Positions 1-52,971 are shown, numbered from the stretch's first letter. The stretch is DNA of 52,971 bases from Candidatus Micrarchaeota archaeon (GCA_964640735.1 CAZXIK010000001.1:1-52971); one strand, 5' to 3'. Notes: a model not told the origin generated them from the letters alone. A program made the numbers and translations.

Positions 1-54
1 ATTACTAGCCAAACAGCTTAGCAGGCTGCCGCCCTACCACTAGGCGAACCCAGC
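1..54 (-). tRNA. tRNA-Ser(GCU), 5' portion only; truncated by the window start
   Basis: The reverse complement of 1-54 reads GCTGGGT-TC-GCCT-AGTGGTA-GGGC-G-GCAGC-CTGCTAA-GCTGT-TTGGCTAGTAAT. This gives an acceptor strand, D arm, anticodon arm with GCT in the anticodon position, and the start of a long (class II) variable arm. The T arm and 3' acceptor lie off-window. Confidence 0.55.
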
Positions 55-87
55 ATGCAGCAGAATTGGAAATTCAGTAATTAAAGG

Positions 88-708
88 CTATGCGTGAATC
101 CCTTTCAGTACTCTCGCTATCTGGCCTGCGCTTATTGCGCCCTCGCGCAATATTTTGGGCTTGGCCAGGGAGGCATCAACAACGGTAGACTCCGTCTTGT
201 GCTTTGTCTCTCCGCCATCTATCAATATGTCCACAAGGGGGACAAGGCTCGCATCAAGCTGATCAGTATCGCTCGCGCTCTTTAATCCGGAGATGTTTGC
301 AGATGTTGAAGTGACGGGCTTCCCGAATTTCTTCAGCATCAGGAGAACGAAACTGTTTTTTGGGATTCTTATCCCGATTTTCCCTCTGGCAGTTATCTGC
401 GGCAGACTTACCCTTGAGCGCAATACGATGGTCATAGGGCCAGGAAGGAAGCTTTTGGCAAGAGCGATTGCTGACTTGTTGAACTCCGCGATCCTTTTTG
501 CTTGGGACAGGCTTGCTACCGCAACAGAGACAGGTTTTTTGGGATCCCTCTTCTTTATCTCGAAGAGGCTCCTGACCGCTTTCCTGTTTGTGGCGTCAAC
601 CCCAAGTCCATAGACGGTTTCGGTAGGATAGATTACTGCTCTGCCTTTCGAGAGAGCTTTTGCGCACTCCGCAGCTGCTGATTGACTGGGCTTGAGAATC
701 CTCGCCAT
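88..708 (-). CDS. L-threonylcarbamoyladenylate synthase, YrdC/Sua5/TsaC family (YrdC domain only)
   Basis: ORF 88..744 carries YrdC-like motifs (VIYPTETVYGLGVDA, KKRDPKKPVSV, TSTSANISG). I moved the start to ATG 708 (MARILKP...) because 709-744 appears to belong to the 3' end of the adjacent SRP RNA. Confidence 0.8.
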   Translation of the reverse strand: MARILKPSQSAAAECAKALSKGRAVIYPTETVYGLGVDATNRKAVRSLFEIKKRDPKKPVSVAVASLSQAKRIAEFNKSAIALAKSFLPGPMTIVLRSRVSLPQITARGKIGIRIPKNSFVLLMLKKFGKPVTSTSANISGLKSASDTDQLDASLVPLVDILIDGGETKHKTESTVVDASLAKPKILREGAISAGQIARVLKGIHA

Positions 709-717
709 GAGAACCAC

Positions 718-985
718 ATGCAGCAGGGGTCGGCTTTGCCGCATAAGCGCACGTTAGGTTTGCTACTCCTATGCTCAGCCCTGTATCTTCAGAGCATAGC
801 CGCATATAGTTAGGGTTGCTCCTTCCGGCCTGGCCCGGTTCGTACATGAGACCACCACTGAAGGCAAGACGTCGACGCTTCGGTTTAGGCCACGCGTGAA
901 CTAATGCAACGCAGCCGGCATGCGGCCCGCCGGAGGGGATTTGCGGATGGGAAACCCCTAGCTTCCCGCCTTCCTACTGCGACTA
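718..985 (-). ncRNA. Signal recognition particle RNA (7S/SRP RNA); ends approximate
   Basis: The minus strand reads ...CCGGGCCAGGCCGGAAGGAGCAACCC..., matching the universally conserved helix-8 motif (compare E. coli 4.5S CAGGUCCGGAAGGAAGCAGCC). The terminal helices pair: GCCGCAT with ATGCGGC, and AGGGGT with ACCCCT. The element is GC-rich and about 265 nt, with an AT-rich TATA-like stretch just upstream at 990-1015. No credible protein ORF is present. Confidence 0.75.
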
Positions 986-1047
986 ACATAACGTATTAAT
1001 ACCTATTAAGCATTATGCTTATGCTATTGAAATTCTAGGGTCAGCGC

Positions 1048-1470
1048 ATGGCATCAAGCGATGAGGAATACGCGAAGCTCCTTGACAGGGCATTTGCAGC
1101 ATTGCCCAGCCTGTCCGCCGAGAAGGTGGACTTCAAGATACCCGAGGTTGACTCGATCATACAGGGAAGCAAGACGATAGTGAGGAACTTCGCCCAGATA
1201 AGCGACGCTGCGAGGAGGGACCCTGATGACATGGCCAAGCATCTCACAAAGGAGCTTGCTGCGCCCGTGAGCGTTGGTGATTCCAAGCTGACGATAAGCA
1301 CAAAGGTTCAGGCATCAGCCCTCAATGAGAAAATAAAGAAATATTTCCAGACTTATGTTATATGCAAGGAGTGCCACAAGCCTGACACGCACATCGAAGG
1401 GATGGAGCGAGGGTATGAGATGATTGTGTGCGAGGCCTGCGGAGCCAGGTATACAGTGAAGAGGTCGTAA
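1048..1470 (+). CDS. Translation initiation factor aIF2 subunit beta
   Basis: 140 aa eIF2-beta/eIF5-type protein. The C-terminal zinc ribbon reads CKEC...CEACG, and the length is typical of archaeal homologues. Confidence 0.85.
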   Translation: MASSDEEYAKLLDRAFAALPSLSAEKVDFKIPEVDSIIQGSKTIVRNFAQISDAARRDPDDMAKHLTKELAAPVSVGDSKLTISTKVQASALNEKIKKYFQTYVICKECHKPDTHIEGMERGYEMIVCEACGARYTVKRS

Positions 1471-1471
1471 T

Positions 1472-1810
1472 TTGTTTAGGAGAGGAGGAAACCGAGGAAG
1501 AGGGCGCGGAAGGGGCGGAAGACCGCCGGAAGCGATAACGGAGTTGAAGATTCCTCAGGACAACGAAGTTATAGGCGTGGTGAGCCAGGCCGTTGGAGCG
1601 TCGAACTTCAGGATCAGGTGCTCGGACAACTTCGAGAGGATGTGCGGCATACCAGGAAGGCTTAGGAGGAGATTCTGGATAAAGGAGAATGATCTTGTAA
1701 TTGTCAAGCCCTGGATCGTGCAGAGCAACGAGCGCGGAGACATAGTGTGGCGTTATAGCATTGGAGACCGGGACAGGCTGAAGGCAAGAGGCATAGTAGT
1801 TCCCAACTAG
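1472..1810 (+). CDS. Translation initiation factor aIF1A
   Basis: 112 aa with a TTG start one nt after the aIF2-beta stop. It has an RG-rich N-terminus and an S1-like OB fold (GRLRRRFWIKENDLVIVKPW, GDIVWRY). Confidence 0.85.
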   Translation: MFRRGGNRGRGRGRGGRPPEAITELKIPQDNEVIGVVSQAVGASNFRIRCSDNFERMCGIPGRLRRRFWIKENDLVIVKPWIVQSNERGDIVWRYSIGDRDRLKARGIVVPN

Positions 1811-1818
1811 GCGGGCTT

Positions 1819-2442
1819 ATGCCCAACAACGGTACGGCTTATTTTTTTCGTAAAACATACAGATACCAGAAAGCCAAGAAAGAGGCATTGTTTATTGCGG
1901 GCAGCATAAAATTGCCCTATCACGGGATGCAGCATCCGCTACGCGTGGAAAGAATAGCGATGGAGATAGCCAAGAAAGAGAAAGTTGGGATGCAAGAAAT
2001 GGAGCTACTTTCGTTGGCTGCTTTGTTCCACGACACTGGATACGGCGTGGTTTATAAGGACAATGAGCCGGAGGGGGCGAGGATCGCTGGAAGCAAGATG
2101 AATGAGGCTGGATATTCTAGCAAGGACATTGAACTGGTCAAAGACATGATTGTGTATGGCACCAGGTTTCCACAGCATCCGAGAACGAGGCTTCAGGAGA
2201 TACTCGCCGACGCTGACGTTTCGGGTTTCGGCACAAGCGCATTCTGGAAGTTCAGGGAGCAGGTGAGGAAAGAGGCAAAGATTAGGGAGGGACTCCAATG
2301 GCTGCTGCTCAACCAAAAGATGCTGGAACTCCACCATTTTTTCACAAAAACTGGTAAACGGATGTTCGCCGAAGGACAGAAGAAGAACACGGCGATCTTG
2401 AAACAAAAGATAAAACAGCTCAAGAAAGGCGTTTCTCATTGA
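1819..2442 (+). CDS. HD-domain phosphohydrolase
   Basis: His...HD...D signature: HPLRVERIA, AALFHDTGY, LADADVSGFG. Confidence 0.65.
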   Translation: MPNNGTAYFFRKTYRYQKAKKEALFIAGSIKLPYHGMQHPLRVERIAMEIAKKEKVGMQEMELLSLAALFHDTGYGVVYKDNEPEGARIAGSKMNEAGYSSKDIELVKDMIVYGTRFPQHPRTRLQEILADADVSGFGTSAFWKFREQVRKEAKIREGLQWLLLNQKMLELHHFFTKTGKRMFAEGQKKNTAILKQKIKQLKKGVSH

Positions 2443-2496
2443 GACTGATATTTATATTATCTAGCTAAGATTATAAGCAACTAGCCAAGTGGGATC

Positions 2497-3000
2497 ATGG
2501 ATGTATCAGCATCAGAGCAGAAGCTTGTCAACAAGTACCTATGGGAGCACGAGCGCTTCCACTTGATAGTCAAACAGAGCGTACTGCATCATGGTCCGAT
2601 ACCTCCTAAGATAATCGTGGTGACCGATGAACGCGTCATAATAATATCCAGGGGAATCGTGCCTTCCAAGATAAACATAGATTCGATACCTTTGGCGGAT
2701 ATTACCGCAGTGAAGCTGGATGAAGGGATAACGCTTTCGACTGTTTTCCTCAGGCTTGCGGGAACGATGGCCAAAGAAGGCATACTTGATGCACTGGGAG
2801 AACCGGAAGGTGAGGTCCGAGGCCTTAGCAAGGAAGACGGCAGAAGGCTTGCCGAGCAGATAGAGAAACTGATAACCCAGAAGAGGGCAACCAAACCGAT
2901 AGGAAGAGAGGCAGAGGAATTCATTTACTGCACAAAATGCGGAACGAAGAATGAGATTATGGAGAAGTGCAGGCACTGTGGAGCGGCGCTGGATATCTAA
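2497..3000 (+). CDS. Bacterial-type PH (bPH/YdbT-like) domain protein with C-terminal zinc ribbon
   Basis: The N-terminal region has the pattern KYLWEHE...VVTDERVIIISRG...IPLADITAVKL. The C-terminus reads CTKCGTKN...CRHCG. A paralog with the same architecture lies at 43120..43653. Confidence 0.55.
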   Translation: MDVSASEQKLVNKYLWEHERFHLIVKQSVLHHGPIPPKIIVVTDERVIIISRGIVPSKINIDSIPLADITAVKLDEGITLSTVFLRLAGTMAKEGILDALGEPEGEVRGLSKEDGRRLAEQIEKLITQKRATKPIGREAEEFIYCTKCGTKNEIMEKCRHCGAALDI

Positions 3001-3755
3001 CCGATTATGTAAGCGAGCGTTTTCTTAGCATCTCTTTTTATGTCATACTTCTTTGAGAAATAAAACAGGATATTGGCGACATCTCTTTCTAGGAACTTCA
3101 TCGAGTCGGGATGCTTTATGTGGACGGCCTGGCCGAAGTCAATCATATACGGTACGCCATCAAGCATCAGAATGTTGTACTCGCTGAGGTCTGCATGGAC
3201 AAGTTCGTTCTGATAGAGTTTCTTCGTATCCTCGAGTATGGTATCCAGCACCTTGCCTGGTTCTGAAAGCGGTTCGTTCCTCATAGGCTTTGATGGGTAA
3301 CCATCCTTGCCGATGAACTCGAGTGCAAGGACGTTGCCGTAAAAATAGTAAGGCTTGGGAGCGTGGATCCCCGCAGCTTCGGCAACTATGAGGTTGCCGT
3401 ACTCCTTCTTGCACCATTCATTCACGATCGCATAGATGTTTCCCTTCACTTTCCCGAATCTGGGGTCGCCCGTTATGTACTTCACCCTGTTACGGAACCT
3501 TGAGTTCTCGAGCCTGAAAATTTTGAGTGCGACGAAATCCTTTTCAACTTTTTCCCCGGCATCCGCCAGGTAAACGTCCGCTTCCTTTCCGCGGGCGATG
3601 ATGAACTGCATGCTAGCTATTATCCCTTTGGCGAAGAACTTGCCTAGCCTGAGCATCGTCCTTGTGTCGAAGACCCCTTCCTCTATCTTCAGCTGCTCGC
3701 GCAGCATGTAGTCCTCCCTGCTTGGCTCTTTCTCCCTGCTTCGCTTACGTGCCAT
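2997..3755 (-). CDS. RIO-type serine/threonine protein kinase (Rio1-like)
   Basis: RIO kinase pattern: GKEADVY, ALKIFR, VHADLSEYNIL, IDFGQAV. It overlaps the convergent neighbour by 4 nt. Confidence 0.85.
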   Translation of the reverse strand: MARKRSREKEPSREDYMLREQLKIEEGVFDTRTMLRLGKFFAKGIIASMQFIIARGKEADVYLADAGEKVEKDFVALKIFRLENSRFRNRVKYITGDPRFGKVKGNIYAIVNEWCKKEYGNLIVAEAAGIHAPKPYYFYGNVLALEFIGKDGYPSKPMRNEPLSEPGKVLDTILEDTKKLYQNELVHADLSEYNILMLDGVPYMIDFGQAVHIKHPDSMKFLERDVANILFYFSKKYDIKRDAKKTLAYIIG

Positions 3756-3892
3756 ACGGTATTTATTTGTAGTCAGCTATATGAATACATGCATCAGCCA
3801 GCGGCGATAATCTGGGGGAAGTCAGGATAATAGTAGACAAGCGCGAAAGAAACATAGAAATCCTTGAGGGGCTTTCGGGATCCGGAATAATA

Positions 3893-4453
3893 GTGAACCT
3901 CGAGTCGCTTCCTGTCGGAGACTACATATTATCTGAGCGGATCGGGGTTGAGCGCAAGACTGTCCACGATTTTGAGAGCTCCATAATCAATGCTAGGCTC
4001 TTCGACCAGATAGAGAGGCTGGACCACAGCTTCAAGAAACCCATCCTGCTGCTCGAGGGAGAGGACTCTGAGTTCACTATGAACCCGAACGTCGTGCTTG
4101 GCGCGATAATAAGCCTCTACAGGGATTACAACGTTCAGGTAATAAGGTCCAAAGATTCCCAGGAAACGGTTTCCACCCTTGCGCGGCTTGCCGAACTGGA
4201 GCAGGATGATAAGCGACAGCCGAGAGTTTTGGGTTCAAAAAAAGCGCACAGCGATGCCGATTGGCAGATATTGATACTTAGCTCGTTGCCCGGTGTTGGG
4301 CCCAAGCTTGCAAAATCGTTGATAAGCCACTTCAAGACAGTAAAAGGTGTTGTTTCTGCGAATCCAGAGGAGCTCATCAAAGTCCAGAAAGTGGGAAAGA
4401 AGAAGGCGCAGAGAATACACGAGATACTTAACGCCGAATTCAATGGAAACTAG
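3893..4453 (+). CDS. XPF/ERCC4-family structure-specific nuclease (short archaeal XPF: nuclease domain plus HhH2). The true N-terminus almost certainly lies upstream, reaching at least 3821.
   Basis: The ERCC4 motif is GDY...ERK..HD, and the C-terminal (HhH)2 reads LPGVGPKLAKSL...VQKVGKKKAQRI. In-frame sequence upstream of the GTG call encodes VRIIVDKRERNIEILEGL, which is the conserved first strand and acidic motif, but it has no ATG, GTG or TTG. Confidence 0.8.
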   Translation: MNLESLPVGDYILSERIGVERKTVHDFESSIINARLFDQIERLDHSFKKPILLLEGEDSEFTMNPNVVLGAIISLYRDYNVQVIRSKDSQETVSTLARLAELEQDDKRQPRVLGSKKAHSDADWQILILSSLPGVGPKLAKSLISHFKTVKGVVSANPEELIKVQKVGKKKAQRIHEILNAEFNGN

Positions 4454-4506
4454 TTCCACGGGAATTTTTATTAAGGCCGGATGATAATCTGATCGGGGGT
4501 GCTTAA

Positions 4507-5109
4507 ATGGGAAAGATATATTTCGTTACAACGAACAAAGCGAAGTTCCTTTCCGCTGAGCGAAGGCTGTCGCCTCATGGAATCGAATTAGTACTGGTGA
4601 ACGCGGCTATAGATGAACCCGAATATACCAATAGCTCGAAAGAGATAGTGAAGGCGAAGTGTGTTTTTGCTCTAGGAAAAGTCCCTGGGCCAGTGATATG
4701 CGAAGACGGTGGCTTCTTTGTCAACGCTCTAGGAGGAGAGCCCGGAGTGAAGGCGCACGGCTATCTTGCGGCCAAAAATAATGAAGGGCTAAAGGGTGCG
4801 GAAAAACTCCTGGTCGAAATAAAAGATAGCGATGACAGAGGCGCTTATTTCTTCAGCGTTGCAGGCTACATGGAAGCAGGATGGGAAGAACCTGTTTACT
4901 TCAGTTCTAAGGTCGAAGGAAAGATATCACATGAGCTTCGTGGTCCGGCACAGGAGAGGAATTGGTCTTCAATTCACCGCGTTTTCATTCCGAGGGGGTC
5001 TGGAAAAACGTTGGCAGAGATGGATGATGACGAATATGAAGAATTCTCGAAAAAGATTTCGGTGTTTATGAAACTGGAAAGGTATTTGACGAAAGCAAAA
5101 GAGATTTAG
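4507..5109 (+). CDS. Non-canonical purine NTP pyrophosphatase (Ham1/RdgB/ITPase family)
   Basis: FVTTNKAKF at the N-terminus and CEDGGFFVNALGGEPGV resemble Ham1 motifs. Length is about 200 aa. Confidence 0.6.
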   Translation: MGKIYFVTTNKAKFLSAERRLSPHGIELVLVNAAIDEPEYTNSSKEIVKAKCVFALGKVPGPVICEDGGFFVNALGGEPGVKAHGYLAAKNNEGLKGAEKLLVEIKDSDDRGAYFFSVAGYMEAGWEEPVYFSSKVEGKISHELRGPAQERNWSSIHRVFIPRGSGKTLAEMDDDEYEEFSKKISVFMKLERYLTKAKEI

Positions 5110-5585
5110 TCATCCATGAGCTCTGCTATCGCAACTTTCCCTGCTTCTTTAGCCTCCATCTGCAGTTTTATCTCCATGATTTTTTGGATTGCATGGGTCT
5201 TTACGAATTTTTTAATTAGCGGAGGCGTGGTTGAGAAGAGCATGAACCTGTCTTTTTTCTTTGCTCCGCAGTCCTTCAGCGCCTTGCCTATGTTCATTGT
5301 CCCGCATGCAAGGAGAAGAGTTTCAAGTTGGGCACTTTTGGATCTCGCAATACCTTCCTTGATCCTTATTGAAGCGTTGACAAATGCGGGCAGGATTCTT
5401 TCTATTACTCGTTCACTATAATCCAGAAGCAGGATGAACCGCGAGTTGTTTGAGGCTTTTTTTGAAGCCTCGACCAGTTCCTCAATCTCTTTGGCGCTGC
5501 TGCAAACGTACAGTATTGGTTTGTTTCTGAATTCCAGGATCTGGCTTTTCAAATCAATCGCCGCAATCAATAAAGCCTTTTCCAT
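5106..5585 (-). CDS. KEOPS complex subunit Cgi121 (putative)
   Basis: 159 aa. ARSKSAQLETLLLACGTMNIGKALKDCGAKKKDRFMLFS resembles the Cgi121 core, as recalled from the M. jannaschii sequence. Confidence 0.5.
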   Translation of the reverse strand: MEKALLIAAIDLKSQILEFRNKPILYVCSSAKEIEELVEASKKASNNSRFILLLDYSERVIERILPAFVNASIRIKEGIARSKSAQLETLLLACGTMNIGKALKDCGAKKKDRFMLFSTTPPLIKKFVKTHAIQKIMEIKLQMEAKEAGKVAIAELMDD

Positions 5586-5624
5586 TTAAACTTATATAGC
5601 ATATTCTAAAAGACAAGTGAAAGC

Positions 5625-6023
5625 ATGAGTCAATTCGGTGCACAGCTGCATGGCAAGTCGGACAGGGCCTCTTCGGGCAGCGGAAGGGTGAAGAGCAAAC
5701 TCAGGGACAAAAGGAGAAGCGAGATCGGCCGCTATTTCACGGAGACCAAGGTCGGAAGCGAGCTCATGATACAAAAGGTCAGGACCAGAGGTGGCGGAAA
5801 CAAAGACACGCTAAGGAAAGTCGTATTCGCAAACGTACTCACAAAACAGGGCTACAAGAAGAGCAAGATCGTTGGAGTTATTGAGTCCAAGGATAACAGG
5901 AACTTCGCCAGGCTAGGCATAATCACAAAAGGAGCCGTGATAAACACGGAGCTTGGGAAGGCGCGTGTTCTCAACAAGCCAGGCCAGGAGGGCAGCATTA
6001 ACGCACTGCTGATAGAAGGGTGA
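5625..6023 (+). CDS. rps8e: 30S ribosomal protein S8e
   Basis: 132 aa basic protein with the S8e pattern: KRRSEIGR, VRTRGGGNK, NFARLGIITKGAVI. Confidence 0.85.
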   Translation: MSQFGAQLHGKSDRASSGSGRVKSKLRDKRRSEIGRYFTETKVGSELMIQKVRTRGGGNKDTLRKVVFANVLTKQGYKKSKIVGVIESKDNRNFARLGIITKGAVINTELGKARVLNKPGQEGSINALLIEG

Positions 6024-6496
6024 ATGCGATACCTGCGAGAGTATACGTCCTGAACTCTTCGGATGCGCCCGCCCTAAAGAAGCTGCTCGAATACGACCCG
6101 TATCTTGATCCGAACCTGATCCCCTCGATGCCGAAGAAATGGGATGATAAGGACGTGAGTATGCTCAACCCAGAGGATAAAGCGGAAGCCGAAAAAATAA
6201 AGAAGCAGATCGACGATGCGCTTGTGAAGCTTAAAACAGACAGGGACCTGAACACGATATTTGCAAGGCAGGATTACATGCTGAAGGATGGCGTCTCTGT
6301 AGGAATGGACAGGGAAAAAACTTATCTTTACCTGAGCGCAGATGACACTTTTCTTAAAGATGCTGAACCAAAGCTGAAAAAAAGCATCGCTTCGATCCAA
6401 AGAGCCGAAGAAAACGTGGAAAAACAGATAATAGACACCATCGATAAGGAGAGGCAGCAAGCAGACACAGGCCTCGGACTCATATTCGGGCAGTGA
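6020..6496 (+). CDS. Hypothetical acidic protein with a ribosomal-stalk-like C-terminal tail
   Basis: The GTG start overlaps the S8e stop as GTGA. The 158 aa product is Lys/Asp/Glu-rich and ends ...QQADTGLGLIFGQ. I recognise no family. Confidence 0.5.
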   Translation: MNAIPARVYVLNSSDAPALKKLLEYDPYLDPNLIPSMPKKWDDKDVSMLNPEDKAEAEKIKKQIDDALVKLKTDRDLNTIFARQDYMLKDGVSVGMDREKTYLYLSADDTFLKDAEPKLKKSIASIQRAEENVEKQIIDTIDKERQQADTGLGLIFGQ

Positions 6497-6500
6497 TTGG

Positions 6501-7403
6501 ATGAACTTCCTGAGCATAAACGACCTTTCGCGCGACCAGATGAACGAGATATTCGAGATTGCTGACGAGATCAGCATGGGAAAAAGCAGGATTTCGGTGA
6601 GGGAAGGCGCCGTGCTCGCTCTCCTGTTCGAGCAGAACTCGACAAGAACGAGAGTGTCGTTCGAGGTCGCGATGGCCAGGCTTGGAGGAAGATCGATTTA
6701 CATCGATGCGAAAACGACACAGATGTCCCGGGGCGAACCGATCTCGGACACCGCGAAGATGCTCAGCCTGTATGTCGATTTCGTTGCCGCGCGGATGCAG
6801 AGGCACGATGATCTTTTGGAGTTTGCGGAGAACTCCACAATCCCGGTAATCAACGCCATGACAGACCTAGAGCATCCCACGCAGGCTCTTGCCGACCTCT
6901 ACACGATAACAAACGCGAAGAGGAGGATGAGAGGATTGAGGATCGCCTGCACGGGAGACGTCGCCAGAAACACGGTCAATTCGCTGATGCTCGCTGCAAC
7001 CAAGATGGGCGCAGAGGTCGCGCTCATAGGACCGCGGGATTTGGCGCCCAATCCCGAGTACCTCACAAGGGCGAAGGAGTACGGCATAGTTGACATTTAC
7101 GATACAATGGAGGAGGGGCTTTCAGGGGCGGACGTGATCTATACTGATGCATTTGTGAGCGCAGGCAACGAGAGCGATGCAGAAAAGAGGAAGAAAATGT
7201 TTGCGAACTACCAGGTGAACAGCCAAACGCTGCAGTATGCTGGGAAGGATGTTCTTGTGATGCACCCTCTGCCTGCTTTCAGGGGGCAGGAGATTACCGC
7301 CGAAGTGCTCGACGGCTCAAGGAGCATAGTATGGGAGCAGAGCAGGAACAGCCTGCTGCTCAATCAGGCCATACTCACATACATCTCTGAAAGGAGCATG
7401 TGA
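6501..7403 (+). CDS. Ornithine carbamoyltransferase-like transcarbamylase
   Basis: STRTRVSFE, MSRGEPISDT, HPTQALAD, DAFVSAGNE (SMG-like) and HPLPAFRGQEIT. The core carbamoyl-phosphate motifs are intact, and the ornithine-type motifs are slightly variant. Confidence 0.75.
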   Translation: MNFLSINDLSRDQMNEIFEIADEISMGKSRISVREGAVLALLFEQNSTRTRVSFEVAMARLGGRSIYIDAKTTQMSRGEPISDTAKMLSLYVDFVAARMQRHDDLLEFAENSTIPVINAMTDLEHPTQALADLYTITNAKRRMRGLRIACTGDVARNTVNSLMLAATKMGAEVALIGPRDLAPNPEYLTRAKEYGIVDIYDTMEEGLSGADVIYTDAFVSAGNESDAEKRKKMFANYQVNSQTLQYAGKDVLVMHPLPAFRGQEITAEVLDGSRSIVWEQSRNSLLLNQAILTYISERSM

Positions 7404-7424
7404 ACTTTTGCCGCATCGCATCGG

Positions 7425-8351
7425 CTATAGCTTAATCATTCCTGCAAGCCAAAGCATTATCGCCTTTTGTACGTGCAGCCTGTTCTCCGCCTGATCGAAC
7501 AGGATCGACATAGGGGAGTAGACCGACCACTCATCAATTTCATACCCCATGTGGATAGGCATGTCGTGCATTATGAGCGCGTTGGTCTTTTCTACGAGTC
7601 TTCTGTTGAGCTGGTACGGCATGAATGTCCTCATCCTCCTTTCCTTCTCTTTATTGAATGCGGGATCCTGGAAAACCTCCATGTTCACCCATGTATCGGT
7701 GTATACTATATCTGCGCCTTCGACCGCTTTTGGAGGATTCTTTTCTTCCTCGTACAATCCGCTCTTCTTCACTTCAGCGAGGAGCTCTTTATCGACGCTT
7801 AAGGGATCCGTTTCTGGGGCGCAGAGCGTAAATCGCATTCCTGTCCTAACACACCCGAGACTCAGGGTATTGCTGACATTGTTTCCGATTCCTAAGTAAA
7901 CAAGCTTGAGTCCTTTGAGCTTGCCCTTGCGTTCCTTTATGGTCATAAGGTCGCCGAGCGTCTGGCACGGGTGGTACTTCTCGCAAAGGCCGTTAATCAC
8001 AGGCACCTCGGAAGCCGCCGCCATCTTCTCAAGGTCGGAGTGCTTGATCAATCTTGCCATTATCATATCAGACAACCTGGAGAGAACCTTGCTTTCTGAC
8101 TTTAGATCGGTCATTGTGAACTGGGTCGTCTTCCAGTCCAAAAATATCGCGTGCCCGCCGAGCTGCGTCATGCCTGTCTCGAAAGACACCCTGGTCCTGG
8201 TTGAGGTTTTCTGGAAAACCATCGCGAGCGTCTTGTGGTCGAGCGAACGCCACCACTTTTTCTGGTTCTTTTTGATCTCGATTGCCTTGCTCACCAGCTT
8301 CTCTATCCGCCTGCCGTCCAGCTCTTTCAGAGTCAAAAGATGTTGCACCAT
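7425..8351 (-). CDS. Divergent OTC-family transcarbamylase paralog; substrate or activity uncertain
   Basis: STRTRVSFE, HPCQTLGD and a C-terminal DQAENRLHVQKAIMLWL are strongly OTC-like. However, RGE is replaced by TMTDLKSE, SMG by NME, and HCLP..RGEE by HDMPIHMGYE. The start is taken at MVQHLL; the ORF track extends to 8375. Confidence 0.7.
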   Translation of the reverse strand: MVQHLLTLKELDGRRIEKLVSKAIEIKKNQKKWWRSLDHKTLAMVFQKTSTRTRVSFETGMTQLGGHAIFLDWKTTQFTMTDLKSESKVLSRLSDMIMARLIKHSDLEKMAAASEVPVINGLCEKYHPCQTLGDLMTIKERKGKLKGLKLVYLGIGNNVSNTLSLGCVRTGMRFTLCAPETDPLSVDKELLAEVKKSGLYEEEKNPPKAVEGADIVYTDTWVNMEVFQDPAFNKEKERRMRTFMPYQLNRRLVEKTNALIMHDMPIHMGYEIDEWSVYSPMSILFDQAENRLHVQKAIMLWLAGMIKL

Positions 8352-8467
8352 TGTTAACAATCCTCCCGCTTCCATTCTTGTTTTATTCCGAAATAGCGAG
8401 CATAGCTATTTGCGCGGGAATGCTTAAAAATGCTGTCTGGGACTGCCGCTGAAACGGTTTCAGAAAG

Positions 8468-9247
8468 CTAGTTCTTGACCTTGCTGCTTCCATTAGGCGA
8501 AAGCAAGCCCAGAATCTGGGGGAACTTTTGGACAGTGTGGTATCCCAGCCTTTCGAGCTCGTCTTTCTGCTCGGGCTTGAGGTTTTCGAACGCCCACGTT
8601 TCGATAGGCACGTGTATCGCGCTTATTCCTGCAACCCTTGCGGGATAAATGTCGCTTTTGAGGCTGTTGCCAACCATCGTGGTGGCATTTGGGTCTAGGC
8701 TGAATTTTTCAATGGTTTCGTGATAGCTGGCAACGGTCTTCATGCCGACTATCTCAATCCCGTCAAACAGTTTTTGCAGGCCTAGGCTTTCGACCTTCTT
8801 TGTTTGGACTTCTACATCTCCTGCGGTCAGAACTACGATCACGAAGCCTGCAGACTTGAGCTCTTCGAGCGTCTCCTTGACTCCTGGATACAACTCCCAC
8901 GGCCCCTCGAAGACCTCGTTCCCTATGCTGAAGAATTTTTGGCTTATCTCGGGATCAGGTCTGATCCCCTTCTCCTCGCACAGTGCGCCATAGGTGTCGA
9001 CCATGGAAGTCGGGAATCTTTTTGCGGAAAACCCGAATTTGTGCACACTTTGAAGGTCTATCTCCTTCATCTTTTCCAAAGCGTGCCCTGAATCGAAGCC
9101 GAGTTCACTGAAGAGGGCTTGCATTTTCTTGTACGCTTCGTCATACATGTACGTGTTAGGAAATAGCGTATCATCTGCGTCGAACAGTATGCCCGGTTTG
9201 GGTGCAGAGTCTCTAGCCATGTTTTTCAGTTCCCCCATGGAGAGCAT
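8468..9247 (-). CDS. HAD-superfamily hydrolase
   Basis: Motif I is ILFDADDTLF. Downstream motifs are VVLTAG (T/S) and VGNSLKSD (K...D). Confidence 0.7.
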   Translation of the reverse strand: MLSMGELKNMARDSAPKPGILFDADDTLFPNTYMYDEAYKKMQALFSELGFDSGHALEKMKEIDLQSVHKFGFSAKRFPTSMVDTYGALCEEKGIRPDPEISQKFFSIGNEVFEGPWELYPGVKETLEELKSAGFVIVVLTAGDVEVQTKKVESLGLQKLFDGIEIVGMKTVASYHETIEKFSLDPNATTMVGNSLKSDIYPARVAGISAIHVPIETWAFENLKPEQKDELERLGYHTVQKFPQILGLLSPNGSSKVKN

Positions 9248-9438
9248 GGGATTTTCAGGTATTTAATGTTTGACTTTATATTAAGCAACCCTTAAAGCGG
9301 CGATACTTCACACTTCTGCGCGCCTGACATCGTGGCGCGCCGCAATGGCGCCGGCATGAAAGAACAGCGGGACTGTTTCATCCCCATGCGCAAGCGCGGG
9401 CGATTTCGCAAGCTAACAGAGGCATTAAATGCTTTGGC

Positions 9439-10665
9439 ATGCTTCAAATAAACCAGGGATATTTCTCAAAAGGGCGAGATATGGAAGAGAGCTCCAACCC
9501 GCTTGTCCATAGGCTGGGTTTAGACTGGCTTGACTACAAGGTGCCCGCTTACTCGAATGCCCTTCCCTACATGCTCGGCGGGATAACTCTCTTCGGATTC
9601 ATCATAATGGCCATCACCGGGATATACCTCGCTTTGTTCTACATACCGGAGACACCGGCGGCCTACCAGACGGTGGTGAATATAGTGACAGGCGTGCCTT
9701 TCGGTGACTTCGCGAGAAGCCTGCACTTCTGGACCGCAAATCTCATGATTTTGACGATAGCGTTGCACCTCGCCCGCACATTTTTCTATGGCAGCTACAA
9801 GCGACCGCGGGAGCTTACGTGGCTAACAGGCGTCGGCCTCCTGGCAGTGATTTTTTCATTCATTTTCCTGGGAACCGTTCTGAGGTGGGACCAGGAAGGG
9901 GTAGAAGCTTTCGGCCACCTCCAGGAAATGGCGGAGCTGCTCGGCATACAAATATCTACGACAACCTTTGGCGTTTCGATACTCGCCCAGTTTTTTGTGA
10001 TGCACACGATGATCCTTTCAGTCCTCTTCCTTCTGCTCCTTTCAGTGCACGTTCTCCTGATAAAGAGGTACGGGATCTCCCCGTATCCGTATAAGGAGGC
10101 AAAGATTGCCGTTACGGCCGGCAAAGGAAGTTCGCATTTCCTTGCACACATGCGCAGGCTGTCCGGGTTCGGTCTTCTCTTCTTCTTCCTTTCAGGCACG
10201 CTGGCATTGGCATTCCCCGCTCCCCTCGGAAGCCAGGGAGTAGCCGGGGCCGAGGTGACAAAACCGCTGTGGATGTTTTATCCGCTGTATGCGGTGGAGA
10301 ACTTCTTCGGCGTTTCGGGAATGCTGTGGTCGCTCATATTATTCTTCTCCCTGCTTGCCGTAATCCCTTTCATAGACAGAAGCCCCTACGTCTCCTGGGA
10401 GAAGAGGAAGCCCATAGTCTTTTTGGGCGTGCTTGTCCTGATTGTGATCATAGGCCTGGGCGCCTATACCGCTCTTACGGGGACGGTATCGCACCTCATG
10501 GCGGATAAGAACGCAACCTCTGCTGTGGGCAGCATGAACGAGAGCATGAATGCGAGCGCCGCTCCGTTGAATCTCTCCAGAGCCTATACCCAGCAAGAAA
10601 CGCCAATTATTGCCATAGTGCTGTTGATTGCACTTGCTCTCGGAATTTATCTAGCCAGGAAATGA
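9439..10665 (+). CDS. Cytochrome b (bc-complex type, fused N- and C-terminal domains)
   Basis: The protein is polytopic. The cytochrome b N-terminal pattern is LGGITLFGFIIMAITGIYLALFY...RSLHFWTANLMILTIALHLARTFFYGSYKRPRELTWLTGV...LRWDQ. His pairs are spaced as expected for heme ligation. Confidence 0.75.
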   Translation: MLQINQGYFSKGRDMEESSNPLVHRLGLDWLDYKVPAYSNALPYMLGGITLFGFIIMAITGIYLALFYIPETPAAYQTVVNIVTGVPFGDFARSLHFWTANLMILTIALHLARTFFYGSYKRPRELTWLTGVGLLAVIFSFIFLGTVLRWDQEGVEAFGHLQEMAELLGIQISTTTFGVSILAQFFVMHTMILSVLFLLLLSVHVLLIKRYGISPYPYKEAKIAVTAGKGSSHFLAHMRRLSGFGLLFFFLSGTLALAFPAPLGSQGVAGAEVTKPLWMFYPLYAVENFFGVSGMLWSLILFFSLLAVIPFIDRSPYVSWEKRKPIVFLGVLVLIVIIGLGAYTALTGTVSHLMADKNATSAVGSMNESMNASAAPLNLSRAYTQQETPIIAIVLLIALALGIYLARK

Positions 10666-10755
10666 CGGGGCCGTCCGTAACGCCATAATAAAAGAGTGAT
10701 GCGATAAATTCAGACTGCGGCAGGGATTCGGGGGATTGACATAGCGCAAAAGTCC

Positions 10756-12456
10756 GTGGGATGCGACGTTTTGATAATAGGCGCTGGAGGCGCAGGCCTG
10801 CGCGCGGCGATAGCGGCAAGCGATGCCGGTGCAAGAGTCGTGATTGCTTCCAAAACGCTGCTCGGGAAGGCACATACCGTGATGGCCGAAGGGGGAATTG
10901 CGGCGTCGGTTGCGAACGTTGACAGCAAGGACAACTGGGAAGTGCACTTCTCAGACACGATAGTCGAAGGCGCATATCTTTCCAACTGGCGTATGGCCGA
11001 GATACTGGCGAAAGAGGCGCCGGAGCGCGTGTACGAACTCGAGAGGTACGGCGCGCTTTTCGACAGGACCACGGATGGGAGGATAATGCAGAGGGCGTTC
11101 GGAGGCCACACCTACAGGAGGCTCTGCCACGTGGGCGACAGGATAGGCTTGGAGCTTCTCAGGACCCTCGAAGACCAGATTCTCCACAGGAACACAATCG
11201 AGATGCTTGATGAAACATATGTTACCAAGATATTTTACAGTGGCAGGCAGGTAGGTGGAGCCATCGGGCTGCGGCTGCGCACCGGCGATTTTGTTGCAAT
11301 AAAGGCAAAGGCGATAATAATCGCGACCGGCGGATGCGGAAGGGTGTACAAGGTGACTTCCAATTCGTGGGAGTGCACAGCAGACGGATTGGAGCTCGCC
11401 TACAACTCCGGCGCGGAGCTGATGGACATGGAGATGATACAGTTCCATCCCACAGGCATGGTGTATCCTGATGGAGCGCGGGGTCTTTTGGTGACCGAAG
11501 GAGTGAGGGGAGAGGGAGGAATACTTCTCAATAGCAAGAGAGAGCGTTTCATGGAGAAGTACGACCGGAAGAGGATGGAGCTGTCCACAAGGGACGTGGT
11601 CTCGAGGGCGATCTACAACGAGATAGAGGAGGGGCGAGGCACAGTGAACGGAGGCGTGTACCTTGACATATCGCACCTCGGCGCCGACATCATAAAGCGT
11701 AAGCTGCCCGCCATGTACGAGCAGTTCAAACATTTTGCCGATTTTGACATAACAAAAGAACCGATGGAGGTCGCTCCAACGGTGCACTACCAGATAGGCG
11801 GGGTCAGGGTGGATCCGGAAACCACGGCCACAAGTATCTCAGGCCTGTACGCTGCCGGAGAAGTTGCAGGGGGCCTGCACGGGGCGAACAGGCTCGGGGG
11901 AAACTCGCTCGCCGATATACTCGTTTTTGGCAAGCGGGCAGGGGAAGCGGCAGCCAGACATGCGCTTGGGCGAAGATACCCGGACATTGATGACGGGGAG
12001 TTTTCCAAAGAGACAGGGAGGGTATTGGCGCTCCTTGGCTCTGAAGGCGAGAACCCGAATGCGCTGATAGAGGAGCTGCGGGAATGCATGAAGAGGAACG
12101 TCGGGATAGTTAGGAACGGCAAAGGCTTGAAATTGGCGCTGCAGGAAGTGGAGAGGCTGAAGTTGAGGAGGAAGAAAGTACGCATAAACGGAAATCTGAA
12201 GTTCAACACTGGGCTCATGTCTGCGCTGGAACTCGGGAGCATGCTCGTTGCAAGCGAAGCGATAATAAGGAGCGCGATTGAGAGGAAGGAGTGCAGGGGT
12301 GCGCACTGGCGAAGCGATTACCCAGGGAAGAGAAGGGAGTGGCACGTCAACATAGTCTGCCGGAAGGGAAGGAAAGGCATGATGCTCAGGACGGTGCCCG
12401 TTCCAGAACTGCCCGAGAGGCTGAGGCATCTTGTCAAGCCGGAGGTGTACGGGTGA
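10756..12456 (+). CDS. sdhA: Succinate dehydrogenase/fumarate reductase flavoprotein subunit
   Basis: GTG start. Motifs: DVLIIGAGGAGLRAA (FAD), HTVMAEGG, HPTG, HYQIGG, RLGGNSL, RGAHWR. Confidence 0.92.
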   Translation: MGCDVLIIGAGGAGLRAAIAASDAGARVVIASKTLLGKAHTVMAEGGIAASVANVDSKDNWEVHFSDTIVEGAYLSNWRMAEILAKEAPERVYELERYGALFDRTTDGRIMQRAFGGHTYRRLCHVGDRIGLELLRTLEDQILHRNTIEMLDETYVTKIFYSGRQVGGAIGLRLRTGDFVAIKAKAIIIATGGCGRVYKVTSNSWECTADGLELAYNSGAELMDMEMIQFHPTGMVYPDGARGLLVTEGVRGEGGILLNSKRERFMEKYDRKRMELSTRDVVSRAIYNEIEEGRGTVNGGVYLDISHLGADIIKRKLPAMYEQFKHFADFDITKEPMEVAPTVHYQIGGVRVDPETTATSISGLYAAGEVAGGLHGANRLGGNSLADILVFGKRAGEAAARHALGRRYPDIDDGEFSKETGRVLALLGSEGENPNALIEELRECMKRNVGIVRNGKGLKLALQEVERLKLRRKKVRINGNLKFNTGLMSALELGSMLVASEAIIRSAIERKECRGAHWRSDYPGKRREWHVNIVCRKGRKGMMLRTVPVPELPERLRHLVKPEVYG

Positions 12457-13208
12457 AGAAGGTAAGGCTGAGCATATTCAGGTATGACCCGGAATCGGGG
12501 GAGGCGCCGCGCTTCAAGGATTACGAGGTACCGGTGAAGAAAGGAATGATGGTGCTAGACGCAGTGCGGTACGTCGCCGAGAACGTGGATACTTCGCTGT
12601 CGGTGAGGTGGAACTGCAAAGCTGCACGGTGCGGATCCTGTTCAGCGGAGATCAACAACATCCCGAGGCTTATGTGCAGGACTAGAATAGACGCGCTTGA
12701 GGGCACTGTGAAGGTCGCACCGATAAGGGCCTACCCTGTGGTAAAGGACTTGGTCACTGACGTGTCTGCCAACTATGAGGTTGCAAAAAGAATACCGCCT
12801 TTCACTCCGATGAAGGGGCTGAAGAAGCCGTGGCGCATGCAGCAGGCGGACGTGGAACGCTCGAAGGAGTTCAGGCGCTGCATAGAATGCTTCCTTTGCC
12901 AAGATGTCTGCCATGTGATAAGGGAGCACAAGACAGACTACCTAGGCCCGAGGCACGTGGTGAAGGTCGCGTCGCTGGACATGCATCCGCTTGACAACCT
13001 CGACAGATCGAAGTTCCTCAGCAAGAAGGGAGGGCTAGGCTACTGCAACATAACAAAGTGCTGCCAGCAGGTGTGCCCTGAGGAGATAAGGATAACGGAC
13101 AACGCAATAATACCCGAGAAGGAGAGGGCCACGGACTCTGAATACGACCCCCTGATGCGGCTCGCTGATTGGCTGAAGGGAAAGAAGGCGAAGCGAAATG
13201 AAGGATGA
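12453..13208 (+). CDS. sdhB: Succinate dehydrogenase/fumarate reductase iron-sulfur subunit
   Basis: The GTG at 12453 overlaps the sdhA stop (GTGA). Upstream of that point the long ORF (from 12291) is only the alternate frame of sdhA. Cys clusters: CGSCSAEIN..C, CIECFLCQDVC, CCQQVCP. Confidence 0.9.
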   Translation: MKKVRLSIFRYDPESGEAPRFKDYEVPVKKGMMVLDAVRYVAENVDTSLSVRWNCKAARCGSCSAEINNIPRLMCRTRIDALEGTVKVAPIRAYPVVKDLVTDVSANYEVAKRIPPFTPMKGLKKPWRMQQADVERSKEFRRCIECFLCQDVCHVIREHKTDYLGPRHVVKVASLDMHPLDNLDRSKFLSKKGGLGYCNITKCCQQVCPEEIRITDNAIIPEKERATDSEYDPLMRLADWLKGKKAKRNEG

Positions 13209-13920
13209 CACAAAGAAAGCGGCTCATCTGATTCCTCCGGAATTCCTCGAGCCTAACTGGAGGCTCTGGTCATTCGTGCTGCTGATCATGTTGGGGATAG
13301 CCGCATTGCTGCAATTCCCACTTGCCCCGTTTCAGGGCTATTCGGATCCTTTCTATTCGCCTACCGTGCTCGTGCTTCCGCTGGCCGGCGGCTTCAGGAT
13401 CACCTGCTATGCCTTCAGGAGATACTACCACAGGTACATCTTCAACCACCCCGAGAGCTGCGCGTTAAACGAGAGAGGAGATGCGAAGGGACGCGGATAT
13501 TCGGGCGAAACCGGATTTTTCAGGATAGAAAACCTGCACAGGTACTTTGTCTACGCTGCGATACTGATACTGCCATTCTTCTTCTACGATTTCTGGACTT
13601 CGGTCACGTACACAGGCATATTCACTCTCAGGTTCGGAAGCCTCGTGCTGCTGGCAGACGCCCTCCTGCTTACCGCTTATGTTTTCTCATGCCATTCGGT
13701 GAGGCACCTCACGGGGGGCAACGTCGACTGCTACAGTTGCGTCTTCGCCCCTAAGCAGAGGCGCCGGTGGTACGGGCTGCAAAGCTACTTCAACTCGCAC
13801 CACGAGTTTCTGGCGTGGTCCAGTTTGGTCCTCATAATATTCGTCGACCTCTACCTGCGTGCGGTCGCCGCGGGCTGGCCCATCGATTTCACCCTGTTTG
13901 CGTTGCGCGCGGTGGCCTAG
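13198..13920 (+). CDS. Putative succinate dehydrogenase membrane anchor (cytochrome b558-like, about 5 TM)
   Basis: It lies immediately downstream of sdhB and overlaps it. The product is a polytopic membrane protein with conserved-looking His in TM segments (YHRY, LHRYF, CHSVRHL, SHHEF). The assignment is by context and topology only. Confidence 0.45.
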   Translation: MKDDTKKAAHLIPPEFLEPNWRLWSFVLLIMLGIAALLQFPLAPFQGYSDPFYSPTVLVLPLAGGFRITCYAFRRYYHRYIFNHPESCALNERGDAKGRGYSGETGFFRIENLHRYFVYAAILILPFFFYDFWTSVTYTGIFTLRFGSLVLLADALLLTAYVFSCHSVRHLTGGNVDCYSCVFAPKQRRRWYGLQSYFNSHHEFLAWSSLVLIIFVDLYLRAVAAGWPIDFTLFALRAVA

Positions 13921-13921
13921 A

Positions 13922-14101
13922 ATGCTGACTCTCCGTCCAAAATTCAGGTATCCTGTGTTCTTCACGGGAATATTGCTGATGGAAATCTCGGGCTTCCTGC
14001 TCAGGTACGCGCATCTTCAGGCAGCTTATTCCGAGCTGCTTGTGATCCTGGGCTTCCTGATTCTGCTGGCTTCGCTGCTGCTGCCCGGCCCTAAGGTTTG
14101 A
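13922..14101 (+). CDS. Small 2-TM membrane protein (59 aa); possible accessory or anchor subunit
   Basis: ATG 13922 lies 2 nt after the previous stop. The product is hydrophobic: FFTGILLMEISGFLL, LVILGFLILLASLLL. Confidence 0.3.
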   Translation: MLTLRPKFRYPVFFTGILLMEISGFLLRYAHLQAAYSELLVILGFLILLASLLLPGPKV

Positions 14102-14410
14102 AGGAAGAGACTGTCCTGTTTAATGATTCCATTGCGGGCAGGCTGAAAGAGGCTTTCCGTGAAGGGCGGAAGCGGGTGCCGTGCCTGCTCCTGGCCAGAA
14201 ACAGAGAGATCGATCGGCAATTTCGATGCAGGGCCGTCGACTCCATGTCGGGTTCGCCGAAACATGCGCAGTCTTGAATGAGACCGTCGCGAATGCGAAC
14301 ATCAATCCCCGAAAGCTTGACAGGAGGGGAGGGAAAGCGATATCCACGGCATGCGATGATGCTGACAAGGAACTTATTTATTTTTGTCATCCGCATTAAA
14401 CCTGTCAAGC

Positions 14411-15151
14411 ATGACCGATTATGCTATAGCTGAGAGGAAATATGCCATAAGCGAGAAGACAGACGAGACGAACGAGGTGCTCGTTATCGGCATGCGGCCC
14501 GAGGGCGGGCTTCCGAATCCGTTCGACCCGGGCATGTTCATGATGGTTTCGGGGATAGACAAGCAGACGGGAGAAAAGCATATCGGCAGGGCGCTTTCAA
14601 TCGCGTCCGATCCCTCCTCGCCTGAAATCCAGTTTTTCGTCATAAAGAACCCGACGCACGGGGAGCACATAGGCAGATCCCATTTCTGCGATGCTGAGAT
14701 CGGCGACCCGTTTGTATTGAGAGGGCCCAGCGGACAGTTCAGGTTTGATCCGGCCAGGGATGGCAAGGTGCTTTTCATAGCAGGGGGCACAGGCGTGGCT
14801 CCGTTCATGTCGATGCTCAGGCACATGCAAATGCTTGGCGCCAAGACAGATGCGATAATGATCTACAGCGTCAAGTACCCTGGCGAGATAATCAAGAAGC
14901 TGGAAATCGGGGAGCTCGAGAAGATACTGAACCTCAAAGTCACGGTGACCGTGACGCGACCGGCGCCTGGAGACGGGTGGACGGGACAGACGGGCCACGT
15001 CGATGCGGCAATGGTGCAAAAACATGCCCCTGACTTCCAGGAAAGGATGAGCTATGTGTGCGGCCCCCTGCCTTTTGTCAAGGCGGTGAAGGACGCGCTT
15101 GCCGAGCTGAATGTCCCGCAGAACAGGGTCAGCGCCGACGTGTGGGGCTAG
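14411..15151 (+). CDS. FAD/NAD(P)-binding oxidoreductase (ferredoxin-NADP reductase-like fold)
   Basis: GRALSIAS (RxYS-like FAD motif), LRGPSG, IAGGTGVAPF (NAD(P) motif) and YVCGP. The start is taken at MTDYAI; the ORF track starts at 14384. Confidence 0.7.
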   Translation: MTDYAIAERKYAISEKTDETNEVLVIGMRPEGGLPNPFDPGMFMMVSGIDKQTGEKHIGRALSIASDPSSPEIQFFVIKNPTHGEHIGRSHFCDAEIGDPFVLRGPSGQFRFDPARDGKVLFIAGGTGVAPFMSMLRHMQMLGAKTDAIMIYSVKYPGEIIKKLEIGELEKILNLKVTVTVTRPAPGDGWTGQTGHVDAAMVQKHAPDFQERMSYVCGPLPFVKAVKDALAELNVPQNRVSADVWG

Positions 15152-15153
15152 GT

Positions 15154-15342
15154 TCAGGAGACTATCTCAAACTCGATCTCGAATTCCTCGTCGTCTGGAA
15201 GTTCTATGCCATACTGCTCTTTTATCTTCTCTTTTGCCGCCTTCGCAAAGTTTTCCAGCGTGGACTTTTCATCGGCCTCTATCTCCACGGAATAGGTCGA
15301 TGCTTTGGCTTTGATGCTTACCCTGAATTTCTTTAGAGGCAT
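15154..15342 (-). CDS. Small acidic hypothetical protein (62 aa)
   Basis: ORF 15154..15390, with the start chosen at MPLKKFRV. It lies downstream of the wHTH gene on the same strand. No family recognised. Confidence 0.3.
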   Translation of the reverse strand: MPLKKFRVSIKAKASTYSVEIEADEKSTLENFAKAAKEKIKEQYGIELPDDEEFEIEFEIVS

Positions 15343-15397
15343 GACAAACAAGTCATATAGGGAAAACAGGCAAGGATGAAAAACCAGCAACGTGAGT

Positions 15398-15736
15398 TCA
15401 GACGTTTTTGGGGTTTGAAGAGACGCCCTCCATTACGCCTTCGCATTTCTCGACTAGCTTTATCACGTCCTTCAGCTTCGGGTTAATGCCGTAGCCCAGG
15501 TCGTAGCCCCTCTCGGTCCTTATGTGTGTCGGCTGCAGGACATTGAGGTTCATCGAAAGGTTTCTCAGCGTTATTATCAGGGTCTTCCTCGTGAAGTTTT
15601 TCCCAAGCGTAGCGTAGAGCTCCCTCGTGGTTCTTGGGGATTTTGTCATGAGCAGCTTCAGAACGGCGAAATTAGGTTTGCTCATGAGCTTCCTGAGCAT
15701 CCAGATTCCGTCCTCCCCTCTCTCTCTTCTTGCCAT
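15398..15736 (-). CDS. Winged-helix DNA-binding protein (putative transcriptional regulator)
   Basis: 112 aa. SPRTTRELYATLGKNFTRKTLIITLRNL looks like an HTH recognition segment. It is divergent from the pilus ATPase gene. Confidence 0.45.
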   Translation of the reverse strand: MARRERGEDGIWMLRKLMSKPNFAVLKLLMTKSPRTTRELYATLGKNFTRKTLIITLRNLSMNLNVLQPTHIRTERGYDLGYGINPKLKDVIKLVEKCEGVMEGVSSNPKNV

Positions 15737-15863
15737 ACGTTATATTTGACAACACCAAATTATATAAATGTGATTCGGCCTTACTCCGAGGTAAATTCGT
15801 GCATCTGGGTAAATGCAAATCTAATGCGAAAGCATAATAAGGCGGACTGGCACAGAATACAAT

Positions 15864-17399
15864 ATGTTTTACTTAAGTAAAACTCTATATACTATAATAA
15901 ACAATTTACGACACGGGGAAACTATACAGCCGGCAAAGATACAACCTTCTGGCCTGAGCTTTGCCGTTGACCTGGATGGAAACAGGCAGAATGTGGAGGA
16001 ATGGTCAGGGATGGTCCAGAAGGCGGTCCAGAAGAACGGAAATGCCTATTCCTACGTGGTCGGAAGCGGGATGGGGCGCGTGTCTGCTTCCGAACAGATC
16101 AACGCCGAGCTTGCAAAGGGCAGGGTCATGGAGCTCCTTGCGAGATCCGAGGAAGAGATAAGCCTGGGAATGTTCAACGCGGCGAGGGATGCCTCTTTGG
16201 CCGAACTGCTGCCGAAGATGAGCAACGAGAGGGCGAGATTCCTTTCGTATTTCATCGCCCATGACACCGTCGGCTACGGTCCGATAAGCATCCTGCTGGA
16301 GGACAAGGGAAGAATAGAGGAGATCGAGATAAACTCGCCACGCGAGCCGATAAGCATATTCCACGCAGACTACGGACGCTGCACCACTAACCTCAGATTC
16401 GTTAGCGAGGGGGCTTTCAGGCACAACATAAACAAGTTCGTCTATGATGCGGATAAGGAGCTTGGCGAAGACAGCCCGATAATAGACGCCCAGGTCGAGA
16501 ACGCCAGGATACACGCGCAGATAAAACCGTACGCGCTGAGCGGCGCTGCGGCCTCTATACGGCTCGCCAACAGCAAACTCGTCAGCTTTGACTACCTGAT
16601 CAGAAAAGGGACAACGAACTTCGAAGCGCTCGCCTACCTCTGGCTTGCATTGGACACGGGGATGAACATTGTGATAGCCGGACCTCCGGCGAGCGGCAAG
16701 ACGACAATGATGAGCGCCCTCTTCACCTTCATACCGAAAGTGGAGCGCATAATAACGGTAGAGGAGGACGTCAACGAACTCAGGATAAAGCTGGATATAA
16801 ACAACAGCGTTGGCCTTTACGGCTCGCGGTACGGGAATGGGACCAACACAAGGGAGCAGGTGATAAACTCGCTGAGGATGCGGCCCGACAGGCTGGTGGT
16901 AGGGGAGATAAGGGGCGGGGAGGCTCGGGAGCTCTTCGCTGGCGCAAACCTTGGAATCCCATTCGTAACTACGATGCACAGCAATGAGGGCGGGTTGGAG
17001 ATAGTGAAGAAGCTGATCGTCAAGCCCATGAATGTGGAGACCAGGTCGCTGAGCTCCCTTGACCTGGCGGTCTACATGAGGCAGACCGATCTTTCCAAGC
17101 GGCTTCTTTCCGGAGTCTATGAGTACAAGTGGTTGAGCAGGGCAGAGACGGAAAGGGCGGACGTCACCATAGAGCAAAGCGAGGCAGTAGATATAGCGGA
17201 AGCCGTTTCCGGAGGGAAGCTTGCCAGGGAGATCCTGCCTCACTCGAAAGTCATCTCCGCATACGCAAGCAAGACGGGAGCTTCGCAGAAGGTTGCCCTG
17301 AAAGAGCTCGAGAAGCGGGCGGAGTTCCTGAAAGTGATCTATGAGGGTTGCAAAAGCCCCGGCGAGATGATAGAGAAAACGCAAGGCTACGGATGGTGA
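15864..17399 (+). CDS. Type II/IV secretion-system ATPase (archaeal type IV pilus assembly ATPase, VirB11/FlaI/CpaF family)
   Basis: Walker A is GPPASGKTT. Other motifs are the Asp box/Walker B region VEEDVNEL, RPDRLVVGEIRGGEA and the His box TTMHSN. Confidence 0.88.
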   Translation: MFYLSKTLYTIINNLRHGETIQPAKIQPSGLSFAVDLDGNRQNVEEWSGMVQKAVQKNGNAYSYVVGSGMGRVSASEQINAELAKGRVMELLARSEEEISLGMFNAARDASLAELLPKMSNERARFLSYFIAHDTVGYGPISILLEDKGRIEEIEINSPREPISIFHADYGRCTTNLRFVSEGAFRHNINKFVYDADKELGEDSPIIDAQVENARIHAQIKPYALSGAAASIRLANSKLVSFDYLIRKGTTNFEALAYLWLALDTGMNIVIAGPPASGKTTMMSALFTFIPKVERIITVEEDVNELRIKLDINNSVGLYGSRYGNGTNTREQVINSLRMRPDRLVVGEIRGGEARELFAGANLGIPFVTTMHSNEGGLEIVKKLIVKPMNVETRSLSSLDLAVYMRQTDLSKRLLSGVYEYKWLSRAETERADVTIEQSEAVDIAEAVSGGKLAREILPHSKVISAYASKTGASQKVALKELEKRAEFLKVIYEGCKSPGEMIEKTQGYGW

Positions 17400-17403
17400 G
17401 AGA

Positions 17404-26231: not shown

Positions 26232-26314
26232 AAGCCTAGGCTGATTAGTGGTCTATATTCGAACTTGAGGAAAACATATATAAAAAGGTATTGAGATAGG
26301 AAGGTGGGGAGAAT

Positions 26315-27022
26315 TTGAACAGGCTCGAGCTCTACAAGGAGATCAGCAAGAGCGTTGCGCAGGATAAGCTCGAGCAGCTGACGAAAGAAGCGGAGGAGGT
26401 AGCGAAAAAGAAGCTGCTCACCCAGAAAACAAAGGTCAAAACGGACAGGGAAGAGGGGATAAAGAGATATTTCATAAAGAACGGGGAGGTCGCCTTTTAT
26501 GAACCTTATTACTTTCCTGGGACCGTGGCGGCGCACATTGTGAAGCATCAAGGCAAGAGGAGCAGGCACCACGACAAGAGGAAACCGCGACAGAACAGCG
26601 CAATAAGATACGCAATCGTAGGGCACAGCCCTGACTTCGTTGACTTGAAGCAGACCGCGGACGGAGTGAACTACGCGTTCGATCCGCACCAGTTCAAGAG
26701 CGGCGAGAGCCTAAAGTGGTACAGCTATAACAATGTATGGCATGCGCAGCTCGGCCTCTTGTACCCCGTAATAATATGCAGCAAGCACAAGACCAGCCTC
26801 GGAGTGAACCCGAGTTACGCATGGGACCAGCTCAGCTCTGAACCCTGCTGGGTGATGCCGGTCAATGGGGACGTCGACAAGATGGAGAAGGACTTTGCCG
26901 GGATGCTTAAGGGCCTGAAGAGGGTCAGCCCTCCCAACGACAGCACGGAGCAGATAGTTGAGGCGATAAAGATCGCCAAGGTGCTTGAAACTCATAAAAA
27001 CCTGCTAAGGCGACTCCAATAA
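26315..27022 (+). CDS. Hypothetical protein
   Basis: 235 aa ORF with a TTG start. It has an N-terminal coiled-coil-like region and a basic patch (KRSRHHDKRKPR). No family recognised. Confidence 0.45.
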   Translation: MNRLELYKEISKSVAQDKLEQLTKEAEEVAKKKLLTQKTKVKTDREEGIKRYFIKNGEVAFYEPYYFPGTVAAHIVKHQGKRSRHHDKRKPRQNSAIRYAIVGHSPDFVDLKQTADGVNYAFDPHQFKSGESLKWYSYNNVWHAQLGLLYPVIICSKHKTSLGVNPSYAWDQLSSEPCWVMPVNGDVDKMEKDFAGMLKGLKRVSPPNDSTEQIVEAIKIAKVLETHKNLLRRLQ

Positions 27023-27035
27023 GACAGGTTGTTCG

Positions 27036-27830
27036 ATGCCGCAGCACGTGAAGACGCTTTTCGTTCATAGGCAGAAGACAGAACCCAAGATGGAGATGCG
27101 CACAAAGGCAAGAACCGAGTTCACTGATGCGCACTGCCACCTCAACCTGTTCAAAAACCCACAACATGAGATGGCTGAGGCAAGGAAGAAAGGCGTTCAC
27201 CTGGTAATAGCGGCCGGAGGCAGCGACAAAGACAACAACGATATCCTGAAGCTGCTGGAAATCGACAGCGTGTTCGCTGTAATAGGCATCGGCCCTGACT
27301 TTTCGACAAGGGACCATTCTAAGGTTGCAGAGATCGGAAAGATTATAAAGAGTAGCAGAAAGATCGTCGGGATAGGGGAGATAGGCATGGACGAGAAGGC
27401 TATGGCCGAGAACAATATAGAATTGCAGGAGAGGATATTCAGGGCACAGCTCGGGATTGCCAGGGCGCTGTACCTGCCCGTGGTGATACATTCAAGGGGC
27501 AGGCTTGACCAAGTGACAAGGATAATGGAAGAGGAGAAGGCTGGAAAGGCGCTTTTTCACTTCTTCGAAGGCGACGAGAAGCAGGCATCGGAGCTTGCCC
27601 AGAAAGGCCATCTCATCTCAATCCCGCCTGCAATGACGGGCAGGAGGAAAAGGATTATAAATGAACTCAGCTTAAACAGTATTGTCGTTGAGACCGATTC
27701 CCCGGTAGTGGGGAAGGGTCCTGCGGACGTTATCGGGGTTTGCGAAACCATCGCCAAGCTCAAGGGCGTCACGCTGGAGGAGGTCGCGGCGAGAACAACA
27801 GAAAACATAAGAAGGCTGTTTTATATATGA
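27036..27830 (+). CDS. TatD-family metal-dependent hydrolase/DNase
   Basis: DAHCHL, IGEIGMD, VVIHSR and VETDSP. The start may be the internal MEMRT. Confidence 0.8.
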   Translation: MPQHVKTLFVHRQKTEPKMEMRTKARTEFTDAHCHLNLFKNPQHEMAEARKKGVHLVIAAGGSDKDNNDILKLLEIDSVFAVIGIGPDFSTRDHSKVAEIGKIIKSSRKIVGIGEIGMDEKAMAENNIELQERIFRAQLGIARALYLPVVIHSRGRLDQVTRIMEEEKAGKALFHFFEGDEKQASELAQKGHLISIPPAMTGRRKRIINELSLNSIVVETDSPVVGKGPADVIGVCETIAKLKGVTLEEVAARTTENIRRLFYI

Positions 27831-27840
27831 CTATTCAGCC

Positions 27841-27935
27841 GGGCTCGTAGCTCAGCTTGGATAGAGCGACAGCCTTCTAGGACTGCGATGTATGAAGCAA
27901 GCTGAAGGTCGCGGGTTCAAATCCCGCCGGGCCCG
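27841..27935 (+). tRNA. tRNA-Arg(UCU) with a 20-nt intron at the canonical 37/38 position (intron 27880..27899)
   Basis: GGGCTCG-TA-GCTC-AGCTTGGATA-GAGC-G-ACAGC-CTTCTA[intron]A-GCTGA-AGGTC-GCGGG-TTCAAAT-CCCGC-CGGGCCC-G. A bulge-helix-bulge is visible: CTTC pairs with GAAG, flanked by the 3-nt bulges TAG and CAA. No CCA is encoded. Confidence 0.85.
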
Positions 27936-27946
27936 CTGGTGTTTGC

Positions 27947-28213
27947 ATGAAGGACGACCCAAAACACGAAGAGACGATTGCGCAGGTCAAGCAGCAGATA
28001 GAGATACTGCTGAACGACAACAGCGTGCCGAGGAACGTGAAGGCCGCACTGGAAGAGGCGAAGAAGGCGCTGATTCAGGGCGATGGCTACTCGGTCAGGG
28101 CGTCAACGGCAACATACAAGATCGATGAGGTCAGCAACGACATCAACCTGCCGCCTTACGCAAGGACAGTCATATGGAACGTGCTCAGCCTGCTCGAGTC
28201 TGTCAAGGACTAG
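27947..28213 (+). CDS. UPF0147-family small conserved archaeal protein
   Basis: 88 aa. LLNDNSVPRNVKAALEEAKKAL...IDEVSNDINLPPYARTVIWNVLSLLESV matches my recollection of UPF0147 proteins. Confidence 0.6.
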   Translation: MKDDPKHEETIAQVKQQIEILLNDNSVPRNVKAALEEAKKALIQGDGYSVRASTATYKIDEVSNDINLPPYARTVIWNVLSLLESVKD

Positions 28214-28280
28214 TTTCCGATGGCAGATGATTCTGCAAATCCAACTTTTATCCAACGCTACACGGGAACGCCGTGTAAGA

Positions 28281-28288
28281 TTTAAATA
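28281..28288 (+). promoter_or_regulatory. TATA-box-like element upstream of the PolD operon
   Basis: TTTAAATA lies about 26-33 nt upstream of the DP1 TTG start (28314). Confidence 0.3.
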
Positions 28289-28313
28289 AGAAGCATCCAA
28301 AGGTCAGTGCTAT

Positions 28314-29834
28314 TTGTTTGGGGGCATTCGCGTGGGAAACGGAACTCTGCTTGAGCTGGTGACAAGGCTCAATGGAAAGGTGATCATCAGTTCCGATGTC
28401 ACCGATTCCGACCTTGAGAACGTCGATATGGAATCCCTTTTTGCAAACGTGATTGAACATTTTGAGAGATCTGAAAGCGCAATTCTTGGGAAAAAGGAAC
28501 TCGTTGGCATCATCTCAAGCATGAAGGAGAAAAAGGAGCCTGTGCAGGTGGAGATAATAAGGTCAGGAGACTTCAAGCCTCTGTCCAAGGAGCTTGACGC
28601 TGATTATACTTCCAGAAATGTCAAAGTAGACAAGACGTCTTCGAGCGTGACCGATTTTGTCGATTACTTCCAGAGCAGGTTCAGGAAGCTGAGGGAGATA
28701 ATCAAGTCCCACGGGCTCAGCGGCATGATAGGCAACATTGAAAGCACAAAGCACTACATCGACGGCAGGGAACTCGTGATGGTCGGCATAGTGTTTGACA
28801 AGATTGTCACAAGAAAAGGCCACATACTTGTAACTCTCGAGGATGAAACTGGAACCGCGAAGGTGCTGTTCCTCAAGCCGCAAAGAAAAGCAAGGGACCA
28901 GGCGAATGAGCTATTTGATGCCGCAAGCAGGCTCGTGAAAGACGACGCCGTGGCCGTAAAGGGAAAAGTGGCGAATCCGTTCATATTCGCGTCAAAACTG
29001 CTTTGGCCTGACGTACCGATACACTACCCGAACAAGAGCGAGGAGGATGTTGCAGTAGCGCTTGTATCGGACGTCCATGTTGGCCACAAACTTTTCATGG
29101 AAAAACAGTTCGGCAAGTTCCTGGAGTGGGTGAACGGCGGCGTGGACAAGAGGAAAGACCTTGCCGAGAAGATAAAATACATGGTGATCGGCGGGGACCT
29201 GGTGGACGGGATAGGAATATACCCACAGCAGGAAAAAGAGCTTGCGATAGACGACATCTACAAGCAGTATTCAGTCTTCTTCGATTTCCTGCAGAGCATT
29301 CCCGATTACATAGAGGTTTTTGTGATTCCAGGAAATCATGATGCTGTGCAGAGGGCGGAGCCCCAGCCCCAGATAGGAGACAACTTCCTTGACGATTTCA
29401 AGCGAGAGAACGTGCACATGATGACCAACCCGTGCTATCTGAACCTCCATGGGACGAAGTTTCTCGTCTATCACGGGACCTCCCTCGATTCAGTCATAAG
29501 AAGCATACCTGGCTGTACCTACGGCACGCCCACTGATGCGATGAAGGAGATACTTAAGAGGAGGCACCTTTCGCCGATATACGGCGGAAACATAATAATT
29601 CCTGGAAAAACAGACTCGCTCGTGATAGACGAGGTGCCGGACGTGCTGCACATGGGCCACATACACAAGAATGGCTATGACAACTACCACGGAACTGCGA
29701 TAATAAACAGCGGAACTTGGCAAGGAAGGACCGGCTTCCAGGTGAAGCAGGGCCACATACCTTCGCCGTGCCTCCAGCCCATCTACGAGACCAAGACGAT
29801 GAAAATGAACCTGATCGACTTCAACGAGGTGTGA
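28314..29834 (+). CDS. DNA polymerase II (PolD) small subunit DP1
   Basis: An OB-fold region is followed by calcineurin-like phosphoesterase motifs: VSDVHVGH, GGDLVDG, GNHD, GHIH. A TATA-like TTTAAATA lies about 30 nt upstream. Confidence 0.9.
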   Translation: MFGGIRVGNGTLLELVTRLNGKVIISSDVTDSDLENVDMESLFANVIEHFERSESAILGKKELVGIISSMKEKKEPVQVEIIRSGDFKPLSKELDADYTSRNVKVDKTSSSVTDFVDYFQSRFRKLREIIKSHGLSGMIGNIESTKHYIDGRELVMVGIVFDKIVTRKGHILVTLEDETGTAKVLFLKPQRKARDQANELFDAASRLVKDDAVAVKGKVANPFIFASKLLWPDVPIHYPNKSEEDVAVALVSDVHVGHKLFMEKQFGKFLEWVNGGVDKRKDLAEKIKYMVIGGDLVDGIGIYPQQEKELAIDDIYKQYSVFFDFLQSIPDYIEVFVIPGNHDAVQRAEPQPQIGDNFLDDFKRENVHMMTNPCYLNLHGTKFLVYHGTSLDSVIRSIPGCTYGTPTDAMKEILKRRHLSPIYGGNIIIPGKTDSLVIDEVPDVLHMGHIHKNGYDNYHGTAIINSGTWQGRTGFQVKQGHIPSPCLQPIYETKTMKMNLIDFNEV

Positions 29835-29975
29835 AAGACGGATACTGAAGAATATTTCAAGAACCTTGAAGAGAAGTTCGATATAGCCTACAGCATAGCC
29901 AGCAAGGCCAAGGCTGTCGGATTCGATCCGCATCCGAACGTTGAGATAAAGGTAGCACCGGATCTTGCAGGCAGG

Positions 29976-32900
29976 GTGGAGGGGCTCATTAACGTAAAGG
30001 GCATCTCGGAGCTCATACGCAAAAACCAGCAAGTGGTCAAGAACAGGAACGAGCTGATCTTCATGACGATAAAGGAGATCTGCACAAACAGCGAGTTCTC
30101 CAGCCACGAGACCATAAAAAGGATAGAGCTTGCAGTAAGGGTCGCGCTTGCGATGATAACTGACGGGGTGCTGGTTGCGCCTACTGAAGGGATGCAGGGA
30201 ATCTCGCATTTCAGGAATCCGGACAACTCCGATTACATCGCAGTATCCTATGCAGGGCCGATAAGGAGCGCGGGAGGAACTGCCGTTGCGCTATCGGTAG
30301 CTTTTGCAGATTACGCAAGGAGATTCTTCAGCATAGGAGACTACCGTGCCACCCCGAATGAGATAGAGAGATATGTGGAAGAGCTTGAGATCTACCACGA
30401 AAGGGTTACCCCGTTGCAATACAGACCTCCTGCCGATGAGATAAGAACGATTGTTTCCAACTGCCCTGTCTGCGTGGACGGGGTTCCCACAGAGGAGGTG
30501 GAGATAAGCGTGCATGCAAACATGTCGAGAAGGGGATTCGACGGCAAGGACGTGGCTGTAACAAACAGGATCAGGGGGGGAATCCCGCTCGTGGTCAGCA
30601 GCATAGCGCAGAAAGCGAAGAGCGTCTCTAGGGAGGTGAGGAAGGCGGGGCTCGACTGGAGCTGGCTTGATGGCATAATCAAGCTGGACAAGGTAAAAGC
30701 GGCGCCGGAAGCTTCGAAGGACGAGACTGCGGTGTTTCTCGATGAACTCGTGGCGGGAAGGCCGATACTTGCTTACCCGAAGCACTTCGGAGGCTTCAGG
30801 CTAAGGTATGGGAGGAGCAGGATGACCGGAATAGCGGCGAAGGGCTTCAGCCCCGCTACGATGGCGATAGTCGACGATTTCATAGCGATTGGCACGCAGT
30901 TGAAGATAGAGCTTCCCGGAAAGGGGTGCGTAGCCTCGCCGGTCGATTCGATTGAGGGGCCTTTTGTGAAGCTCAAGTCTGGAGAGTCGCTGCGCATAAA
31001 TGACGCCGAGACCGCCAGGCTGCTGAGGAACCGGATAGGGAAGATAATCTGCCTGGGAGACGTGCTCATAACCTACGGGGATTTCAAGAAGAGCAACACG
31101 AAGCTGCAGCCCAGCGGCTACGTCGAGGAGTTCTGGGAGGCCCAGCTGAGAGATGCAACAAAGGAAATGCAGAAAGTCGACCATGCAAACATAAGTTTTG
31201 AGGAAGCGTATGCGGTTTCGATGAAATACAGAATACCGCTTCACCCAAAATTCCTCTTCGAATTCCAGGCAGTGGACGCGGAAGAGCTGGAATTGCTTGC
31301 AAGCGCAATTTTGCCTTCGCTTGCTAAAAGCAAAACGGCCAGGGAGATTGAGGGTTTGAAGATCCAAGCCGGAGATGGGACAGATGGGACATCGGAGCTC
31401 GACAGAATACTCGACATGCTCATGGTCCCCCATGCTTTCGCAAACGAAGGCATTGAGATCAGAGGGGACTACGCAAAGGCGCTCATTACGTCGCTCGGGT
31501 TCACGGAAGGTTCAGACCTTGGGATCAGGACAGAGGGGGTGATGGAAAAGTACAAAGCAGGTTATGACGACACTCTCTCGCTTGTAAACTCGGTCTCGCA
31601 AGTCAAATTGATGAAAAGGTCGATATTCCTGGGAGCAAGAATAGGCAGGCCTGAAAAGGCGAAGGAAAGGCTGATGAAACCCGCACTGAACATACTATTT
31701 CCTATCGGATTCAGGGGCGGGAAGGAAAGAAATCTTTCAAACGCTTACATTGCAGGCACGAAAAAGTTCGGAAGCACAGGAATGGATGTAGAGATAGCGT
31801 CCTATAGATGCGACTCGTGCGGACTTGCTATGGATACACCTTATTGTTATAGCTGCAAGAGGCGCTGCAGGATAGATTACAGGTGCCCGAACTGCGGAAT
31901 CAGGCAGGAAACTCCGGTCTGCAGGAACTGCGGCGCTGAAACCCGGGCTTACGATGAGAGGGGCATCGATTTCGAGGCGCTGGTTTCAAAGGCGATGCAA
32001 AAAATAGGCGTGGACAAAATGCCCAAGTCAGTGAAGGGCGTCAAGGGGCTCGTGAGCAGGAAGAAGATAGCCGAGCCTGTGGAAAAGGGCATATTGAGGT
32101 CGATGCACGGCGTTTACATTTTCAAGGACGGCACTGCAAGGTTTGATGCCACAGACATGCCGATAACTCACTTCTATCCGAAGGAGGTAGGAGTCAGCGC
32201 AGCAAAACTGAGAGAGCTTGGCTATGACAAAGATTATGAAGGAAAGGAGCTTGCGAGCGAAAATCAGTTGCTCGAACTCAAGCACCAGGACGTAATAGTG
32301 AATAAAAGGGGCGGAGAGTACCTGCTAGCGGTCTCCCGGTTTGTCGATGACATGCTGCAGAGGCTCTATGGAATGGGCGCCTACTACAGGGCAAAGGACT
32401 CCCAAGACCTTATCGGCAAACTTGTTTTGAGCCTGTCGCCTCACACGTCCTGCGCCGTGCTAAACAGGATAGTAGGATTCACGGAAGCAAATGTAGGTTT
32501 CGCGCATCCCTACGTGATCTCGGCGAGAAGGAGGAATGCGGATGGTGACGAGGACACGATAATGCTGCTTCTTGACGCCTTGATAAACTTTTCAAGGGAA
32601 TACCTTCCGGTTACGATAGGAGGCACGATGGACGAGCCTCTACTCATGATGACGCGCGTGATGCCGCAGGAGGTTGACGACGAGGTCCATGCGATGGAGG
32701 TAGTAAACGATTATGGGATCGAGTTCTACAGCAAGACGTTCGAGAACGCATCCCCTGATGAGGCCAAGGTTGAACTTGTTAAGAACAGGCTTGAAACGCC
32801 AGGGGCTTTCCATAACCTTAGCTTCACCCATGCCGCATCTGCCAACGCGATACGCGATTCCCCGAAGAGCAGCATTTACACAATCCTCAAGACGATGGAC

Positions 32901-33314
32901 GAGAAGATAGACGAAGAGTTCAAGGTCATGGACATGCTCGAGTCGATAGACAAGCGGGATGCGGCGCGCAGGCTGATAAACGGGCATTTCATACGGGATC
33001 TCATCGGCAACCTGCACTCATTCTCAAAACAGAGGTTCAGGTGCTCCTCGTGCAACGCGAAGTACAGGAGGGTTCCGCTGAGCGGCAAATGCACAAGGAA
33101 CAACTGCGGCGGGAAGCTCCTGCTTACGATATCCAAGGGGAGTATCGAGAAATACCTAAACACTTCAATAAAGCTTGCAGACAGGTATAACCTCGACACA
33201 TACACCAAGCAGAGGCTACAGCTCATAAAGGACGAGATAGGCAACCTATTCGGCGCCCAAGAGGTTAACGCTGATGAAAACAAGGGCCAGTTCAATCTGG
33301 TAAACTTCATGTGA
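29976..33314 (+). CDS. DNA polymerase II (PolD) large subunit DP2. The conserved N-terminus continues upstream to about 29835.
   Basis: More than 1100 aa with DP2 patterns: SYAGPIRSAGGTA, LQYRPP, Cys-rich zinc modules CDSCG...CYSC...CPNCG...CRNCG, and a C-terminal CSSC...C..NCGG. In-frame codons 29835-29975 encode TEEYFKNLEEKFDIAYSIASKAKAVGFDP...DLAGRVE, the canonical DP2 N-terminus. Confidence 0.92.
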   Translation: MEGLINVKGISELIRKNQQVVKNRNELIFMTIKEICTNSEFSSHETIKRIELAVRVALAMITDGVLVAPTEGMQGISHFRNPDNSDYIAVSYAGPIRSAGGTAVALSVAFADYARRFFSIGDYRATPNEIERYVEELEIYHERVTPLQYRPPADEIRTIVSNCPVCVDGVPTEEVEISVHANMSRRGFDGKDVAVTNRIRGGIPLVVSSIAQKAKSVSREVRKAGLDWSWLDGIIKLDKVKAAPEASKDETAVFLDELVAGRPILAYPKHFGGFRLRYGRSRMTGIAAKGFSPATMAIVDDFIAIGTQLKIELPGKGCVASPVDSIEGPFVKLKSGESLRINDAETARLLRNRIGKIICLGDVLITYGDFKKSNTKLQPSGYVEEFWEAQLRDATKEMQKVDHANISFEEAYAVSMKYRIPLHPKFLFEFQAVDAEELELLASAILPSLAKSKTAREIEGLKIQAGDGTDGTSELDRILDMLMVPHAFANEGIEIRGDYAKALITSLGFTEGSDLGIRTEGVMEKYKAGYDDTLSLVNSVSQVKLMKRSIFLGARIGRPEKAKERLMKPALNILFPIGFRGGKERNLSNAYIAGTKKFGSTGMDVEIASYRCDSCGLAMDTPYCYSCKRRCRIDYRCPNCGIRQETPVCRNCGAETRAYDERGIDFEALVSKAMQKIGVDKMPKSVKGVKGLVSRKKIAEPVEKGILRSMHGVYIFKDGTARFDATDMPITHFYPKEVGVSAAKLRELGYDKDYEGKELASENQLLELKHQDVIVNKRGGEYLLAVSRFVDDMLQRLYGMGAYYRAKDSQDLIGKLVLSLSPHTSCAVLNRIVGFTEANVGFAHPYVISARRRNADGDEDTIMLLLDALINFSREYLPVTIGGTMDEPLLMMTRVMPQEVDDEVHAMEVVNDYGIEFYSKTFENASPDEAKVELVKNRLETPGAFHNLSFTHAASANAIRDSPKSSIYTILKTMDEKIDEEFKVMDMLESIDKRDAARRLINGHFIRDLIGNLHSFSKQRFRCSSCNAKYRRVPLSGKCTRNNCGGKLLLTISKGSIEKYLNTSIKLADRYNLDTYTKQRLQLIKDEIGNLFGAQEVNADENKGQFNLVNFM

Positions 33315-33840
33315 GGTAGCGGGCTGCTATGTACTCTTTGGCGTTCTGGAGCAGCTGCTTTTGATTTTCGTATTTCGCCTTCTCTATCGCCTTGCCTATA
33401 GGCATGAGGAAACATCTCTTGTGCTCCTCGGAGATCGCAATCTGCTTTATGTCTTTGCTGTGGATGAACGCAAGAAAGTATGTTACTTTTTTGCTTACTC
33501 TTATTCTTTTGCCGGTTTTGGGTTCAGCCTCTTCGAAAACATACGACTGTTCTCCGACAAACCCTGTGTCAAGATGGACTGCTATGCCAAGCTCTTCCCT
33601 TATCTCTCTGTGAGCCGCCTGCAGTACGCTCTCGCCGCGTTCGAGATGGCCTTTCGGACCTATGTCCACCGCTTCCTCATCAGACTCTCTCCCGCGATAA
33701 GCCGGGTTCTTGACAAGCTGGAGCACATATATTGCCTTATTTTGGATCGTGAAGACAATAGCGCCTGCAGCGACCTCGCTCCTCGAGCTCGGCTTGCTAC
33801 TTGGAGGCATTCTTTTTGACCGCTTCTTCAAATATGTCAA
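33307..33840 (-). CDS. NUDIX hydrolase
   Basis: Nudix box GHLERGESVLQAAHREIREELGI. The start may be the internal MPPSS (33810). Confidence 0.8.
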   Translation of the reverse strand: MTYLKKRSKRMPPSSKPSSRSEVAAGAIVFTIQNKAIYVLQLVKNPAYRGRESDEEAVDIGPKGHLERGESVLQAAHREIREELGIAVHLDTGFVGEQSYVFEEAEPKTGKRIRVSKKVTYFLAFIHSKDIKQIAISEEHKRCFLMPIGKAIEKAKYENQKQLLQNAKEYIAARYLT

Positions 33841-35116
33841 GCCCCTTCTCTAAATTAGACTCCGAAATGGTAATGGGCGGTATAAGGCGTATCGTTGACT
33901 TTCCGCACGGGAGAATCAATAGGCCATTGTTGAAGCAATATGAGATAATCTGATCCCTTTCCTTGCTTGCATACTCCTTCGTGACCTTGCTCTTGACAAA
34001 TTCCGCTGCGGTCATGAGCCCCAGGCCGCGGACATCCCCTACCATCTCGTATCTGTCCTTCATTTCATAAAGCCTCTTCATCACTTTCTTTCCTTTTGAT
34101 TTGACTTGCGCCTCGAGGCTCTGCTTGTTTCTCTTCACGTAATCCAGCGAGGCGATCGCTGCAGCCACGGAAACAAGATTTCCTCCGAATGTTCCGGCGT
34201 GAGCGCCAGGAGTCACGTCTCCCAGGCCGTGCCGAGACACTGTTAGACCGATAGGCAATCCGCCTGCAAGCGCCTTTGCAAAAGTGTAAATGTCAGCCTT
34301 GACTCCGAAATTGTCAAGCGCGAGGAATTTCCCGGTTCTCATGTAGCCCGCCTGGATTTCGTCGTCGACCAGAAGCATCCCGTATTTGTCCGCGAGCTCT
34401 CTCAGCTGCTTGAAGAAACCATGCGGCGGGATTACGTACCCTCCCTCTCCTTGGACAGGTTCGAAGAATATCGCGCCTATCTCCTCTGGAGGTATTTGCC
34501 TGCCGATTATGTTTGTTTCTATGAACTCGATGCTCTCTTTTGAGCACTCCTCCGGATCGTCGCTGTGGTGCTTGCACCTATAGGGATTTGGGTACGGGGC
34601 ATGCGAAACGTTGACCAGAGGCCCGTAATGAGCGTGATGGATCGTTTTTGTAGCTGTGAGTGCCATCGAGCCGAAGCTTCTGCCGTGAAAGGAGTTGTAG
34701 AATGCAATGATGTGGTTTCTTTTCGTGAATATCTTTGAAAGCTTCATTGCGTCCTCGTTCGCTTCCGTGCCTGAGTTTGAATAGAAAACCCTGCCGAATC
34801 CAGGAGGCATGAACTCCATGAACTTCTCTGCGAATCTCACCGGAAGTTCAGAGTAGAAGTCCAAAAATGCCGGATGCATCAACTTGTCGATTTGGTTCTT
34901 GGCAGCATTCCTTATCTGTGTGTTGGCGTTTACGCCGAGCGTGTAAACTCCGACAAAGCTCGAGAAGTCTATGAACCTGTTGTCAGCTATGTCATAGATA
35001 TAGTCGCCCTGACCGTGATCCACCGCGAAGGGGAAGTCTTCCCTTGTGGTCGAAAGTATGATCTTCTTATCTCTGTTAATCACGTTTGTGATTTTTGCGG
35101 AAGGCTTGAAAGGCAT
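33797..35116 (-). CDS. Class III PLP-dependent aminotransferase (acetylornithine/4-aminobutyrate aminotransferase family)
   Basis: SNSGTEANE, DEIQAGYMRTGKF and the lysine region FAKALAGG. The start is placed at MPFKPS (35116), 4 nt after the L14e stop. Confidence 0.8.
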   Translation of the reverse strand: MPFKPSAKITNVINRDKKIILSTTREDFPFAVDHGQGDYIYDIADNRFIDFSSFVGVYTLGVNANTQIRNAAKNQIDKLMHPAFLDFYSELPVRFAEKFMEFMPPGFGRVFYSNSGTEANEDAMKLSKIFTKRNHIIAFYNSFHGRSFGSMALTATKTIHHAHYGPLVNVSHAPYPNPYRCKHHSDDPEECSKESIEFIETNIIGRQIPPEEIGAIFFEPVQGEGGYVIPPHGFFKQLRELADKYGMLLVDDEIQAGYMRTGKFLALDNFGVKADIYTFAKALAGGLPIGLTVSRHGLGDVTPGAHAGTFGGNLVSVAAAIASLDYVKRNKQSLEAQVKSKGKKVMKRLYEMKDRYEMVGDVRGLGLMTAAEFVKSKVTKEYASKERDQIISYCFNNGLLILPCGKSTIRLIPPITISESNLEKGLDIFEEAVKKNASK

Positions 35117-35120
35117 AAAG

Positions 35121-35357
35121 TCACTTGAGTTTGGATGCCTCCACTTCAAGCACGCGGGCTATCTGTTCCTTGTTTCCAAGCTCGACCTTTTCGGAAAGGA
35201 ACTCCAGGTGCTTGACATTGCATTTCCGCTCCTTCAGCCTGGTCGAGGTTATTATGTGGACAAAATTAGAATCCAAAACCTTTGTCACCACCGCTCTCTT
35301 TCCGGCATCCCTGCCGAACTTCTTTACGCAGACTCTTCCTACTTCCACTAATGCCAC
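35121..35357 (-). CDS. rpl14e: 50S ribosomal protein L14e
   Basis: 78 aa with a KOW-like VEVGRVCVKKFGRDAGKRAVV. It is in the typical position downstream of archaeal cmk. Confidence 0.8.
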   Translation of the reverse strand: MALVEVGRVCVKKFGRDAGKRAVVTKVLDSNFVHIITSTRLKERKCNVKHLEFLSEKVELGNKEQIARVLEVEASKLK

Positions 35358-35361
35358 TGGA

Positions 35362-35931
35362 TCACATCATTCTTGACTCCAGCTTCTCCGCTTCCATTAT
35401 GATCTCCTTCGCGGCTTCTTCTGGAGTTTTATTATTAACATCAAGCACAATCTTAAAAGGCTTGAGGTCTTTGCCAAGCTCTATCCCATACATCTTCTTG
35501 TAGAGGGAATAATTCTTCTCGTCCCTCTCCTTCACGACTTTCCTAGCCTTTGGCAACGGCATGCCGTCCCTTTTGGACATCCTTTCCGCCCTGACCTCAA
35601 AATCAGCCTCGAGCCATATCTTTATCCCGTTCCTAGAAAGCCATGGCATCGTGTAGCTCGTTACCACTATGTTGCCCTTGTCAATCTTTGCTATCATTCG
35701 CCTATCCGCCTCCTTGTCGAAATCAGCGTTCTTCTTTCTCTCCTCCAGGAACTTCATCCCCTCCGGAGTGTCCCACCAACCTTCGCCGGTTATTACGTAG
35801 CCGCGCTCTTTCGCCATCTCCTTCAGGATGTCGCCACCTCCTATGGTCTCCATCTTTAGCGACTTGGCTATTTCTATGGCGGTCGTGGTCTTGCCTGCGG
35901 CAGGCATGCCAGAAAGGATTAGCGCTTCCAT
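35362..35931 (-). CDS. cmk: Cytidylate kinase, archaeal type
   Basis: P-loop SGMPAAGKTT, about 190 aa, within the conserved archaeal L34e-cmk-L14e context. Confidence 0.7.
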   Translation of the reverse strand: MEALILSGMPAAGKTTTAIEIAKSLKMETIGGGDILKEMAKERGYVITGEGWWDTPEGMKFLEERKKNADFDKEADRRMIAKIDKGNIVVTSYTMPWLSRNGIKIWLEADFEVRAERMSKRDGMPLPKARKVVKERDEKNYSLYKKMYGIELGKDLKPFKIVLDVNNKTPEEAAKEIIMEAEKLESRMM

Positions 35932-36069
35932 GTTTTTTTTGGTGCGATAAGATTAATATTCCTAGTGGATTTTTCAGGAGAGTAGGTTTCCGGAAAGCGC
36001 CTTTCGTTTATAAAACGAATTAATAAATAGCACAGAATTTCAATAGGTGTGGAAAATAACGGAGATTGA

Positions 36070-36843
36070 ATGCCATTAGCATTTGGAGGAAATTCCAAGA
36101 CAGGCGCCTCGCATGTTGGCCTTGAGGGCGACTCGGGTGTTTTTGAAGATGCTGTCAGACGCAGTCCTGCGAAGTACGGAGGGGCCAGGACGAACTCCGT
36201 TGATCTGAGTTCGGTGGCAACCTCGGTCGCCGGAGGGCTTGGCGCAGGCAGTGGAGCGATCATAACCTGGCTTTTCAGAGAGTGGTGGAGATCCCCAGAC
36301 TTGAAGGTGATGTTTGAAGATGGCAAAATACCCTATAGGCAAGTTTTGCCCAACAGCCTGCCCGAGAATAAGAAAAACAGTACGCTTTGGATTCGTTTCC
36401 AGATCCAAAACCACGGTAGGACCACGGCCACGGGGCTGAAGGTGAGGCTGGTTTCGATAAAGGACCTGGATGACGGAGGAAAGGACGTGAAAGAATACTT
36501 CCCGACCACTCTTGAGTGCATTTCGGGGGACGGTGCAAAAAACTTCCCGCTTGAAAAAGACGATGTTGCGATAATAGGCCTGGTGCACAGAAACAGCGCC
36601 GAACCTGATTTGTTTGAGCTTTCGACGGTGAGAGACGGCCATGCTAATGGAAGAAAGCTCGTCTATGGAGAAGGGCACTACATGTTTCAGGTTAAAATTT
36701 ACGGAGAGGGAATGAACTCGATAGAAAAGAAATTTGAAGTTACAAGCGGCAGGGGCTTCGGAAATCTTCATGTTGAAAAAATGCCTGACCCTAAGATTCC
36801 TTTTGTTGGAAAAATGAAGGATTTTTTCGAACAGCTGTTCTAG
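36070..36843 (+). CDS. Hypothetical protein (one TM-like segment plus a beta-rich domain)
   Basis: 257 aa ORF. The Gly-rich hydrophobic stretch VAGGLGAGSGAIITWLF is followed by a globular region. The equally long antisense ORF (36076..36771) has Arg/Ser-rich junk-like composition. Confidence 0.45.
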   Translation: MPLAFGGNSKTGASHVGLEGDSGVFEDAVRRSPAKYGGARTNSVDLSSVATSVAGGLGAGSGAIITWLFREWWRSPDLKVMFEDGKIPYRQVLPNSLPENKKNSTLWIRFQIQNHGRTTATGLKVRLVSIKDLDDGGKDVKEYFPTTLECISGDGAKNFPLEKDDVAIIGLVHRNSAEPDLFELSTVRDGHANGRKLVYGEGHYMFQVKIYGEGMNSIEKKFEVTSGRGFGNLHVEKMPDPKIPFVGKMKDFFEQLF

Positions 36844-37175
36844 TGGGCAATCATCTGCAGGACGAAGCCCTTCTGCTTCATCCCGATGTCATTGACCCTC
36901 ATCTCCCCATTCTCTATCCTGCTCGCCAGCTTCACGACTTCGGCCGTGCAGCCAGCGCAAAGCACGCCTCCGAAAATCCTAGAATTAGACTTCCTGCTCT
37001 TTCCGTTTGCGCTTTTGCCGATGTTTATGCCGTTGAGCTCGGCCCTGCATATCGCGCAGTGGGGCATGCTCGCCTTTTTCCTCTCATAGTGCATAAGGCG
37101 CCTGCCGCTGGGGCTCACCCTGGCCAGTCTCCTGTAGCTCCTTGAGCGATGCATCGGCTTGGGCAGATCTAGCAC
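36840..37175 (-). CDS. rpl34e: 50S ribosomal protein L34e
   Basis: HRSRSYRRLARVSPSGRR...CAICRAEL...CAGC matches the L34e pattern. The start may be ATG 37154. Confidence 0.8.
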   Translation of the reverse strand: MLDLPKPMHRSRSYRRLARVSPSGRRLMHYERKKASMPHCAICRAELNGINIGKSANGKSRKSNSRIFGGVLCAGCTAEVVKLASRIENGEMRVNDIGMKQKGFVLQMIAH

Positions 37176-37267
37176 CTCGATTTATTCTGTATAATAAGCA
37201 GAATTATGTATTACTTTTTACCTACAACTATTTAAAGCATTTGAGACATCTAGTTAGCTTAGATTTT

Positions 37268-38290
37268 GTGGAGCAGGAAGCACAGCAGGAAATACGAGCG
37301 AAGAAGGAGCCGAACGTGCCGGAAGGCCTAGCCGAAACGATGCAGAAGCAGGGCTATCACTTCGTGGGCGCGCATTCGGCGACAAAGATATGCGGCTACA
37401 CGTCCAGGAGCCTCAGGGGAGGCGATTCCTGCTACAAGCACCAGTTCTACGGGATAACAAGCTACCGCTGCATCCAGGCGACTCCTGCCATCGGCTGCAA
37501 TCTCGCTTGCTCATTCTGCTGGAGGATAATACCTGATGAGGAAGGATACAAGTGGAACGGGATCAACGCGATGAGCAAGTGGGACGATCCGAAGGAGATA
37601 GTCGACGGCTTGGTGGAAGAACACAGGAAAATAATAAGCGGCTACAAAGGGAATGGGAGAGTCACGATTGAGAGATGGAACGAGGCAAACGAACCGGCTC
37701 ATGTCGCACTGAGCCTTACTGGAGAGCCGCTATTCTATCCCAAGATGAACGAATTGATCCGGGAGTTCCACAGCAGGGGAATAAGCACCTTCCTCGTGAC
37801 CAATGGCACGATGGCAAACGCGCTCAAGAACCTGGCCGTGCTGCCTACCCAGCTTTATGTTTCCGTACAGGCCCCGAACAAGGAGGTATACGGCAAAACG
37901 GTGAGGCCAAAGAACCTGAATGCCACCTGGGACAACTTTATCAACTTCCTGCAGGTGTTTTCCATGAAGAACACTAGGAGGGTCTTCAGACTCACTCTTG
38001 TCAAGGGCCTCAATATGACAGATGCGGAAGGTTATGCTGAACTCATCAAAATAGGAAAGCCCCACTACGTTGAAGTCAAGGGCTTCGTGTTTGTCGGAGG
38101 GGCCAGAAATCCAAAGAGGGGCCTCGAATACACGCAGATGCCAAGAAAGCAGGAGATAATTGATTTCGCGAACGGGATTGCCAGAGAGTGCGGCTATTTC
38201 ATCGCAGACTACCATGGGAGCAGCAACGTGGCGCTGCTATGCCATGATGAAGAAGCTGCCAAAAACAGGCTGATACGCTTTGAAAAGTGA
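37268..38290 (+). CDS. taw1: tRNA 4-demethylwyosine synthase (Taw1/TYW1, radical SAM)
   Basis: HSATKICGYTSRSL...CYKHQFYGITSYRCIQATP..GCNLACSFCWR (CxxxCxxC). The start is set at GTG 37268, because the first 42 codons of the ORF-track call overlap L34e and the promoter region. Confidence 0.85.
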   Translation: MEQEAQQEIRAKKEPNVPEGLAETMQKQGYHFVGAHSATKICGYTSRSLRGGDSCYKHQFYGITSYRCIQATPAIGCNLACSFCWRIIPDEEGYKWNGINAMSKWDDPKEIVDGLVEEHRKIISGYKGNGRVTIERWNEANEPAHVALSLTGEPLFYPKMNELIREFHSRGISTFLVTNGTMANALKNLAVLPTQLYVSVQAPNKEVYGKTVRPKNLNATWDNFINFLQVFSMKNTRRVFRLTLVKGLNMTDAEGYAELIKIGKPHYVEVKGFVFVGGARNPKRGLEYTQMPRKQEIIDFANGIARECGYFIADYHGSSNVALLCHDEEAAKNRLIRFEK

Positions 38291-38296
38291 TTTTTC

Positions 38297-38764
38297 CTAG
38301 GCGCTGACTGCGTTCTGCATCTTTTTGCTTTGAGCCAGAAGCCTCTTGTCCCTGGCCATCAAAACCATCGAAATCACCAGACCTACAACGAACGTCACCA
38401 GGATGAAATAGGAAGTGTCGGTGAAGTTCATAGAAAACACCGAAACGACTGGCTTCCCAGGGAAAAGCGAGGGGAAGATGACATAGAAGAGAAGTGCAAA
38501 AACCGGAAGGATTACCAGCATGGGCTTGAAGCTCGAGCGCATGCTTGCCGAGAGCAGGCTTGATATCTCCTTCTGCTTCTGCAGAAGCACCTCTTCGCTC
38601 GCCTTGCTCTTGACCAGCTCATTCAGCTGTTTTGATTTCTCCTTTATCGCGTCCTGCATTTCGTACATTGTGATTGAGTTTACAAGCTTGCGCTGGATTG
38701 AAACGGCGAAAACAGAATAGGCCACAGCGACAATCGTAAGCCAGGTTAGCAACTCCATTACCAA
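38297..38764 (-). CDS. DUF106/EMC3/YidC-like (Oxa1-superfamily) membrane protein
   Basis: 155 aa with a TM, coiled-coil, TM-TM layout. It lies directly downstream of adkA, as in the conserved archaeal secY-adk-DUF106 arrangement. Confidence 0.6.
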   Translation of the reverse strand: MVMELLTWLTIVAVAYSVFAVSIQRKLVNSITMYEMQDAIKEKSKQLNELVKSKASEEVLLQKQKEISSLLSASMRSSFKPMLVILPVFALLFYVIFPSLFPGKPVVSVFSMNFTDTSYFILVTFVVGLVISMVLMARDKRLLAQSKKMQNAVSA

Positions 38765-39334
38765 TCACTTCTTCCCTTTGAGTATCTCTAGGACGCGCCC
38801 CCTAGTCGCCTCCACCATATTATGTGGATTTTCTACTATATAAATTGGCACTTCCATTCTGATTGCATAGACTGCAAGGCACGCCAGGTTTAGGTTCCTG
38901 TGCCTGCTTAGCGTCTCCTCCGTGTCCTTCTGCCTGTTCCTCCCCTTGTCCCTCTCACGCCTTTCCAGTATCTCCTTGTTGGGGGCATCGATGTATACTA
39001 TACCCGCTGCCTTGCCCTTTAGCGTGTCCAGGTCATCCAGAGAGAGCCCGATTTCGTACGCGTCGCCTTTCTTGACAGTCACATGGGTGTCAATCGCCAC
39101 GGTTCCCTGCATCTCTCCAGCCTTCTTGAGAACGTCATGCCTTGTCTTCACCATAAATTCGTAGTTTTCGAGGGATTTGGCACGTATCTCGTCCCTGTCA
39201 GTTATCCCGAACCTCTCAGAAAATACCCTGAACATCTCGTTTCCGATGTTGATTACCTTTACCGATGTGATGCCGCTCAGAACCGTGGTTTTGCCAGAGC
39301 CTTCTGTGCCGAACACGAAAAATAGTCTGGACAT
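38765..39334 (-). CDS. adkA: Adenylate kinase, archaeal type
   Basis: P-loop GTEGSGKTT. AIDTHVTVK, length and context fit AdkA. Confidence 0.75.
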   Translation of the reverse strand: MSRLFFVFGTEGSGKTTVLSGITSVKVINIGNEMFRVFSERFGITDRDEIRAKSLENYEFMVKTRHDVLKKAGEMQGTVAIDTHVTVKKGDAYEIGLSLDDLDTLKGKAAGIVYIDAPNKEILERRERDKGRNRQKDTEETLSRHRNLNLACLAVYAIRMEVPIYIVENPHNMVEATRGRVLEILKGKK

Positions 39335-39374
39335 TTTAGCACATTATGATTGCATCAACCGCGGCATAAAAGCT

Positions 39375-40709
39375 TCAGCGGACCTCTATCGGAGTAAGGT
39401 CTCCGTTGAACATGTTGGCCACTAGTTTGAGCATACCATTTTCATCTGGTTGGAGGGGACTGTTGGTCCTTTTGTACAGAGGGCCGAGCACTTCCTTGGC
39501 GAACGCGGGCAGATCTGCTTCGGCTATGCCAGCCTCATTCAGCGTTGAAGGAAGATTCATGTGTTTTAGCATCTCAACTACCTTCTCTGCCATCTCCCTT
39601 CCAAGCTCCACGTTCGTTTTAGGGAGTTCACGGCTGGATCCCATCGGATGCGCGGGATCACCCCGAAAGATTTGATGGTTTTCATGATACGGGTTAATGC
39701 CGTAGGCTTCAGCAAGAGGCTTCAGCCTGTCGAAAGTCGTTATTGCAGAATAATTTGAAAGTATATAAGGCAGCGCCACGCCGACCGAAACCCCGTGGGG
39801 GAGCGGCTTCCTTTCTATTATCACATAGCCGAAGGTATGGCCGTAGACCTGCTTTGCCTGGAGGGCTATTCCGCCCATGAGTGCCCCAACACTCATTGCT
39901 TCTCTTGCTTCCTTGTCGCTTCCGTTGTCGTATGCTTTTTCGATATTGGGCACTATGTGCCTTATGCCGTACAGCGCAGCTTTGTCTGTTGCACCGTTCG
40001 CAAGCGCTGAAAAATAGGCTTCAGTGTTGTGGCACAAGGCGTCGATTCCTGTTGCCGCGGTGACAGATTTTGGCATTGTCATCGTCAGCTCAGGGTCGAC
40101 TATGGCTCTTTTCGGGATCAGCAAGGGGCTGTTGATCCACTGCTTGCGCCCATCCGCGGTCACCATCGAGGTCACAGTGAGGTACGCTCCCGTACCTGCA
40201 GTTGTGTCGATCAATATAGTAGGCAATGAATCGGCAGTGAATTTGTTATTCCCTATGTAGCTCCTAACGTCCCCGGCATTGGTAGCCATCGCAGCAGTTA
40301 CCTTCCCTATGTCCTGCGGACTCCCTCCGCCTACAGCAATCACAAGGTCGTATTTGCCGCTTCTTACTTTGTCTGCTGCAAGCTGGTATATTTCAAGCCT
40401 GGGCTCAGGCTGCACCTGGTCGAAAACATCGGATTTAACGTTGCGCAGCTGTGCAGCGACCTTGGCGACTGCTCCGGTCTTCACCATCACGGAATCGGTC
40501 ACTATGAGCACGTTCGTTCCGCCGAGCTCTTCTACAATCGAATCCAGTTTGCTTAGAGCGCCGAAACCGAACTCGAACTTGGTACGGACATTAAGCTCTT
40601 TGTTGAGCAGATCTTGGTAAAGCGCAAGGTCCGCGGTTCCGCGCTTCACGGCAGCAAACGAGCCAGCATCTCCTTTTTCTTTGTTTCCGGTCGCGCTCAT
40701 ATTCTTCAC
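39375..40709 (-). CDS. Iron-containing (group III) alcohol dehydrogenase
   Basis: GGGSPQDIGK, the D...H...H metal-ligand pattern (IDALCHNTEAY, GHTFGY) and the fold-typical length. Confidence 0.8.
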   Translation of the reverse strand: MKNMSATGNKEKGDAGSFAAVKRGTADLALYQDLLNKELNVRTKFEFGFGALSKLDSIVEELGGTNVLIVTDSVMVKTGAVAKVAAQLRNVKSDVFDQVQPEPRLEIYQLAADKVRSGKYDLVIAVGGGSPQDIGKVTAAMATNAGDVRSYIGNNKFTADSLPTILIDTTAGTGAYLTVTSMVTADGRKQWINSPLLIPKRAIVDPELTMTMPKSVTAATGIDALCHNTEAYFSALANGATDKAALYGIRHIVPNIEKAYDNGSDKEAREAMSVGALMGGIALQAKQVYGHTFGYVIIERKPLPHGVSVGVALPYILSNYSAITTFDRLKPLAEAYGINPYHENHQIFRGDPAHPMGSSRELPKTNVELGREMAEKVVEMLKHMNLPSTLNEAGIAEADLPAFAKEVLGPLYKRTNSPLQPDENGMLKLVANMFNGDLTPIEVR

Positions 40710-40861
40710 TTTTTGTTCCTTCTCAGGGAGCTTAGTTCTGTGATAAGTTCAGGACTAGTCATCCTTCCGGGAAGCAGGAACCATGATATTGCGTCGTAGG
40801 CTCGGTTTCTTCTGAGCCTGAGCTCTCTTTCTATCTTCCCTATCTTCTGGAATCTGTCCAT
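40706..40861 (-). CDS. Small hypothetical protein (51 aa)
   Basis: ATG 40861 (MDRFQKIGKIEREL...). Its stop overlaps the ADH start by 4 nt. The longer ORF-track version runs into the thermosome 3' end. Confidence 0.25.
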   Translation of the reverse strand: MDRFQKIGKIERELRLRRNRAYDAISWFLLPGRMTSPELITELSSLRRNKK

Positions 40862-40946
40862 GGTTAGCCTTGGGTTGACCGCAATATAAACGTTGGCGTT
40901 AGAAACGCTCTCGGTTAGGACGCTGCAGGACTTCGGGGTTTGGGGG

Positions 40947-42605
40947 CTAATCCGATTCTCCCATTCCGCCGCCGGGCATGCCGCCAGGTGCACCGCCCCC
41001 TATAGGAGACTTGCCCTTGGAGCTGATCATGTCGTCAATCCTGAGAATCTGGACGCTGCACTCCGTGGCGCTCGAAATGGCCTGCTGCTTTATCTTGACC
41101 GGCTCTATGACTCCGAGCTTGTCCATGTCTCCTATCACGCCCTTGTGGACGTCAACGCCGCTGGCCCTGCCCTCTCTGCCCTTCATCTTGCTCCTGAGCT
41201 GGACTATCGTGTCTATTGCATCCATGCCTGCGCTGTCTGCGAGCGTCTTCGGGATCGCCTCAAGCGCGTCTCCGAAAGCCTGGATCGCCAGCTGCTCCCT
41301 TCCGCCCACGTTGTTGGCATACTCCCTCAAGCCTTTCGCCACGAATTCCTCTGCGCTGCCTCCTCCATAAACATACCTTCCGACTTCCAGGGAGCTTGTC
41401 AGAGCGCCGAGTTGGTCGGTTATTGCGCGCTCGGTTTCATCGACAACTTGCTTTGTTCCGCCGCGCACGAATATCGTAACGCTCTTGGGGTCCTTGCACT
41501 TCTCGGCGAAGACCATCTGCTCCCCTGACATCTTCCTTTCCTCGACCAGGCCTGCAAATCCGAGGTCCTTCGAAGTCAGATCGTCGAGGCTTGTGACCAG
41601 CTTTGCGCCGGTTGCCTTTGCAAGCTTCTCCATGTCGCTCTTCTTTACCCTTCTCACTGCCATGATTCCTGCTTTTGCCAGATAGTGCTGCGCGACATCA
41701 TCTATGCCCTTCTGAACGAAGAGCATGTTTGCACCGCTCTTTGATGCCTTGTCGACCATGCCCTTGAGCATCTTTTCCTCCTGCTGCAGGAACGATTGCA
41801 TCTGCTCAGGCGAAGTGATCTCGATCCTGGCGTCCGTCTCGGTCTTCTCTATCTCCAATGCCACGTCAAGCAGAGCTATCTTTGCGTTCTTGAATGACTT
41901 CGGCATTCCTGGATGGGCGATCTCCTTGTCGATAAGCACGCCGTTAATGTACTGCGTGTCCTCGACCGATCCCCCTTCCTTCTTTTCAAGCTTGATGAAG
42001 TCCTTGTCGATTACGACCTTGTCTCCCTTCGTCTCAGCCACCTGCTTTATAGCCTGTATCGACAGCTTGGACAGGTACTTCCTCGTCGAATCGTTGCCGA
42101 TGTTCTTGGAGCCCACCGAGACCAACGCTATCTTTTCAAGCTTCTCGTCATCCTTGAGCAGCACGGGGTCGGAGCATTCTATGAGAAGCTCCTTTGACTT
42201 CTGGGCGGCCATGTCGTAGCCCTTGATTATCGTGTTTGGGTTTATGCCCTTCTCGATCAGGTCGCCGGCATTCTTCAGAAGTTCGCCTGCGATTATGACT
42301 GCGGTTGTGGTGCCGTCTCCAACTTCTTTGTCCTGGTTCTTCGCAATCTCGACCATGAGCTTCGCGACAGGATGCTCGACGTTCATCTCCTCGAGTATCG
42401 AGGCGCCGTCATTCGTTATCGTTATGTCTCCAAGCTCGCTGACCAGCATCTTGTCCATGCCTTTGGGTCCGAGCGTGCTCCTTATGATTGTAGAAACAGC
42501 ATAGCCGACCGCTATGTTCGTTCTCTGCGCTTCCCTTCCTATGATCCTCGATGCCCCCTCAGGGAGTATCACATACTGTTGTCCTCCAAGTTGGTTTTCA
42601 GCCAT
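40947..42605 (-). CDS. ths: Thermosome subunit (group II chaperonin)
   Basis: LGPKGMDKM, VGDGTTTAV, VRGGT and VYGGGSAE, with a C-terminal GGMPGGGMG tail. Confidence 0.95.
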   Translation of the reverse strand: MAENQLGGQQYVILPEGASRIIGREAQRTNIAVGYAVSTIIRSTLGPKGMDKMLVSELGDITITNDGASILEEMNVEHPVAKLMVEIAKNQDKEVGDGTTTAVIIAGELLKNAGDLIEKGINPNTIIKGYDMAAQKSKELLIECSDPVLLKDDEKLEKIALVSVGSKNIGNDSTRKYLSKLSIQAIKQVAETKGDKVVIDKDFIKLEKKEGGSVEDTQYINGVLIDKEIAHPGMPKSFKNAKIALLDVALEIEKTETDARIEITSPEQMQSFLQQEEKMLKGMVDKASKSGANMLFVQKGIDDVAQHYLAKAGIMAVRRVKKSDMEKLAKATGAKLVTSLDDLTSKDLGFAGLVEERKMSGEQMVFAEKCKDPKSVTIFVRGGTKQVVDETERAITDQLGALTSSLEVGRYVYGGGSAEEFVAKGLREYANNVGGREQLAIQAFGDALEAIPKTLADSAGMDAIDTIVQLRSKMKGREGRASGVDVHKGVIGDMDKLGVIEPVKIKQQAISSATECSVQILRIDDMISSKGKSPIGGGAPGGMPGGGMGESD

Positions 42606-42652
42606 TAGTTCACCTATTTTAGTAGAATTTCCCCCTTAACTGCCTAGAAATG

Positions 42653-42679
42653 GATTGTATTTTTTATGGGTATACAATC
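42653..42679. promoter_or_regulatory. Perfect 8-bp inverted repeat bracketing an A/T-rich (TATA-like) core upstream of the thermosome gene
   Basis: GATTGTAT-TTTTTATGGGT-ATACAATC lies 48-74 nt upstream of the thermosome ATG (42605). Confidence 0.3.
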
Positions 42680-42732
42680 ATACTTTTGGCAGGAAAACGT
42701 ATTTATGCCTTTCGTGACTACGCGGGTTGAAC

Positions 42733-43047
42733 TCATTCGGGGGCGGCTTTGCTAGCCGAAATCGCCATTTCGGACTTGACAAGCCATGCTCCTGCCGTTC
42801 CGAGGCAGCTCCAAGAGAACCCGAGCCAAAGCTTTTCAGCGAGATTGAATGCGGTGTATGGCTCAAGGGCGATTACTCCTGCAGCCGTTCCTCCCATGAC
42901 GAGAACTATCGAGGCGGCTCCGAGATCGCTTAGTCCGCTTCTCTTGGAATTTTTGAGCGATTTAATGCCGATGCAAGCTCCCCTCAATGCGGACTTGGCT
43001 GCAGAACCTAAATCATCAATTCTTGATGCTGATTCTTCCTTCTCCAT
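42733..43047 (-). CDS. Small Gly/Ala-rich membrane protein (hypothetical)
   Basis: It is co-directional with its neighbours. Hydrophobic stretches are LGAASIVLVMGGTAAGVIAL and WLGFSWSCLGTAGAWLV. A competing plus-strand ORF (42749..43084) looks less protein-like. Confidence 0.35.
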   Translation of the reverse strand: MEKEESASRIDDLGSAAKSALRGACIGIKSLKNSKRSGLSDLGAASIVLVMGGTAAGVIALEPYTAFNLAEKLWLGFSWSCLGTAGAWLVKSEMAISASKAAPE

Positions 43048-43119
43048 TATTTCACGGGAAGGCTTCTCTGAATCGCTTAATTAATCTTGACATTATTTGT
43101 GTTATGCGGGAAATCGGCG

Positions 43120-43653
43120 CTAACTGAGGGGCTTTCCGCAGTGGGAGCATGATTTTGACGATGCGGGATTCTTCGTGTCGCATTGAGTGCAGAAAACGTA
43201 CGCACCGACTTTTGAATCAGGATAGTCGGCAGATTTCGGATCGGGAACTGATGAGTCACTGCTGAACGCATCCATCTTTTTGTTTATCAAGTTAGCCAAT
43301 GCTGCGGCTGCGCTCTGGCTAAGGCCATCTACCTCGCCCTCCTGTTTGCCGTTCGGAAGCAGGCCCTTGTCATTGTCGAAGCCCTGTATCCTTATGAAGA
43401 CCGAGGACGCCACAACGCCGTTTACAAGCCTGACGCTCGTTATGTGCCTGTAAGGTATGACCTCGAAGTCCTGCCTGATCCCGAGATTCACCCTGTTCAG
43501 CACTATGATGCGTTTGTCCGTGGCTATTACTGAAGTGGGGGTGATAAGCGAGCCGCCCGGGCCTATTCTTCGCTGCCTTACGGTCATCTCCACTTTCTCG
43601 TCTGGCCAGAGGATCTTGTTTACAGCCTTCACGTCACCGGCATCTATCGCCAT
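43120..43653 (-). CDS. bPH-domain protein with C-terminal zinc ribbon (paralog of 2497..3000)
   Basis: KILWPDEKV...VIATDKRIIVLNR...YRHITSVRL is followed by EGEVDGLSQ and CTQCDTKN...CSHCG. The order of blocks matches 2497..3000. Confidence 0.55.
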   Translation of the reverse strand: MAIDAGDVKAVNKILWPDEKVEMTVRQRRIGPGGSLITPTSVIATDKRIIVLNRVNLGIRQDFEVIPYRHITSVRLVNGVVASSVFIRIQGFDNDKGLLPNGKQEGEVDGLSQSAAAALANLINKKMDAFSSDSSVPDPKSADYPDSKVGAYVFCTQCDTKNPASSKSCSHCGKPLS

Positions 43654-43698
43654 GAGAATATCTTGGTGTGGAAAGGATTTAAGGGTTTGGAACAGCCC

Positions 43699-44262
43699 TT
43701 ACCGCTCTCTTTTTGCCGGCAGATCCGCCTTCACTATTCCGTCTATCTGCGGGTCGAAACCGAGATAGTCAAGCTTGAGGTCGTCGTTCATGATTTCCAT
43801 GAAAGCTAGGCCGGGCTTGTTTTTCTCGTAGGGCAGGTTCTGGTGGGTGGCAATTACCTCGATCGTCCTTGTATTGCCGTTTGCGCTAAGCGTGAGCCTG
43901 AGCGGAGGCGAGAATATTTCCACGTCGTCGTTCAGCAAAGTTCTGGCTGTGACAATCATGATGTCGCTGTGGCTCTTTGCGACTTCCAAAGTGCCATCTT
44001 CTGCAATCGCCATTTCGAAAAAGCCAATTTGGTTCATGGAAGCAGGTTCCTGAAGATGCTCATACAGAGCCACTTTCAGCGGTTCGCTCGTGTCTTTTCT
44101 TCCCAATACCGCTGAGATTTCACGCATGGGCTCTGATTGCCCAGCGTAATCGAAGGCCTTGACCACTATCGCGGATGCATCCTCTGGAATTCCGCTTTGC
44201 CTTATCAAAACAGAAATCACCTTTTGGTCATTCGTTACCGTGAGTTGTTGTTTTTCTGACAT
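43699..44262 (-). CDS. Hypothetical protein
   Basis: 187 aa soluble ORF immediately downstream of aglB on the same strand. No family recognised. Confidence 0.45.
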   Translation of the reverse strand: MSEKQQLTVTNDQKVISVLIRQSGIPEDASAIVVKAFDYAGQSEPMREISAVLGRKDTSEPLKVALYEHLQEPASMNQIGFFEMAIAEDGTLEVAKSHSDIMIVTARTLLNDDVEIFSPPLRLTLSANGNTRTIEVIATHQNLPYEKNKPGLAFMEIMNDDLKLDYLGFDPQIDGIVKADLPAKRER

Positions 44263-44328
44263 TTTAGCAGTATTGATATATTACAGTACCTTAAAAACTT
44301 TGCTCGCGATTCGTTCACAGGTGCTTGC

Positions 44329-52971: not shown

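Follow-up and report, generated by a model that had tools for sequence, protein, structure and literature searches.

The DNA stretch analysed here (the window; 52,971 nucleotides from Candidatus Micrarchaeota archaeon, a tiny uncultured organism, GCA_964640735.1 CAZXIK010000001.1:1-52971) carries side by side the genes for the two subunits of PolD, which is essential as the replicative polymerase in most archaea. The gene for the small subunit, DP1, ends in a C-terminal DFNxx-stop that is kept in relatives, and behind its stop codon this frame is open over 29835-33314, encoding the large subunit, DP2. The junction reads ...AAC GAG GTG TGA AAG ACG GAT ACT GAA GAA TAT TTC...; AAG alone separates the DP1 stop from an ACG codon, and the next canonical start lies 46 codons 3' of this ACG. 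The features are listed below in window coordinates.

28314..29834, plus strand: DP1 (PolD small, exonuclease subunit), an ORF with Pfam matches to DNA_pol_E_B and Metallophos, ending in ...DFNEV-TGA
29826..29831, plus strand: Shine-Dalgarno (SD) sequence GAGGTG, identical with the final two codons of DP1 and placed 6 nt 5' of the ACG
29831..29848, plus strand: out-of-frame mini-ORF GTG AAA GAC GGA TAC TGA, judged not functional, its frame or presence varying among relatives with ACG
29832..29834, plus strand: DP1 stop codon TGA, in the same frame as DP2
29838..29840, plus strand: ACG, the proposed DP2 start codon, aligned with the start codons of relatives
29838..29975, plus strand: DP2 N-terminal stretch of 46 codons omitted by the gene call, recognised from pN/pS, Pfam PolC_DP2_N and alignments to DP2 chains in the PDB
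29838..33314, plus strand: full DP2 as proposed (PolD large, catalytic subunit), 1158 codons, with three DP2 Pfam domains and an open frame throughout
29976..29978, plus strand: GTG, the first canonical in-frame start and the one chosen by the gene caller, judged internal

A scan of the open frame bears out the initial annotation in that it contains no ATG, GTG or TTG from 29835 until the GTG at 29976. The ORF counted from this first canonical start (29976..33314) encodes 1112 aa, and it is this form that is stored for the present genome in the public protein collection (P0003); the DP2 proteins of two relatives are also stored shortened in public data, with 1131 and 1119 aa. Automatic callers drop 46 conserved DP2 residues here because a normal start codon is absent. 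Among the ORF leads of this genome, a start-less stretch of 47 codons ranks at about the 90th to 95th percentile and is thus not rare alone; the weight of the finding lies on homology and on the alignment with the start codons of relatives.

That a conserved DP2 N-terminus precedes every canonical in-frame start and directly follows the DP1 TGA in the same frame, as the initial annotation had it, is upheld by the sequence, Pfam and PDB comparisons alike. The open frame matches, in order, the Pfam families PF03833 (1.2e-84), PF24844 (2e-107) and PF24846 (3.4e-122), i.e. the PolC_DP2_N, central and catalytic domains, with residue 6 of the translation between stops matching position 1 of the PolC_DP2_N profile. 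DP2 chains in the PDB match at E about 1e-55, and the Pyrococcus chains among them align from the codon directly after ACG, i.e. from residue 2 of a query beginning with ACG. Comparison with congeners gives pN of 0.17-0.28 and pS of 0.65-0.87 for the 46-codon segment, and dN/dS of about 0.09-0.12 (0.09 between two sister species with ACG). The strength of purifying selection on these codons equals that on the rest of the gene, and stops and indels are absent from them in three ACG lineages. The alignments thus indicate that the 46 codons from ACG to the GTG at 29976 are under purifying selection and lie within the DP2 N-terminal domain.

The comparison of orthologous junctions, suggested by the initial annotation as a check, places the start of the orthologues at the equivalent of 29838 and not of 29976. 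At 118 DP2 loci from the family and the order, the codon aligned to the ACG is ATG in 75, TTG in 24, GTG in 5, ACG in 4, CTG in 4 and GCG in 1, while in the other five a canonical start stands one codon off; the aligned column itself is therefore occupied by a canonical codon at no fewer than 104 of the 118 loci, and no relative with a canonical DP2 start begins at the equivalent of 29976. ACG is found in four species of the genus (the present one and, in independent assemblies, G001, G004 and G010), and it is shared by G001 and G004 despite their synonymous sites differing at 48-60% of positions. The GCG, two mismatches away from AUG, belongs to another congener, G007. A scan of 400 genomes of the phylum for the ACG-type DP1/DP2 junction pattern returned only the four known members of the genus, the rest being at the control level. 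In two metagenome contigs, the DP2 gene has CTG right after a TAA in its own frame and the DP1 stop lies in another frame, which makes read-through from DP1 impossible there.

The GAGGTG preceding the ACG matches GGAGGTGATC over 6 nt; in a congener, the 3' end of the 16S sequence reads ...GGATCACCTCC, which gives the anti-SD. The duplex predicted at DP2 reaches -9.8 kcal/mol, the strongest among 12 congeners, and its spacing of 6 nt is also found elsewhere in this genome, where SD spacing peaks at 5 nt. When the DP2 loci are grouped by class of start, the mean duplex energies are -5.5 kcal/mol (ATG), -6.65 (GTG/TTG) and -8.8 (non-canonical codons). SDs are stronger at the non-canonical starts (Mann-Whitney p = 3e-5; ACG/GCG alone p = 0.002), with the proviso that such statistics count related genomes as independent and that ACG or GCG occurs in 3-4 lineages only. 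A stronger SD at a weaker start is what would be expected under initiation and is unexpected under read-through of the DP1 stop, and the in-frame layout of that stop fails to account for the gradient. A test of SD plus codon across the start-less ORF leads of this genome (G000) gave a weak and non-significant signal for ACG (5/142, p = 0.06), and it is underpowered, about 9% of the ATG starts carrying a 5-nt SD. A hairpin able to mask the DP2 SD is predicted in this genome alone (z = -2.2); it is not conserved, a consensus fold of the junction across the genus yielding 0 pairs.

From these comparative data we consider it probable that DP2 is made by SD-driven initiation at the ACG at 29838-29840, closely coupled to the termination of DP1. 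Either a free small subunit or a ribosome that has just finished DP1, whose stop lies 3 nt before the ACG, would be held by pairing with GAGGTG, which would set the ACG into the P site; the initiator Met-tRNA (anticodon CAU) would then pair with ACG with one mismatch at the middle base, and DP2 would begin Met-Asp-Thr-Glu-Glu-Tyr-Phe. The weakness of ACG might be offset by the extra-strong SD together with the tight coupling to DP1. We infer each of these elements, namely actual initiation at ACG, Met as the first residue and the coupling to DP1 translation. An intergenic distance of -8 to +10 nt between genes for subunits of one complex has been described as a setting for termination-reinitiation coupling (PMC10666635); DP1 and DP2, with a gap of 3 nt and products that form a heterodimer, agree with this description in both respects. 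Two reports count against ACG as the start: initiation at ACG in E. coli reaches 0.1-1% of that at AUG (bioRxiv 10.1101/063800), and a 2021 review lists non-canonical events in archaea as demonstrated only at elongation and termination (PMC8211752). The position of the DP1 stop, which is in frame with DP2 at all five ACG/GCG loci, is not predicted by the initiation model, and the GCG of G007 is hard to explain as a start.

This in-frame layout deserves closer attention. It occurs at 5/5 ACG/GCG loci (with gaps of 0, 0, 3, 9 and 9 nt) versus 14/96 canonical ones, an association with Fisher p = 1.5e-4 when related genomes are counted as independent and about 0.0005-0.04 when they are counted as 3-4 lineages. 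In two sister pairs the codon and the frame change together: G005 has GTG and an out-of-frame stop versus GCG and an in-frame stop in G007, and G008 has TTG out of frame versus ACG in frame in G010. More broadly, non-ATG starts are found at 13 of 19 in-frame loci compared with 19 of 83 out-of-frame loci. The same arrangement recurs in the present genome at nuoC-TGA-ACG-nuoD, where the nuoC stop is in frame with nuoD. One way to accommodate these observations would be a frame-dependent coupling, in which a start as weak as ACG, or indeed GCG, is tolerated only where the stop of the partner gene is in frame, and a meaningful share of DP2 (and NuoD) is produced through a DP1-DP2 (NuoC-NuoD) read-through fusion or through in-frame resumption after termination. 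We regard this as rather unlikely, although, if true, it would represent a kind of recoding whose only described archaeal cases are those of selenocysteine and pyrrolysine.

A related reading, which we likewise hold to be unlikely, is that a near-cognate tRNA decodes the DP1 TGA in some ribosomes, such that all or part of the DP2 would be produced fused to DP1. With read-through as a back-up route, the ATG could have decayed to ACG, and the GCG of G007 would be more easily explained; the association between frame and start codon described above speaks in its favour. The climb of SD strength as the start codon weakens does not, and neither does the outcome of a search for natural DP1-DP2 fusions, which found none among the best 120 of 1538 junction-region matches in 5.8 billion proteins, none of these matches covering more than 50% of the region; the DP2 open frames of 118 genomes measure 1121-1292 aa. 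According to the solved structure of PolD, the binding site of DP1 lies in the C-terminal clamp-1/Zn-III part of DP2, and it is the DP2 N-terminus that anchors the KH domain to clamp-2 (PMC6355029), and given this architecture a DP1-DP2 linker of 1-4 residues looks too short. Read-through would moreover require leakiness at both TGA and TAG. Neither a suppressor tRNA with a UCA or CUA anticodon (among 37 tRNA predictions from an incomplete genome) nor a conserved RNA structure at the junction (0 pairs in the consensus fold) was found, and gene pairs with an in-frame gap of 0 in this genome show no excess of weak starts (7/15 non-ATG versus about 46% overall). It also counts against this reading that the insertion of selenocysteine and of pyrrolysine are the only cases of read-through demonstrated in archaea (PMC8211752).

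Two further explanations, both very improbable in our view, dispense with a special start altogether. The true DP2 start might be the GTG at 29976, with a protein devoid of the first 46 residues and a decaying remnant upstream. This codon is indeed the first canonical in-frame start and the choice of the gene caller, but the 46 codons before it evolve under purifying selection and belong to the N-terminal domain defined by Pfam and crystal structures, no SD was noted before 29976, and relatives with canonical starts never begin there. Alternatively, the ACG might reflect a sequencing or assembly error, the real base at 29839 being T (giving ATG) or one base having been wrongly inserted. The sequence comes from a MAG that is fragmented into 141 contigs and 83% complete, and a second assembly of the species was found neither in a metagenome scan nor in the public protein collection. 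Against an error stand the same ACG in three further species with separate assemblies and the same T-to-C difference at the start of nuoD in this genome, and it would leave unexplained why the strongest SDs of the genus precede both ACGs. The locus can be explained without the one-base insertion considered in the initial annotation.

C-to-U editing of the mRNA, by which ACG is made into AUG in plant organelles, appears still less plausible here: ACG, like the GCG of G007, is precisely the kind of codon that such a change would convert, to AUG and GUG respectively, but archaeal C-to-U editing is known only for a tRNA, and editing would leave the SD compensation unexplained. As to the three mechanisms offered by the initial annotation, non-canonical initiation is thus the best supported, with ACG 29838-29840 as the codon concerned, whereas a programmed +1 frameshift from the GTG at 29831 finds next to no place among the explanations. 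This GTG, as stated there, is in the other frame and meets a stop five codons on (GTG AAA GAC GGA TAC TGA), and a stop in the A site near an SD recalls prfB; a shift at TAC-TGA would yield MKDGY-EEYF.... We reject it since the GTG is the last triplet of the GAGGTG and hence has no upstream SD of its own at a workable distance, tRNA-Tyr on UAC is unable to re-pair on ACU, the predicted N-terminus MKDGY is not conserved, and the offset proves not to be conserved in relatives either: the GTG lies 8 nt before the ACG in G001 and G004 (versus 7 here), where a -1 or +2 shift would be required, and is missing from G007.

Initiation at ACG, the reading we favour, has precedents among eukaryotes and their viruses, such as VP2 of AAV and C' of Sendai virus. 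What these and the ACG starts of E. coli share with the DP2 case is the single mismatch to the initiator anticodon, a weak and context-dependent activity and, where measured, Met as the first residue. The DP2 gene differs from the eukaryotic and viral examples in that it is archaeal, ACG not being accepted as a start codon in archaea, that an SD and coupling to an upstream stop would take the place of the Kozak context, and that ACG would be the sole start of an essential gene rather than that of a minor isoform. Bacteria also have conserved weak starts, e.g. the AUU of E. coli infC, and translation table 11 admits CTG, ATT, ATC and ATA as alternatives. As in infC, a poor start is conserved on a housekeeping gene, consistent with a role in setting the expression level; ACG, in contrast, is outside the starts of table 11, and no autoregulatory logic is evident at DP2. 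The frameshift of prfB (RF2) resembles the junction in having an SD near an in-frame UGA within the coding path, but DP2 offers no slippery codon for the P site, can be read without any shift, and stands in a frame relation that is not kept among relatives. A further parallel is translational coupling by termination-reinitiation in archaea and bacteria (Huber et al. 2019, PMC6728339; 2023, PMC10666635), with a co-directional pair of subunit genes, a gap of 3 nt and the SD inside the upstream gene, although those studies used canonical start codons and the coupling at DP1/DP2 is putative.

If the ACG truly initiates, start selection in archaea would be looser than the ATG/GTG/TTG rule built into every gene caller. 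The gene for the catalytic subunit of a replicative polymerase lacks an accepted start codon here, a feature shared with three related species. The gradient of SD strength against start weakness provides a quantitative and testable signature by which such starts could be found systematically. Should the in-frame association hold in more genes, it would suggest that termination and production of the downstream subunit are linked in a way so far unrecognised.

Near-cognate starts may not be confined to DP2 in this genome. The nuoD gene has TGA|ACG here, versus ATG or TTG at 13/13 loci from 12 congeners, and its SD (-10.0 versus a median of -4.7) is the strongest in the genus. A search for this pattern in 248 genomes of the order gave four matches, and because each of them is preceded by ATG, the nuoD ACG start is unique to this genome. 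An automatic start-column pipeline applied to neighbouring genes was discarded as too noisy, since it also took up shadow ORFs and Met columns inside genes. Neither a missing aIF1 nor an unusual initiator tRNA is indicated as the cause of a relaxed start selection, aIF1 being present in this genome and 5 congeners and the initiator tRNA being standard. The gene for an ERCC4 nuclease has CTG at window position 3812, the aligned codon being ATG, TTG or GTG at 10 of 12 congener loci, with the remaining 2 starting at an ATG a few codons upstream. This gene has its own promoter and no co-directional gene upstream, so read-through is impossible there, and a near-cognate start occurs nonetheless.

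The DP1 gene, encoding the small (exonuclease) subunit of PolD, ends in the window with ...AAC GAG GTG TGA AAG ACG GAT ACT GAA GAA TAT TTC..., and the frame of its stop codon stays open onward to 33314, GTG 29976 being the earliest ATG, GTG or TTG in it. Two features define the junction:

28314-29834, forward strand: DP1 ORF, with the terminal TGA at 29832-29834
29826-29831, forward strand: Shine-Dalgarno (SD) motif GAGGTG, 6 nt upstream of the ACG codon at 29838-29840

The public entry P0003 is a 1112-aa DP2 (the large, catalytic subunit), i.e. exactly the truncated product expected from GTG 29976. All three DP2 Pfam domains are found in the translation from 29835, with position 1 of the PolC_DP2_N profile matching residue 6, and alignments with solved Pyrococcus DP2 chains begin at the codon directly downstream of the ACG. 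The initial annotation had placed the conserved DP2 N-terminus upstream of any canonical start; sequence, ORFs, Pfam matches and Pyrococcus alignments bear out every detail of the junction it described, and the finding is real. The genome is a MAG of 0.94 Mb in 141 contigs, 83% complete, whose closest named relatives are "Candidatus Micrarchaeota archaeon" MAGs with 71-77% DP2 identity. The reading we favour, and consider reasonably probable, is that DP2 starts at ACG 29838, where the very strong GAGGTG motif and the close coupling to DP1 translation would both help initiation.

We compared DP1/DP2 junctions from 118 loci. The set takes in each of the 13 species in the genus, 117 family genomes and some members of a sister family. 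The N-terminal motif xxxEYF is kept in every locus, and the start codons of the relatives line up codon for codon with ACG 29838-29840: ATG in 75 loci, TTG in 24, GTG in 5, ACG in 4, CTG in 4 and GCG in 1, with a canonical start offset by one codon in 5 further loci. ACG occurs exclusively within the genus, in the genome under study (G000) and in the congeners G010, G004 and G001; these four genomes take at least two or three separate positions in the DP2 tree (G001 and G004 are sisters). G007 has GCG. In G010 an in-frame GTG immediately follows the DP1 TAG, so this species may use a canonical start instead. Weak DP2 start codons are a genus-wide trait: ATG is found in 2 of 12 congener loci (L002-L012, L024) versus 77 of 106 others (Fisher p = 2e-4). 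Turnover among ATG, TTG, GTG, ACG and GCG is fast between sister species of the genus. The GCG locus of G007 (L006, or L209 on ENA contig k141_171803) has 19 codons without a canonical in-frame start and a DP2 gene call truncated to 1131 aa; its GCG has two mismatches against AUG and is followed by an ACG two codons later.

The 3' end of the 16S rRNA of one congener, ...GGATCACCTCC, gives GGAGGTGATC as the SD consensus, and GGTG peaks in frequency 5 nt upstream of start codons in G000. Across the 118 loci, the mean predicted SD/anti-SD duplex strengthens from -5.5 kcal/mol at ATG through -6.65 at GTG/TTG to -8.8 at non-canonical starts (Mann-Whitney p = 3e-5 for the nine non-canonical loci together, p = 0.002 for ACG/GCG), the genomes being mutually related and the duplex energy taking no account of spacing. 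At -9.8 kcal/mol, the G000 duplex is unsurpassed in the genus. The in-frame layout is not the source of this gradient, since canonical loci show no difference between in-frame (-6.3) and out-of-frame (-5.7) arrangements (p = 0.46) and the ACG/GCG loci exceed even the canonical in-frame ones (p = 0.02). SD-led initiation at a codon predicts that a weaker start codon selects for a stronger SD. This SD compensation is one of two new quantitative observations made here, the other being the in-frame association described below. The SD region is also predicted to pair with a downstream AACCUUG in a hairpin (29805-29925, forward strand; -31 kcal/mol, z = -2.2), which could hide the SD until DP1 is translated; the hairpin shows no conservation across the congeners.

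A full-text literature search yielded no description of ACG start codons in archaea, and according to a 2021 review demonstrations of non-canonical archaeal translation events exist only for elongation and termination (PMC8211752). Non-AUG initiation complexes are destabilised by aIF1, and the initiator tRNA performs a local scan around the position that the SD sets (PMC6237735). Initiation at ACG in E. coli reaches 0.1-1% of the AUG level, with N-terminal Met (bioRxiv 10.1101/063800). The initiator tRNA and aIF1 offer no obvious cause for relaxed start selection: in the G000 tRNA the anticodon is the standard CAU and both A1:U72 and three G:C pairs are present, and aIF1/SUI1 was found in G000 and five congeners. 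Termination-reinitiation coupling, which requires a distance of about -8 to +10 nt, is over-represented among genes for heteromeric complex subunits (PMC10666635). A DP1/DP2 gap of 3 nt falls inside this range.

G000 was also screened for coding-like ORF leads without a start, followed by Pfam searches and within-genus comparison. Three further genes stand out:

Contig C2, about 30167 (locus L120), reverse strand: nuoD TGA/ACG start directly behind the in-frame nuoC stop
Window 3785-4453, forward strand: ERCC4/Hef-type nuclease gene with CTG at 3812-3814, from Pfam and congener alignment
From 52925 downward, at the edge of the window, reverse strand: gatA, a GatA-like amidase with an Amidase domain

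The nuoC/nuoD junction reads nuoC-...GGA AGT GAT TGA ACG ACG ACA AGA ATC AAC. The codon aligned with the first ACG is ATG or TTG in all 13 loci from 12 congeners, G000 standing alone with ACG among 248 genomes of the order; its SD (-10.0 versus a genus median of -4.7) is the strongest in the genus. In the nuclease gene the ERCC4 domain sets in 20 codons upstream of the first canonical start, and the CTG, aligned with ATG, TTG or GTG in 10 of 12 congener loci (the other two start a few codons upstream), is the likely start. It is preceded by no co-directional gene, and the conserved AT-rich stretch upstream of it, which resembles a promoter, carries stops in every frame, making read-through impossible. 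Likewise, two loci on JGI metagenome contigs, L152 (Ga0208045_1000715) and L210 (Ga0212124_10006976), have CTG at the aligned DP2 start with an in-frame TAA directly upstream and the DP1 TAG out of frame. Together with the nuclease gene, they point to near-cognate initiation without a read-through option in this group. The DP2 gene call of L210 is truncated to 1119 aa, and CTG also occurs at the DP2 start in L021, L098 and L101, where a DP1 gene is absent upstream. The Amidase domain of gatA begins at least 26 codons upstream of any canonical start, behind the in-frame TAA of an ORF cut by the contig end; CTG (4th codon) and ACA (2nd codon) are candidate starts, congener homologues being only 42-49% identical.

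Read-through of the DP1 stop into DP2 is unlikely, and retains what probability it has because of the in-frame association, a pattern not foreseen by the initiation model. Each of the five ACG/GCG loci has its DP1 stop in the frame of DP2 (gaps of 3, 9, 9, 0 and 0 nt), as opposed to 14 of 96 canonical loci and none of seven canonical congeners (Fisher p = 1.5e-4; about 5e-4 to 0.04 if counted as 3-4 lineages). Start-codon class and stop frame change jointly between sister species, non-ATG starts occur in 13 of 19 in-frame versus 19 of 83 out-of-frame loci, and the nuoC stop of G000 is likewise in frame with nuoD. However, SD compensation speaks against read-through, as do the DP2 open frames of 1121-1292 aa in every complete locus searched. 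No natural DP1-DP2 fusion appears among the best 120 of 1538 junction-region matches, each of these 120 covering at most 50%. In the PolD structure (PMC6355029), DP1 sits on the C-terminal clamp-1/Zn-III part of DP2, whose N-terminus is on the clamp-2 side; a linker as short as 1-4 residues seems implausible on this layout. Neither a suppressor tRNA among 37 predicted G000 tRNAs nor a conserved structure at the junction was found, and weak starts are not over-represented in other G000 gene pairs that are in frame with a gap of 0. All this argues against read-through as the main route.

A start at GTG 29976, giving the truncated protein, is a minor possibility. The 46 codons from the ACG to this GTG show pN of 0.17-0.28 against pS of 0.65-0.87 in comparison with congeners, and the ACG sisters G001 and G004 have a dN/dS of 0.09 there, similar to 0.12 over the rest of the gene. 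Such purifying selection rules out a decaying remnant and argues against the downstream start; on substitution pattern, the segment skipped by the gene call appears to be translated. Also minor is the +1 frameshift from GTG 29831 offered initially, which we reject: this GTG belongs to the SD, UAC is unable to re-pair in the +1 frame, and the shift site is not conserved, its counterpart in G001 and G004 lying 8 rather than 7 nt upstream of the ACG, so that another shift would be required, and G007 having no such GTG. Assembly error and C-to-U editing of the start are likewise minor possibilities.

Three other ORFs of G000 deserve mention. In a Nop5/Nop56-like gene (C75 46-298, forward strand) the Nop domain begins 36 codons upstream of the first canonical start, while the usual N-terminal domain seems to occupy a different frame at the edge of the contig, which may reflect a frameshift or a split gene. 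An aldehyde dehydrogenase C-terminal fragment of 131 codons (C23 149-449, forward strand), with a 100-codon lead lacking a start, probably stems from a pseudogene or a frameshifted gene. Finally, a ParE/RelE-like toxin ORF (C113, reverse strand, about index 1964) begins with TAA/ACG directly behind a putative antitoxin, with TTG seven codons downstream as an alternative start.
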